DNA of 64,000 nucleotides from Myxococcales bacterium (GTDB lineage: Bacteria > Myxococcota_A > Polyangia > Polyangiales > Houyiibacteriaceae), in assembly GCA_024640845.1 (NCBI GenBank), contig JAHEEE010000006.1, positions 27,357 through 91,356 of the forward strand, written 5' to 3'. Below the pieces are notes generated by a model. The model was not told where the DNA came from, did no database searches, and saw only the letters and a program-made list of their open reading frames with translations. The translations under genes were made by a program, and so were the position numbers. Below are positions 1 to 64,000 of this stretch, in pieces; the first letter of the stretch is position 1; each line of letters begins with the position of its first letter.

Positions 1-2
1 TT

Positions 3-713
3 GCCCGGGTCGGCGGCCTGTACGCGGGCTTCGTGCTCAATCGGCAAGGCTTGATCGCGGACCCCGAGGCGCAAGGAGAGCAGCGCCCCGGCGGCATCCT
101 CTACCGTCAAGGCATCGCCAAGATCAGCGAGTTCAGCCGCGCGTGCGACAGTGACGGCATCCCGTTGATTTGGCTTCAAGACATCAGCGGGTTCGACATC
201 GGCGCCGAAGCCGAACGCCACGGGCTCCTCGCTTATGGGTCGAATCTCATTTACACCAACAGCACGAATCAGACGCCCATGTTCACCGTGTTGCTTCGGA
301 AGGCATCCGGCGCTGGCTACTACGCGATGGCGGGGCTTCCTTACGATCCAGTCGTACAGCTTTCGACGACGGTGTCGCGTCTCAGTGTGATGGAGGGGCG
401 GACTCTCGCGATCGCGTCTTACAACAGCAAGCTCGACGACAACTTCGAGATCCTGACGAGGGATCCGAAGGAGCGCGCGCAGATCGAGAAGCGCATGGCA
501 GAGGTGGAGGCTCGCATCGAAGCCGACATGGACCCGTACGTGGCGGCGCGACAACTCGACACAGACGAGATCATCAAAGTCGACGAGCTGCGGGACTGGC
601 TGAAGGTACTCGTCGAGATGAGCTACCAAGGCGTTGGCTATCGCCGCGTCAAGAATCCGAGGATCTGGACGCTTCACGACCTCGATGTCCTGGTGACCGG
701 AGGGCGCGCATGA
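3..713 (+). CDS. Acyl-CoA carboxylase carboxyltransferase subunit, C-terminal part (5' end outside window)
   Basis: Frame open from the window edge. Motifs [18 protein letters not shown] and [14 protein letters not shown] are typical of the carboxyltransferase domain. A biotin-carrier gene follows. Confidence 0.85.
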
Positions 714-1294
714 GCCACCACGGTTACATCCTTCGCGTCAGAGCGGTCGGGGACACCCGGGAGCTCCTCGCACCGAGCGTCGGTATCTTCACGCCGAGCG
801 TCGCACAGGGCGAGATCGTGTCGGCCGGGCAGTCGATTGGCGCGATCGAGGTTCTCGGAGTGAGGCGCGCGTTAGTCGTCCCAGACGGAGTCGCTGGTCG
901 TGTCGCCCAAAGGATCGGTGGGACGCGCACCCGAGTGCCGGTGCAATATGGAGATGCGCTCATCGCGGTGTCGACCGCCTCGGTGACCGACACCTCGACC
1001 CCAACCGCCGCACGCGCAACGGAGGCGGGCACCTCTCTCTCTTTCGTGGCGCCAATGAGCGGCCGTTTCTACGGCCGACCCTCGCCGAGCGAGCCTGCGT
1101 TCGTTTCGGTTGGCGATCGTGTGACACACGGCCAGACGGTGGGACTGTTGGAGGTTATGAAGACTTTCAACCGGCTCGTATATCAAGGAGACGAGCTACC
1201 CACACATGCGACCGTCGAGCGCATCCTTCCCAAGGATGGAGACGACGTCGTGCGCGGCGATCCGATTTTGCTCCTCGACTCGGCAGAAAGCTAG
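710..1294 (+). CDS. Biotin carboxyl carrier-like protein with two biotinyl/lipoyl-like domains
   Basis: ATG at 710 overlaps the upstream stop (ATGA). C-terminal [11 protein letters not shown]...[10 protein letters not shown] is a biotinyl domain; an N-terminal copy reads APSVGIF...GAIEVLG. Confidence 0.8.
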
Positions 1295-1296
1295 CA

Positions 1297-2259
1297 ATGC
1301 GGGTGGCGACCTTGATGGCATGCGCCTTGGTCCTGCTCACGATGACCGCTTGCAAGTCGACCACGCCGGCGATCGAAGCGGACGACGTACCGGAGACCAA
1401 GAGCTACGTCTTCAAGCACGAGGGAATCGTCCGCGATGTGGCGATCTTCGATCCAAGAGACATCCCAGACGAGCGCCTGCGCCCGATGGTAGTGGTGCTG
1501 CACGGAGGGCTCGGGGATGACGACGACGCCGTGACGTTGAGCTTTGGGAAGCTCAACGTGCTCGCCGCCGAGGACGATTTCCTGGTCGTCTACCCCAACG
1601 GGGTCGGGGGACATTGGAACGACGGGCGCAACGTCGAGCGCTACGTGTCGCAACGGGAGCACATCAACGACGTCGGCTTTCTGAGCAAGCTCGTGGACGA
1701 CCTCGTCGAGAAGCAGAACGTCGACGCCGCATCGGTCTTCTTCGTTGGTGTGTCGGACGGAGCGATGATGGCACATCGCTTTGCGTGCGAGCGCACCAAT
1801 GAGCTTCGCGCGTTCGCCGCGGTCATCGGCTCGATGCCCTACAACGTCGCGCGAAGGCGCTCGCGCTGCGGCAAGCAGCCGCTGTCGGTGCTGATGATCA
1901 ACGGCAGTGAGGATCCGATCGTGCCGTGGGACGGCGGGACGGTGAGGTTCGACGACCGGGATCTCGGGCGAGTGCTCCCGGTAGAGCGTACGTTCTCGTT
2001 TTGGAGCCGTCACAACGGGTGCGGCGATATCGAGATTTCGATGATCCCGGATTTCGCGCCGAACGATGGCAGTCGCATCGAACGTCGAAGGGCGATCGGG
2101 TGCGAGAACGACACCAAGGTCGAGCTCTTCGTCGTACGAGGCGCCGGCCACACCTGGCCGTCCGGGTGGCAGTACCTCCCGGAGCACTTGGTGGGCCCGA
2201 CCAGTCGCGACATCGACGCGGCGATCGCGGCGTGGCGGTTCTTTCAAAGCACCCTTTAG
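1297..2259 (+). CDS. LpqC/PHB-depolymerase-like esterase, probable lipoprotein
   Basis: Lipobox-like MTAC; VVVLHGG, VVYPNG, nucleophile motif GVSDG, NGSEDPIVP and GAGHTWP. Confidence 0.8.
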   Translation: MRVATLMACALVLLTMTACKSTTPAIEADDVPETKSYVFKHEGIVRDVAIFDPRDIPDERLRPMVVVLHGGLGDDDDAVTLSFGKLNVLAAEDDFLVVYPNGVGGHWNDGRNVERYVSQREHINDVGFLSKLVDDLVEKQNVDAASVFFVGVSDGAMMAHRFACERTNELRAFAAVIGSMPYNVARRRSRCGKQPLSVLMINGSEDPIVPWDGGTVRFDDRDLGRVLPVERTFSFWSRHNGCGDIEISMIPDFAPNDGSRIERRRAIGCENDTKVELFVVRGAGHTWPSGWQYLPEHLVGPTSRDIDAAIAAWRFFQSTL

Positions 2260-2288
2260 CCGGCGTGGTTGGTGCTAAGGTCAGCGCG

Positions 2289-3476
2289 ATGGTGGAAGTG
2301 AAGCTCGGCGATCGTTCCTTGTTTCCCAGTCTCGAGGGCGTGGCATACCTGGCCCACGCGGCGATATCACCGCTCTCGGCGCCGGTGTGCGCGCGTATCG
2401 CGGAGGTGACGCATGATTACGCTCGGGGCGGCATGGCGGGCTTCCTCCGCTGGGCGCCTCGGCTGCGGGAGGTGCGTCGCGACTTGGCCTCGTTGATCTC
2501 CGCCGAGCCGGACGAGATCGCATTCGTCGCAAACACCACGCAAGGTGTGATCGATGTAGCCTTCGGAATCCCCTGGCGCGAGGGCGATCGAGTCGTGCTG
2601 TTCGACGGTGAGTTTCCCGCGAATGTGACACCTTGGCAGCGGGCGGCAGAGGAGTTTCGACTCGATCTAACCTGGTTGCCCCTCAGCCCGTTCCACCGCT
2701 CGGTCGGCGAGGGGCTCGCGGAGCTCGAGAGGGAGCTCGAACGAGGTGTGCGTGTCGTCGCGGTGAGCGCGGTACAATACAAGACCGGCCTTCGTATGCC
2801 GCTCGCGGAGATGGCCGCGCTCTGCCACGAGTACGACGCCGAGATCTTCGTCGATGCCATTCAGGCGCTGGGCGCGACACCCGTGGACGTGACGTGGGGC
2901 ATCGACTATCTGAGTTCGGGGAGTCACAAGCACTTGATGGGTGCGGAGGGGGCCGGCTTCCTCTACGTCGCCGACCGTTGCGCGGCCTCGCTACGCCCGA
3001 GGCTCGCGGGTTGGCTCGGTCACGTAGACCCGGTCGCGTTTCTCACCGGCGACGAGCCGCGGCTTCGGTACGACAATCCGCTGAAGCTCGGCGCCCAGGC
3101 TCTCGAGATCGGGACAAGCAACGTGATGGGTCTCGCAGGTCTCGGGGTCTCCCTCGAGCTTCTCTCACGACCGGGGGTCCCGGCGATTCATTCGCACGTT
3201 CAGGTCTACCTCGATCGCCTCGAAATCGGGTTGGCGGCGCGTGGCTTCGAAAGCCGGCGGTCGAACGACCCTTCGCTTCGCTCGACGCTCCTCGCCGTAG
3301 CTGTGCCTTCCGATGTACGGCTGAGCAAACTCGCGGCGGCGCTTCGTGACCGGGGCGTCATCTGCAACACCCCGGACGGCCTGATGCGGTTTGCGCCTCA
3401 TTGGCCGAATTCACATGATGAGGTCCCCGTCGTCCTCGACGCAGTGGACCAGGCGCTGGCCGCTCTGCGCGCTTGA
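2289..3476 (+). CDS. Class V PLP-dependent aminotransferase (cysteine desulfurase-like)
   Basis: YLAHAAISP, NTTQG, VDAIQALG and PLP-lysine motif SGSHKHLMG. Start trimmed to ATG 2289. Confidence 0.85.
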   Translation: MVEVKLGDRSLFPSLEGVAYLAHAAISPLSAPVCARIAEVTHDYARGGMAGFLRWAPRLREVRRDLASLISAEPDEIAFVANTTQGVIDVAFGIPWREGDRVVLFDGEFPANVTPWQRAAEEFRLDLTWLPLSPFHRSVGEGLAELERELERGVRVVAVSAVQYKTGLRMPLAEMAALCHEYDAEIFVDAIQALGATPVDVTWGIDYLSSGSHKHLMGAEGAGFLYVADRCAASLRPRLAGWLGHVDPVAFLTGDEPRLRYDNPLKLGAQALEIGTSNVMGLAGLGVSLELLSRPGVPAIHSHVQVYLDRLEIGLAARGFESRRSNDPSLRSTLLAVAVPSDVRLSKLAAALRDRGVICNTPDGLMRFAPHWPNSHDEVPVVLDAVDQALAALRA

Positions 3477-3491
3477 GCCTAGGCTCGCCAG

Positions 3492-4010
3492 GTGCGCACC
3501 GAAAGCGATCGCAGCTTTTTCATCTTCAACGCGGTCATCTCCGTTGCAGCCGTCGGGTTTCTCGGTTGGCTCTTGCTCGTTCGAGAGGGTGGTGGCGTCA
3601 ACGCCGACCTGAGCTTCATGCCGGGGGTAAACGCCGCCCTCAACGCCACCTCTGCGACGCTCCTCGTGCTCGGGCTCGCTGCCATTCGAAGCGGACGCCG
3701 CGACGTTCACCAGCGCCTGATGGTCTCGGCATTCGCGGCTTCGGCTGTCTTTCTCATCGGCTACGTGATCTATCACTACGCCCATGGAGACACGCAATAC
3801 CAAGGGGAGGGTGCTGTTCGCATCGTGTATTTCACGGTCCTCATCACCCACGTCCTGCTCTCGATCGTGATGCTCCCGATGATTCTGACGACGTTTTATC
3901 TGGCCGCACGCGAACGCTTCACAGCGCACCGGAAGCTCGCCAAGTGGACCTTGCCGATCTGGCTCTACGTTTCCGTGACGGGCGTCGTGATCTACTTCAT
4001 GCTTCGCTGA
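3492..4010 (+). CDS. DUF420-family membrane protein
   Basis: Several TM helices; VNAALN, H..LM..AF, LITHV.LS and HRKLAKWTLPIWLYVSVTG motifs. Confidence 0.85.
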   Translation: MRTESDRSFFIFNAVISVAAVGFLGWLLLVREGGGVNADLSFMPGVNAALNATSATLLVLGLAAIRSGRRDVHQRLMVSAFAASAVFLIGYVIYHYAHGDTQYQGEGAVRIVYFTVLITHVLLSIVMLPMILTTFYLAARERFTAHRKLAKWTLPIWLYVSVTGVVIYFMLR

Positions 4011-4025
4011 GTCGAGGAGGGATCG

Positions 4026-4277
4026 ATGGGAATCATTTCGTGGATCGTATTTGGTTTGGTGGCGGGCATCTTTGCCAAGTTCCTCATGCCTGGTGACGAC
4101 CCCGGAGGGTTCCTCAAGACCACGGCCGTCGGCGTGGTCGGGGCGCTCGTGGGCGGTTTCATCGCGACACGCATCGGCTTCGGGAACGTGACCGGGTTCA
4201 ATCTCCGCAGCTTCGCAATCGCTATTGCGGGTTCGCTCTTGGTGCTTTGGGGCTACCGCAAGCTCAAGAGCTCGTAA
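4026..4277 (+). CDS. GlsB/YeaQ/YmgE-family stress-response membrane protein
   Basis: MGIISWIVFGLVAGIFAKFLMPG..PGG...GVVGALVGGFI; GGAGG RBS upstream. Confidence 0.9.
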   Translation: MGIISWIVFGLVAGIFAKFLMPGDDPGGFLKTTAVGVVGALVGGFIATRIGFGNVTGFNLRSFAIAIAGSLLVLWGYRKLKSS

Positions 4278-4290
4278 CAACACCACCAGC

Positions 4291-4345
4291 CGACCCCCAC
4301 CGCGAGCGCGTTTGTCGCGACCGACTCTCCGGTCCGTGGGCGTCG
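4291..4345. repeat. Short palindromic REP-like repeat, copy 1
   Basis: 4295-4340 matches 26815-26860 at 37/46 nt ungapped. Stems cccac/gtggg and cgcga/tcgcg. Lies between convergent genes. Confidence 0.6.
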
Positions 4346-4368
4346 TGCGTTCGCGCTCGAGCGTCCGT

Positions 4369-6081
4369 TCAGTTGGTCAGCCGTCGCACTGCCAGTATCC
4401 CCTCCGCGACCATCCATAGGAGGAGCACGAGCAGCAGGGACGCGAGCGCAGTGAGCGGGGCGTTGCCCTCCGCCAGGAACTGTTGGAGCTTGGCGATCAA
4501 GGCAAGCGCGGCGACCGGCATGACGAGCAGCATCGGGATCACGAGTGGCCACACGGGGCGCTTCCTCGAAAAGAAATAGAGCGCGAGTGTCATCAACGTG
4601 AACGCGGCCAAGAGCTGGTTACTGGCGCCAAAGATCGGCCACAGCACCCAACCTACGGCTTTGGCCTGTCCGGTCGTTGGGTCCGGCGTCTCTGCGAGCG
4701 CCAGGTACATGGCCGGAACGACCGCGATGATCGTGGCGATATACGGATTCGTGAGAGGCTTGATCCTCAGCGCTTCACCGAACTCGCTCAAGATGAAGCG
4801 CTGGATGCGAGTTGCGGTGTCGAGCGACGTGGCCGCGAACGCGATCACCAGCACAGCCATCAATGTGCGCGCCAGCTCCGAAGACAAACCGACGGCTTCG
4901 AGGAACGCACCGCCGCCGAGCACGAACGCTGCGGCTTTGTTGCCACCCGCGTGCGCCCAGGAGTCGTAATAGAGGGCCCAGCTCAGATCGTCGACAGCGC
5001 CCTGGGTGGGAAGAGCGCATGCCCCGACGAGCCCGATGCCGGCCACTGCGGCAAGCGTCGATGCAAGGGCAAGCGAGCCTTCGCCGAGCATGGCGCCGTA
5101 TCCGATCATGCGCGCGTCCCGGAGCTTGTCGATCTGCTTGGATGTCGTGCCCGACGAGACCAGCCCGTGGAAGCCGCTGATCGCACCGCAGGCGATCGTC
5201 ACGAACAGGATCGGGAAGATCGAAGGGGCGCCCGCCTCCGGGCTTCGGTACACAGGAGCGTCGAAGTTTGGGTGGGCGATGAGTAGGCCGAGGAATAAAA
5301 GACCCAGCCCCACGAAAAGCTGGTGGCTGTTGATGTAGTCGCGCGGCTGCAGGAGCAGCCAGACCGGCAACAGGCTAGCAATCGCCGAATAGATCAGAAG
5401 AAAGAAGATCCAGCCGGAGATGACGCGGTGCTCGTCAACCCCCATCGCGACGAAATCGATCGGCACCTCGACACCGACCCATACGAAAAAATACAGCACT
5501 GCAAGAGCAACCAGCGACGGGACCAGGATCTTGACGCGTCGCTTGTAGACGAGCCAACCGATCACCAGCGCGACGATGATCTGGATGTTGATTGGGATGA
5601 CACTCGTCGGCTGGCTCACGAAGAGGCCAGCGATCGCCATCGCGAATACCGCAAGCACCAACCAAATCAAGACAAGCACGAAGCACATGAACAAGATTCG
5701 GGCGCGCTTGCTGATGGTCTTCGCCGTGATGTCCGCGATCGAATGACCTTTTTCGCGAACGCTTGCGACTAGGGCGCCGAAGTCGTGCGCGGCGCCCATG
5801 AAGATCGTGCCGAGCACCACCCAAGCGAGCGCCGGGCCCCAACCCCAGTACGCAGCGACGCAAGGGCCAATGATCGGCGCGGCACCGGCGATCGACGTGA
5901 AGTGGTGGCCAAACAGTACTGCGCGCTGCGTTGGCACGAAGTCGACTCCGTCTTCGAGCTCGTGCGCAGGCGTTACCAGGTCTTCTTGATCCTCGAAGAC
6001 TTGCTCCCCGAGAAATCGCCCATAGAGTCGATACGCGATCAGGAATGCACCGAGGACCAGAGCCGCCGCGAACGCCGCCAT
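4369..6081 (-). CDS. cstA: Carbon starvation protein A family transporter
   Basis: TPAHELEDGVDFVPT, FGHHFTSIAGAAPIIGP, LLQPRDYIN, TIACGAISGFHGLVSSGTTSKQ and TSLDTATR. Confidence 0.92.
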   Translation of the reverse strand: MAAFAAALVLGAFLIAYRLYGRFLGEQVFEDQEDLVTPAHELEDGVDFVPTQRAVLFGHHFTSIAGAAPIIGPCVAAYWGWGPALAWVVLGTIFMGAAHDFGALVASVREKGHSIADITAKTISKRARILFMCFVLVLIWLVLAVFAMAIAGLFVSQPTSVIPINIQIIVALVIGWLVYKRRVKILVPSLVALAVLYFFVWVGVEVPIDFVAMGVDEHRVISGWIFFLLIYSAIASLLPVWLLLQPRDYINSHQLFVGLGLLFLGLLIAHPNFDAPVYRSPEAGAPSIFPILFVTIACGAISGFHGLVSSGTTSKQIDKLRDARMIGYGAMLGEGSLALASTLAAVAGIGLVGACALPTQGAVDDLSWALYYDSWAHAGGNKAAAFVLGGGAFLEAVGLSSELARTLMAVLVIAFAATSLDTATRIQRFILSEFGEALRIKPLTNPYIATIIAVVPAMYLALAETPDPTTGQAKAVGWVLWPIFGASNQLLAAFTLMTLALYFFSRKRPVWPLVIPMLLVMPVAALALIAKLQQFLAEGNAPLTALASLLLVLLLWMVAEGILAVRRLTN

Positions 6082-6165
6082 TTGCGCGTTGGTCGGCTTT
6101 TTTCAGGGTTTGGTCAAGCACAAAACTCGCTTTCCTTTGGGTCGAAAAGGGCTAAGGTCCCGGCC

Positions 6166-7227
6166 ATGAGTGGGACCTTTCGACCCCATGGCTTGTGGAC
6201 CGCCCTGGTGACCCCGTTTTCAGCGGATCTTCAGGTCGACGACGATTCCTTCCGGAGCCTCATCGAGTTCCAAATCCAAGAGGGCGTCGACGGTGTGCTC
6301 CCTTGCGGAACCACTGGTGAGTCGCCCACGCTTTCATGGCGAGAGCACGATGCGGTCGTCGAAGCTGCGATCCGCACGGTCGACGGGCGCGTTGGCGTGC
6401 TTGCCGGCACCGGTAGCAACAACACGCAGGAGGCGATTCGTTCGACCACCCAGGCCAAGGAAGCCGGCGCGACCGCTGCGCTGTTGGTCGACTGCTACTA
6501 CAACGGCCCTTCGAGCCTAGAGCTCCGCACGGAATACTACGAGCGCATTCTCGGGCAGGTGCCCGATATTCCCATCGTGCCGTACGTGATTCCGGGTCGC
6601 AGCGGATGTGCGCTCTCGGCCGCCGACCTTGCGATTCTGCACTTGAACGACCCGAAGAGGGTGCCCGCCGTGAAGCAAGCGACGGGTGACCTCGACCGCA
6701 TGCGTCTCGATCGCAAGCTTTCGGGGTCGGCGCTGAGCATCTTGTCCGGCGACGATGAGATGACCCTCACGATGATGCGCGACGAAAAGATCCGCGGGTG
6801 TGGTGTGATCAGCGTGTTGTCGAACATCGTACCCGGCGCGATTGGCGGGATGGTGCGAGCGCAGTCGGCCGACGATGCCGAAGAGACGGAACGGCTTGCT
6901 CAGGCCCTGGAGCCCCTCCTCAAGCTCGTGAACTGCACCGTGACGGGGGTCCGAACGCTACCGAATGGGCAGAGCGTCGAGGTCACCGACAAATTCAGGA
7001 ACCCGGTGCCGGTGAAGACGATGATGGCGGGCCTCGGGATGATCTCGTCGGTCAAGCGCGCACCCCTCGGCCGCATGAGTTCGGCGGCCGTCGCGCAGTG
7101 CCGCGACGCCCTTCGCCAGGTGCACACCGCGGACCCAGGCATTCTCGGACCGATCGAAGAGGCGTTCGAAGTTCGCATCGGCCAGCGCCTCGGCGACGAT
7201 GGGGTATGGTCGGCGCTCGCCCGCTGA
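6166..7227 (+). CDS. dapA: 4-hydroxy-tetrahydrodipicolinate synthase
   Basis: [28 protein letters not shown], catalytic Tyr (PYVIPGRSG) and Lys (AVKQA). Start at ATG 6166. dapB is nearby. Confidence 0.85.
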
Positions 7228-7234
7228 GGGGACC

Positions 7235-8260
7235 GTGTACCGAGCGCTGATTCGGCCGTTGTTGTATTTGCTGTCGGCGGAGACTGCGCATCACCTCGCG
7301 TTCGGGTGCCTTTGCATCGTGGCCGCCATTCCCGGGGTGAAGCCGCTGCTAAGAAGCATCTTTCACAGCCGAGATGCAAGGCGTGTCGACGCCCTGGGTC
7401 TGAGCTTTCCGAACGCGATTGGGCTGGCTGCGGGCTTCGACAAGGACGCGATCGGTTACGAGGCGCTTGGGTCCATCGGTTTTGGTTTCGTCGAGATAGG
7501 AACGCTTACGGGTCAGCCGCAGCCTGGGAACCCCACACCTCGTCTTTTCCGTTTGCCGAAAGACCGTGCGCTCGTGAATCGAATGGGCTTCAACAACCGC
7601 GGCTCAGCGGACGCGGTAGGAAGGCTCCGAGGGCCCCGTCGCACGATCGTCGGCGTGAACATCGGTAAGACCAAGGTCGTTTCCGAGGGCGACGCCATCA
7701 ACGACTACGTCGTTAGCGCCAGGCGAGTCGGACCGCACGCGGACTACGTCGTCGTCAACGTGAGCTCTCCCAACACGCCCGGCCTTCGTGACCTCCAAGC
7801 GACCGAAAAGCTGCGCCCACTGCTTCAGGCGGTTCGTGAAGCGCTTAATGAAGTATCTCCGGCCCGACATGTCCCCCTGCTCGTGAAAATCGCACCAGAT
7901 CTCGCTGATGACGACGTCGATGCGGTCGCCGACATGGCGCTCGATTTGGGCCTAGACGGGATCGTTGCCACGAACACCACGATTCGGCGAGATGGGTTGC
8001 AGAGCAGCGCCGAGGAAGTGGAACGCTGCGGATCAGGGGGCCTGAGCGGACCGCCGCTGCACCACCGCGCACTCGAGGTCCTCAAGCGCCTGAAGGCGAA
8101 AACAGGCGACAGGCTGACGCTGATCTCGGTAGGAGGCATCGAAACCCCCGAGCAGGCCCGCGAAAGAATCGAAGCGGGGGCCACGCTCCTACAGATCTAT
8201 ACGGCGTTGATCTACGAGGGCCCGTTTTTGCCGAAGCGCTTGGCCAAAGGCGTCGCGTAG
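7235..8260 (+). CDS. pyrD: Quinone-dependent dihydroorotate dehydrogenase
   Basis: [46 protein letters not shown] and GGLSG. Confidence 0.95.
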
Positions 8261-8300
8261 GACCGTGTGCATCTCGACGCCCGGGCATCTTGCGCAAGCG

Positions 8301-9560
8301 CTACTCCTTGGCATCCACTACCGCCGCCGCAATCGAATCTGACCATACGTTCACCGTCGTTCGACACATATCGAGGATTCGGTCGACTGCGAGAATGAGC
8401 GCCACGGCGCTCGTAGGAAGCCCTACGGCGTTTAGTACCACCACCATCATCACCATGCCTGCGTGCGGAATCCCAGCCGCGCCAATACTGGCCAGCAACG
8501 CTGTCAGCGCGACCAAACCCTGCTGAGCGATCGTGAGATCGATGCCGTAGACCTGTGCGATGAACAACACGGCCACCGCTTCGTACAGAGCGGTTCCGTC
8601 CATGTTGATCGTCGCCCCCAAGGGCAGCACGAAAGACGTCACGTGCGGCCGCACGCCCGCCTCCTCCGCGTTTTGCATCGTGAGGGGGAGGGTACCGTTG
8701 CTCGAGGCGGTGCTAAATGCCGTGACCAGGGCCGTGGTCATGCTCCGCATGTACGCGATCGGCGAGCGGCCGGTGAACAGCCTGAGGATCCCCGGCAGTG
8801 TAATCGTCGCGTGAATCACCAGTGCGACGAACACCGACAGAACATACCAGCCGAGGACCTGGAACGCCGCGGGCCCTTTGCCTGCCGCCGCGTACAGCGT
8901 GAACCCGAATACGCCGATTGGCGCGAACCTCACGACGAACAACGTCATCTCCATCATGACGTCGAAGAGCCCCGAGAAAAAGCGTCGCACCACGCTCGCG
9001 TCGGCCGACCCTTGGCGATGCTCGGCGATTCCAATGAAGACACCGATCAAGAGTGAGAAGAAGATCACCGGAAGCATGTCGCCTTCGGTGGCCGCCGCGA
9101 GGGGGTTCTTGGGAATCAAGCTCTCGAGTTGCTCCCACAACACGACGCCGATCCCGCCCGGTGCCTGGGCCACGACGCCCGCGGCTGCGCCTTCCTCGAG
9201 GAGCGCGAGCTCGGCGCCTTCGCCCGGCTTGATCAAGTTGACCACGAAGATTCCCGTCAAGATCGCAAAGAAGCTCGTGCTGAGATAGAAGACGATCGCG
9301 CGTCCACCGATCGCGCCAAGAGTTCGGAGGTCGCCCATCCCGGTCACACCCGTGATCAGCGACGACACGATCAGCGGGACGACCAGCATTTGGAGTAGGC
9401 GGAGGAAGAGGTCCCCGACCTTCTTGCCCAGCATGGCGACGGTGCCGACCACGCCGGAGTCGACCATGCCTTCGGCGCCGGCCCAGTTGAGCGCCAGGCC
9501 GAGGACGGCGCCTAGACCCATGGCGATCAAGATCCAATGATGGAGTTGCAGTCGTTTCAC
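8301..9560 (-). CDS. Dicarboxylate/amino acid:cation symporter (GltP family)
   Basis: AFSTASSNGTLP, FVLPLGATINMDGTALYE, SIGAAGIP and DRILDMCRTTVNV. Confidence 0.93.
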   Translation of the reverse strand: MKRLQLHHWILIAMGLGAVLGLALNWAGAEGMVDSGVVGTVAMLGKKVGDLFLRLLQMLVVPLIVSSLITGVTGMGDLRTLGAIGGRAIVFYLSTSFFAILTGIFVVNLIKPGEGAELALLEEGAAAGVVAQAPGGIGVVLWEQLESLIPKNPLAAATEGDMLPVIFFSLLIGVFIGIAEHRQGSADASVVRRFFSGLFDVMMEMTLFVVRFAPIGVFGFTLYAAAGKGPAAFQVLGWYVLSVFVALVIHATITLPGILRLFTGRSPIAYMRSMTTALVTAFSTASSNGTLPLTMQNAEEAGVRPHVTSFVLPLGATINMDGTALYEAVAVLFIAQVYGIDLTIAQQGLVALTALLASIGAAGIPHAGMVMMVVVLNAVGLPTSAVALILAVDRILDMCRTTVNVWSDSIAAAVVDAKE

Positions 9561-9605
9561 GGCCGCGCATTATGCGGACGCTCCTCTAGGATGTAAAACC
9601 AACCC

Positions 9606-10766
9606 ATGACCGACGAGAATCCAGACAAAGGCCCGCTTTTAGAGCTGCGGGCAGCCCTCGATGCGCTTGACCACGAGTTGCTCGACCTTCTCGTCCGCCG
9701 GATGGACATCGTTGCCGAGGTCGCGGCGCGGAAGCGATCCCATCGCGTACGGATACGCGACCTCGCCCGCGAGCGGCGGATTCTCGAAGACCGCTGTGCT
9801 CGCGCCACCGAGCTTGGTTTGTCGCCTGACAGCATCGAATCGGTCTGGCGGCAGCTCATGTTGATGAGCCGCGAGCGTCAGGCTGCGCTTCGGGCGGAGG
9901 TGCCTCCCGACGTCCAGACGCGAACGGTCGCCATCATCGGTGGGGAGGGCGGGATGGGTCGTTCGCTCAACAAGCTTTTCTCCGATCTCGGTCACGAAGT
10001 GCTGAGCGCAGATCTAGATACGGCGCTGCGTCCCGAGGAAGCGGCCGCGACTGCAGACGTCGTCATCATCAGCGTTCCCATTCGCGATACTCGTGCGGTC
10101 ATCGAGCAGCTCGGCCCGCTCGTTCGAAAAGATGCGCTCCTGATGGATGTCACCTCCCTCAAGGCCGACCCCATGGAGGCAATGCTCGCGTCCACCGACG
10201 CCAGCGTCGTTGGGACGCACCCGATGTTCGGTCCTGGCGTCAATACATACCAGGGGCAGCGCGTCGTGATCTGCCCTGGGCGCGGAGACGAGTGGCTCGA
10301 TTGGGCGCGTCAAATGTTCACCGCGCGCGGTCTGGTCATCACGGAAGCGACCCCTTCCGAGCACGACTCGATGATGGCCATCGTTCAGGTCTTGCATCAT
10401 TTCAAGACGCAGGTGCTCGGACTCGCGTTGAGCCGCGCGGGGTCGCCACTCGAGGAGACTCTGCGCTTCACGTCTCCGGCGTACCTGCTCGAAGCCTACG
10501 TGACCGGCCGCCACTTTGCGCAGGCCCCCGAGCTCTATGGCCCGATCGAGATGCTCAATCCGGACTCGGAACGCGTCATCGACATCTTTCGGAGCGCCGC
10601 CGCCGACCTAGCCGACATCCTGGCCAATCAAGACCAGGGCGCCTTCGACCAGGTGTTCGCGGACGTCCGCTCCTTCTTTGGCGCATTCACCGAAGAAGCT
10701 CTCGAGCAGAGCGGCTTCCTGATCGATCGCCTCGTGGAGCTGAGCGCCGGACGCTCCTCTACGTAG
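9606..10766 (+). CDS. tyrA: Bifunctional chorismate mutase/prephenate dehydrogenase
   Basis: N-terminal AroQ helix (LRAALDALDHELLDLLVRR), then IIGGEGGMG, DVTSLK, HPMFGP and EHD.MM..VQ. Confidence 0.92.
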   Translation: MTDENPDKGPLLELRAALDALDHELLDLLVRRMDIVAEVAARKRSHRVRIRDLARERRILEDRCARATELGLSPDSIESVWRQLMLMSRERQAALRAEVPPDVQTRTVAIIGGEGGMGRSLNKLFSDLGHEVLSADLDTALRPEEAAATADVVIISVPIRDTRAVIEQLGPLVRKDALLMDVTSLKADPMEAMLASTDASVVGTHPMFGPGVNTYQGQRVVICPGRGDEWLDWARQMFTARGLVITEATPSEHDSMMAIVQVLHHFKTQVLGLALSRAGSPLEETLRFTSPAYLLEAYVTGRHFAQAPELYGPIEMLNPDSERVIDIFRSAAADLADILANQDQGAFDQVFADVRSFFGAFTEEALEQSGFLIDRLVELSAGRSST

Positions 10767-10803
10767 CAAGCCGATTGACGCCTGTGGCGCCATCTGCGAT
10801 GCC

Positions 10804-11616
10804 GTGACCATGTTGCAAGTTGCGATACATGGGGCCGGAGGTCGCATGGGCCAGAGCATCGCGTCTGTGCTGAACGACGACGTCGAGGGCAACCTCGTTG
10901 CTGCGATGGATCGCGAGGACAGCAATCTCGTCGGCCAGGATATGGGTGTGCTCATCGGCCGGGCGCCAACCGGCGTGAAGGTGACTTCCGATGTCGAGCA
11001 GTTTCTCAGCAACGTGGAGGTGGTCATCGATTTCAGCATCGCCTCAGCCACGGCGAAGCTCCTTCCGATCTGCGCGGGCCAACACATCCCGATGGTGATC
11101 GGGACGACCGGGCTCGACCGGGAGACACGCGCCGCCCTCGAGCGCGCGGCCGAGCGGGTACCCATCGTGTTCGCGCCGAACTACAGCCAAGGCGTCAACG
11201 CACTTTACTTCCTCGCGGCTCGCGCAACGGAACTTCTCGGCCCTGCATTCGACGCCGAGATCATCGAGATTCACCACAAGCGTAAAGTGGATTCGCCGAG
11301 CGGTACCGCCGTCCGTCTCGCTGAGGTCGTCGCCGCCGCCAAGGGCCTCGATCCGGTTCGCGCCGTCACACACGGCAGAAGTGGTCATGTCGGCGCGCGT
11401 CCCCTCGAGGAGGTGGGCGTCATGGCCCTGCGCGGAGGCGATGTCGTGGGCGAGCACACGCTTTACCTGGTTGGCGACGGAGAGCGGATCGAGCTCACGC
11501 ACCGAGCCACCGATCGCTCGATCTTCGCGCGGGGCGCCGTCCGCGCCGCCCATTGGATAGTCGGGCGGCCTGCCGGTCTCTACGACATGGCCGACGTCAT
11601 GGGCATCCCGCGCTAG
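10804..11616 (+). CDS. dapB: 4-hydroxy-tetrahydrodipicolinate reductase
   Basis: GAGGRMG, IGTTG, EIHHKRKVDSPSGTA and RGGDVVGEH. Confidence 0.96.
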   Translation: MTMLQVAIHGAGGRMGQSIASVLNDDVEGNLVAAMDREDSNLVGQDMGVLIGRAPTGVKVTSDVEQFLSNVEVVIDFSIASATAKLLPICAGQHIPMVIGTTGLDRETRAALERAAERVPIVFAPNYSQGVNALYFLAARATELLGPAFDAEIIEIHHKRKVDSPSGTAVRLAEVVAAAKGLDPVRAVTHGRSGHVGARPLEEVGVMALRGGDVVGEHTLYLVGDGERIELTHRATDRSIFARGAVRAAHWIVGRPAGLYDMADVMGIPR

Positions 11617-11661
11617 CAAACCGTGCGGGGAACCCGAATTCTGGTACGGTAGGAGCGCGTC

Positions 11662-12249
11662 ATGGATTGTCCGCAATGTGGAGCCGGGGTGCCCTCCGAT
11701 GATTTGTTCTGCGGTAAGTGCGGGTACGCCATGCGCGACGGCGGCCCTGAGCGTGTCGACCAGTCTCGAATTCGAATGCACGAGGAGCCCGACCCGGCTA
11801 CACAAGCGCCGAAGAATCAAGGTTCCTCGAAGCAGCGCATCCGTAAGCCCACAGTGATGGGTATGCCCGCAGCCACGCCTCCAATGGGCACCCGGACCCC
11901 CGCACCTTCGGAGACGCCGCCTCCGACGGAGATCTCGACGGCCCGTTCGCGAGCCGAAAAGAGAACGCCCCAGAAGACCATGCTCGGCATCCCACGACCC
12001 GATTTCCCGAGGCCTCCCGCGGAACCGGTTTCGAATGCGCCTGGGTCTCGCGTGTCCGCGACCGAAGCATCGGATGCCCCCCAGCCGGAGTCCCCGAGCC
12101 GCCGCGCTCGCGCTCGGGTGCGCTACGACAGCGCCAACGAGCCGTTCTCCGTCCTCGAGCGGAGGAAGAAAGCGCTTCGCGCGCTCGCACTGCTCGTCGT
12201 CCTTGCGGGGGCATGGCTCGCCTACCGTTATCTCTCGTTGAATGGCTGA
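11662..12249 (+). CDS. Zinc-ribbon protein with Pro-rich linker and C-terminal TM anchor
   Basis: CPQCG...FCGKCG at the N-terminus; hydrophobic C-terminus; AGGAG RBS; overlaps the kinase start. Confidence 0.75.
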   Translation: MDCPQCGAGVPSDDLFCGKCGYAMRDGGPERVDQSRIRMHEEPDPATQAPKNQGSSKQRIRKPTVMGMPAATPPMGTRTPAPSETPPPTEISTARSRAEKRTPQKTMLGIPRPDFPRPPAEPVSNAPGSRVSATEASDAPQPESPSRRARARVRYDSANEPFSVLERRKKALRALALLVVLAGAWLAYRYLSLNG

Positions 12250-14149
12250 CACCGCCCCAGGCCCCACGCGGTGCGCCGCTTGCGGAGAACCAAACCCGCC
12301 CGATGCAAAGTTCTGCGGCAAGTGCGGGCAGAGCCTCGGGCATTCACTTCCCCAACCAGGCGACATCATCGCTGGCCGTTATCGTGTCGTGGAGCGGATA
12401 GGCGAGGGTGCAATGGGCACTGTCTACCGAGCGGAGCACGTGCAGATCAGCAAGGTGATGGCGATCAAGCTGTTGCACCAAGAGGTCGAGCAAAACCCCC
12501 AGAACGTTGCGCGTTTCCATCGCGAAGCAGAGGCTGCATCGCGACTCAATCATCCAAACACCGTGCACGTGTTCGATTTCGGTCGCACCCAATCGGGCTC
12601 GCTCTATCTTGTGATGGAGTACGTCGACGGCGACGACCTCGGCAAAGTCATCGGCAATGAGGGGGCGATGCCCTTCGGGCGCGTCGCCTACTTGTGTGCA
12701 CAGGTCGCGGGCTCTGTCGCCGACGCCCATGCCGCCGGGGTGATTCATCGCGATCTCAAGCCCGAAAACATCGTCATCGCAGAGGGGCGCGACGGCGAGC
12801 GTCCCAAGGTGCTCGATTTCGGTTTGGCCAAGCTTTTCGAGGGCAACATCGAGGCGCAGGTCACGAGCAGCGGTACCATCGTTGGCACGCCTTACTACAT
12901 GTCACCTGAGCAAATCCAGGGGCACGAGCTCGACGGGCGTAGCGACGTCTATGCGATGGGCGCCATCATGTACGAGTGCGTCGTCGGTAAACCGCCTTTC
13001 GAGGCGCCGAATCCGGTCGGCGTCCTGTCCAGGCATCTCTCAGAGGAGCCCGTGCGTCCGTCTCAGCGCTCTCCTTTGTCGGTACCCGCCGAGGCGGACG
13101 AGATCATCATGCGTTGCCTCGAGAAGGATCCGAACGACCGCTACCAGACGGCCGAAGAGCTGCGGCAAGCGCTGATCCAATATCTCACCTCGGTCGGCTC
13201 CGGGGACTGGCGTCTCAGCACTGTCGCGAGCGTTTCGGGCAAGAGCGGCGCCCGCCGTGTGGGTGAGCTCGATTCGATGTTCACGCGCAAGCGCCGGCCC
13301 TGGTTATGGGCGCTGCTTCTGGTGTCGGCAGCGGGAGGTGTAGGCGCGTGGCAGATTGCGACGCGCGGTCCATCCGAGCGGGAACCTAATCACCTCCCTA
13401 AAGACGCGACCCGACTCGCCGAGGACACGGAGATGGAGGCGTATCTCGGGCAGCGGCTCAGCGAGGATTCGGGCGATGTCGATCTGTTCGAGATCGAGGT
13501 CGTCGGGTCGGAGCGCCGCGCCGCAGCGCTCGGTGTGAGCTCGATCCCCAACATGGACGTGGTCGTGGAGCTCTTGAAGCCCGGTACCGACCAGTCGCTG
13601 ATCACGGCTGATTCCCGAGGCCTCGGAGAGGGCGAGCGTCTGCCGAACATCCCGCTAGAGCCCGGGAAGCACCTGATCCGAGTCCGCGAGCGTCGCGCCG
13701 AAGGGGAGCTTCCGACCGAGAACGTGTCGGACGAGTACTACGTGCGATGGGAAATGCTGCCCGACAACCCCTCGTTCGAGCGCGAGCTCAACGATTCTCT
13801 GGAGCTTGCCGAACCGCTCGACCTCGGAGCAGAGCGCCGCGCATGGATTGGCTGGCCGGGAGATGTCGATACCTTCTGTCTCGCGGAGGACGCCGAAAGT
13901 GTCATCGCCCAGGTGAGCGCGCTTGCCGAGGTCGACCTGGTACTTCGCGTGGTCGACCGACGTACCGAACGGAGCGCAAAAGTCGATGACCAGGGGGCGG
14001 GTCGCGGGGAGACGAGCAAGCCGTGGAAGAGTGCGGAAGCCGGAAAGCTCTGCATCGAGATTTCCGCGGATCCGCTGGACGCCGACAGCCGCGCTGCGCA
14101 GCCCGATGAGACCTACGGCGTCCGTTTCATCGCGGTCCCTGGACGCTAG
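12242..14149 (+). CDS. Membrane Ser/Thr protein kinase with N-terminal zinc ribbon and extracytoplasmic beta domains
   Basis: CAACG..FCGKCG; GEGAMG, AIK, HRDLKPEN, DFG, GTPYYMSPE; a TM helix; two E.E.N / GDVD repeats resembling PPC-like domains. Confidence 0.93.
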   Translation: MADTAPGPTRCAACGEPNPPDAKFCGKCGQSLGHSLPQPGDIIAGRYRVVERIGEGAMGTVYRAEHVQISKVMAIKLLHQEVEQNPQNVARFHREAEAASRLNHPNTVHVFDFGRTQSGSLYLVMEYVDGDDLGKVIGNEGAMPFGRVAYLCAQVAGSVADAHAAGVIHRDLKPENIVIAEGRDGERPKVLDFGLAKLFEGNIEAQVTSSGTIVGTPYYMSPEQIQGHELDGRSDVYAMGAIMYECVVGKPPFEAPNPVGVLSRHLSEEPVRPSQRSPLSVPAEADEIIMRCLEKDPNDRYQTAEELRQALIQYLTSVGSGDWRLSTVASVSGKSGARRVGELDSMFTRKRRPWLWALLLVSAAGGVGAWQIATRGPSEREPNHLPKDATRLAEDTEMEAYLGQRLSEDSGDVDLFEIEVVGSERRAAALGVSSIPNMDVVVELLKPGTDQSLITADSRGLGEGERLPNIPLEPGKHLIRVRERRAEGELPTENVSDEYYVRWEMLPDNPSFERELNDSLELAEPLDLGAERRAWIGWPGDVDTFCLAEDAESVIAQVSALAEVDLVLRVVDRRTERSAKVDDQGAGRGETSKPWKSAEAGKLCIEISADPLDADSRAAQPDETYGVRFIAVPGR

Positions 14150-16351
<2,202 letters not shown>

Positions 16352-16396
16352 CGGTCCTTCACCGGTCGACCGGGCGGCCGCCAAGAAGGTAGGGGC

Positions 16397-17947
16397 ATGG
16401 CACAGATCAAGCGGGCATTGGTATCGGTCTCGGACAAGACCGGCGTCGTCGAATTCGCCAAGGGTCTCTCGGAGGCGGGCGTCGAAATTCTCTCGACGGG
16501 CGGCACGGCAAAGGCGCTTCGCGAAGGCGGTGTGCCGGTGATCGACGTCTCGGAATACACCCAGTCGCCGGAGATCATGGACGGTCGCGTCAAGACGCTG
16601 CATCCGCGTGTCCATGGCGGCATCCTGATGAGGGACAACGACGAAGACCGCGACGCGCTCGCCGGCATTGGCGGCGCCCCGATCGATCTGGTTTGCGTGA
16701 ATCTCTATCCCTTCGAGCAGACGGTCGCCCGCGGCGCGTCGCACGAAGAGACGATCGAGAACATCGACATCGGCGGTCCATCCATGGTTCGAAGTGCGGC
16801 GAAGAATCAGGCGCGTGTGACCGTGGTCACCGAGCCCGCAGACTATGCCGAGGTGCTCGCCGTCGTGAAGAGCGGCGACGGACCAAACGCGTCGTTGCGC
16901 GCACGTCTGGCCGCCAAAGCGTTCGCGCAGACCGCCGCCTACGACGGCGCGATCGCAGCCTACCTCAGCTCCCAAGGCACCGAGTCGAAGTTTCCGGGAG
17001 CGCTCACGCTGAGCTTCACGAAGGCATACGACGTGCGGTACGGCGAAAACCCCCACCAGCAGGGCGCATTTTACATCGAGCGAAACGCGCCCGCAGGGAG
17101 CCTGGCGCTCGCCGAGTCACTTGGCGCCGGCGGCAAGGAGCTCTCATTCAACAATTTGGTCGATGTCGACGCGACCGTCGAAGCTGTGCGCGAGTTCCAA
17201 GGACCAGCGGCCGTCGTCGTCAAACACACCAATCCGTGCGGCGTTGCGACCGCGTCGACTCTCGAAGAAGCCTATCGCATCGCGAGGGAAGCCGACGCAC
17301 AGAGCGCGTTTGGAGGCATCGTCGCCCTGAACCAAGAAGTGGACGAGGCCACCGCAAGCGCGGTCGCGGAGACGTTCATCGAGTGCATCATCGCACCTGG
17401 CTTTGCGCCCGACGCGCTAGCGCGACTCCAAAAGAAGAAGAACCTCCGGATTCTAGCGACCGGCGCATGGCTCCCGGCGGACTACCCGGCGCTTCAGTAC
17501 AAGCGCGTCGGAGGCGGCATCGTCGTCCAAGATCGCGACGCTACCGGCCCGTCGGAAGTGCGTGCAGGTAAGTCTGTGGCCAAGCGCCAACCAACCGAAG
17601 ACGAGTGGAAGGCCCTCGACTTCGCTTGGCGCGTTTGCAAGCACGTGAAGTCGAACGCGATCATCTTCGCCAAGCCCGACCGTACCGTAGGCGTGGGTGC
17701 CGGACAGATGGCGCGGGTCACGGCAGTCGGTATCGCTGCGCAGAAGGCGGGGGAGCTCTCGAAGGGCGCGGTGATGGCTTCGGATGCCTTCTTCCCGTTC
17801 CCCGACGGAATCGAAGCCGCGGCCCGTGCAGGGGTTACCGCGGTCGTTCAACCGGGCGGATCCAAAGGGGATGAGGCCGTCATCGCAGCCGCGGACGCCG
17901 CGGACATGGCTATGGTCTTCACCGGCGTTCGCCACTTCCGGCATTGA
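16397..17947 (+). CDS. purH: Bifunctional AICAR transformylase/IMP cyclohydrolase
   Basis: RALVSVSDK, STGGT, GRVKTLHP, IDIGGP, RYGENPHQ, KHTNPCG, SDAFFPF and RHFRH. Confidence 0.97.
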   Translation: MAQIKRALVSVSDKTGVVEFAKGLSEAGVEILSTGGTAKALREGGVPVIDVSEYTQSPEIMDGRVKTLHPRVHGGILMRDNDEDRDALAGIGGAPIDLVCVNLYPFEQTVARGASHEETIENIDIGGPSMVRSAAKNQARVTVVTEPADYAEVLAVVKSGDGPNASLRARLAAKAFAQTAAYDGAIAAYLSSQGTESKFPGALTLSFTKAYDVRYGENPHQQGAFYIERNAPAGSLALAESLGAGGKELSFNNLVDVDATVEAVREFQGPAAVVVKHTNPCGVATASTLEEAYRIAREADAQSAFGGIVALNQEVDEATASAVAETFIECIIAPGFAPDALARLQKKKNLRILATGAWLPADYPALQYKRVGGGIVVQDRDATGPSEVRAGKSVAKRQPTEDEWKALDFAWRVCKHVKSNAIIFAKPDRTVGVGAGQMARVTAVGIAAQKAGELSKGAVMASDAFFPFPDGIEAAARAGVTAVVQPGGSKGDEAVIAAADAADMAMVFTGVRHFRH

Positions 17948-19218
17948 TGATGCGCGTGTTAATCGTGGGCGCCGGAGCGCGGGAGCACGCGCTCGCGTGG
18001 CGGCTCTCTCAGGACGACGGCGTCGATGTGATCGGTGCACCGGGCAACGCCGGCATTGCGGCCATCGGTCGGACGGCTTCCATCGATCCGACTGACGCCA
18101 ATCAAGTGGTGTCGCTCGCGAAGAAAGAGTCGGCGGATCTCGTCGTCGTCGGTCCCGAAGCTCCGCTCGTGGCCGGTGTGGTCGACGCGCTCCGCGAGCA
18201 CGGTATTGACGCCTTTGGCCCCGATCGAGAGGCGGCCCAACTCGAGGGCTCCAAGATTTTCTCGAAAGAGTTCATGGCGAGACACGACATCCCGACCGCG
18301 GGCTTTGCCGTCTTCGACGACCCGGATGCAGCGACCCGCTACATCGAAGAGGCTCAGCGGCCGCTCGTGGTCAAAGCCGACGGCCTCGCAGCCGGGAAGG
18401 GCGTCATCGTCGCCGCGAACGCCGCCGAAGCGATCGCAGGCGTCGACCGCATCATGCGAGAACGCGAATTCGGCGATGCGGGTGACCGTGTGTTGATCGA
18501 AGAGTGCCTCGTCGGTGAAGAGGTTAGCTACCATGTCGTCTCGGATGGCGAGCGCTTCATCCCTCTCGCCCCGGCGCAAGATCACAAGCGCGCCTTCGAC
18601 GGCGACCAAGGTCCCAACACCGGGGGTATGGGTGCATACTCCCCGCCTCCGGTCGTGACCGCCGAGGTAGAGCAGAAGATCATCGATCGAGTCATCGAGC
18701 CGACCCTTCGCGGCATGGCTGACGAAGGTCGGCCTTTTCGAGGTGCGCTGTTCGTCGGACTGATGATCGTCGACGGCGAACCAATGGTCCTCGAATACAA
18801 CACTCGCTTCGGTGACCCGGAGTGCCAGACTCTCATGACCCGCTGGAAGGGCTCGGTCATGCCCTTGATTCGCGGCTCGGCTCGAGGCGACTTCGGTGAC
18901 TTGAGCCTCGAGTGGGAGGCACCCGCGTCGCTCTGCGTCGTGCTTGCCTCCGGCGGCTACCCGGGTCGCTACGAGAAAGGCAAGCCGATCACCGGTCTCG
19001 AGGCGGCAGGCGCCCTTCCGCAGGTGACCGTCTTTCATGCGGGCACTGCGCTCGACGGCGACACGGTGGTCACCTCGGGAGGCCGGGTACTCTCCATCAC
19101 GGCGATCGGCGAGACGATCGACGAGGCCGCGGAGCGCGCTTACGCCGCGGTCGATGAGATCGACTTCGAAGGCAAGCAGCTTCGCCGAGACATTGGCTGG
19201 CGCGCCCGCACCCGCTGA
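17944..19218 (+). CDS. purD: Phosphoribosylamine-glycine ligase
   Basis: [46 protein letters not shown] and RFGDPE. Confidence 0.97.
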
Positions 19219-19796
19219 TGGACGACCTCAGTGCGCTCCTGAAGGTGCTCGAGCAGGGTGGCGTGGTCGCCTGTCCGACCGAGACGTGCCTGGGTCTCCT
19301 TGCCGACGCCCACAACGAAGAGGCCATCGAAAAGGTGGCGGTGCTCAAGGGACGGCCGGCCGACATGCCAATCGCGCTTCTGCTCCCGAGCTTCGACGCT
19401 GCCGCCGAAGTCGCGTTACCGCCCTCCCGGGAGGCCGAAGCTCTGATGGCCGCACACTGGCCAGGTCCACTGACCGTCCTCCTGTGGGCCAAGCCGGGGT
19501 TGAGCCCCCGACTGGTCCGCGACGGAAAGGTTGGCGTCCGTGTGCCCGGTGCGAGCCCGGCGGCCGAGCTCACACGCGCGTTCGGCCATGCGCTCACCGC
19601 GACGAGCGCCAACCCGACGGGCCAGCCTCCAGTTCGAAGCGTCGCCGAGCTCCCCCGCGCGCTTGCTGATGGGATCGACGGATCGCACTCGGGCGTCTCG
19701 CCTGGGGGGCCTCCTTCGACCTTGATCGACGTCACCGTGACCCCGATGAGGATCCTTCGACCAGGCGCCATCGAGATCGACCCAACCGCTCTTTGA
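19218..19796 (+). CDS. tsaC: L-threonylcarbamoyladenylate synthase (YrdC/Sua5 family)
   Basis: PTET..GL, KGRP, WPGPLT, GVRVP, TSAN and PST.ID...ILRPG. Confidence 0.88.
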   Translation: MDDLSALLKVLEQGGVVACPTETCLGLLADAHNEEAIEKVAVLKGRPADMPIALLLPSFDAAAEVALPPSREAEALMAAHWPGPLTVLLWAKPGLSPRLVRDGKVGVRVPGASPAAELTRAFGHALTATSANPTGQPPVRSVAELPRALADGIDGSHSGVSPGGPPSTLIDVTVTPMRILRPGAIEIDPTAL

Positions 19797-19839
19797 CAGA
19801 GATGGGTCTACTGCGTCACTCTTGCGGCTGGGAGGACCG

Positions 19840-20103
19840 ATGGCGCTGATCGAAACCGAAGAAGCCGCCCGCCGCTTGGCGCGCGCGATCTCGAGCGACC
19901 TTGCTCTCTACAACGAGGACAAGATCGCCGAGGGTATTCGAAATGATAATCTTTTCGAAGTGATGGCTGAGGAAATTCAGGAGGGCCGAGATCTCTATCA
20001 GACCCGCGTCGCGCCAGAGTTGATGAACCGCAATCTCTACGACCGCGCGATCATCGACCTCTTGGTTCGCTCCAAGGCGCACGTCGAATCGCCGATCTGG
20101 TAG
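19840..20103 (+). CDS. Small helical hypothetical protein
   Basis: GGAGG RBS before ATG 19840; protein-like composition (ARRLARAISSDLALYN..KI.EG). Confidence 0.8.
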   Translation: MALIETEEAARRLARAISSDLALYNEDKIAEGIRNDNLFEVMAEEIQEGRDLYQTRVAPELMNRNLYDRAIIDLLVRSKAHVESPIW

Positions 20104-20116
20104 GGCCCTCGTAGTC

Positions 20117-20443
20117 GTGTTCTCGAGCCGCAGACGGCGGCTGGCCTTGGCCGGCTGCCTCGTCTTTGTCTTCCTGGGTTGTGGCGATTCCGGGGGAACC
20201 GCCGGAGGTTCGGGCGGCTTAGGCGGCGTCGGCGGTGGTACGGGCGGTCTCGGCGGGGCCGGGGGGGATTGCACCACAGCCGCGATCAACGCCTGCCTCG
20301 ACCTCCAGGACTGCTGCACTGCGATCCTCCTCAACCCGGTCTTCTTCCAGGCCTGCAACAGCATTGTGCTGCAGTGCAACGAGGCGCGCTGTAACGAGGT
20401 GCTTGCCGGGTACGTTCAGTGCCGCGACACGGAGGAACCCTAG
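20117..20443 (+). CDS. Gly-rich, Cys-rich lipoprotein
   Basis: Basic N-terminus, hydrophobic stretch, FLGC lipobox, Gly linker and an 8-Cys C-terminal domain. Confidence 0.75.
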   Translation: MFSSRRRRLALAGCLVFVFLGCGDSGGTAGGSGGLGGVGGGTGGLGGAGGDCTTAAINACLDLQDCCTAILLNPVFFQACNSIVLQCNEARCNEVLAGYVQCRDTEEP

Positions 20444-21393
20444 CCGTCGGCCGCATCACGCAGCGCCAGTAGCGCCTTGGCGAAGTCATCGGGTGGCTTG
20501 GTCTCGAAGCGCACCGGCTCGTCGGTGATCGGATGATCGAAGGCGAGAAGCGTCGCGTGAAGAGCCTGCCGCCCGAGCTCCTGCCCGACGCGGCGAAGCA
20601 CGGGATCGCCAATCGACTTCCCGTAGAGCGGATCGCCGAGCACAGGGTGTCCATGATCGGCGAGGTGAACGCGAATCTGGTGGGTGCGCCCGGTCTCGAG
20701 TCGGCAACGAACGAGCGCACTTCCATGCAAAAGCTCGACAGTCTCGAGGTGTGTGACCGCCCGTCTCCCGCGCTCACCCACCGAGCTGAACTTCTTCCGG
20801 TTCGACGGGTGGCGGCCGTGAAAGGTGTCGTAGGTGATCTTGCTCGGCGGTCTTCCCCGCACGATGGCTAGGTACGCCCTCTCCAGCCGGTGCGCTTGAA
20901 ACATCTCGACGAGCCGTTCGTGCGCTGCCGGGGTCTTGGCAACCACCATCACGCCGCTCGTGTCCTTGTCTAGGCGATGGACGATGCCAGGCCGCATCGG
21001 ATCACTCCCGCCACGGACCACGGCGTGGTGGAGGAGGGCATTCACCAAGGTCCCGTCGGGGTGCCCCGGGGCCGGGTGAACAACAAGGCCAGCCGGCTTG
21101 TCGAGCACTAGGAGGTGCTCGTCTTCGAAAAGCACATCGAGGGGAATCGCCTGTGGTTCGGCGCTCATCTCCTCGGGGGGCGCAGGCTGAATGCTGACCT
21201 CCGCGCCCGCCTGGGCTTTGGTCTTGCGCGACACGACCTCGCCCGCCTGCTCGACACGACCCTGCTCGATCCATCGCTGGAGCGCGCTCCGCGAGAACTG
21301 GGGGCACCTGAGCGCGAGTATCCGATCGATGCGCTTCCCTGCGTCGTCTTCGGACAGGGTCACCACTGTCGGCGAGAACGCCGAATCGCTCAT
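20440..21393 (-). CDS. rluD: RluA-family pseudouridine synthase (RluD-like, with S4 domain)
   Basis: N-terminal S4 (RID..SRS), KPAGLVVHP, GTLVNALL, HRLDKDTSG, LETGRTHQIRVH and RQALHA. Confidence 0.88.
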   Translation of the reverse strand: MSDSAFSPTVVTLSEDDAGKRIDRILALRCPQFSRSALQRWIEQGRVEQAGEVVSRKTKAQAGAEVSIQPAPPEEMSAEPQAIPLDVLFEDEHLLVLDKPAGLVVHPAPGHPDGTLVNALLHHAVVRGGSDPMRPGIVHRLDKDTSGVMVVAKTPAAHERLVEMFQAHRLERAYLAIVRGRPPSKITYDTFHGRHPSNRKKFSSVGERGRRAVTHLETVELLHGSALVRCRLETGRTHQIRVHLADHGHPVLGDPLYGKSIGDPVLRRVGQELGRQALHATLLAFDHPITDEPVRFETKPPDDFAKALLALRDAADG

Positions 21394-21396
21394 CGC

Positions 21397-22041
21397 CTAC
21401 TCGAGTCTCTTGATGAGCTGGTGCGCGTTGGTCTGCATATCGATGTTCTGGAACACGCAGATACCCAGCTCGGGATCGAGGGAGGCACAGTGCTCGGCGA
21501 CCTTGGCGACTGACGCCTCGTCATAGCGTGAGCGGTGCCCCGCGGGGCCGGGGAGCCGAAGGTAGACCATATCCGCCTCCGGCGGCGGGTCGTCGGTGAG
21601 GGGGTCGTAGGCCGCGATCGCCGGACGGTCGCCGCAAGCGGCGACGATGTCGCTCGGCTTCCACGCATCGAGGTCGAAGACGATGGGCGGCATCTCTGGA
21701 ATAAAACCTAGAAACGCTCGAAGAGCGGCACGGTTTGCCTTGCCATGCTTGAAGTTTTCGTCCGCGGCGAAGACCACCGCCTTCGCCTTCAAGTCGTCGG
21801 CCAGCTGGGCGACCTCTTCACACGTGGCCTTGTTCTCCTTGGTGCGCCGGAACCCGGACTCGCTCACCGACTTCGGTGCCACGACCGTGAATAGAAAGTC
21901 GTCCGGCGACTCCCGAATCCAGCGGCGGACCGTGCCTGCACCTGGAATGGCGATCTCTGTGTCCGAGATCTCCACCGCATCGAACTCCCGCCAATAACGG
22001 CTTACCGGCACGGGGAAACCGGAGCACGCAACCACAAACAT
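21397..22041 (-). CDS. DUF72-like protein (short, divergent)
   Basis: CSGF...Y..EFDAVEI, W..ESP.DF.F, YLRLPG...Y and C.FQN pattern. Start trimmed to ATG 22041. Confidence 0.7.
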   Translation of the reverse strand: MFVVACSGFPVPVSRYWREFDAVEISDTEIAIPGAGTVRRWIRESPDDFLFTVVAPKSVSESGFRRTKENKATCEEVAQLADDLKAKAVVFAADENFKHGKANRAALRAFLGFIPEMPPIVFDLDAWKPSDIVAACGDRPAIAAYDPLTDDPPPEADMVYLRLPGPAGHRSRYDEASVAKVAEHCASLDPELGICVFQNIDMQTNAHQLIKRLE

Positions 22042-22140
22042 CGCTGCGGAGTATACCGGTTTTGCCCGAGAAAGCCCGGGGTGACTCCCCGATTGGCGGT
22101 AATTCCAGCCCATCGCGTCCTCTCTGTTAGCATCGTAGCC

Positions 22141-23568
22141 GTGTCTGATTTCGGCCTCGACGCCTATGTCCTCGGTGGCGACGATTCGGTGGGACACCCG
22201 CATCCGCTGGAGATTGCACGCGATCTGATCGCGGCGGGAAAACCTCGCTCTGCTCTCGAGGTCTTGAGCCTGCACCACGGCCAGCTCGCGGACGATCCCA
22301 AGTACCTGTTGATCTGTTCCGAGGCTTGGTGGGCCACCGGCGACGCGCTGCGTGCGCAACAGGCATTGGTGGGCGCGGCCCGCCTCGTTCCCGACGACCC
22401 CGCACCCTTGCAGCTGCTCGGGGAGCTCCTCCGGGAGTGTGGAGAACGAGAGAAAGCCGAGCGCGTCTTGGCGAAGGCCCGAGCACTCGAGTTGTCAGGC
22501 GCAGTGGGCGAAGATCTACGCGAGTCCGAGCTGCCGGCGGTCGAAGACGATCTCATTGCCTTCGCGGAGCGTCGAGAGCGAAGCAAGCAGGCAGGCTTGA
22601 CGCCCAGACAGATCCTGGGCGCCTTGAGCGGGCTCGCGCTGACCGCAGGCGTCGTGGCGGGCATCGTCGTCCTGACCCAGCCGAGCGAAGAGACAGAGAC
22701 AGCGCCAAGGCCAGAGACAGCGTCAGCCCCAGAGGCAGCGCGAGCGTCAGCGCCAGCCCGAGAGGCAGCGTCAGTGTCAGTGTCAGCGTCAGTGCCAGCC
22801 CCAGCGCCAGCCCCGGCGCCAGAGACAGCGCCGGCGGCAGCGCCCGTGCCCGTGTCAGCGTCAGCGCCCGTATCAGCGCCCGTGTCAGCGCCAGAGACAG
22901 CGCCGGCGGCAGAGCTGGCGCCCGTGCCAGCGCCAGCCTCAGCGTCAGGCCCAGCGTCCGCACCGACGAAAGCGTCTCCGCCTCCGCGGCGGAAGCCCGC
23001 TGCGAAGGTCGCTCCCAAACCCAAGCGTTCGACAGCGGCGCCAGCGCCGGAGGCCGTCCCCGAACCTACGGCTGCCGTCGTGCAGTCCGAGCTTTCGTCT
23101 ATGGAGGCCCCGGGGCTCACGCGGCGCGCGGACCAGCTCTTCGCGCAGGGTCACCCCGCCGTCGCCGCGAGCTACTACCGTCGCGCGCTCGAGCTTGATC
23201 CCGACTACGCGCCGGCGCTGGTCGGGATCGGCCGCGGCATCCTTCGTGCCGAGAAATACGAGGATGCCATGGAGAACGCGACCCGCGCGCTCCAACACGC
23301 GCGAGGCGTCGATGCGAGGCCCGGACTCGAAGCCGAGGCGATCTACCAGATCGCCCGAGTGCACCTCTATCGGGGCGAGCTCGATGCGGCGCGGCGACTT
23401 TTCCGGCAGTCGATCTCGCTCCCCGGCACACCTCCTGCCGCTTGGTTCTATCTGGGCGAGGCGCTTTGGACCGATAATTCCCCTGCGGCTCGCGAAGCCT
23501 ACGAGCGCTACCTCGAGCTCGTTCCCAACGGGCATTTGGCCGATCGGGCTCGTCGGGCGATTCAGTAG
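22141..23568 (+). CDS. Bitopic TPR protein with Ala/Pro/Ser low-complexity linker
   Basis: N-terminal TPR-like helices, one TM segment, an AP/AS repeat linker and C-terminal TPRs (YRRALELDPDYAPA; AYERYLELVP). Start is probably GTG 22141. Confidence 0.8.
   Translation: MSDFGLDAYVLGGDDSVGHPHPLEIARDLIAAGKPRSALEVLSLHHGQLADDPKYLLICSEAWWATGDALRAQQALVGAARLVPDDPAPLQLLGELLRECGEREKAERVLAKARALELSGAVGEDLRESELPAVEDDLIAFAERRERSKQAGLTPRQILGALSGLALTAGVVAGIVVLTQPSEETETAPRPETASAPEAARASAPAREAASVSVSASVPAPAPAPAPETAPAAAPVPVSASAPVSAPVSAPETAPAAELAPVPAPASASGPASAPTKASPPPRRKPAAKVAPKPKRSTAAPAPEAVPEPTAAVVQSELSSMEAPGLTRRADQLFAQGHPAVAASYYRRALELDPDYAPALVGIGRGILRAEKYEDAMENATRALQHARGVDARPGLEAEAIYQIARVHLYRGELDAARRLFRQSISLPGTPPAAWFYLGEALWTDNSPAAREAYERYLELVPNGHLADRARRAIQ
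22693..22965 (+). repeat. Degenerate hexamer tandem-repeat tract inside the TPR gene
   Basis: Runs of cagcgt/cagtgt/cagcgc/cagccc; 22-nt direct repeat ccagagacagcgccggcggcag at 22819 and 22891. Confidence 0.8.
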
Positions 23569-23580
23569 TATGCTCCGCTG

Positions 23581-23898
23581 ATGGCGAAGAAGCAGAACGA
23601 AAGGCGCGAAGCGCGCAAGGAGCGACAGAGGGCCGCCAAGGAAGCTAGGCAGCAGGCCGCCGCCCACGCCAAGCGACGGCGGCAGATGCAGAAGCGGCTC
23701 GCGGGCGGGATCGCGTTGCTCACGCTTGCCTTGGCCGGTGTTTGCTATTGGGTGCTCGACAACCGCCAGCTCATGGGTGTGACCCTGCTGATCGGGGGTG
23801 TGCTGTTCCTCCTGTTTGCGCTCGGAACCCTGGCTTCTGGCGTACCGCCAAGGGACCGTACTCGAGCGGGGTCGATCGACTACGGCAACCGCGACTGA
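23581..23898 (+). CDS. Small membrane protein (basic N-terminus, two TM helices)
   Basis: Fills the gap between genes; two hydrophobic segments. Confidence 0.7.
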   Translation: MAKKQNERREARKERQRAAKEARQQAAAHAKRRRQMQKRLAGGIALLTLALAGVCYWVLDNRQLMGVTLLIGGVLFLLFALGTLASGVPPRDRTRAGSIDYGNRD

Positions 23899-23903
23899 GG
23901 CGT

Positions 23904-24425
23904 TTGGTGGACGACGCACAATCGCAGCGCTGGGAAGCCGCGGAAGAGGGAATGGAGCTCCTCCACGCGGGCGAGCTCGATCGGGCGATCGACGAGCTCC
24001 TTCGGGTCGCCCGTGAGGATCCGAAGAACGAGTACGCATTTCATTTCTTGGGGCACGCGTATTTCGAGAAGGAAGCGTACCCCGAGGCCCTCAAGAGCTA
24101 CGTCGAGGCGCTGACTCTCGCTCCGGAGTATGTGGGCGCGATGCTCGGCGCAGGGCAGACGCTGCGCATGATGGGCGAATACGACCGCGCGATTCGCATG
24201 GGGCAGCGCGTCCTCCAGAAGCGAGAAGACGACGCCGACGCGCTGTTTCTCGTCGGTGCGACGCACTTTCAAAGAGGCGAAAATCAGAGGGCGAAACGCT
24301 ATCTAGAGAGGTTCCTGGAAACGAATCCGGAGCTCGAGGTAGCCCTCGAAGTCGAGGGAATGCTTCAGGTCATTCGCGGCGAGGTCTTGCCTTTTCCCGG
24401 TGCGGAGGACACGGTAGAGAACTGA
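23904..24425 (+). CDS. TPR protein
   Basis: Four TPR-like motifs (e.g. AFHFLGHAYFEKEAYPEAL). Start is TTG 23904 or GTG 23907. Confidence 0.8.
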   Translation: MVDDAQSQRWEAAEEGMELLHAGELDRAIDELLRVAREDPKNEYAFHFLGHAYFEKEAYPEALKSYVEALTLAPEYVGAMLGAGQTLRMMGEYDRAIRMGQRVLQKREDDADALFLVGATHFQRGENQRAKRYLERFLETNPELEVALEVEGMLQVIRGEVLPFPGAEDTVEN

Positions 24426-24437
24426 CAGGAGGCGCCC

Positions 24438-26150
<1,713 letters not shown>

Positions 26151-26260
26151 GTTTAGTCACACCCACCCACCCACCCCCACCACGTAATCCTCCCTCCGCG
26201 GCACTCGCTTCGCTCTGCCTTGGCGGCGCTTCGCGCCGGGCTTCGCCGTTCCGGCTCGCG
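26151..26260 (+). repeat. Partial tandem copy (module A) of the structured intergenic element
   Basis: cccacccccacc.cgtaatcctccctccgcg...cttggcggcgc..cgcgccgggcttcgccgttccggctcgcg recurs at about 26305-26415 and 33266-33375. Confidence 0.85.
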
Positions 26261-26705
26261 GGTTGCTGTGGTGAGGGGGTGGGTTGGGCTGCTTAGGTGG
26301 GTTGGTTTAATAACATCCACCCGCCCACCCCCACCTCGTAATCCTCCCTCCGCGCGCTTCGCTTTGCTCGCGCTTGGCGGCGCATGCGCGCCGGGCTTCG
26401 CCGTTCCGGCTCGCGCTGCCGCGCATGTCTTGGGGCGAGGTCTCTTGCGTGCACACGCTGCCGCAGCCCTTTGGATGCGCAGAGTCGTTCATAAGGGGCT
26501 CGGAAAAACGCGATAGGGGTTGGAGCGGGCGTGCGAAGTGACAATCGGCAGGACAGCAACCACCCCCGATTGGCGCGCCGCACCGAGGGGCGGCGTGCGT
26601 GGCCTGACCTCCCCAGTTCTACGGGCCACCTTTGCAGGCCGCCCCGTCCCGTGAAACCCCTATCGCGTTTTTCCGAGCCCCGTGTGCACCTAGCCGCCCG
26701 GGCGT
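26261..26705 (+). repeat. Structured intergenic repeat element, copy 1 (candidate non-autonomous mobile element or ncRNA)
   Basis: Aligns to 33222-33665 (37 differences over 26391-26705, no gaps). Perfect 27-bp inverted repeat at 26495-26521/26655-26681 with nested hairpins. Confidence 0.9.
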
Positions 26706-26810
26706 GGTGTGCTGGCGTTTGCGTTTACCTAGGAGAATTGGTCGGGATGCGCGGCGCAGCGATGGGGCGGGAGGCCGGTCATCTACCGCTTTGTCGCGAC
26801 GGCCGAGCGG

Positions 26811-26864
26811 GGCACCCCAGCGCGAGCACGTGCGTCGCGACCGAGTCTCCGAGCCCTAGGGGCC
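26811..26864. repeat. Short palindromic REP-like repeat, copy 2
   Basis: 37/46 identical to 4295-4340; overlaps the stop codon of the convergent gene 26856-27290. Confidence 0.6.
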
Positions 26865-27290
26865 GGTCATTCGGAGCCACATGGCTGCGAGCATCGCTGC
26901 GACCATGGCGGCTAGGGCGAGCGTGCCGACGATGTCTTCCATGCGCTTGCGGCGCTTACGGTCGTCCATCCAGCCCGGCGTGGTCGGCTCGCTCTGAGAG
27001 GTTTCCGACGGCAGCGGCGCTGGTGGTGGGATCGGCCGCTGCAGGAGCGGATCGGGTAGGGCTGGGGCGCGGTTGACCACTTCGCTCCACTGCTCTTGGC
27101 GCGCCTCAGGGCTTCGGACAACGTGACTGATGTCGGCTGGGGGCCGCTCGCTATCGCGCGCGACACGCACCAGCTTCGTCGTGTTCTCGCCGCCCTTCTT
27201 TCGGACGTAGCTTGGGCGCCTGCGGGGCTTTCCAGGGAGCTCGAGGTCTTCGTCGGGGCGTGGCACGGGGTTTCCTTCCACCGCCCCCAC
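26856..27290 (-). CDS. Hypothetical protein with C-terminal TM anchor
   Basis: Pro-rich body and a hydrophobic tail after a basic patch; no better ORF here; TATACT upstream. Confidence 0.6.
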   Translation of the reverse strand: MGAVEGNPVPRPDEDLELPGKPRRRPSYVRKKGGENTTKLVRVARDSERPPADISHVVRSPEARQEQWSEVVNRAPALPDPLLQRPIPPPAPLPSETSQSEPTTPGWMDDRKRRKRMEDIVGTLALAAMVAAMLAAMWLRMTGP

Positions 27291-27372
27291 ACGGCTTCTT
27301 TTTGGAGTATACAGCGCAATCGTTCAGTGTCAGCGAGTAGCTCGCGTTTTGGAGAGCGCGATCACAATTTAG

Positions 27373-28086
27373 ATGATGGATTGGTCCGAAGCCGCAGAAG
27401 AGGTTGAGGGCGACCTGAATGGTCGCTTGGTGTTTACGTGTGAGCACGCGTCCAACGCGCTCCCGGAGCCGTGGCGCTGGCCTGAGGCCGATCGATGGCT
27501 GGTCGATACCCATTGGGCGAGCGATATCGGCGCTGCTGCGTTCACCCGGCGCGTTGCGGGCCTGATGAACGCTCCCGCGGTCCTCTCGAAGTTCTCGCGA
27601 TTGCTGATCGACCCCAATCGCCCGCTCGACTCGGACACGCTGTTTCGCCAGAACGCCGATGGGCGCCAAGTGCATTTGAACGAGAACTTGTTGGCGACCG
27701 AGAGACAAGAGCGCATCGATCGTTTGTACGAGCCGTACCATGCGGCTGTGAGCGCGATGGTGAGCAGAAGTCGCGCTGATACTGTATTCGCGATCCACAC
27801 GTTCACGGACGACTATGAGGGCGACAAGCGCTCTCTCGAGCTCGGGGTGCTATTCGACGATGACGAAGAGCCGGCGTACGCCCTGATTCGCCATCTCGAA
27901 GGAGCTGGCTTTCACGTCTTGGCGAACAAGCCTTGGTCCGGCAAGGGCGGGCTTGCGTACTCGCCCGTACGCCACGCCAAGGAGGTCGGCTGTTGCGCCC
28001 TCGAGATCGAGGCCCGCCAGGACCTCATCGTCCAAGAAGCATTCGCGCAGCGGTTGGCGGAAGCGCTCGCCCGCTATTTCACCTAA
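27373..28086 (+). CDS. N-formylglutamate amidohydrolase family protein
   Basis: TCEHASN.LP, H.ASDIGA, SRLLIDPNR, PYH, IHTFT and LEIE.RQDLI. Confidence 0.9.
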   Translation: MMDWSEAAEEVEGDLNGRLVFTCEHASNALPEPWRWPEADRWLVDTHWASDIGAAAFTRRVAGLMNAPAVLSKFSRLLIDPNRPLDSDTLFRQNADGRQVHLNENLLATERQERIDRLYEPYHAAVSAMVSRSRADTVFAIHTFTDDYEGDKRSLELGVLFDDDEEPAYALIRHLEGAGFHVLANKPWSGKGGLAYSPVRHAKEVGCCALEIEARQDLIVQEAFAQRLAEALARYFT

Positions 28087-28096
28087 GCTCCGATCG

Positions 28097-28951
28097 ATGC
28101 ACCTCCTTCGATCCAAACGCACGGGGATCGCGTACCTCTCGAACGAAGCGGAAGACGCCCCGCTCGTCGTGTGCATGCACGGGTTTCCCGACATTCCCCG
28201 CACCTGGGAGCCGCTCACGGAAGCGCTTCGAGACGCGGGCTATCATGTCGTCCGCCCTTGGCTTCCGGGCTATGCGCCGTCTTCGCTCGAGGGCCCGTTC
28301 GACCCGCTCCCGCTGTCGCGCACTCTTCTTTCGTTCATCGAGGAGCTGTCGCCGGACCAACCGGTTCGCATCGTGGGGCACGACTGGGGCTCGGTGACTG
28401 CTCAGTGCGCAATCGCCCAGTGGCCGGAGAGATTTCGTGCGGCCGCGCTGCTGGGGTTCCCGCATTTGTTGGCGTTCGAAGAAAACACCAAGGAGCACCC
28501 GCGTCAGCTTGGGCGGAGCGCGTACATGGGGTTGTTTCAGGTGCCGCTTGTCGCCGAACGGATCATCAAGCTTCGGGACTTCGCGTTCATAGAGCGCCTT
28601 TGGCGCAAGTGGTCACCCGGATTCGACCCGGGCGAGGACTACTTCGACGAGCTCAAGCGTTGCCTGCGATCGAGCATGCCCGCCCCGCTGCAATACTACC
28701 GCGCGCTGCGGTCGCCGAAGATCATCACTGAGGTACGAAATCTCATGTCCGCCGGCCCCATCGTGGTACCGACGATCTATTTGCACGGCGAGCGCGACGG
28801 CTGCGTCGGCCCCGAGATTACGGAAGAGCAAGGTGGTTACTTCAGCGCGCTCTTCGAGCAGCTGATCCTCGCCGATGCCGGTCACTTCGTGCATCTCGAG
28901 CGCCCCCAAGTGGTGAACGAGGCTATCATAAAGTGGTTCGCGGCACATTGA
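28097..28951 (+). CDS. Alpha/beta hydrolase, epoxide-hydrolase-like
   Basis: HGFP, GHDWG, YYRA, HGERDG and AGHFVHLE. Confidence 0.9.
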   Translation: MHLLRSKRTGIAYLSNEAEDAPLVVCMHGFPDIPRTWEPLTEALRDAGYHVVRPWLPGYAPSSLEGPFDPLPLSRTLLSFIEELSPDQPVRIVGHDWGSVTAQCAIAQWPERFRAAALLGFPHLLAFEENTKEHPRQLGRSAYMGLFQVPLVAERIIKLRDFAFIERLWRKWSPGFDPGEDYFDELKRCLRSSMPAPLQYYRALRSPKIITEVRNLMSAGPIVVPTIYLHGERDGCVGPEITEEQGGYFSALFEQLILADAGHFVHLERPQVVNEAIIKWFAAH

Positions 28952-28960
28952 CGCACGCCT

Positions 28961-29004
28961 CCCACGAGCCGTGCGCGATATCGTGAGCCGGAACGGGCGG
29001 GTGG
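28961..29004. repeat. Possible diverged third copy of the short REP-like repeat
   Basis: cacga...tcgtg stem (cgcga...tcgcg in the other copies) followed by ccg..cgg and gtgg; lies between convergent genes. Confidence 0.3.
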
Positions 29005-29014
29005 ACTGAGGAAA

Positions 29015-30445
29015 CTATACGCCCACCAACGGCAACTGCCTTCGCGGCGTTCCGTTGTCCGTCACCGGGATGGGGTACCTCCCGCTGAAGCACGCGCTGC
29101 AGAAGCCCTCTTCTCCGCCCACGGCTCGCTTCAGCCCCTCGAGTGACAGGTAGCCTAGGCTGTCGGCAGTGACGTATTCGTTGACCTCTTCTACCGTGCT
29201 GTGCGCGGCGATCAGCTCTTCGCGGGTCGGGGTGTCGATGCCGTAGAAGCAAGGCCAGCTCGTCGGGGGTGAGCTGATGCGAAGGTGTACCTCTTTGGCG
29301 CCGGCGTCTCGGATCATCTTGACGATTTTGCGGCTCGTCGTGCCCCGCACGATCGAATCGTCGATTACGACGACGCGCTTCCCTTCGAGAAGACTCTGGA
29401 CCGGGTGCAGCTTGAGACGGACGCCGAAATGGCGAATCGATTGCGCTGGCTCGATGAAGGTGCGGCCGACGTAGTGGCTGCGGATGAGACCGAGCTCGAA
29501 GGGGAGCCCAGTGGCCTCCGCGTAGCCGAGGGCGGCGGCGACCCCGCTGTCGGGAACCGGAACGACCAAATCGGCCTCCACCGGTTGGTCTTCGGCCAAG
29601 GCACGCCCCATACGCTTACGTGCGTCGTAGACGCTGATTCCGTCGAACGAAGCGTCGGGGCGAGCGAAGTACACGTACTCGAAGATGCACATGTAGCGTC
29701 GCTTCGGGTCGATTCGAAACGGCCGCAGGCTCTCGAGGCCTGCATCATTGATGACGATCATCTCGCCAGGCTCGATATCGCGAACGTACTTTGCGCCAAT
29801 GAGCTGAAAAGCCGGCGGTTCGGAGGCGACCACAAATCCACCATCGAGCTTGCCGAGACACAGCGGTCGAAAGCCGTACGGGTCGCGAACCGCAATCAGC
29901 TCTTTCGCCGAAAGGAACACGAGCGAGTATGCGCCCTCCACACGGTGGAGTGCGTCGGCCACGCTGTCGACCATGGTCTCTGCTTTCGAACGCGCAATCA
30001 GATGGACGAACACCTCGGTGTCGCTATCCGACGAGAAAATGGAGCCGTCTCGTTCCAGCTCGTGGCGGAGCGCCAAGCCATTGGTGAGATTGCCGTTGTG
30101 CGCCACCGCGATCGAGCCGTGCGAGCAATCGACGGCGAGTGGCTGAGCGTTCTTGATGTGGCTGCCGCCTGCGGTCGTATACCGAACGTGTCCGATGGCG
30201 CTTCGTCCGGGAAGCTTCTCGAGCTGGGACACCGTGAACACGTCTTGTACGAGGCCCATTCCGCGATGGACGAAGAGTTGTTCGCCATTGCTCGAGACGA
30301 TGCCCGCTGCCTCTTGGCCGCGGTGTTGCAACGAATGCAGACCGAGATAGGCCAGGTTCGATGCCTCGGCAGCATCAAACACGCCGAATACCCCGCATTG
30401 ATCATGAAAATGATCGTCGTCCACTGTCGCCACCGGTCCCTGCAT
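29015..30445 (-). CDS. purF: Amidophosphoribosyltransferase
   Basis: Propeptide then CGVFG; [43 protein letters not shown] and C..CF.G (Fe-S type). Confidence 0.97.
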
Positions 30446-30518
30446 AGCGCTGCGCCCCTCCCACGTCCATCGCCCCTGTGGACCCCCTCGAAGGCTGCGC
30501 TAGAACCATCGGAACGGG

Positions 30519-33167
30519 ATGCCGCGTATACTCAAGCGAATCGAATCGGTCGTGCCTCGCAGGGCGTCGGGGTACGGGGGGAAAGCGCGAGGCTTGGCGG
30601 CACTGGCGCGCGCCGGCTTCCCGGTGCCGGCTGCGTACGCGATGCCCGGGTGGGTTGGCGATTCGTTCTACTCGACCGTGCTCGACATCGCGGACCGACC
30701 GAGGGCTTTGTTGCGAGAACCTCATGTTTCCGACGTTCGTCTGCAAGCGATCGCCGAGCGGGTGCGGGACGCCACGCTCCCGCAGGACGTCGTCCGCGCC
30801 GTCAAAGACGCGTTGTTGGCCATGCGCGACGAGGGGGCGACGAGCTTCGCCGTGCGCTCGTCAGGACTGCACGAAGACCAAGAAGGCGCTTCGGCCGCGG
30901 GGATGCATTCCACGGCGCTCAATCTCATGCGCGAGGACGAGGTCCTCGACGCGATCAAGGTCTGCTGGTCGAGCCTGTTTCGCCCGCGCGTCATCTCCTA
31001 TCTGCGTATGCTCGATGAAGCGCTACCCGTGTCGGTCGGTATCGTGATTCAGGCGATGGTTCCGGCCGAGGTGTCCGGTGTCTTGTTCACGGTCAACCCG
31101 CTGACCGGTGATGGAGGCGAGGTCGTCATCAACGCCGCGTACGGCCTTGGCTCACAAGTGGTCGAGGGGCGTGTGACGCCGGACACCTATCGAATCGACA
31201 AAGCAACGGGGCAACTGCGCGATCGAATGATTGGCGACAAGGCGCAGCAAACGCTCCTCGAGCGCTCCGGCGGCGTCCGCGAGGTCGAAGTTCCGCCGGC
31301 CGACCGCGCGCGACCGGCGCTTGCGGACCCGCAGCTTCTCCACCTAAACGATCTAGCGAATCGCATCGAGAACCACTTCGGAGACGCCCGCGACGTCGAA
31401 TGGGCGATCGCCGGGCAGCAGGTGTACGTGCTTCAGGCGCGCCCCATCGTCGTTCCCCGTGTCCGGAGCCGCCGAGGCGCGCGGCACGACCGCCTGTGGG
31501 ACCGCCGAAAGATCGTGTGGAGCAACGCCAACGTCGGCGAGGCGCTGCCGGGAGTCGCGACGCCATTCACGTGGTCGGTTCTCAGTCAGTTTAGCGACCT
31601 GGGATTTCGACGTGCGTTTGGTGCCATGGGGTGCACCGTGCCCCGCGACGCCGAGCTCGTCGGCGACTTTCGTGGGCGCATCTACATCAACCTGACCGAG
31701 TTCAGCGCGATCATGTCGCAGATCCCCTGGATCCATCCTTCGACGCTGGTGCGGCTCGGCGGTGGTCAATACGCGCCCGAGCTCGATCAGGTCGTCGCAG
31801 AGCGCAATTCCACCGGCTTCGTTCTTCGCCTCCCGCAGACGGTGTCCCGCTACGTTCGGGAGAACTTCCGCTTGGGCGCGCGCATCGAGGAGTTCGAGAG
31901 CTACTTCGCCGAGGAGCGCATGCGGATCGAAGCGATCGACCCGCGCATTCTCGAGCCGAGTGGGCTCGACCGCATGCTCGGCGACGTCGAGCACCTCCTC
32001 GATGAGACCGGATCGATCATGTTGACCGCGTACGCCAACCTCTTGAGCGCAGTCCTTGCATTGTTGACGATCCTTCGCATTTTCGCCCGCGACCAAGGCC
32101 CTGGGTTCTACCGTGATCTGCTGTCTGGCCTCCAAGACGTATCGAGCGCGCGTCCCGGTTTTGCGCTTCGTCAGATCGCGCAGCTCGCCTGCGATGAGCC
32201 AGAGGTCGCGAAGCGGATTCGAAGCACACCTCTCCCGGAGCTTCGGGTGGATGATCTTCCCCCCGGACGAACGCGCGAGGCGCTCCGGCGGTTCATCGAG
32301 GACTATGGTCACCGGGGGGTTCGCGAAGCAGAGATCGCCGCGCCGAGGTGGGCCGAAGATCCAACCCTCATGTTCGCCGCTTTGCGCTCACACCTCGACC
32401 GCTCGGCCGACATACCCGCGCGCGAACGAGGCCTCAGAGCAGCGCGCGAGGATGCCGAGCGGAAGCTGCAGCAGGGCGTCCCGCTACCCCTGCGTCCCGT
32501 CGTCCACAAGCTCCTCGAAGTCGCTCGCCGCTTCACGCGGATGCGCGAGCACCTTCGAGGCCACGTCATCGAGGTGCTGGGGCTGTTTCGGCGTGTTGCG
32601 CTCGAAGCGTCGCGGCGAATCGAGTCGCGTGAGCCGGAAGCCGGGCCCGATGCGGCCTTCTTTCTGACGCTAACCGAGGTGCGGCGCGTGCTCTATGACG
32701 ACAACGATCGCGTTGCGCTGCGCGTCCAGCGCCGAAGGCTCGAGTATGAGCGAAACCGAAAGCTACCGGACCCGCCGACGACGTTTGTCGGCTTCCCACC
32801 AGATGATGAGAGCTTCGCTGCGGCGGCGAAGAGCCTCAAGGGCCTCGCGGCGAGCAGCGGCATCGCGGAAGGCACAGTGCGAATTCTGAACGATCCGTCT
32901 CAGGCCGCCGACTTTGCGCCAGGGGAGGTGCTGGTTGTTGCCGCCGCGGACACGGGCTGGGCTCCGCTGTTTCTCGCCGCTTCAGCGGTCGTCACCGAGC
33001 TCGGTGGTCCGCTCTCCCACGCGGCGATCATCCTCCGTGAGTATGGCGTCCCCGCCGTCGTCAACGTAAGCAACGCCACCCGCTCCCTTCGCAATGGAGA
33101 CATCGTGAGAGTGGATGGGGATGCGGGAACAGTCGAAGTGTTGGGGGCCGTAGCCACTGGGTCTTGA
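30519..33167 (+). CDS. PEP-synthase/PPDK-family phosphotransferase (ATP-grasp, central domain, C-terminal phospho-His swivel)
   Basis: GGKA..L, AVRSS..ED...S.AG, GLG..VVEG...PD, DVEWA, LQARPI; C-terminal GGPLSHAAI.LREYG.PAV. Confidence 0.88.
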   Translation: MPRILKRIESVVPRRASGYGGKARGLAALARAGFPVPAAYAMPGWVGDSFYSTVLDIADRPRALLREPHVSDVRLQAIAERVRDATLPQDVVRAVKDALLAMRDEGATSFAVRSSGLHEDQEGASAAGMHSTALNLMREDEVLDAIKVCWSSLFRPRVISYLRMLDEALPVSVGIVIQAMVPAEVSGVLFTVNPLTGDGGEVVINAAYGLGSQVVEGRVTPDTYRIDKATGQLRDRMIGDKAQQTLLERSGGVREVEVPPADRARPALADPQLLHLNDLANRIENHFGDARDVEWAIAGQQVYVLQARPIVVPRVRSRRGARHDRLWDRRKIVWSNANVGEALPGVATPFTWSVLSQFSDLGFRRAFGAMGCTVPRDAELVGDFRGRIYINLTEFSAIMSQIPWIHPSTLVRLGGGQYAPELDQVVAERNSTGFVLRLPQTVSRYVRENFRLGARIEEFESYFAEERMRIEAIDPRILEPSGLDRMLGDVEHLLDETGSIMLTAYANLLSAVLALLTILRIFARDQGPGFYRDLLSGLQDVSSARPGFALRQIAQLACDEPEVAKRIRSTPLPELRVDDLPPGRTREALRRFIEDYGHRGVREAEIAAPRWAEDPTLMFAALRSHLDRSADIPARERGLRAAREDAERKLQQGVPLPLRPVVHKLLEVARRFTRMREHLRGHVIEVLGLFRRVALEASRRIESREPEAGPDAAFFLTLTEVRRVLYDDNDRVALRVQRRRLEYERNRKLPDPPTTFVGFPPDDESFAAAAKSLKGLAASSGIAEGTVRILNDPSQAADFAPGEVLVVAAADTGWAPLFLAASAVVTELGGPLSHAAIILREYGVPAVVNVSNATRSLRNGDIVRVDGDAGTVEVLGAVATGS

Positions 33168-33221
33168 GAGCTCCGTGGTCAGCGTCGGTGCGAGGGCTAG
33201 CGAGTGTGATTGGGGGCGGGA

Positions 33222-33665
33222 GGTTGCTGGCTGGAGGGTGGTCGGTGGGTGGGTTAGCTGGTTTGGTTTGGTAACATCCCCCCACCCACCCCCACCGCGT
33301 AGTCCTCCCTCCGCGGCCGTCGCTTCGCTCGGCCTTGGCGGCGCTACGCGCCGGGCTTCGCCCTTCGGGCTCGCGCTGCCGCGCATGTGATGGGGCAGGG
33401 TCTCTTGCGAGCACATTCTGTGGCAGCCCTTTTGATGCAAAGAGTCGTTCATAAGGGGCTCGGAAAAACGCGATGGGGGTTGGAGCGGGCGTGCGAAGTG
33501 ACAATCGGGACAACAGCAACCAGCGCCGATTGGCGCGCCGCACCGAGGCGAGGCTTGCGTGGCCTCACCCTCCCAGTTCTTCCGGCCACCTATGCAAGCC
33601 GAGCCGTCCCGTGAAACCCCCATCGCGTTTTTCCGAGACCCGTGTGTACCTCGACGCCCGGGCGT
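33222..33665 (+). repeat. Structured intergenic repeat element, copy 2
   Basis: Aligns to 26261-26705. Inverted repeat 33455-33481/33615-33641 (26/27 paired) carries a compensatory change relative to copy 1. Confidence 0.9.
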
Positions 33666-33721
33666 CCTGCCTTCCAGGGTCCCCAGTGCCGGCGTCGGTG
33701 CCAGTGCTAGTGTCCGTGCCA

Positions 33722-34408
33722 GTGCAAGCACCGGAGATCATCTTCCGCGATTCTGACCTCCTGGTCGTCCACAAGCCCCCCGGCCTTCCGACGACCGCGC
33801 CGTCCGCGGAGGATGCGTGCCTGGTGCGTTGGATCGAGGAGCGGTTCCCTGCGCTCCACGCTCATCCCACCTCACGGCTCGACTCTCCGGTCAGCGGCCT
33901 CGTCACCTTCGCGCTCAACAAGGCGGCGAACGAGCGCCTGCTCGAGGCGCGCCGTTCTGGGACCTACGAGCGACTCTACTTGGGCATCACTTTGCATGAT
34001 CTCGAAGCCCCCGAAGGCACGTGGTCCTGGCCGATCTCGATCGACCCCAACAACGCCAAGCTCCGCATTGCGGGGGCGGGCAAGGGTGAACGCGACGCCC
34101 GCACACGATACGAAGTCAGCGCGCGTACGCCATACGCGTCGTTGCTTCACCTGATGCCCGAGACAGGACGCACCCATCAACTTCGCGTCCATGCAGCCCA
34201 AGCTGGCGTGCCGCTTTTCGGCGATCGCGCGTACGGGGGCGAGCGGCGCCTTTCGCTTGGCGACGGGAGCGTCGTCAGCGCCCGCCGCGTGATGCTTCAC
34301 TGTGCACGGGTGGGCTTTCGATGGGGCTCGACCTCGAAGCGATTCGAGGCGCGCCCACCTCAGGACATGGAGCGCGTCTGGACCGCGCTCGGTGGGATCT
34401 TCGGCTGA
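33722..34408 (+). CDS. RluA-family pseudouridine synthase (no S4 domain)
   Basis: IIFRD.DLLVVHKPPG, SRLDSPVSG (catalytic Asp), TGRTHQLRVH and MLH. Start is probably GTG 33722. Confidence 0.85.
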   Translation: MQAPEIIFRDSDLLVVHKPPGLPTTAPSAEDACLVRWIEERFPALHAHPTSRLDSPVSGLVTFALNKAANERLLEARRSGTYERLYLGITLHDLEAPEGTWSWPISIDPNNAKLRIAGAGKGERDARTRYEVSARTPYASLLHLMPETGRTHQLRVHAAQAGVPLFGDRAYGGERRLSLGDGSVVSARRVMLHCARVGFRWGSTSKRFEARPPQDMERVWTALGGIFG

Positions 34409-34412
34409 CGGC

Positions 34413-35444
34413 TCAGCTGTTCGTCGAGTACTTTGCGCTGGGCGATGGCTCGCTCGGACGCTTGAAGTGTGCCTCGAGCTCGCGTGACAGGATCTCCAGC
34501 ACGTCCTCCTGAAGCTCGAGCGGGTGACGGATCAACCGCTCGATGTTGCGCTGGTAGATGAAGAGACGACGGTGCTCGTCGGCGCCTTGCGTAGCCATCT
34601 CGTCGAGCAAAAGCGGAGTCCGCGGGTCCACTCCTTCTGCGACGATCTCCAAGCCGGGTAGGTCGGTGACCATGATCAGGTTGCCTTCGAGTCGCTTGGC
34701 AAGCTCGTCCGGGAGCTCCCGAAGGGCCGCCTGGACGACCTTCTCGAACCGTCCACGCGAAGGGGCCCAGGGCGGCGGAGGAAGCTCCCCATCCAGGTGC
34801 CTCGTCTTGAGAAACGCGAGAGACGCCTCGCTTTGGCGCCCCTGCTTGTCCCGAAGGAGACCGAGGTAGTACATGACGTCGGGCGACGCGTCCGCGCGCT
34901 CCGCCGCGCGCTCGATTAGGGCGGCCGCAGGCTCGAGCTGGTCGAGCTCGAAGTGGGCGCGCCCGATGAGGAAGTCGAGCTGTTGGTTGTCGAACGGCCC
35001 CTCCGGTAGTCCTAGCAACAGCTCGCCGGCGGCAGCCCGATCGCCCTGTTGCAGGAGCGCATCGACCTTCAGAACCGACGCGTCGGCGATGTCGTCGGCC
35101 GTCTGGCAGCTCTCGAGCGCTTGGTCGAGTACCCGGATCGCTTCGTCGAAGCTGCCGAGTGGGTGAATCAACAGCTCGGCGGCGTTGAGCATGGCCTCGA
35201 GGTAATGCTCGTCCAGCTCGATCGCCTGCCGATAGTGCTCGAGCGCCATGTCGAGGTTCCCGTTCGCCGCGTGGATGTAGCCGATGAGATTGTGGGCATC
35301 CGGGGAGTCCCCGTCGAGCTCGAGGGTCTGTTCGGCGGACGCCATCGCCCCGTTCAGGTCGCCCTGTGTGACGAGCTCCCACCCCCGGTCCAGATGGGCG
35401 CTGAGCCGGTCCATGAAGCCTTCGTGCTGCTCGGACATGGTCAA
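34413..35444 (-). CDS. TPR protein with C-terminal zincin-like domain lacking HEXXH
   Basis: Several TPRs, then F...V..AL.ELP...DP..LFIYQRNIER, typical of minimal zincins; the HEXXH position reads RELEA. Confidence 0.8.
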   Translation of the reverse strand: MTMSEQHEGFMDRLSAHLDRGWELVTQGDLNGAMASAEQTLELDGDSPDAHNLIGYIHAANGNLDMALEHYRQAIELDEHYLEAMLNAAELLIHPLGSFDEAIRVLDQALESCQTADDIADASVLKVDALLQQGDRAAAGELLLGLPEGPFDNQQLDFLIGRAHFELDQLEPAAALIERAAERADASPDVMYYLGLLRDKQGRQSEASLAFLKTRHLDGELPPPPWAPSRGRFEKVVQAALRELPDELAKRLEGNLIMVTDLPGLEIVAEGVDPRTPLLLDEMATQGADEHRRLFIYQRNIERLIRHPLELQEDVLEILSRELEAHFKRPSEPSPSAKYSTNS

Positions 35445-35450
35445 TCCGGA

Positions 35451-35478
35451 AACTTACGTGGCGGCTTTGCGACGTCAA
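35451..35478 (-). promoter_or_regulatory. Putative sigma70-type promoter for the TPR-zincin gene
   Basis: Minus strand TTGACG-16 nt-TAAGTT, ending 6 nt before TTG 35444. Confidence 0.5.
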
Positions 35479-35507
35479 GCGGAACCGTGCGCTATGATTC
35501 ATTTGGA

Positions 35508-36395
35508 ATGCTTAGGTTTTTCACTGCGCTAGCAATCCTTGCGATCGGCTCCTGCGCATCCGAGCCATGGCCGGCGGGCCAGACGATCTCCGTCGGAACC
35601 TCGGACCGTGGCTACCTCCGTGATGCAGTGGCGCTGCCGGACCGGGGAGAGGGCTACCGACGCGTGCGGCCCGAGGAGAGCAGCCGCTACGGCACTCCCA
35701 CGTTGGTGATGGCGATCGAGCGTGCGGCCCGTGAGGTCGCTGCCGCGTTTCCGGGTGGGTACCCCCTTCGTGTTGGAGACTTGTCAGCTGCGCGGGGTGG
35801 CACGCATCCGCGGCACCGGAGTCATCGGTCCGGACGCGACGCGGACCTGCTGTTCTTCGCGCGCGATGCGGGTGGTCTCACCGCGCGCAACACCGGATGG
35901 ATGCGCTTTGATGCCTTCGGTCTCTCCACTATGCCCGGCGGTGTCCATGCGTTCGATGAAGCGCGCAATTGGCACCTCGTCCGCACGCTCGTCATGGATG
36001 ACGAGGCGCGCGTGAAATGGCTCTTCTGTTCGGACGAGCTCAAGGCGCGTCTTCTGCGCTACGCGGCCCGTCATGAACGCTCGCCTGAAGCCGTGGTGCG
36101 CGCGACTTGGGTGCTTCACCAGCCCTCGCGGGGTGACACACACGATGATCATTTTCACCTTCGGGTCGGTTGCGGCCCCGCGGAGCGGAGTCTCGGCTGC
36201 CAGGAGGAGGCTCCGCATTGGCCCTGGTTGACCGACGCCGCGCGCAAGGACGATGGCGCGGCGGTCGTCGCCGCGACCGATGCGCACTTGGTGCGGTGGC
36301 TACTGACCGAGGAGCATGTGGATCAACGAGGCCACGTCGCTCGGAGTCGCTTCGACGCCGCATCGCAACCACCCTTGGCCACTGCTGCTCGCTAG
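35508..36395 (+). CDS. Penicillin-insensitive murein endopeptidase (MepA-like), lipoprotein
   Basis: IGSC lipobox; VGDLS..RGG...H.SH.SGRDAD and HDDHFHLR LAS-type Zn motifs. Confidence 0.85.
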   Translation: MLRFFTALAILAIGSCASEPWPAGQTISVGTSDRGYLRDAVALPDRGEGYRRVRPEESSRYGTPTLVMAIERAAREVAAAFPGGYPLRVGDLSAARGGTHPRHRSHRSGRDADLLFFARDAGGLTARNTGWMRFDAFGLSTMPGGVHAFDEARNWHLVRTLVMDDEARVKWLFCSDELKARLLRYAARHERSPEAVVRATWVLHQPSRGDTHDDHFHLRVGCGPAERSLGCQEEAPHWPWLTDAARKDDGAAVVAATDAHLVRWLLTEEHVDQRGHVARSRFDAASQPPLATAAR

Positions 36396-37073
36396 GTCCG
36401 TCAGATCGCGGTGCCTGTCGGAAGCGCCCCAAATCAAAACTGCGGAGCTGCTTGGCAGCTCGTGGGCCAGCGTTGCAATCGTCGACGGCTGGACCGAGGC
36501 TTCGACACAATCGATCACGACCATCGGGCTGAGCGAGGCAGTCGCCTTCAGATTGTCCAGGAATGCGACCACGTCCTCGATCTGTTGGACCGCAGCGGCA
36601 GCGCCGACATTCTCCGCAATCTCCCTGCAGCGAGCGCGGCTGCGGGTCGCGACGAACACCATGGGGAGCGCCGATCCGGTTGGCTGGACGGTCGGGTACT
36701 TCGAGGTGTCGAGCATCGAGGGATCCGCGTCGCGGCGATCGACGCCGGAATCCTGACGCTCACGCCCGAGCTTCCTCGTCTCGTCTGGTCGAACCTTCTT
36801 GTGCGGTGGGTTCGAGCTGGCCTTCTCGGCGTAGGACACCATCGGCTCGAGGTTTTGCATCACCGCGTCGGTCGCCTCGTTTCCGAGGTAGAAGGCCATC
36901 GCAGTCCGAAGGTGCTTGTCCACGAAACGGTGGAGGGGGACGCCGCTCTGCGGGATCTCGTGCTCTCGCGCCATGTGAAGTGCCCGGTGCAAGATCTGAA
37001 CTCGGACGTCCGGTGTCGCGACCGTCTCAATCGCTTCCCTCACCATTCGTGCGATCGGGGTTTCCCTATCCAT
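36300..37073 (-). CDS. Hypothetical protein with a receiver-like C-terminal domain
   Basis: GAAGG upstream of ATG 37073; alternating beta/alpha C-terminus (MVFVAT...MVVIDC...VLIWG). Confidence 0.7.
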   Translation of the reverse strand: MDRETPIARMVREAIETVATPDVRVQILHRALHMAREHEIPQSGVPLHRFVDKHLRTAMAFYLGNEATDAVMQNLEPMVSYAEKASSNPPHKKVRPDETRKLGRERQDSGVDRRDADPSMLDTSKYPTVQPTGSALPMVFVATRSRARCREIAENVGAAAAVQQIEDVVAFLDNLKATASLSPMVVIDCVEASVQPSTIATLAHELPSSSAVLIWGASDRHRDLTDLASSSGQGWLRCGVEATPSDVASLIHMLLGQ

Positions 37074-37200
37074 TCGTCCCTCGCCTTCGGAGGCAGACTG
37101 TCCGCGATATACCACAGCACCATAATATTACCGTGATTTAGAGACACGGCCAAACAGGGCTTGGTGGTGCCCGCTCCAGCCTACATGGTACATGCCGAGC

Positions 37201-38124
37201 ATGCTGGTGACGGGGGTGGATGAGAACGGTCTCGGACCGCAGCTGGGCCCCCTGGTGGCTACTTCATTGACCCTAGAAACCCCCCGGTACGCTCGTTCTG
37301 TGCTTTGCGAGAGAGGCCTTCGGCTCGGGCTCACCGACAGCAAGGAAGCCGGCGGTTTCGGAAGGATGGGGTTTACGGAGTCCGTCGCTTTGGCGCTCCT
37401 TCGGCGCGCGCCGGATGGTCACCCCCGATCCGCCGACCGCCTCCTCGATCGCGTGTTCCCTGGGGTCCAACCGCGTCTCAGGTCGTGCTGCCCCGATGCA
37501 TCGACTGCGGAGCAGTGCTGGGGGGTCGATCTCGCGCTCCCCGCCTTCGGTGGAGATCCCGCGTTCGGAGCAAGCTTGCTCGACCGCCTCGTCGGCCGCT
37601 CGCGACTGCGCGTTGTCGACGTTCAGAGTCGCATCGCCTGTGCTGGCGTGTTGAACGCCAAATCGGTGGCGGGCCAGAACAAGCTCGCCGTCGACCTCGA
37701 TCTCTTCGAAGATCTGATCCACGGCGTGCGCCGCCGTCACGGGGTTCCGCTCTTGGTCGTATGTGGCATGATCGGCGGCATCCGCGACTACGCTTCTCGC
37801 TTCGGTCGGTTCGATTCCGCGTCTGTGCGCACGCTCACGAGCCGGCGAGGCCAGCGCCGTTATGCGGTCGAGAGCGTTGGGGAGATTCGATTCGAGGTGG
37901 ACGCCGACGTGCGACACCTTCCAGTCGCGCTCGCGTCCATCGTCGGGAAATACGTGCGCGAAGTCTGCATGCGCCGGATCGGCGAGTTCTATCGACGGGG
38001 TGATCCAGGCCTTCGACTTGCTAGCGGGTACCACGATCCCATCACGACGCGATTCATCCAAGCGACCGAGCTTCCCCGGCGCAGGCTTGGTATCGCGCAG
38101 GCCTGCTTCAGGAGACGGGGATGA
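37201..38124 (+). CDS. Divergent RNase HII-like protein
   Basis: GVDENGLGP.LGPLV, LTDSK, DAD..HLPVALASIVGK and SGY motifs. Confidence 0.75.
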   Translation: MLVTGVDENGLGPQLGPLVATSLTLETPRYARSVLCERGLRLGLTDSKEAGGFGRMGFTESVALALLRRAPDGHPRSADRLLDRVFPGVQPRLRSCCPDASTAEQCWGVDLALPAFGGDPAFGASLLDRLVGRSRLRVVDVQSRIACAGVLNAKSVAGQNKLAVDLDLFEDLIHGVRRRHGVPLLVVCGMIGGIRDYASRFGRFDSASVRTLTSRRGQRRYAVESVGEIRFEVDADVRHLPVALASIVGKYVREVCMRRIGEFYRRGDPGLRLASGYHDPITTRFIQATELPRRRLGIAQACFRRRG

Positions 38125-38145
38125 GGCTCGTGGTAGAAGGCATCC

Positions 38146-39273
38146 ATGTCTGAACGCGACAAGCTTCCCAGGTGGGTGCTTTGGCTGGGCCTCGCGGTCG
38201 CCGGGGCCTGGTTGCTGTACACGTTGCGAGGCGTCCTGGCGCCTGTGTTCTTTGCGTTCCTCATTGCGTACATGCTCGACCCGCTGGTCGACCGTATCGA
38301 GCAGAGCCGATTACTCCGCAGCCGCTCTTACGGGCGGGCCGTCGGAATCGCGGGGATCCTCGCGGGGTTCTTCGCCATTGCCGCGGTCGGCATCTTCGTC
38401 ATCTTTCCGATGGTCTACGAAGAGGTTGCCAACTTCGTGAGGCGTCTGCCCGAGCTCGTCGCGCGCAGCCGCGCCGACTGGGAGCCGATTCTCGCCCAGT
38501 ACGGCGTAGAGATTCCGACCTCCGTCCGTCAGGCGTTCGAGGAGCTTCATCTCGATGTACAGTCGGTCGTCGCGAAGGGGTACGCTCCGTTCGTCGCAGG
38601 GGTGAAATCGTTTCTCGGCGGAACCGCAAGCGCGGTTGCCGGAATCGTTGCCTCGGTGATGATCCCCGTGTTCGCCTTCTACCTGCTCTACGACTTCGAT
38701 CGATTGATCGCCGCGATAGGCGAGCTCATTCCACCCCGGCACCGCGAGGACGCGAAAGGGTTCTTCGGTGAGATCGACGAGGTGCTCGGGCAGTTCTTCC
38801 GAGGGCAGTTCACCGTCATGGTGATCCTCGGCGTGCTTTACGCCAGCGGCTACGGGGTCATCGGCGTGCCACTCGCGCTTCCGATCGGCATCCTGGCCGG
38901 CGTTCTCGCGTTCATTCCGTACGTTGGCAGCTTGACGGCGCTCGGCCTCGCGCTTCTGATGACGCTGCTCGTTTGGCAAGGTTGGACCCAGCTTTTTTGG
39001 GTGCTCGGTGTTCACGCTGTGATCCAGGGGCTCGAGGGGTTTGTGATCACGCCGAAGATCATGGGCGACACCGTCGGTATCTCGGCGATCACCGTGCTGA
39101 TCGCCTTGTTGGTTGGCGCGGAGCTGCTCGGATTCATTGGGGTGCTTCTCGCTGTGCCTGCGGCAGCGGTCTTGAAAATCCTCGTTCAACGCTTGGGTGT
39201 GAGGTATCGGCAGTCGAGCTTCTACGCCGACGCAGCCGACGCCGGCGTCTCTAGCGATCCGGGGACAGACTAG
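38146..39273 (+). CDS. AI-2E family transporter
   Basis: P.FFAFLIAYMLDPLVD, FFRGQ, FIPYVG, EG.VITPKIMG and GVLLAVP. Confidence 0.93.
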   Translation: MSERDKLPRWVLWLGLAVAGAWLLYTLRGVLAPVFFAFLIAYMLDPLVDRIEQSRLLRSRSYGRAVGIAGILAGFFAIAAVGIFVIFPMVYEEVANFVRRLPELVARSRADWEPILAQYGVEIPTSVRQAFEELHLDVQSVVAKGYAPFVAGVKSFLGGTASAVAGIVASVMIPVFAFYLLYDFDRLIAAIGELIPPRHREDAKGFFGEIDEVLGQFFRGQFTVMVILGVLYASGYGVIGVPLALPIGILAGVLAFIPYVGSLTALGLALLMTLLVWQGWTQLFWVLGVHAVIQGLEGFVITPKIMGDTVGISAITVLIALLVGAELLGFIGVLLAVPAAAVLKILVQRLGVRYRQSSFYADAADAGVSSDPGTD

Positions 39274-40183
39274 ACACGTCGACGATGACCACGACGTGTC
39301 GCCCGTCGACCGCGACCTCTCCCGTGCGAAGGAGCTCATCCCAGGGCTGTTCCATGGCATCGGGCGGGGCTTCGGCCATCCTCCGGATAAGCGCGGCGCT
39401 CTGCGCGGCGAGCTCCGGCGTCTTAGCCTGCAGATGGACCTCGGCTCTTTGCGCCTTGCCTGGCCTCACGGCTAGACCGATCGCGTCGATGCCGTGGAGG
39501 GCCGATGCGGCGTCAAAAGTCGTGATCCGCTCGAGCGCCGCCTTCCAGTGTGAAGGAGGTTCGAGAGTGGCGGCGATGGCCGCGCCAGGGCTGACAGCGG
39601 GCCACAGTGATGCAACGGGCGCACGTTCAGCGAGCGTTGGGAGTAAACCCCGACGCACGGCCATGGCCTCCGCTACTGTTCGGACGCCTCCCGTGACCGC
39701 CGTTCGGGTATCGACCAGGGCAATCGCGCTGCCACGGTCCTCGCTCGCGAGAAACGGTCCGGTCGGCGCGTCGAGGCGCGTGACCGAACCTCCTCGCGCA
39801 TCGACGAGCGCCTCGTAGCACGTGGCGATCTCCGTGGCGTCGACCCGACGGCCTGTCAGCATGAGCCCGAACGATTCGAAGGGCTGCTCCGCGGAGCCTC
39901 TGACCCAGACGGTCAGTTCCGCGAGATCTGCGATGGGATCGAGCCCACAAGTTGCCTCGATCTCGCTGAGCTGCTCCTCCCGCACGAACGCGTCGAGGAG
40001 CGTTCGTGCCGCTGCCGAGCGGAGGAGCGACCGGGAATCGATCCGTAACAACCCGCGTGCCGTGCTCGGTAGCAGCCTGAGGGCCCGGGTCGCGTGAGCG
40101 GTGCGCCCTTGCACGAAGGACGCATAGACCAATGCCGCCGTTGCAATGGCGGCTAAGGCGGCGACCTTCAGGGAGCGAGACAC
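39251..40183 (-). CDS. Hypothetical exported or membrane-anchored protein
   Basis: Signal-like N-terminus from GTG 40183; LLP..A.GLLRID...CG.DP..DL pattern; TACCCT 6 nt upstream. Confidence 0.65.
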   Translation of the reverse strand: MSRSLKVAALAAIATAALVYASFVQGRTAHATRALRLLPSTARGLLRIDSRSLLRSAAARTLLDAFVREEQLSEIEATCGLDPIADLAELTVWVRGSAEQPFESFGLMLTGRRVDATEIATCYEALVDARGGSVTRLDAPTGPFLASEDRGSAIALVDTRTAVTGGVRTVAEAMAVRRGLLPTLAERAPVASLWPAVSPGAAIAATLEPPSHWKAALERITTFDAASALHGIDAIGLAVRPGKAQRAEVHLQAKTPELAAQSAALIRRMAEAPPDAMEQPWDELLRTGEVAVDGRHVVVIVDVSSLSPDR

Positions 40184-40240
40184 CGCCCGAGGGTAGGAAG
40201 TTCTTTTCAGGGAGCAAGCCCTCGTGCTAACGCGTGCCCC

Positions 40241-40930
40241 ATGCCATGGCGCCGTATGCGACTTCGCGATGCCGAGGTTCTCGCGCGCTGCGACGAGAGC
40301 GGTGAGCTCGTTTCGAACGGAGGCCGCGTCGAGGTGCGTTACAAGCCGAACGACGGGCGGGCCTATTTTGCGGGCGCATCCAATCTTCGGCCGGCGAGCA
40401 ATGCGTCGATCGAGCCTGACTCCCATTGCGGACCGGGTGAGACCGTCAAAAAGGCAAACAAGCCCAAGAAGAAGAAACCGAGCGACCCGGCGCCCGAGAA
40501 ACCAGAAGCCGACGAGATCTTGGCGTATGCCGACGGCGCATGCAGCGGCAACCCAGGCCCCGCGGGTGTCGGCGTCGTGATGCGTTTTGATGATCAGCAG
40601 CGGGAGCTGAGCGAGTTCATCGGCGATGCGACCAACAATATCGCGGAGCTGACGGCGGTGCTCCGCGCCGTCGAGTTGGCCCACGAGATCGGGCGGCCCC
40701 TTCGGCTCTACACGGATTCGCAATACTCGATCGGCGTACTGACGCAGGGGTGGAAGGCCAAGGCCAACAAAGAGCTCGTTGCGCAGGTGCGCGAGGCGCT
40801 GTCACGGCATGGCGACACGAAACTCTTCCACGTTCGAGGCCACGAAGGCGTGAGGCTCAACGAGCACGCCGACGAGCTTGCGGTCCGTGCTGTGCAAGAA
40901 CGCAAGTCTACTGGGTGGGTGTCGAGCTGA
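40241..40930 (+). CDS. rnhA: Ribonuclease HI with extra N-terminal domain
   Basis: YADGACSGNPGPAG, TNNIAEL, YTDSQY, HVRGH and NEHADELA; all catalytic residues present. Confidence 0.92.
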   Translation: MPWRRMRLRDAEVLARCDESGELVSNGGRVEVRYKPNDGRAYFAGASNLRPASNASIEPDSHCGPGETVKKANKPKKKKPSDPAPEKPEADEILAYADGACSGNPGPAGVGVVMRFDDQQRELSEFIGDATNNIAELTAVLRAVELAHEIGRPLRLYTDSQYSIGVLTQGWKAKANKELVAQVREALSRHGDTKLFHVRGHEGVRLNEHADELAVRAVQERKSTGWVSS

Positions 40931-41843
40931 GCCGGCGCGCCGCTTCGGCCAAGGTCACGAGCTCGTAGCCCGCGTCGCGCATGACGCGGACCGCCATGCT
41001 GAGCGCGAGGAGCTTGTCGCTCGCCGGTCGCCTCAGGTCGCTGCGGTACGGCAAGAGCGCGTGTAGGGCGTCCTCCTCGAGATCGGCCGCGTCGAACCCG
41101 TGGAGCTCGAGGTTGATCAGCTCAAGGCCCAACATCTGTTTCGTCAGGTGAGCCGCCACATGCCGTCCGCCAAGCACCAAAGACGTGCCGATGTACGGCA
41201 GTTGGAGCCGGGTTACCCCAATCGGAAGCTCGAGCATGCCGTCGCCCCTTTTCCAGTAGGGCCGGCCGATGCGGTAGGGCTGCCTCGGGGCGCGCAGTAC
41301 CATCGGCGTGTCCATGAGGCTCGCGCTTTTCCGGCGTCGAAGCCGGATCGACGTCAACGCGACGGCCTTGGCAGCATAGTAGCCCAGGCACGGGAACACG
41401 CTCGAGTCGTAGAGCGCGCCAGCGTCCCTGAGAATTCGGAAGAGCGCGTCCGACACGGTGTAGCCGGGCGCGCGAAACCCCGTCGGCCGTCTGCCGCACG
41501 CCTCTGTAATCATCACGGCGCTCTGCTCGATCTCAGCGGCGATCTCGGAGTCGTTGCGCCGAACCAGGTCGTAGTGGTGGTGGTACGAGTGGTTGGCGAT
41601 CTCGTGTCCACTTTGGTGCAGCGCCGCGATCGCACCGCGGTTCTCCTCACGCTGCAGGTCTTCGCCGATCGCGAAGAACGTGGCGGGGATCGATTCCTCT
41701 TTCAGCCACTCCTCGAGCCGCGGCACACAACGGTCATAGACGACGTGCGCCGCGGGCCCGAGGTCTTCTCGGATGCCGTGAATCGCCGCGTAGCGCGCCA
41801 CATCGTCCAGATCGATCGATATCGCTGCCAGCTTCAACGTCAT
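40908..41843 (-). CDS. Polysaccharide deacetylase family protein
   Basis: SIDLD, ATFF, GHEIANHSYHH, GFRAPGY and YDSS. Confidence 0.88.
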   Translation of the reverse strand: MTLKLAAISIDLDDVARYAAIHGIREDLGPAAHVVYDRCVPRLEEWLKEESIPATFFAIGEDLQREENRGAIAALHQSGHEIANHSYHHHYDLVRRNDSEIAAEIEQSAVMITEACGRRPTGFRAPGYTVSDALFRILRDAGALYDSSVFPCLGYYAAKAVALTSIRLRRRKSASLMDTPMVLRAPRQPYRIGRPYWKRGDGMLELPIGVTRLQLPYIGTSLVLGGRHVAAHLTKQMLGLELINLELHGFDAADLEEDALHALLPYRSDLRRPASDKLLALSMAVRVMRDAGYELVTLAEAARRLSSTPTQ

Positions 41844-42586
41844 CCTTTGATCCGGATCGCGACGAAGAGCTTAGCCAAGTTCTTGAGGACGTTGGGCACG
41901 CGCCTTGCCAAGCCGACCGAAGGCGGGCGTTTCTCGAGGACGAGCACCGGTATCTCGCGCACCTCGAGTCCGGCTCGCTGCGCGCGAATCACGAGCTCCG
42001 ATGCGAACAGATCCCGATCAACGAGACACGCTCTCGCGATCGGGGCGATGGGTTTGCGTCGAAACGCCTTGAGTCCGTGCGTGTCCGTGCCCTGAAAACC
42101 CAGCGTCCATCGTAGCAAGTCGTTGATTACCCGGGTGCCTAGGCGTCGGTGCAAGGGGCGCTCGTCTCGCGCGCCCACCATCGTCTTGGATCCCACGACG
42201 AAGTCGACCGTCGGGTCCTCGAGTATGCCGAGCGCTCGGCTGTAGAAGTCCGTGTCGCAGAGGTCGATCTCGTCGCAGATTACGATGTCCCCTCGCGCAT
42301 GAAGGATCGCATCACGCAATGCCTTGCCGTAGTTTGCATCGTCGGTGTGCCGAGAGCTGACCTGTTCGAAACGCTCCGAGAGCTCGCGCCCGAGCGCTGC
42401 GGTCCGGTCCGTCGAACCGTTTTCAGCGAGAATGAGCTCGTACGACCTCCCGAGCGGTTCGAGCCGGTCGATGAGGTCGACCAACGATGCGCGAAGAATC
42501 GCTTCCTCGTTGTAGACGGGGATCACGATCGAGATCGATGGCGCGGGGCTCTGCTCTTGCAAGGCGCGGCACTCTCTTATGGTCAC
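41840..42586 (-). CDS. Glycosyltransferase family 2 (polyprenol-phosphate glycosyltransferase-like)
   Basis: SIVIPVYNEE, ENGSTD.T, NYGKA, DEID and DTHGLKAF. Confidence 0.9.
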   Translation of the reverse strand: MTIRECRALQEQSPAPSISIVIPVYNEEAILRASLVDLIDRLEPLGRSYELILAENGSTDRTAALGRELSERFEQVSSRHTDDANYGKALRDAILHARGDIVICDEIDLCDTDFYSRALGILEDPTVDFVVGSKTMVGARDERPLHRRLGTRVINDLLRWTLGFQGTDTHGLKAFRRKPIAPIARACLVDRDLFASELVIRAQRAGLEVREIPVLVLEKRPPSVGLARRVPNVLKNLAKLFVAIRIKG

Positions 42587-42595
42587 ATCGTGACG

Positions 42596-43666
42596 TCAAG
42601 CCAATGTACAGAGCATGGCGTGCGCTGACCGAAGCTCGATGCGCAGTGGACCCAGGTTGGCGGGGAGGGCGGCGGTCTGCCCTTTGCGCAGGGCGAGAGC
42701 AGCATTGCCTTCACCGAGACTCAACTCTCCATCGAGGGCCGTGATCGAACGTAGGCGGTTTTCGGGAGGAAGCTCGACATGCCCGGAGCCGGCCAGGCGT
42801 CGTAGAAAGAAGGTGTCCGACTGCAGTGGTCCCGTCGGGCTCGTCAACGTTTCGAGCGTTGCGGAGTCGTGAATGGGAGCGGGGCCGGAGGGATAGCTGA
42901 TGCGATCGACGAGCGCTTCGCCGCGAGGCCCCTCCCAATTGGTCACTTCGAGCGCGCGCGCCGAATGAAGGGTACGAGGCTCTCCGTCCGAATCGGGTCG
43001 GCCGTCGACGTCGTACCTTCGGTTCCAATCCCAGTAGCGGTAAGTGATGCCGCGCTTGCCGGGCACCACGCGCTGCGGTTCTAGCAGCAAGACGCCCTTG
43101 CCGATTGCATGGGGCGTTCCTGGATCGATGACGAACAAATCCCCGGGGGACACCGGCACGAACGACATCAGCTCGTCGAGGGGTGCTTCGTCCGCGAGCG
43201 CGCGCCCTACCTCTTCGCGCGAGACACGGTCTCGAAAGCCGACGTACAACCCCGCACCAGGGTCCGCATCGATGATGTACCAGGCTTCAGGCTTTCCGCT
43301 CTCATTTGGGCCTAGCTTCGGATCGTCGTCGCGCGGATGGATTTGAAGCGACAGATCGTCGGCGGCGTCGACCAGCTTGACGAGGAGCGCGGTCGATCCA
43401 TTCGCGGCCTCGCAGCCGAGCAAAGCCGGCTCGGCACGGAGCACTTCATCGAGAATCGGGCCCTCGACCAATCGGCTCGGAAAGTCGGGCTCCACGGACA
43501 GCTCCCAAGATTCTCCGACCGGGCCCTGCGCCTTGACGCCGCAGCCGGCCTTGAGCCGCTCGACGATTCGACGCCCACCCCACGGCGTGCGCTGGGCCGG
43601 CGTCAGGTTGTCGCTCTGGAGCAGCAAAGGGCGGCGCCAGTTTTTTGTGCCTACTTTATCCCACAT
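42596..43666 (-). CDS. Class I mannose-6-phosphate isomerase family protein
   Basis: WGG, GESWE.S, LLVKLVDA.DDLS.QIHP, GKPEAW and GTPHAIG. Confidence 0.88.
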   Translation of the reverse strand: MWDKVGTKNWRRPLLLQSDNLTPAQRTPWGGRRIVERLKAGCGVKAQGPVGESWELSVEPDFPSRLVEGPILDEVLRAEPALLGCEAANGSTALLVKLVDAADDLSLQIHPRDDDPKLGPNESGKPEAWYIIDADPGAGLYVGFRDRVSREEVGRALADEAPLDELMSFVPVSPGDLFVIDPGTPHAIGKGVLLLEPQRVVPGKRGITYRYWDWNRRYDVDGRPDSDGEPRTLHSARALEVTNWEGPRGEALVDRISYPSGPAPIHDSATLETLTSPTGPLQSDTFFLRRLAGSGHVELPPENRLRSITALDGELSLGEGNAALALRKGQTAALPANLGPLRIELRSAHAMLCTLA

Positions 43667-43673
43667 GTAAGGT
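43645..43673 (+). promoter_or_regulatory. Putative sigma70-type promoter for the 43711 gene
   Basis: TTGTGC-17 nt-TAAGGT in an AT-rich patch. Confidence 0.4.
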
Positions 43674-43710
43674 GAACTTGACCCCTATCCTAGCGCCCGA
43701 GGAGGTTGAG

Positions 43711-44028
43711 ATGGGTTATTTGGGTAAAGAACGCCGAATTCATCGTGTTTTTGTGACGCGTAACAGCGAATACCACGTCCGCCGCAACGTGTGTGTAGGC
43801 GTTCGCGATCGTCGCAGTGGAGACTGGTTGGCAGGTCACATGGCGCTTCGGAGCACCGTCTCGGGCGGGCTCAAGTTCCACGATAACGGAGCCATCAGCG
43901 CTTCGGAGGGGCTTCCGACCGTCGGAGAATCGCTCTTCTTCATCGCCGCCGGCCGGGATCTGATCACGAGCCCCGTGCTCAACGTCGAACGGCCCCCGCG
44001 CGAGGTCGTACACACCTACCCCATCTAA
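43711..44028 (+). CDS. Small beta-rich hypothetical protein
   Basis: GGAGG RBS before ATG 43711; 105 aa with protein-like composition. Confidence 0.8.
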   Translation: MGYLGKERRIHRVFVTRNSEYHVRRNVCVGVRDRRSGDWLAGHMALRSTVSGGLKFHDNGAISASEGLPTVGESLFFIAAGRDLITSPVLNVERPPREVVHTYPI

Positions 44029-44060
44029 ACACCTGTCTCGGGGATGCTATATCCCCCATC

Positions 44061-44462
44061 GTGTCGTCGGAGATGAAGACCATTCGCGTGGTTGCAGCCC
44101 TCGTGGAGCGCGACGGGCGCTATCTGATCACCCAGCGCCGCGAGAACGCGGTGCTTCCGATGCTTTGGGATTTTCCGGGCGGTCGCGTCGAAGAAGGCGA
44201 GAGCGACGAAGGAGCGTTAGCACGGGAAGTGGCGGAACGGCTCGGCGCTAAAGTCCAGGTGGGCCAGCTCATTTCCTTCGTGAACCACCCGTACGAGAAG
44301 TACGCCGTCGATCTATATCTCTACGAATGCAAGTTGCTCACCGAGCGCCTCCATTGCCGCGCGGTAAAAGACTATGCCTGGGTAACCTCGAAAGAGATGG
44401 AGTCGTACTCCTTCACGCCCGTCGACGAGGCCTCGATGAGCAAGCTGTTGGGCGTGAGCTGA
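44061..44462 (+). CDS. NUDIX hydrolase (MutT/NudG-like)
   Basis: VVAA....GRYLITQR and WDFPGGRVEEGESDEGALAREVAERLG. Confidence 0.9.
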   Translation: MSSEMKTIRVVAALVERDGRYLITQRRENAVLPMLWDFPGGRVEEGESDEGALAREVAERLGAKVQVGQLISFVNHPYEKYAVDLYLYECKLLTERLHCRAVKDYAWVTSKEMESYSFTPVDEASMSKLLGVS

Positions 44463-44476
44463 AAGGCGCGGTCGGG

Positions 44477-45433
44477 CTAGACGTCGTAGAAGATAGGCGG
44501 TCGCTTGCCGACGAAGCGGAGCACGAGATCGCGCGCGTCGTCGGACAAATCCTCGAACTGAATTCCGATGCCTGGCTCCGACTCTGACGCGAAGTCGAGC
44601 GGGTCGCGAACGAAGCGCACGTAGCCGTCACATTCGAATTCCAAGCCGCCAGGCAACGTCACGAGCATCGTGACCGAGGTGTCCTTTGGAAGTGTCTCGT
44701 AGGTAGCCAGGAATACGCCGCCGTGCGCGATCTCGCCGCTGAAGCCGACATAGAAGTTGGATTGGGTCGTCGCGCCGAGGTTTGCCTCGATGCGGCGACG
44801 ATCGCCCATTGGAATCGGAGCCGGCGGCGGCAGCATCGACGTCGGAATTGGCGCAGGCACCCGGGAAACCGGCCTCGCCGACGAGGGCCGACTCGACAGC
44901 GGACGATTCGAAACGGGACGGTTCGAGGCGGGACGAATCGATGGCGGCCGGCTCGATGGCGGACGTATGGGAGGAGGCTTACTTGGCGGCGCGACGCTTG
45001 GGGGGTTGCTCACGGGGCGTGAGCTCGGCGGTGCGCTGCTCGTAGGCGGCGCGCTTGTAGGGGTGCTTCTCGGGGGGGCGGCGCTCGAAGATGATTCCGG
45101 TCGAACGCTTGGCTTGTTGGTAAGCGGAAAGAGAATGCTGATCACGTCGGCAATGCTCTCCGTTGCCGTCTGGATGCCCGCGTGCTCGCTCTTTACGTCT
45201 TGAAGTAGCGCGAGCGTTTGGCTCAACGTCCCGAGCGCGCTCTTGACACACGTCTTGCCGTCGACCTCGGTCGAGGCGTATTCCGCTTCGAAGAGCGCCC
45301 CAACGGATCGCGCAATGTTCTGTGCGATGCCGAGCACCTCTTTTGGAATGTCCGCGTCTTTCTGGAGCGCTTCGAGCGCTTTTCCGAGCGCTTCCCGAGC
45401 TTGCCGCGCTTCGCCCGCCGATGAGTAACCCAT
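44477..45433 (-). CDS. Protein with helical N-terminus, Pro/Ser linker and C-terminal myxobacterial PilZ-type (TIGR02266-like) domain
   Basis: SNFYVGFS.EI..GGVFLATY, G.VRFVR, PGIGIQF and FV.KRPPIFYD. Confidence 0.85.
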   Translation of the reverse strand: MGYSSAGEARQAREALGKALEALQKDADIPKEVLGIAQNIARSVGALFEAEYASTEVDGKTCVKSALGTLSQTLALLQDVKSEHAGIQTATESIADVISILFPLTNKPSVRPESSSSAAPPRSTPTSAPPTSSAPPSSRPVSNPPSVAPPSKPPPIRPPSSRPPSIRPASNRPVSNRPLSSRPSSARPVSRVPAPIPTSMLPPPAPIPMGDRRRIEANLGATTQSNFYVGFSGEIAHGGVFLATYETLPKDTSVTMLVTLPGGLEFECDGYVRFVRDPLDFASESEPGIGIQFEDLSDDARDLVLRFVGKRPPIFYDV

Positions 45434-45487
45434 GCTTGGCATTCCCCCGCTTACTTGAACCTCAGGATACCGGGAGTGGCCAGGAGG

Positions 45488-45925
45488 TCAAAGCGCCTTG
45501 ACGAAGACCGCGCGCGCGCGCCCCGGCCCCGCATAATCCGCGACTTCGTTGCACGTGAACCCCATCGATTCGTGGAACCGAACAGGACCTTCGTGTCCAG
45601 AAGAGGCCAAGGATTTCAGCCGTTTCATTCCGGCTCCCCGGCATCGTTCGGCGAACTGTTCGTACAAGCGTTTGCCGACGCCTCGCCGGCGGTGATCGGG
45701 GTGAATCCCGACGAGATGCACGTATCCTGTCGCGGACGGCGCTGGAACCATCACCCCCAAGAGGAAACCGATCAACTGCCCGTCCTGTTCCGCGACCAGG
45801 GCGTGCTCGCCAAACTCGTAGAAGAACATCGGATCAGCACGCCTTCCGGCTGGCCCTCCCCACCACTGGTCGAGCACCGAAATGATATAGTCGTAGTCAA
45901 GCTTCGTAAGACCCCGGATTCGCAT
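45488..45925 (-). CDS. GNAT-family N-acetyltransferase
   Basis: YVHLVGIHPDHRRRGVGKRL and FHESMGF; GAGG RBS. Confidence 0.92.
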   Translation of the reverse strand: MRIRGLTKLDYDYIISVLDQWWGGPAGRRADPMFFYEFGEHALVAEQDGQLIGFLLGVMVPAPSATGYVHLVGIHPDHRRRGVGKRLYEQFAERCRGAGMKRLKSLASSGHEGPVRFHESMGFTCNEVADYAGPGRARAVFVKAL

Positions 45926-45982
45926 GACCTCGGACAGCGGATATCACGAACGCAAGACGAACGCACGGCGACCCCAATCAGC

Positions 45983-46564
45983 ATGTCCCAGTCCGCAGAC
46001 ACTCCCCAAGAGGCGAAGATGTTGTTCTGCCCCTTCTGTCGCGATGGTTTCGAAGGCGTCGGGGAGTGTCCGGAGCACGAGCTGACCTTGGTTCCCATCG
46101 ATCGCCTGCCGCGGTTCGGGGAGGGGGCGCCGGACGAGGTCGCATTTTTCGGCGACCCCCGCTTGGGAAGGGGTGGGGTACTCGGCGGCGCCTTGCTCGT
46201 GATCGTCGGCTTCCTTGCTCCATTCGCCCGCGCGCCGGGAGTCGAAGCCTCGGCTCTAGAGATCGCGGTGGATGGAGCCAGCAACCTGTGGCTCACGCCG
46301 GGCGCCGCGCTTGGCGTTCTCTCTGTGCTGTGGGTCCGCCGCGGGAGGCAGGGGATGCGGGCCGCCCGGATGGCGGTGCTCGGGTTGGCGCTCGCGGGCG
46401 CGTTCCCCTTGATTTATACGAGTCGACGAATCGGTCTCGTCGCCGAAGCGTATTCCGCCGAAGTGGAATGGCTCTGGGGGTTCGGGGCGATGATCGCAGG
46501 CCTTGCGCTCATCGCGTTTGCAAGTGCTCGTCTCGGCGGGCCGGGAGGCCTGAGCGGCGACTAG
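45983..46564 (+). CDS. Membrane protein with N-terminal CPFC..CPEH putative Zn finger
   Basis: Cys/His motif followed by about four TM helices; alternative start at ATG 46019. Confidence 0.7.
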   Translation: MSQSADTPQEAKMLFCPFCRDGFEGVGECPEHELTLVPIDRLPRFGEGAPDEVAFFGDPRLGRGGVLGGALLVIVGFLAPFARAPGVEASALEIAVDGASNLWLTPGAALGVLSVLWVRRGRQGMRAARMAVLGLALAGAFPLIYTSRRIGLVAEAYSAEVEWLWGFGAMIAGLALIAFASARLGGPGGLSGD

Positions 46565-47535
46565 GCCGCTCCGGGCAACGTTGGACGAAAGATGTAGCCC
46601 TGTTGTTGGACCACACAAACGCGGTTTGCTCCGGCGACCCGGGCTCTCGCGACTGCGATGCTGGCGGCGTCGAGCAACTCACTGTGTGAGCGAATCCGGC
46701 CGCTTGGGAAGAGGCCCACGCCAATGGCAATCGTCAGCTCGATGCACGCGTTGCCGACTTTGAACGGCCGCAGCGCCACCTCGGACATGAGCCGATCGGC
46801 AAGCGTCAGCGCCCGCGCAGGACGCGTGTTGGGCAGTAAAAGCCCGAACTCCGCCGTGCGAAACTGTGCTGCGATGTCCGTTGCCCGAATCGTTCGCTGC
46901 AGGCGTTCGAACGTTTCGTCGAGGATCTGGGCGGCAACGTCGGCGCCGCTGTCAGATACGAGCTTGCGGAAATCATCGACCGCTACGATGCAGCATGCAA
47001 GCGGGTCGAGATGGCGCTGTGCCTCGTCGAACTCCTCTTCCAAACAATGGTGGAAGAAGTGGTGGTCCGGCAGGGCCCGCAGCTGGTCGTGGAGCGAGGT
47101 GTAGCGGATCTCGTTCTTGGCGAACTGCACGTCGTCGTGGGCGCGTTTGACGCGGAGCATGTTCTCGACACGCGCGACGAGATCGTCGTCGCTGAACGGT
47201 TTTGGGAGGTGTTCGTCCGCCGAGGAGCGCGTGCCCAAGATTCTGCCACCCGCTTGGCCGGACGAAGTCAGCAACATGACGGGGACGAAGCGATCCCTCG
47301 TGATCGTCTTGATCACTTTGCAGGCGTCGACACCGTTGAGCCCCGGCATGTTGACATCGAGCACCACCAAATCGACGGACTGCGCGCGGACCGCGTCGAT
47401 GGCCTTCTGACCATTGTGGGTCGGTACGACCGTAGCCCCAAGCGTGCGAAGCAATCGGGAAATGCGCTCGCACGTCGCACGATCATCGTCGGCGACGACC
47501 ACCACCGCTTTCGGAAATGGACGGGTAGTCCCCAC
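46561..47535 (-). CDS. Response regulator with degenerate GGDEF domain
   Basis: REC domain with ADDD, LDVNMP, LTS and KPF. The GGDEF position reads RTAEF, with RATD five residues upstream. Confidence 0.88.
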   Translation of the reverse strand: MGTTRPFPKAVVVVADDDRATCERISRLLRTLGATVVPTHNGQKAIDAVRAQSVDLVVLDVNMPGLNGVDACKVIKTITRDRFVPVMLLTSSGQAGGRILGTRSSADEHLPKPFSDDDLVARVENMLRVKRAHDDVQFAKNEIRYTSLHDQLRALPDHHFFHHCLEEEFDEAQRHLDPLACCIVAVDDFRKLVSDSGADVAAQILDETFERLQRTIRATDIAAQFRTAEFGLLLPNTRPARALTLADRLMSEVALRPFKVGNACIELTIAIGVGLFPSGRIRSHSELLDAASIAVARARVAGANRVCVVQQQGYIFRPTLPGAA

Positions 47536-47650
47536 TGGGACAGAGTAGCCGAGTAGGGTCCGATTCGCGAGCCTCGTGCAGTCGAGTTTCCCTGAGCGCT
47601 GGACATGTCTATACTGCGGGCGTCGCACTTCTCCGGAGTGTGGGGCCTGG

Positions 47651-49069
47651 ATGGAGCTCAAGCAGCAACTCAAGTTATCGCAACAGCTGATCATGACGCC
47701 GCAATTGCAGCAGGCGATCAAGCTGTTGCAGATGTCGCGGATGGAGCTCACTGAGCTCGTTCAGGAGGAGCTGCTCGAGAACCCCGTTCTCGAAGAGGGA
47801 CCCGACCCTCGTGATTCGAGCGTCAACATCATCGAGGAGAGCGCCCCCGAAGTTCGCGCGCACGAGGCGAAGAAAGAGGAGATCGACTGGGAGCGCTACC
47901 TCGAGAATCAGTCGAACGAAGCGCCCATGCCCGCAGTGCGCCGAGGCCCGGACGAAGAGATGCCCGGGCTCGAGGCGACGCTCTCCACCTCGGAGAACCT
48001 GAGCGAGCACCTCGGTTGGCAGTTGCGGATGGGCGACTTCGTCGATGACGAGTGTCGGTTCGGCGCGTTGGTAATTGGCAACCTCGACGACAATGGGTAC
48101 TTGAAGATCGACGGTGTGGCTCCAGAGGAGATCGTTCCCCGGCTCTCAGCCGAATCCGGCCTCGATCCCGAGGACGCGGAGGAGGTTCTGTCGATGATTC
48201 AACAGTTCGACCCTCTCGGCGTAGCCGCTCGCTCGCTCGAAGAGTGTCTGTTGATTCAAGCCCGGCACTACGGCATGGACGACTTGGTTCTTCGGGTGAT
48301 CTCGGACCACCTCTCGGATCTCGAGAAGCGACACTATCCGGCGGTTGCCAAGACGCTCGGCTGCTCGCTCGACGAGGTGTACGATGTCGCCCAGATCATC
48401 GCCGAGCTCGAGCCGCGACCCGCGCGACGCTTTCAAACCGAGGAGCCGCGGTACATCACACCCGATGTTTACGTTCACAGGGTTGGTGATGAGTACTTCG
48501 TCGTGGCCAACGATGACGGCATGCCAAAGCTCAAGATCAGCGGCTTTTACCGCTCCGCGATGGCCGACAACCCGAAGGCCAAAGAGTACATTCAGGACAA
48601 GCTCCGCAGTGCCCAATGGCTCATCCGCAGCATCGACCAGCGGCGCAAGACGATCGTCAAGGTCACCGAGTGCATCGTCGACAAGCAGCGGGACTTCTTC
48701 GACAAGGGCATAGAGCACCTCAAGCCCATGATCCTACGCGATGTTGCCGAAACCGTCGGCATGCACGAGAGCACGATTTCCCGGGTCACCAGCAACAAGT
48801 ATGTCCACACGCCCAGGGGCACTTTTGAGTTGAAGTACTTCTTCAACAGCGCCATAAAGCGGGACCACCAGAACGACATCGCGTCTGAGAGCGTGAAGCA
48901 GGCAATCAAAACGATAATTTCCGGCGAGGATCCGAAGGCCCCGCTTTCTGATCAGAGAATCGTGGAAATTCTGGGGCAGGACGACATCAAGATTGCCCGT
49001 CGAACGGTCGCAAAGTATCGTGAGATGCTCGGCATTCTCAGCTCGTCGAAACGGAAGAAGTACTTTTAG
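47651..49069 (+). CDS. rpoN: RNA polymerase sigma-54 factor
   Basis: QQLIMTPQLQQAIKLLQ, HESTISR and the RpoN box ARRTVAKYRE. Confidence 0.97.
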   Translation: MELKQQLKLSQQLIMTPQLQQAIKLLQMSRMELTELVQEELLENPVLEEGPDPRDSSVNIIEESAPEVRAHEAKKEEIDWERYLENQSNEAPMPAVRRGPDEEMPGLEATLSTSENLSEHLGWQLRMGDFVDDECRFGALVIGNLDDNGYLKIDGVAPEEIVPRLSAESGLDPEDAEEVLSMIQQFDPLGVAARSLEECLLIQARHYGMDDLVLRVISDHLSDLEKRHYPAVAKTLGCSLDEVYDVAQIIAELEPRPARRFQTEEPRYITPDVYVHRVGDEYFVVANDDGMPKLKISGFYRSAMADNPKAKEYIQDKLRSAQWLIRSIDQRRKTIVKVTECIVDKQRDFFDKGIEHLKPMILRDVAETVGMHESTISRVTSNKYVHTPRGTFELKYFFNSAIKRDHQNDIASESVKQAIKTIISGEDPKAPLSDQRIVEILGQDDIKIARRTVAKYREMLGILSSSKRKKYF

Positions 49070-49083
49070 AGGCAGGAGGTTCG

Positions 49084-49410
49084 ATGCGTATCAGCTACAC
49101 ATTCCGCAACATGGAGTCGTCTGACGCCATCAAGAATTACGCATCGGAGAAGATCGGCAAGATCCAGAAATACATGAGGGCGCCCCTGCACGCGGAGTTC
49201 ACGTTTTCCATGGAACGTCACCTCCATCGAGTCGATCTGAACCTCACTGGCGACGGCCATCAGTACGCCGGCCATGGCCAGTCCGAGGACATGTACGCGA
49301 CCATCGATCAGGTGGTCGACAAAATCGACCGCCAGGTTCGCGACACGAAAGCAACGGAGAACGACCGCCGGCGGCACGGCGGCGAGTCTCTTCGTCGCCC
49401 CGAAGACTGA
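49084..49410 (+). CDS. hpf: Ribosome hibernation promoting factor (short form)
   Basis: RNMESSDAIKNY and DMYATID.V.DKIDRQV; directly after rpoN; AGGAGG RBS. Confidence 0.92.
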   Translation: MRISYTFRNMESSDAIKNYASEKIGKIQKYMRAPLHAEFTFSMERHLHRVDLNLTGDGHQYAGHGQSEDMYATIDQVVDKIDRQVRDTKATENDRRRHGGESLRRPED

Positions 49411-49448
49411 TTGCGCATGCTTGGCGTGTAGGGTATCGCCTGCCCGAC

Positions 49449-49895
49449 ATGCTGGCGGAGTTGTTGCACAAGGAGCGCGTGCGGGTCGGCCTCGACGGAG
49501 TCGACAAAGACGTTGCCCTGCTTGAGCTTGCGTCCTTGCTCACGCTGCCGGAAGGCACCGCGAACGCCGAGTCAGTCTACGATGTGCTCCTCGAGCGCGA
49601 GCGGCTCGCCAGCACCGGCGTCGGTAGCGGTGTGGCGATTCCCCACGGCAGGTGCGACGATTTCGACGAGCTTCGCGCAGCCGTGGCGGTGTACCCCGCG
49701 GGCATCGACTTCCAAGCTGTCGATGGGCTTCCCGTGAAGATCATCGTGGGGATCATCGGACCCCGTTCGATGCCGCAGAAGCATCTGGCTGCGCTTGCAG
49801 GGGTGTCCCGCGTCCTTCGCGACGAAGCCAGGCGTGCCGAGCTGATCTCCGCGCCAGACGACGCGCACGCTTACCGCGCGTTGATCGGACTTTGA
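49449..49895 (+). CDS. ptsN: PTS IIA-like nitrogen regulatory protein
   Basis: ERE.LASTGVGSGVAIPHGR, F.AVDG.PV and HL..LA. Confidence 0.9.
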   Translation: MLAELLHKERVRVGLDGVDKDVALLELASLLTLPEGTANAESVYDVLLERERLASTGVGSGVAIPHGRCDDFDELRAAVAVYPAGIDFQAVDGLPVKIIVGIIGPRSMPQKHLAALAGVSRVLRDEARRAELISAPDDAHAYRALIGL

Positions 49896-49934
49896 CGGGC
49901 AGACAGCAGCGCGTCGCTCGCGTATGATGCGCCC

Positions 49935-50933
49935 GTGACCCAGTCCTCTCCGCCCCACATCGGGCTTCCCAGCATGCGTGTGGAGCACGGCATCACGGTC
50001 GCGCGCCTATTGTCCGATCCGAGGCTATCGTCGATGGTGCGCCTTGTCGCCGGCCAAGACGGGCAACAACGCAAGATCGACCATCCTCGTGTTCAAAAGC
50101 CCGGCTTGGCGCTGGCCGGGCACATCCACGGTGTCGTTTCCACGCGAATTCAGATCCTCGGCGAAACCGAGGTCACCTATCTGGAAACGCTCTTGCCCGA
50201 GGAGCAGGCCGAGCGGGCGGCCGTCCTCTTCGGGCTCGGCCTGTCCCTGGTCGTCGTCACCCGGGGGGTCGAGCCGCCGGCGGCGCTCGTCGAAGCAGCC
50301 GAGCGGACCTCCACCCCGCTTGCGGTTTCGGAGGTGCGCTCGAGCCGCTCGATTCAGGCATTTCATCTGGCTTTGGATGGCATCCTCGCGCCCTCTGAAA
50401 CGCGCCACGGTGTGCTCATGGACGTCCACGGCATCGGCATACTGCTCCTCGGGCCGAGCGGGATTGGCAAGAGTGAGTGCGCGCTTTTCTTGGTTGAACG
50501 AGGACATCGTTTCGTCGCAGACGATCAGGTCATCCTCTCCTTGTTGCCTTCGGAGCAGGTCCTTGGCCGCGCACCGGCGCCCCTTCGCAATCATCTCGAG
50601 GTTCGCGGCCTCGGCATCATCAACGTTCGTGACTTGTTCGGCGCGAATGCGGTGCGGACCGAAAAGACCGTGCAGATGGTCGTGGAGCTCTGTCCTTGGA
50701 GCGACGAGGAGTCGTACGACCGCCTCGGGCTCGACGAGTCGACCGTGGAGATTCTGGGAATGCCCCTGTCGTTTCTCCGCATCCCTGTTCGTCCCGGGCG
50801 CAACATGGCCGTCATTCTCGAAGTCGCGGCGCGCAATCACATCCTGAAGGCCGCCGGCCACCATGGGGCCAGGAGGTTCATCGACAGGTTGATGGGAGAT
50901 CTCGAGAACCCGAGCTCGGAGCCGTCGTCATGA
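49935..50933 (+). CDS. hprK: HPr kinase/phosphorylase
   Basis: KPGLALAG, RIQILGETE, HGV, GPSGIGKSE, VADD, EVRGLGII and PVRPGRN. Confidence 0.95.
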   Translation: MTQSSPPHIGLPSMRVEHGITVARLLSDPRLSSMVRLVAGQDGQQRKIDHPRVQKPGLALAGHIHGVVSTRIQILGETEVTYLETLLPEEQAERAAVLFGLGLSLVVVTRGVEPPAALVEAAERTSTPLAVSEVRSSRSIQAFHLALDGILAPSETRHGVLMDVHGIGILLLGPSGIGKSECALFLVERGHRFVADDQVILSLLPSEQVLGRAPAPLRNHLEVRGLGIINVRDLFGANAVRTEKTVQMVVELCPWSDEESYDRLGLDESTVEILGMPLSFLRIPVRPGRNMAVILEVAARNHILKAAGHHGARRFIDRLMGDLENPSSEPSS

Positions 50934-51799
50934 GCATGGCGCCGCAAATCGTCGTGGTCACCGGGCTCTCGGGTGCAGGGCGCAGCACGGCGCTTCGGGT
51001 TCTGGAGGACGCGGGCTTTTTCTGCGTCGACAACCTTCCACCGGCGCTGGCCCCAGATCTTCTTCCGCTGGCGCAACGGGAAGGCAAGCTTCGGCGAGTG
51101 GGTTTGGGGATCGACGTGCGCACCGGCGCCTTCCTGAGCGGCGCCGAAAAGACACTTTCGGCGCTCGAAGCAGACGGTCACGATGTGCGAGTGATCTTTC
51201 TCGATTGTGCGGATGAGGTGTTGGTGCGTCGATTCAGCGAGACTCGCAGGCCTCATGCACTGGCGCGAGATGGCGATCTCCACGTTGCGATTGCAAGGGA
51301 ACGTCAGCGTTTGGCCGGTCTTCGGGCTCGAGCAGACATCATCATCGACACGACCGATCTCACTGTCCACGATCTCCGCCGCCATTTGATCGACTACATC
51401 GGCCGAGGCGTCGATCGTCCTTCGATGGTGGTGCGTCTGCTCTCGTTCGGCTTCAAGTACGGGATTCCAGTCCATGCGGATCTGGTATTCGATCTGCGAT
51501 TTCTGCCGAATCCCCACTTCGTGGAGGAGCTCCGCCCGAAGACCGGGATGGATCCGGCGGTCTCGGCGTACGTCCTCGAAGCGCCCGAGACGCAGGAATT
51601 TCTCGCCCGCCTCCGGTCGCTACTGGACTTCACGCTTCCGCAGCATGCCCGCGAGGGGAAGGCGTATCTGACGATCGCGCTCGGGTGCACAGGCGGGCGG
51701 CATCGTTCGGTCGCCATCGCTGAGGAGCTCGGGCGACAGCTTGGAGGGACGCACGAGGTGGTCGTCTCCCATCGAGATGCGGAGCGGACCCACCCGTGA
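50930..51799 (+). CDS. rapZ: RNase adapter / P-loop protein RapZ (YvcJ)
   Basis: TGLSGAGRS, CVDNLP, ETRRPH, SFGFKYG, RFLPNPH and GCTGGRHRSV. Confidence 0.95.
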   Translation: MSMAPQIVVVTGLSGAGRSTALRVLEDAGFFCVDNLPPALAPDLLPLAQREGKLRRVGLGIDVRTGAFLSGAEKTLSALEADGHDVRVIFLDCADEVLVRRFSETRRPHALARDGDLHVAIARERQRLAGLRARADIIIDTTDLTVHDLRRHLIDYIGRGVDRPSMVVRLLSFGFKYGIPVHADLVFDLRFLPNPHFVEELRPKTGMDPAVSAYVLEAPETQEFLARLRSLLDFTLPQHAREGKAYLTIALGCTGGRHRSVAIAEELGRQLGGTHEVVVSHRDAERTHP

Positions 51800-52074
51800 C
51801 GGAAGTGCTCAGCGCTCGCATCGAGGTGCCGAATCGCCTTGGCCTCCACGCGCGTGCCGCGGCCAAGCTGGTCAACCTAGCTAACCGATATGCATCGCAC
51901 ATCGAGGTGTCGAAGGACGGTCAAACGGCGGACGCCAAGAGCATCATGGGGGTTCTGCTGCTTTGCGGGCACCAAGGCTCGGAGCTCACATTCTCTGCGC
52001 GGGGCGCGGACGCCGAGGCTGCGCTCGCGGCGCTTCGAGCCCTCGTGGAAGACGGCTTCGGAGAGGACGCATGA
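51796..52074 (+). CDS. ptsH: Phosphocarrier protein HPr
   Basis: NRLGLHARAA (His15) and DAKSIMG (Ser46). Confidence 0.95.
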   Translation: MTEVLSARIEVPNRLGLHARAAAKLVNLANRYASHIEVSKDGQTADAKSIMGVLLLCGHQGSELTFSARGADAEAALAALRALVEDGFGEDA

Positions 52075-53765
52075 GTCGACCGTTGCGGCTGAAAGGGATT
52101 GGCGCTTCGATCGGGGTCGCGGTCGCCTCCGCGCGCGCTCTCCCGTCCGGTCGCCCACGCGTGTATGCGAAAATCGAGAACGCGGCTGTCGCGACGGAAC
52201 TACGGCGATTCGAAAAAGCGGTCGCCAAGTCGCGCGCTGAGATGGAAGCAGCCAAGCAGCAGCTTACGCTGCAGCATGGATCGACGTATGCGCCCATTTT
52301 CGACGTGTACCTGCTGATGCACGAAGACGCAGTCCTGATCGACGCGATCGCTGAGGCGATTCGAAACGACGCCATCAATGCGGAGTGGGCGGTGGCCCGC
52401 GTCGCCGAGCGCCTTCGTGCGCCGTTGCTCCGCGATACCTCTTCCTACTTCAGGGAGCGAGCCCGCGATATCGCCCACGTCGAAGAGCATTTGCTCCGGC
52501 ACCTGAGCGGCGAGCATCGCACCGAACGGGTTTCAGACGAGCCCGTCGTCTTGGTGGGGCACGATTTGAGCCCAGCCGATGCGGTACGGATGCTTGCGCC
52601 TCCGACTGTCGGGCTCGTGACCGAGGTGGGCGCAGGGAGCAGCCACACGGCCATCCTCGCGCGCACGTTCGGGGTGCCAGCCGTCGTGGGCGTTGGCCCG
52701 CTCGCGCGCGAGATCGAGGACGGCGAGGACGTGCTGGTCGACGGTTTCGCAGCTGAAGTGACCGTGGGGGTTTCCATGGAGGAGCGCCGCGAGGCTGAGG
52801 CGCGGAAGGGGCGCTTCGCGGCTTTTCTCGAAGGTGAGCGCCAAAGCACTGCAACGACCGAGGATGGCTTTGCGGTGACCGTCACCGCCAATGTCGAGCT
52901 TCCAACCGAGATCGAAGCGGCACTAGAGAGCAGTGCCGAGGGCATCGGCCTGTACCGGACCGAGTTCATGTGTCTTGAACGGCAGGAGCCACCCTCGGAG
53001 GACGAGCAGTTCGAGCTCTACAGAGCGGTCGTCACTGCCATGGCGCCCAACAACGTCGCGTTTCGCACGTTCGATTGGCGCGGTGACAAGCGGATCCGAG
53101 CGGACGATCTCCGCGAGCGCGAGCGCGATTGGTTGAGGACGCAGATCAAAGCCATTCTCAGGGCGAGCAGTGAGGGAGCGGTCTCGCTGATGTTCCCGAT
53201 GGTCGCGACCGTCGACGAGTTTCTCGCCGCCAAGGCGATCGTCGAGGAGAGCAGGGCGGCTCTCGTCGACCAGAGCGCGCGTGCGGCTGTCTTGCCCGTA
53301 GGCATGATGGTGGAGGTGCCCTCCGCAGCGCTACTTGCGGATCGCTTCGCAGAGCACGCTGACTTTTTTGCGGTCGGCACCAACGATCTTGCTCACTACA
53401 CGATGGCGCTCGACCGAAGTGACGGGGGCGCGTCCGCGACACCTCTCGAACCAGCTGTGGTGCGTCTGATCGCGGGTACGGTTGCCGCGGCGCAACGCGC
53501 CGGCATTCCATGTTCGCTCTGCGGCGATATGGCCGCGAATCCCATCGAGCTCGGTCTCGGTCTCGGTCTCGGCTTCCGATCCGTTTCAGTACCGGTGAGC
53601 GTCGTTCCTCTGGCTCGCGCGGTCATCCGCAGCGTCGACCTGAAGCGGGCCCAATCGGTCGCCGAGGAAGCACTTTGGTGCGAGTCGGCCGACGAGGTTC
53701 GCAAACTGCTCGACGAACACCTCGCGAAACACCTCGATCCGCTGTGGAAGGCGAGCGATCTCTAG
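52071..53765 (+). CDS. ptsI: PTS enzyme I with an internal deletion
   Basis: ERARDI, SHTAILAR, GIGLYRTEF, MFPMV, MVEVP, GTNDL and CGDMA present; NPxLGxR missing. Confidence 0.9.
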   Translation: MSRPLRLKGIGASIGVAVASARALPSGRPRVYAKIENAAVATELRRFEKAVAKSRAEMEAAKQQLTLQHGSTYAPIFDVYLLMHEDAVLIDAIAEAIRNDAINAEWAVARVAERLRAPLLRDTSSYFRERARDIAHVEEHLLRHLSGEHRTERVSDEPVVLVGHDLSPADAVRMLAPPTVGLVTEVGAGSSHTAILARTFGVPAVVGVGPLAREIEDGEDVLVDGFAAEVTVGVSMEERREAEARKGRFAAFLEGERQSTATTEDGFAVTVTANVELPTEIEAALESSAEGIGLYRTEFMCLERQEPPSEDEQFELYRAVVTAMAPNNVAFRTFDWRGDKRIRADDLRERERDWLRTQIKAILRASSEGAVSLMFPMVATVDEFLAAKAIVEESRAALVDQSARAAVLPVGMMVEVPSAALLADRFAEHADFFAVGTNDLAHYTMALDRSDGGASATPLEPAVVRLIAGTVAAAQRAGIPCSLCGDMAANPIELGLGLGLGFRSVSVPVSVVPLARAVIRSVDLKRAQSVAEEALWCESADEVRKLLDEHLAKHLDPLWKASDL

Positions 53766-54307
53766 TCCGCGCGCTTCTTTAGTCGCTCGACGAGCTCGAC
53801 CAGATCTCCCTCGCTCAAGAGCCCGGTTGCGCGATCGATCTCGTAGCCTTCCGCGTCGTACAGAATGAAGGTCGGAACCGCCTCGATTCTGCCCAGCATT
53901 GTCTCCCCGTTCTCGACCTTGCCGTAAGGGTTGGCGCCTACGACAAACGGCGGATCGAGCGCATAGGCCCACGCGTCGACGAGTTGTGAGGCGCGCGGTT
54001 GGGCGGCGACGCCGACGACGATTACCTCCGGATGCTGTGGCACGAACGGTCGCAACGATTTCAACGAAGCTTGGCTGACCGCATCGAAGGTCGCGAACAC
54101 GAACAGCATCACGGGCGTACCCCGCAGATCCGCAAGCTCGAGCCAACGCCCATCGGACAAGCGAATCCCGAGGTCGAGCCGAGGTCCGCCGTGAGTCTGG
54201 GGCGTGGTTTCTCGTGCGTCTTGCGAACCCCGCGAGCAGCCCGATGCGACCACGAGAAGCATCGTGATCACGTATATGCCGCATTTTCGAAGGCTGCTTC
54301 TGGTCAT
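53762..54307 (-). CDS. TlpA/ResA-like thioredoxin-fold lipoprotein without CxxC
   Basis: ASGC lipobox; DG..LELADLRG.PVML.VFATFDAVS and AVPTFILYD..G. Confidence 0.75.
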   Translation of the reverse strand: MTRSSLRKCGIYVITMLLVVASGCSRGSQDARETTPQTHGGPRLDLGIRLSDGRWLELADLRGTPVMLFVFATFDAVSQASLKSLRPFVPQHPEVIVVGVAAQPRASQLVDAWAYALDPPFVVGANPYGKVENGETMLGRIEAVPTFILYDAEGYEIDRATGLLSEGDLVELVERLKKRAD

Positions 54308-54345
54308 TGCGGTTGGCTGGGCAATATAGCAAGAACCCAAGCGAC

Positions 54346-55206
54346 GTGGACGCTATCCGTGAACGCTTGGATGCGCTACTCGCCGACTTCGATCCTGTGG
54401 CCACTCGCAGCCGCGATCCCGTCGGCTTCGTGCATCGTTATGCGCACCAACAGGATCAAGAGGTCGTTGGGCTCGTGGCGGCGACTCTCGCGTTTGGCAA
54501 TGTGGTTGCCGCTCGCCGAAGCATCGAGCTCGTCCTCGAGAGACTCGGTCCGGAGCCTGCCGCCTTCGTCGCGGAAGCCGGTGAGCAGGCGCTCCAGCGA
54601 CGGCTCGACGGCTTCGTACACAGGATCTATCAGGGGCAACACATCGCAAGCATGCTTCGCGGAGCCGGCACCCTTCTCCGGGACTACGGGTCCCTCGGGG
54701 AGGCTTTCGCCTCGTTTCATCGAAAGGAGCGCGACTTTCGCGAGAGCCTCGCCTGTTTTGCAGACGTCATTCGTGGAGATGCACGAGACAGAAGCGCGCG
54801 ACACCTCGTCAGCAACCCGCGGGCCGGAAGCGCCTGCAAGCGGTTGGTCCTCTACGCCCGTTGGATGGTCCGACCCGCCGATGGCGTGGATCTCGGGCTC
54901 TGGACGATGGCGCCCTCCGAGCTCGTCATTCCCGTCGACACCCACATCCATCGCATCAGCCGGAACCTTGGTTTGACGAGCCGCCGCACCGCAAGCTGGG
55001 TCACCGCACAGGAGATCACGAGCAGGCTCCGAGAGCTCGATCCCGAGGACCCGGTCAAATACGACTTCGCGCTCTGCCACTTCGGCGTCTCCCGGCAGTG
55101 TCCGAGCCGCCCGGTGCACGACAAGTGCGCGCGCTGTGTCTTGCAAGAAGTCTGCGGCGTATGGGCCGTGCACGGACTCGCGGCTTCAGCGCAGGAAGCC
55201 GGTTAG
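54346..55206 (+). CDS. TIGR02757/DUF2400-family protein
   Basis: DPV.FVHRY..DQEV, AFGNV, SACKRL.LY.RWMVR..D.VDLGLW, PVDTH and DPVKYDFAL. Confidence 0.9.
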   Translation: MDAIRERLDALLADFDPVATRSRDPVGFVHRYAHQQDQEVVGLVAATLAFGNVVAARRSIELVLERLGPEPAAFVAEAGEQALQRRLDGFVHRIYQGQHIASMLRGAGTLLRDYGSLGEAFASFHRKERDFRESLACFADVIRGDARDRSARHLVSNPRAGSACKRLVLYARWMVRPADGVDLGLWTMAPSELVIPVDTHIHRISRNLGLTSRRTASWVTAQEITSRLRELDPEDPVKYDFALCHFGVSRQCPSRPVHDKCARCVLQEVCGVWAVHGLAASAQEAG

Positions 55207-57771
55207 CTTCGGTTCTAGCGCGTGGAGAACCGACACGCCGTCGACGCCTTCGCCTCGCTCGAGGGTGTCGCCGTTGAGTTGTACGAGCTGGTAGTCCTGA
55301 AGCGCCTTGAGGGCGGTTTCTAGCTTGAGCTTCGAGAGTGACTCGCGGCGCTCGATCTCGCCGGCCAAGTACATCTGCTGGCCGAGCGCGAGCGTTCGTT
55401 TGTACCAGTCCTTCTTTGGAATCGGTCCATCGAGCACGATTTCAGCGCCGCGAAGAGCAAGCAGATAGCTCTCGAAGAACGTCTGCAGCATCACGGCGTA
55501 CCGCTCGAGACGGTGGCGCTTCACGCCTTCCGTCGCCTGGATTTGATCGTGGCGAATCTCGATCTCCCCGTCTTCGGCCATCGCGCCAAGCGTGTCGTCG
55601 AAAATCTGGTCGAAGGTTGCGTCAGTGCGGAAGATGAATTCGTGCTTGAAAAGCCGTGAAAGCTGCTGAACGCGGTCGTTGAGTCGAGGCCGGTCTGCCC
55701 ACTGCTGTTTGTCGACGAGCAGCGCAGCCGATACCAGGGCGCGAGGCACGAAGAAATGAATGATCGTGTTCTGGTAGTACTCGAGTGCGATGCGCCGCTC
55801 GGAGTCGATGGTGTAGATAGGCTCCGGTCCGGTATCGTGGGCTACGATGAGGCGCGCATCGAGGAACAGCGCGACCGCCTCGTCGATCGTATCCTCGCGG
55901 ATTCTTCCGTCGCCAACCCGGAGCTGATGCGCGACCCGCGCATTCATCTTCTCGAGTGTCTGCATCAGCGACTCGCACGCGTTCAGAAGCGATTCCCGGG
56001 TCATTCCGCGTTTCTGGTGACTGAGCAGCGCCGTCGCGACCAGCGCCGCGGGCGTGACGACGGTCACCTCGTTGATCGAGTACATCACCTTGTGGGCGAG
56101 TGCCCGGACCGCGGCGCGTTGTTGCTGCTCGCCGATCTCGGCGATCGTAGCGCCTGCGCTGCCCTGTCGCTGAACGAGATTACTGGCGAACTCGTCGAAA
56201 TCGATGATGTCGCCGAACTGTACGTAGAGCCTGCCCCACTTGGAGCGCAGCACGCTCGAGCTCTTGAGCAAACCACCCATGTTCTCCGACTGCTTGTCGC
56301 CTCCAGAAAGCTCGTGCACGAAGGATCGCTCTTCGATGATGCGCTCGTACCCGATCGATATCGGGACGAGCTTCACTTTCGTTTGTCGGAGCTTGGTCGC
56401 GGAGTCGACCACCATGGACAGGAGCCCGTACTTCGGAGGCAACGCCTTACCCGTCCGCGACCGTCCCCCTTCGAGAAAGAACTCGACGGTGAACCCTTCC
56501 GCGATGAGCTTACGCATATACGCCTCCACGATTACGGGATAGAGGCTGTCGCCGTGAAAGCTTCGGCGGATGAAGTATGCGCCACCACGGCGGAGCAAGG
56601 GGCCGATGGGAAAGAAGCTGAGGTTCTCGCCGGCAGCGATCAGCGGCGGCATCATCGCGTGTGCGTACAGTTGGTCACTCAATACGAGATAGTCGATGTG
56701 GCTCTTGTGGCTCGGGAGCAGTACGAGGGAGGCGTCGCGAGCGGCGTCGCGGACTCGTTCGAGTCCCTCTTTGTCGAGCACGACGCCGTCGTACATCTTC
56801 GACCACATCCAGGTGAGAAAGCGGTGCATGAGGTCGACGACGAACAGGCTCTGCTTCGCGCAGAGCTTCTGTAGCTGCTTGCGCGCGACATCCTCCGCCT
56901 TGGAGTACGGAATGCCCTTTTCCTCGGCGTAGTGCTCGATGTGACCTCGCACGCGCGGGCTTCTCAGGATTTCGTCCTGAATGCGTGCCGTCGTCTTCTT
57001 CATCGGGCCGATGATCACCGCGCGGTCGCGCTCCATCCGGCGGAGCAGCGCATATCGGACCTTGGCGGCCGCTTCCGAATCGGTGAGCTCAGGATTCTTG
57101 TCCAGGAACTCGCCAAGATTGAACGGCTCACCCGAACGAAGCTTCGCGTCACGGTAATTGAGCAGAAATTGGAAGAAGACCCGCACGCGGCCAGGCCATT
57201 GGACCGGACCGAAGAGGAGGTCGAGCAGGCTCGGCGTCGCCGTCTCGGGCTGCTTGCTCCAAACGAAGGTTTGAGGAACCAGGAGGATCGGCCGGTCGGA
57301 GACCCGCTGTTTGGCTACGAGCGTCTCGATGAGGTCTACGTCGAGATCGCGGCCTCGACGGGCCTTGGACCCGAGCTTGGGCGGCCTCCGCAAGAACAAC
57401 AACGCGCTAAACCCGTCACCGACGGTGCGCTCGAGCGCCTCGGCTTCGGGGATTTGTCGGCGCAGGCTCAGGCGCCGCTCACCTTTGCCAAACGGCTCGA
57501 GAATCCACAACCCGAGGTCGTTGACGAAACGCACCAGTGGCAAGCCGAACTTCTTCAGGAGGAAGTCCAGGCAGAGGAAGTCCAGGAATGACAGCGACCG
57601 CATCACGTAGACGACCACGCCTTCGCTCGCAGCCTCGCGAACGCCGCGACTCCAGTTCTCGTCCACCCGGATGTGGGCGAAAAACCGCCGATAGAGCCAC
57701 CGCAGGATCGCGTTGGGGGCGTAAGGCGCAGGCGTTGCAGAGCGCCGCGCGAGCTCCGGCAGGTTCGTCAT
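55186..57771 (-). CDS. plsB: Glycerol-3-phosphate acyltransferase (PlsB-like)
   Basis: PSHKSHIDY (HxxxxD), AAGENL, GAYFIRRSF, FLEGGRSRTGK and PISIGYE. Confidence 0.88.
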   Translation of the reverse strand: MTNLPELARRSATPAPYAPNAILRWLYRRFFAHIRVDENWSRGVREAASEGVVVYVMRSLSFLDFLCLDFLLKKFGLPLVRFVNDLGLWILEPFGKGERRLSLRRQIPEAEALERTVGDGFSALLFLRRPPKLGSKARRGRDLDVDLIETLVAKQRVSDRPILLVPQTFVWSKQPETATPSLLDLLFGPVQWPGRVRVFFQFLLNYRDAKLRSGEPFNLGEFLDKNPELTDSEAAAKVRYALLRRMERDRAVIIGPMKKTTARIQDEILRSPRVRGHIEHYAEEKGIPYSKAEDVARKQLQKLCAKQSLFVVDLMHRFLTWMWSKMYDGVVLDKEGLERVRDAARDASLVLLPSHKSHIDYLVLSDQLYAHAMMPPLIAAGENLSFFPIGPLLRRGGAYFIRRSFHGDSLYPVIVEAYMRKLIAEGFTVEFFLEGGRSRTGKALPPKYGLLSMVVDSATKLRQTKVKLVPISIGYERIIEERSFVHELSGGDKQSENMGGLLKSSSVLRSKWGRLYVQFGDIIDFDEFASNLVQRQGSAGATIAEIGEQQQRAAVRALAHKVMYSINEVTVVTPAALVATALLSHQKRGMTRESLLNACESLMQTLEKMNARVAHQLRVGDGRIREDTIDEAVALFLDARLIVAHDTGPEPIYTIDSERRIALEYYQNTIIHFFVPRALVSAALLVDKQQWADRPRLNDRVQQLSRLFKHEFIFRTDATFDQIFDDTLGAMAEDGEIEIRHDQIQATEGVKRHRLERYAVMLQTFFESYLLALRGAEIVLDGPIPKKDWYKRTLALGQQMYLAGEIERRESLSKLKLETALKALQDYQLVQLNGDTLERGEGVDGVSVLHALEPKLTGFLR

Positions 57772-57854
57772 CGCTGCATCAGACCCTAGCAGCGTGCAAG
57801 ATCGGGTCGAGTATTCGGGGTTTCGCCACCATTCTGCCTTCTTACGGGCTCGAC

Positions 57855-58427
57855 CTAGAACTGCGCGCGGATGATCCGACGTTGGCCTGGGCGCAAATCC
57901 ACCGCGTGACGCTGCTCCGCTCCGCCGAGCCTCACCACGACTACGTATGCGCCCGCGCTCAAGCGCGCCGCAACGCCGCTGCCGAGCGTTCCGATGCGCT
58001 TGCCGTTCTTCTCGACCGCAACTAGTCCCGTCCCGCGTTGCTCTCTGGCTTCAATTCGCACCTCGAGCATCGCGGTCTCGAAATCGACGGTGACCGGGGT
58101 GGTCTTCCCCGCTACCGCGACGACCTCGACGGTTTGGGCAGGGTTGTCGAGCGCACCGTCGAGGTGGACGATCACTTTGCTCTTGCCGGCGGGCACCGAG
58201 AGGATGCGCCTGCAGGACCCGCTGCCGACCGTTTGCCCGTTTTGCACGACAGCCACGGTTCCGTTGCTCGGCGACCCATTTTCGGTAACGTTGCATCGAA
58301 TCTGGGCTTCTTGCGCCGCCGCGCCGCCCGGAGTGCCCCAAAGGCCCATTCCGACGGCGATCGCCATCGCGGCAGCCCGAGAGCGCCTAGATGAGCCTCC
58401 ATCCCCGGTTTGCATAAAGATCCTCAC
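57855..58427 (-). CDS. Hypothetical secreted beta-sandwich protein
   Basis: Signal-like segment ending AAA-QE; two beta-rich repeats (VPAGK.KV.V; LSAGAYVVVV). Start uncertain. Confidence 0.65.
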   Translation of the reverse strand: MRIFMQTGDGGSSRRSRAAAMAIAVGMGLWGTPGGAAAQEAQIRCNVTENGSPSNGTVAVVQNGQTVGSGSCRRILSVPAGKSKVIVHLDGALDNPAQTVEVVAVAGKTTPVTVDFETAMLEVRIEAREQRGTGLVAVEKNGKRIGTLGSGVAARLSAGAYVVVVRLGGAEQRHAVDLRPGQRRIIRAQF

Positions 58428-58457
58428 GCCTTGTCCTTGTACCCCAATTCCGCCCGC

Positions 58458-58486
58458 TTGACACCGCTAGGGGCGGCGGCTAGGAA
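58458..58486 (+). promoter_or_regulatory. Putative sigma70 promoter of rplM-rpsI
   Basis: TTGACA-17 nt-TAGGAA. Confidence 0.5.
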
Positions 58487-58519
58487 ACGCGCCCCGAAAC
58501 CGGGTCTTAGGAGCGAATC

Positions 58520-58948
58520 ATGGCTACCCAAAGCGCCAAAGCGTCGGAGATCGAACGCAAATGGTATGTCGTCGATGCCGCGGGCCAACCGCTTGGCCGA
58601 CTTGCGTCGAAGGTGGCGCACGTCTTGCGTGGGAAGCATCGTCCGCAGTTCACCCCACACGTCGACACCGGTGACTTCGTCATCGTCACGAACGCGGCCC
58701 AGGTTCAGCTCACGGGCAACAAGCTCCAGGGCAAGTTCTACTACAACCATTCGGGCTACCCCGGCGGCCTTCGCTCCGAGAGCGCTGGCCACCTTCTCGA
58801 GCGCAACCCCGAGCTCATGGTCGAAAAAGCCGTGAAGGGCATGCTTCCGAAGAACAGCCTCGGACGCCAGATGTTCCGAAAGCTGAAAGTCTATTCCGAA
58901 GGGACTCACCCTCACGTGGCACAAAAGCCCGAGCCCTTTCCCCTCTGA
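58520..58948 (+). CDS. rplM: 50S ribosomal protein L13
   Basis: [40 protein letters not shown] and HPH.AQ.P. Confidence 0.98.
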
Positions 58949-58977
58949 TTCGAGAGATAACTGCGAGAGATTACTGA

Positions 58978-59385
58978 ATGACACACGCTAAAGTCATCGA
59001 CGGACGTCACTACGGCACGGGCAAGCGCAAGAACGCGATCGCGCGGGTCTTTTTGAGCCAAGGTGCTGGCAACGTCACGATCAACGGCCGCACCTTCGAA
59101 AACTACTTCCCACGCGAGATCCTTCGGATCATCGCGATGCAGCCCTTTGCGCTTCTCAACAAGCAAGGCCAATACGACGTGCAGGTCAACGTGAACGGCG
59201 GAGGAGTCTCGTCGCAGGCAGAGGCCGTGCGCCACGGCATCGCGCGCGCTCTCGTCCTCATGGATGAGAGCACCAAGCCCTCTTTGAAGAAGGCCGGGTA
59301 CCTGACGCGCGACGCTCGTAAGAAGGAGCGTAAGAAGCCAGGTCAGCCGGGCGCGCGCAAGAAGTTCCAGTACTCGAAGCGCTGA
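58978..59385 (+). CDS. rpsI: 30S ribosomal protein S9
   Basis: YGTGKRK.AIARV, GGG.SSQA.A.RHGIARAL and LTRD.R.KERKK.G..GAR..FQYSKR. Confidence 0.98.
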   Translation: MTHAKVIDGRHYGTGKRKNAIARVFLSQGAGNVTINGRTFENYFPREILRIIAMQPFALLNKQGQYDVQVNVNGGGVSSQAEAVRHGIARALVLMDESTKPSLKKAGYLTRDARKKERKKPGQPGARKKFQYSKR

Positions 59386-59405
59386 GCACTTCGCATTGCG
59401 ATTCC

Positions 59406-59439
59406 AAAGCCGCGGCGCCTTTCGTGCCGCGGCTTTCTT
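59406..59439 (+). terminator. Rho-independent terminator after rpsI
   Basis: Stem aaagccgcggc / gccgcggcttt with a tttctt tail. Confidence 0.75.
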
Positions 59440-59490
59440 GCTTAATGGTGTGGACGCGCCACAAGTCGGTATCAGGATGGAGATGAGCAA

Positions 59491-60543
59491 ATGACCCACA
59501 AGCCCATACGCGCGGTCGTGGTTGGCGGGACCGGTTACACCGGAGCCGAGCTCGTGCGTCTTGCGCGCAGCCATCCGTCGCTCGAGCTCACGACGATCGT
59601 CGGCAACACGACGGCCGGCGAGCCCATCGATAAAGTCCTTCCGAGCCTTCAGGGCGTGATGAGCGGGGACGTGCAGCCGTTCGATCCCGACGCGATCGCC
59701 CAGGATGCCGATGTCGCGTTCTGTGCGTTGCCGCATGCCGCGAGCGCGGAGGCAGTCAGCGCGCTTCGCCAGCGCGGCGTGCCCGTGCTCGACCTTTCCG
59801 CAGATTTCAGGTTCTACGATTTGGCGGTGTACGAGGCCTGGTATGGCAAGCACCCCGTGCCCGAGCTGCTGAACGCGGCCGTCTACGGCTTGGTCGAGCT
59901 GCATCGCGAGGAGATCCGCGGCGCGGACTTGATCGCGGTGCCCGGTTGTTATCCGACCGCGTCGACCTTGGCGCTCGCGCCCCTCATCGAGAGGGGTCTG
60001 ATCAAGCACGAAGGGATCGTCGTCGATGCCAAGAGCGGCGTGTCCGGAGCGGGTCGAGCGCTTTCGAGTGCCACACACTTTCCCGAGGTAGGGGAGGGCG
60101 TCCGGGCCTACAAGGCCGGTGCGCATCGGCACGGGCCGGAGATCGAGCAAGAGCTCGCTCGCCTTGCGGGTGCGCCGGTCCGAGTCACGTTCGTGCCCCA
60201 TCTGGTTCCGATGTCGCGGGGCATCCTCGCGACCTGCTACGCGCAGCCCTCTTCAGCGAGCGCAACGGCTGAGGCCTGCACTCTGGCGGCCCGGGCCCTG
60301 TACGAAGGTTCGCCCTCGGTGCACGTGCTCGAGGTTGGTGAGCACCCTGACACGCTGTGGGTCCGCGGTTCCAATCGGGTCCATGTGGCGTACACGCAGG
60401 ACCCCAGTAGCGGAACGATCGTCGCGATGAGTGCGATCGACAACCTCGTCAAGGGCGCTTCTGGTCAGGCGATTCAATGTCTCAACGTGCGCTTCGGTCT
60501 CGACGAGGGGGCGGGCCTTGGGGCCACCGCTCAATGGCCGTGA
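59491..60543 (+). CDS. argC: N-acetyl-gamma-glutamyl-phosphate reductase
   Basis: GGTGYTG.EL, ALPH, DLSADFR, PGCYPT, SGVSGAGR, HRH.PEI and DNLVKGASGQA. Confidence 0.96.
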   Translation: MTHKPIRAVVVGGTGYTGAELVRLARSHPSLELTTIVGNTTAGEPIDKVLPSLQGVMSGDVQPFDPDAIAQDADVAFCALPHAASAEAVSALRQRGVPVLDLSADFRFYDLAVYEAWYGKHPVPELLNAAVYGLVELHREEIRGADLIAVPGCYPTASTLALAPLIERGLIKHEGIVVDAKSGVSGAGRALSSATHFPEVGEGVRAYKAGAHRHGPEIEQELARLAGAPVRVTFVPHLVPMSRGILATCYAQPSSASATAEACTLAARALYEGSPSVHVLEVGEHPDTLWVRGSNRVHVAYTQDPSSGTIVAMSAIDNLVKGASGQAIQCLNVRFGLDEGAGLGATAQWP

Positions 60544-61439
60544 CCAAAGTCCTTCACGTCAGCGATCTTCACCTGGAAGATGGGTTTCCGGGTGTTCCGT
60601 TCAGCGCGTTCCTGAACAAGCGCGTCGTGGGGTACGCAAACCTCGCGCTTCGGCGCCGAAAGGTATTCACTCACGCGGCGATGAAGGTCGAGGCGTTGGC
60701 CGCGTTCGCCAAAGAGCAAAGCGTCGACCTGATCGTGTGCACCGGTGACTACACCGCCCTTGGGACCGAGCCAGAGCTTGCGTATGCACGGCGCGTGATC
60801 GAACCGCTCACGAAAATGCCGCTCGGCTTCTTCACCGTCCCGGGGAATCACGACTTGTATCTCCGCGACACGGTCGAGGCCGGTTGGTGGGACCAGTATT
60901 TCGGCGGACTCATGAAGAACGACCTGCCGGAGCACGCGGTTGATGGTGTCTGGCCGCAGGTTTGGCTTCCGGCCGACGGGTTGGCGATCGTCGGCGTCAA
61001 TAGCGCCCGCGCGAATCCTAAGCCCACCCATTCGAGCGGCCGAATCCGAGATCCGGAGATCGACGCGCTGATTCGCATCTTGGACGACGCGCGCCTTCGC
61101 GATCGCTTCACGATCATTGCGACCCACTACGCGCCCAGGCTCGCCAACGGCCGGCGCGATCGTCCCGCTCACGGGCTCGAGAATGCGGACGCATTCCTGA
61201 CAGCGAGCGCGTGTGCGGCCCGAGGGGTGATCCTCCATGGGCACATCCATTGGCGCTACCACGTTCGGGTCCCCGAGACGCCCTTGTCGATTTGCTGTGC
61301 TGGGAGCACCACACACGCTGGGCGCGAGGGGCTTTGGATACTCGAGGTCGGTGATGGCCCCGTGACCGCAACGCCTGGGACCTGGGATCAATCGCGCTAC
61401 GTGCTCGAACCGGCCGAGGCCCTGGTTCTCGACCCGTAA
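60534..61439 (+). CDS. Calcineurin-like metallophosphoesterase
   Basis: SDLH, TGD, PGNHD, TH and HGHIH motifs. Confidence 0.9.
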   Translation: MAVTKVLHVSDLHLEDGFPGVPFSAFLNKRVVGYANLALRRRKVFTHAAMKVEALAAFAKEQSVDLIVCTGDYTALGTEPELAYARRVIEPLTKMPLGFFTVPGNHDLYLRDTVEAGWWDQYFGGLMKNDLPEHAVDGVWPQVWLPADGLAIVGVNSARANPKPTHSSGRIRDPEIDALIRILDDARLRDRFTIIATHYAPRLANGRRDRPAHGLENADAFLTASACAARGVILHGHIHWRYHVRVPETPLSICCAGSTTHAGREGLWILEVGDGPVTATPGTWDQSRYVLEPAEALVLDP

Positions 61440-61477
61440 CTTGCGGCCCAGCGGCTGGCTGAAATACAAGCGAGGGT

Positions 61478-62101
61478 ATGGCTGCTCGCCAGTTTGGGGC
61501 CAAACGCGAAGCGCGCAGGGCGGTTCGGCGGCTCGTCGATCTCGAGTGTGAGGTGTATTCCGAGCTCTGGGGAGAGTCGATCTCGCATCGCGCCATCGAA
61601 GTGAGCGAGAACGGTCTGTGGATCCAAACCGAGCTCCTTCTCGAGGTAGGCACGGAGGTGACGTTGACCTTCTATCCTCCCGACTGGGAGGAGCCGCTTT
61701 GCGTCGCCGGCCGCGTTCAGCGGGTGGAGCTCCGATCACGCCCCGGAGACGCCAATGCCGTCGGTATGGGGATCGGGTTCGAGGCTTTGCGCAACGACGA
61801 ACGCCGCCGTTTGACCCGCAGCATGCGCTGCTTGCGCGCCCAGGAATCGTACATCCTCGATCAACGCACGCTCACCGGCGTTCCTGTAGGGGTCAGTGAA
61901 GCACACGAGCCCGTCGCCGAGCCCGGTAGGACGCTCGCCGGTTGGAGCGCGCCCGCGTCTTCGAGCGCGCACACCGGTCGCCCTTCGCGGGTCACGGCCT
62001 CGCCTGCCAGCGGGGAGCGCGCCATCGAACGATGCGATAGCGCGTTTCAGGGCGGCCTCGACCTCGCCGCTTCGGTGTTCTCGCCCAATGCCCCGGACTA
62101 A
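61478..62101 (+). CDS. PilZ-domain protein with disordered tail
   Basis: RRAVR, EVSENGLWI, G.EV.L.F, GRV.RV and GMGIGF. Confidence 0.8.
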   Translation: MAARQFGAKREARRAVRRLVDLECEVYSELWGESISHRAIEVSENGLWIQTELLLEVGTEVTLTFYPPDWEEPLCVAGRVQRVELRSRPGDANAVGMGIGFEALRNDERRRLTRSMRCLRAQESYILDQRTLTGVPVGVSEAHEPVAEPGRTLAGWSAPASSSAHTGRPSRVTASPASGERAIERCDSAFQGGLDLAASVFSPNAPD

Positions 62102-62108
62102 TGCACGT

Positions 62109-63998
62109 CTAGCGCACGCGCAGCACGCCCGCGCGTACTCGGTCGACGCCGTCGTTTCGTCCCGACTCGACTTTTAGGCGATTGCTTCCGCTGAACCATC
62201 CCACGTAGATGACGTACTCGCCGGTTCGGAAGTTCGCCGGCACGGTCAGCTCTTGTGAGTCTGCGATGACATCTCCGCGCTCCCAGAGCTTGGGAGGATA
62301 CCGACCGTCGACCGGGTCGTGGTCACCGTTCAGCCGAAGGCCGTTTCCGTCGATGTGGACGAACACCTTGTACCCGGACGGCGGGTTTTCGAGAACCCGC
62401 CAGTACCAGGTCACTCTGAAGCGCTGCCCTGCGCCGACCGTATCGCCGCTCGGCAGGTCGAGGTCGAAACCGACGAGCTCGACCCGGTCGCCAAAGCTCG
62501 CGTTGACCAGGTATTGCACCGAAGGGTCGCGTTCACGCACTGCGTCAGCGATGAAGCTCTGGTTGGGCACTCCTTCGATCGACTCTGCGGCGATGAGAAG
62601 AAGCCGGGCGCTTCGCGCGTCGGCGACATAAAGGTGCTTGCCGGTTTCTCGACGATACGCGCGGTCGACTTTGCCGAGCGCATCGGCGGGGAGCACCGCC
62701 CAACGTTGCCCCCCGGCCTGTAGGAAGCGAAGCAGCGCGCTCTGGTCTTCCATTTCTTGGATGGGCGTATCGGTGTAGTAGATGGCGGCGCTGGCCGGCG
62801 CTCGATACGAGGCGAGCGGCTCGTCAGGGCCTTTCGTCAAGGTCGCGTAGCTCTCGAAGACGGACTTTGGCGAGAGGTGCTGGCCTAGCGCCGGCTGAAA
62901 CCGCCAAGCCGTGAAGGCGCCTACCGCGAGGCCCATCCCGAGGACCACGAAGATGCGAAGTGCCCCCAGCCGGCTGAAGAGATAGTGGACCCAGGGAAGT
63001 CCGAAGACCAGCGCGGCGAGTATGAGCGGCGCGAAGAAGGCGTACCTGCCCGCGCGGACGACCACCGACGCGATTCGTAGGTCGAGCGCGAAGCACATCA
63101 ACCCGAAGACGACGCATGCGCCGAGCAAAGACATAGCGAGAAGTATCCAGCCGCGAGGAGGCCCCTGTCCTTGCCAGCGGGCGCGAAGCCATCGGACGGT
63201 CGCCCGGGGATTCGGCTTCTCCGTTCCTCCACGGCTCACCATCATGAGGGCCAAGGTCAGTCCGGCGAGTGAGAACATCAAGGCCCATCGAGGCGCGGGC
63301 TGATAAACCTCGGGCACGCTCAACGTGTCGGTTGGCAACGCCCGAAGCGCGCTGTCCGGGTAGAGCGCGTAGTCGCGAACCAGCAGGCCGGTTAAGAGCA
63401 CGATCGTTGCGGCGGCTGCCCATCCCGGCTTATCCGCCTCGCTGACCTCGGCCAACCAGAGCCCAACCAGCCCGGCAAGAGGGAGCGTCGCCAACCAGGG
63501 CGGCGTGCCATATCGCGAAGCGAACACGGTCCACGAAGCGAACCCAAACCCCGCCCAAAGCACCAGCACCGACACCAGACGCTGTGCCCGGGCCGACCTT
63601 CCTTCGCGGGGCCACATCGCCCAAGCGAGGGCCACAGGCAGCGCGGCGCTCCAAGGGGCGAAGCCATGAAACACGACCTCGAGCGCTGCATCCCAGGTCG
63701 GCGGGTTGCCGCCGACAGCGCCCCCACCGAGCCAACGGCTCACCTCGGGCGCGTCTCGAACGACCGCCCGCACCACCCCGACGAGCGCGAACGACGTTCC
63801 GAGGGGTAAGGCCCATCTCGACCAGGCGTTCGCGCCATGTCCCTCGGAGATCAAGATCCACGCCGAAACGGCTAGGAGAGGGGGCAGGGGTCCAAGCAAA
63901 ACCCCGCTGATGAAGGTGCTGGCCCCAATGCCGACAGCGAGCCCTGTGTAGCAAAGGGCGGCATTCCATCCACGGCGTTGCTCTGCGCTTGCGGCAAG
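62109..63998 (-). CDS. Large multi-TM protein with C-terminal beta domain, possibly a GT-C/ArnT-like glycosyltransferase (5' end outside window)
   Basis: Frame open to the window edge; many TM helices, F.PWS..LP; C-terminal FGD.VELVG...W..YKVFVH..DH.P..W..GD domain. Confidence 0.7.
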   Translation of the reverse strand, partial: LAASAEQRRGWNAALCYTGLAVGIGASTFISGVLLGPLPPLLAVSAWILISEGHGANAWSRWALPLGTSFALVGVVRAVVRDAPEVSRWLGGGAVGGNPPTWDAALEVVFHGFAPWSAALPVALAWAMWPREGRSARAQRLVSVLVLWAGFGFASWTVFASRYGTPPWLATLPLAGLVGLWLAEVSEADKPGWAAAATIVLLTGLLVRDYALYPDSALRALPTDTLSVPEVYQPAPRWALMFSLAGLTLALMMVSRGGTEKPNPRATVRWLRARWQGQGPPRGWILLAMSLLGACVVFGLMCFALDLRIASVVVRAGRYAFFAPLILAALVFGLPWVHYLFSRLGALRIFVVLGMGLAVGAFTAWRFQPALGQHLSPKSVFESYATLTKGPDEPLASYRAPASAAIYYTDTPIQEMEDQSALLRFLQAGGQRWAVLPADALGKVDRAYRRETGKHLYVADARSARLLLIAAESIEGVPNQSFIADAVRERDPSVQYLVNASFGDRVELVGFDLDLPSGDTVGAGQRFRVTWYWRVLENPPSGYKVFVHIDGNGLRLNGDHDPVDGRYPPKLWERGDVIADSQELTVPANFRTGEYVIYVGWFSGSNRLKVESGRNDGVDRVRAGVLRVR

Positions 63999-64000
63999 CG

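Follow-up and report, generated by a model that had tools for sequence, protein, structure and literature searches.

The window, the whole 64,000-nt stretch of DNA that was analysed, comes from a Myxococcales bacterium whose genome assembly comprises 4.14 Mb in 145 contigs with a G+C content of 63%. It contains two copies of a non-coding repeat that a first-pass annotation had placed at 26261-26705 (copy A) and 33222-33665 (copy B), in the same orientation and each behind a plus-strand stop codon. Alignment confirmed this arrangement. Upstream of copy A lies a plus-strand MM_CoA_mutase (methylmalonyl-CoA mutase) gene with its stop at 26150, while copy B is preceded by a plus-strand PPDK_N/PEP-utilizer gene that stops at 33167 and is followed by a pseudouridine synthase gene. 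A repeat search within the window matched 26387-26686 to 33347-33646 over 300 nt at 89% identity.

Read along the plus strand, the DNA around copy A resolves into a row of modules. Directly after the mutase stop is an extra copy of a 110-nt module, M1 (26151-26260), which consists of a C-rich run and then three small hairpins; BLAST of M1 against the window matched 26163-26259 at 88%. There follows a G-rich arm (26261-26304), which the minimum-free-energy fold pairs with the C-rich beginning of the M1 copy behind it; blastn-short located it at one genomic place, so the arm is specific to copy A. The second M1 (26305-26414) belongs to a module found at 59 or more genomic places. Next is the variable 5' lead-in of M2 (26415-26494), which contains the 5' half of an outer stem proposed in the first-pass annotation; M2 has a discrete start at approximately 26435, and the lead-in occurs before the core at 13 places. 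The core itself (26495-26681), the conserved unit of the family, is a hairpin with a three-way junction, made up of a basal stem of about 27 bp and two inner arms. A short G+C palindrome (26682-26718) forms the 3' terminal module, past which between-copy similarity stops sharply in an alignment of 26 copies with their flanks. Module 3 (26719-26855; 8 genomic places) then reaches the stop of a convergent minus-strand ORF (26856-27290). Elsewhere in the window, a 37-nt fragment at 4295-4331 matches the last part of module 3 (26815-26851) with 86% identity. Copy B, also on the plus strand, comprises a G-rich arm upstream of M1 (33222-33265, by alignment with copy A), M1 (33266-33375, by repeat search and BLAST), a variable M2 lead-in with 85% identity to that of copy A (33376-33454), the core hairpin (33455-33641, by alignment, fold and BLAST) and the 3' terminal palindrome (33642-33670, by the 26-copy alignment).

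The ~445-bp stretch is a composite of independent repeat modules, and is neither one element nor one gene. In a metagenome contig, position 26434 is joined straight to 26719, so that 284 nt are absent and M1 and module 3 stand together without M2. This junction identifies the 284-nt block of lead-in, core and terminal palindrome as a discrete insert. Relatives carry M1 alone or the core alone, and three copies have cores at least 98.6% identical with clearly different lead-ins. The 5' side of the copies is a variable patchwork, and the 3' boundary is sharp. The proposed outer stem was rejected, as in 26 copies its two sides pair in only 338 of 453 cells, with variation confined to the 5' side and no compensatory change. 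The suggestion of a single structured RNA of ~445 nt was likewise not borne out, given that the modules occur separately, the outer stem does not covary and orientation relative to the transcription of neighbouring genes is random.

Imperfect hexamer arrays (approximately CAGYGN) flank copy B on both sides (including 33671-33721), and the same arrays border a different mosaic at the orthologous site in a relative (G011). The array 3' of copy B is in frame with the pseudouridine synthase gene and encodes a Val/Pro/Ser-rich extension with repeated GTG codons. A 12/18-nt periodic repeat at 22665-22979 lies inside a 495-aa ORF (22081-23568) that appears by eye to encode a TPR-type protein; this repeat corresponds to a Pro/Ala/Ser/Val-rich linker and has the hexamer pattern seen beside the elements. 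The arrays were rejected as part of the element, as only 6 of 71 genomic arrays lie within 150 nt of a module, all six of them on the element's strand.

The fold of the core was analysed in an alignment of 56 copies, of which this genome supplied 30 and 15 further genomes in the genus the remaining 26. RNAalifold returned a long basal stem and two arms with a total of 56 pairs, of which 20 showed both-sided (compensatory) change. Base pairing was retained in 98.5% of 3121 cells, compared to 90.4% in shuffles, and none of 500 shuffles matched the core in any of five measures. Slid controls, with partners shifted by 1-3 columns, left 36-47% of cells paired. As the copies are related, cell counts overstate the number of events and the compensatory pair count is the safer figure. 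The 27-bp stem and both inner arms, which the first-pass annotation had recognised from the two window copies, are supported well beyond chance. The individual substitutions it listed also hold on re-reading: A26515:T26661 becomes G33475:C33621, G26589:C26643 becomes C33549:G33603 with two neighbouring G:C pairs turned into tandem G.A/A.G, the G26595/G26637 mismatch becomes T:A, and G26403:C26407 becomes C:G.

Mismatches in the core are strongly asymmetric, with 207 G:U and 6 A:C combinations, the G:U pairs being spread over at least 8 columns; read on the minus strand, 92.1% of cells would pair. This asymmetry indicates that the plus strand is the folded strand, in agreement with the first-pass annotation. 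The predicted fold of the whole stretch has the same preference, with -256.3 kcal/mol (z -7.5) for the plus strand and -231.8 kcal/mol (z -4.8) for the minus strand. In 25 distant copies we counted 1275 Watson-Crick, 41 G:U, 3 A:C and 24 other combinations, and 44 of the 56 pairs showed both-sided change in this alignment, which is biased towards the model because it was fitted to it. The junction of these distant copies keeps short sequence blocks, and the letters of the basal stem are replaced yet remain paired. The core fold is conserved with compensatory changes, is specific to the plus strand, and is under selection. For M1, an alignment of 60 copies gave 21 predicted pairs, 5 of them compensatory, and 61 G:U compared to 2 A:C combinations. 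Readings of the junction as a sigma-54 promoter or a k-turn were dropped on inspection by eye. Rfam returned no match at the gathering threshold across the 64-kb window, consistent with the earlier failure to recognise a known RNA family. In E-value mode (26100-26800) there were only chance hairpin matches of at most 25 bits against cut-offs of 37 to 268, and the best sub-threshold match scored 25 bits against a cut-off of 268 bits.

The core (~187 nt) occupies 37-39 places in this genome, where its 39 copies comprise 28 full copies and 11 cut by contig ends. The first-pass annotation would have been refuted had there been no copies beyond these two and no significant covariation, which is clearly not the case. 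Within the genus, BLAST (E≤1e-10) detected the core in 45 of 55 genomes. A covariance model derived from the 56-copy alignment found it in 33 of 151 sampled Polyangiales genomes, belonging to six families (f1, 17/23; f3, 10/15; f14, 2/4; f2, f18 and f19, 1/1 each), and the matches listed from outside the genus span the whole model. With the same model no core was found in families f7 (0/10), f10 (0/9), f16 (0/23), f17 (0/23) and f22 (0/22). A pattern scan of species genomes gave at least 108 stretches. The 80 titles among the matches listed were all MAGs and, with the exception of two named 'uncultured bacterium', were assigned to Myxococcales, Polyangiales, Polyangiaceae, Myxococcota or delta-proteobacteria. 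A search for phage carriage found no match to the junction pattern in viral contigs. In other lineages the core is paired with other small repeats; in this genome it is usually preceded by M1 and followed by the short palindromic end. In the articles searched, supplements apart, there was no report of such repeats in Myxococcota or Polyangiales, and the main text of a 2026 preprint on non-coding sequence space has no mention of words beginning with Myxococc or Polyangi.

Some genomes show distinctive arrangements of the core. In G084, a member of f14, cores often form head-to-head inverted pairs 98-383 nt apart (loci L198, L199 and L201-L204), and between the paired cores lie tandem copies of a 21-nt perfect palindrome with A and T runs that resembles a two-way terminator. 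In G062, three cores are arranged in tandem with a period of 379 nt (G062:C4:416106-417076). Each of them scores 177.2 bits, and this identity of scores suggests a recent tandem amplification.

Gene context was assessed with a crude, GC3-based ORF filter, and the resulting counts are approximate. Within this genome, 38 of 39 cores lie between called genes. The remaining core lies inside an ORF that we take to be a spurious call of the filter. Of 81 copies with both neighbours called (25 from this genome, 56 from relatives), 42 are flanked by convergent and 9 by divergent genes, and in tandem regions the core is sense in 13 cases and antisense in 17. In 46 of 64 cases M1 comes after a co-oriented gene, with the stop no more than 100 nt away in 27 of these, and in tandem regions it is sense in 13 cases and antisense in 12. 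The core and M1 avoid promoter regions, and their orientation shows no preference with respect to transcription. Orientation relative to replication direction gave no signal (Fisher p 0.73 for the core and 1.0 for M1) in a test without power, since the GC skew averages 0.011, which is too weak, and is not tied to gene strand. The two ends of the core behave differently with respect to stop codons. The stop of the downstream convergent gene lies within 10 nt of the end of the model match, which extends 11 columns beyond the stem, in 24 of 47 cases, whereas an upstream co-oriented stop lies within 10 nt of the match in 1 of 39. A stop codon is often found within ~20 nt of the 3' end of the core, and it is with this end that the core docks.

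Comparison of orthologous sites revealed differences in presence, composition and orientation. Nothing is inserted at the copy B site of G023, G005, G002 and G008, whose two flanking genes abut or overlap; in G011 the site is occupied by a different mosaic with the same terminal palindrome at its end. In four relatives the PEP-utilizer and pseudouridine synthase genes overlap, with a GTG start within the last codons before the TGA, and in this genome the repeat mosaic has moved the two genes ~520 nt apart. The copy A site is empty in G002 and contains M1 only in G023, M1 and module 3 in G011, and M1 and the core in G005. At a third site (L187), G023 and G005 carry the core on one strand and G062 carries one on the opposite strand, while G061 has a 3' remnant and G063 is empty. 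In G023 and G005 the core lies 7 nt past a stop codon that is co-located in relatives lacking the core. A target-site duplication was not seen at the three compared sites, where the flanking DNA has diverged too far, or has been filled anew, for the joints to be placed. The comparisons defined neither an intermediate of excision or insertion nor a motif for terminal cleavage. Next to the copies in G002 is a direct repeat of 12 nt that seems to belong to the repeated unit. The arms of the basal stem constitute inverted repeats of ~27 bp, and conserved sequence extends past them on both sides.

Judged from these comparative patterns only, the empty, differently filled and oppositely oriented sites indicate that the modules are mobile. 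Of the G005 matches to copy A, the best (82%) is the copy at the orthologous site, which could reflect long vertical retention rather than repeated insertion. The mosaic identity between copies could likewise have come from gene conversion rather than transposition. We favor, with a probability of roughly 60%, the interpretation that the window contains, in two copies, a mosaic of interspersed repeats that are non-coding and form hairpins, and whose core represents a non-autonomous mobile family present in several families of the Polyangiales (uncultured Myxococcota). The first-pass annotation had offered a non-autonomous element moved in trans as one of its two suggestions, and the multicopy intergenic modules, the variable orthologous sites and the absence of coding capacity or a partner gene beside the copies fit it. 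The data are in keeping with REP/BIME/MITE-like selfish repeats with a mobiliser that is not among the enzymes searched.

An alternative is that the core serves the host as a functional structured RNA, acting in cis at gene ends as a terminator, an insulator between convergent genes or a 3'-end stabiliser, or in trans, with its copies kept because they are useful. One sediment RNA library yielded contigs over 26511-26705 and 33471-33665, covering both cores. Their depth is low and like that of neighboring genes, however, they carry no strand or end information, and they cannot be told from DNA carry-over; among the RNA runs one had a small share (0.08) and three next to none, and parts that no contig covers carry no information. 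A promoter scan of 26000-27000 found no promoter-like site for copy A, a terminator scan of the same interval found one terminator-like site, which is no more than in shuffles, and copy A has no T-run past the stem. The sequence just 5' of the core differs between relatives in the alignment, by eye. Extensive covariation, the spread from genus to order, a junction sequence conserved across families, G:U pairs and tandem G.A are all compatible with a host RNA. The position right behind stops and the enrichment between convergent genes are also compatible, but the gene whose stop abuts the 3' end of the core runs antisense to the folded strand. Similarly, M1 is C-rich on the same strand and mostly follows a co-oriented gene (46/64), but the even orientation in tandem regions (13 versus 17 for the core, 13 versus 12 for M1) means that read-through would yield the unfavored strand about half of the time. 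Considering also that close relatives have no insert, or other contents, at the corresponding sites, we regard a host RNA as rather unlikely.

The search for a mobilising partner covered four Pfam families, PF01797, PF07282, PF01548 and PF00078. The first-pass annotation had noted that no transposase is in the window, and in the genome-wide search none of these four families matched there. None of the copies found encloses an ORF, and neither coding capacity nor a partner gene was found beside them. RAYTs are typically single-copy, and the genome encodes one Y1_Tnp protein, an IS200-like/RAYT-like protein of 216 aa (G000:C81:14130-14777; L168 1462-2112), whose gene sits among housekeeping genes, between an MglA-like GTPase gene (named by eye from the translation) and a putative 3' part of leuS (also by eye). 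If the hairpins were the ssDNA substrates of this single enzyme, the system would be of the REP/REPIN type. A strand-specific fold is what would be expected of an ssDNA substrate, and the copies are extragenic and follow genes, as REPs do (PMC3733652). However, the 3 kb on each side of the Y1_Tnp gene contain no module, and the distribution of Y1 does not follow that of the core. Of the 55 genomes in the genus, 40 have a Y1 homologue. Six core-less genomes have one (E 3e-48 or better; G003, G008, G013, G021, G054 and G068), whereas 12 core-bearing genomes have none at E≤1e-5, including the core-rich G061 (99% complete), G004, G006 and G048. Across the order sample, PF01797 was found in 23 of 33 core-bearing genomes compared to 78 of 118 others (77/117 when G164, which is unpublished, is left out). 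Its size of 187 nt and its three-way junction also set the core apart from a 20-40-bp palindrome or doublet. On gene context and co-occurrence this Y1/RAYT protein was rejected as the partner, and we consider a REPIN-type origin of the repeats improbable.

The remaining three families gave a similar picture. TnpB (PF07282) was absent from this genome and from five near-complete core-rich genomes, IS110 (PF01548) was absent from this genome and present in two of those five, and reverse transcriptase (PF00078) was absent from this genome. All three were rejected as partners, being absent or unlinked to the core. At locus L240 (G005:C13:1-5000), an IS110-type ORF starts ~200 nt from the 5' side of a core, and the 3' end of that core overlaps the stop of the upstream gene. 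That the core is the RNA partner or end of a known insertion sequence (a TnpB/IscB omega-RNA, an IS110 bridge RNA or a retroelement RNA) is hardly credible: its sharp 3' end followed by unrelated flank resembles a scaffold and guide, and one IS110-type gene lies beside this G005 core, but there is no Rfam match at the gathering threshold, TnpB was found in none of six genomes and reverse transcriptase not in this one, and only one of four IS110 copies is near a core, which points away from the gene.

The mobile-element-linked RNAs represented in Rfam include the IscB/TnpB omega-RNAs (HEARO, IS605-orfB) and the IS110 bridge RNAs. The core resembles these in its large conserved fold, its many copies and its sharp end beside unrelated flank, but differs in matching no Rfam family, in the absence of TnpB from all six genomes and in the presence of IS110, unlinked, in only two of the six. 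Elements that home to terminators or hairpins behind genes include class C group II introns and REP-targeting members of the IS110 family. With these the core shares the polar docking of one end close behind stop codons, but it has no intron or recombinase gene, and reverse transcriptase is absent from its own genome.

The repeats resemble REP/BIME and REPIN-RAYT systems (PMC3116915, PMC3337134 and PMC3733652) in that both are extragenic, multicopy and hairpin-forming. As in REP/BIME, most of the repeats are located behind coding regions, where the neighbouring ORFs are unidirectional or convergent, they are often joined with other repeats in mosaic intergenic regions, and a single-stranded substrate is suspected. 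REPs are extragenic and lie after genes, and the CGTC REPs constitute a family without a dedicated transposase (PMC3733652). Whereas a REP is a 20-40-bp palindrome or doublet, the core measures ~187 nt and has a three-way junction whose two inner arms are separate, and it lacks an unpaired GTAG/CGTC tag with the stem and loop sizes reported there. The terminal palindrome was tried as a CGTC-tagged REP and rejected, as it does not have the AT-first stem of 8-9 bp described there. Unlike in RAYT systems, the Y1 gene has no flanking repeats and no association with the core across genomes. The repeats also resemble MITEs and the BOX, RUP, SPRITE, ERIC, Correia and QMITE2 repeats (PMC10969869) in being small, non-coding and multicopy with a stable stem-loop, in their intergenic or 3' untranslated location, and in that the elements bunch and insert into one another. 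In contrast to MITEs as characterised there, the core family is G+C-rich rather than AT-rich, and no target-site duplication was found. Further differences are that no parent insertion sequence with matching ends was found among the searched families, that the inner arms covary as well as the terminal inverted repeats, and that mismatches are strand-asymmetric. Recognition of terminal inverted repeats in double-stranded form would not yield the observed ratio of 207 G:U to 6 A:C.

Returning to the interpretation of the repeats as a non-autonomous mobile family, the combination of a strand-specific fold, random orientation with respect to transcription and no conserved promoter suggests that selection acts on the element's own single-stranded form. 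We infer this to be the most likely target of selection. The single-stranded form would be either an ssDNA intermediate or a transcript of the element, and a trans-acting enzyme would recognise it at the conserved junction; the likeliest stage under selection is a transposition intermediate recognised in this way. New copies would be gained at the 3' ends of genes, in DNA that contains no gene, and in many of them the 3' end of the core would come to lie within ~20 nt of the stop. Secondary effects on the host, for example on transcript ends at convergent genes, are possible. More specifically, the core may be the cis substrate of an undescribed mobilisation system that reads the one-strand three-way junction as ssDNA or RNA and docks the 3' end a few bases behind stops. 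Its enzyme would be host-encoded or unrecognised, and unrelated to RAYT, TnpB, IS110 or reverse transcriptase, and the system would have persisted across several Polyangiales families. In a bolder form, the copies would be a dispersed family of working RNAs marking convergent gene ends. We put this forward tentatively, as a proposal that is possible though some way from probable.

These repeats have practical consequences for work on Polyangiales. They break short-read assemblies, as illustrated by the 11 of 39 copies located at contig ends, and they can be mistaken for regulatory RNAs of the adjoining gene. Interspersed hairpin repeats are common, and outside the REP-RAYT pair few families have a known agent that copies them. 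The present family offers a handle on this problem in its large fold, sequence-conserved junction, one-strand selection, polar docking and spread over multiple families. As the known hairpin-using enzymes fail the association tests, the core is a good bait for a new single-strand enzyme or a gene-end RNA element.
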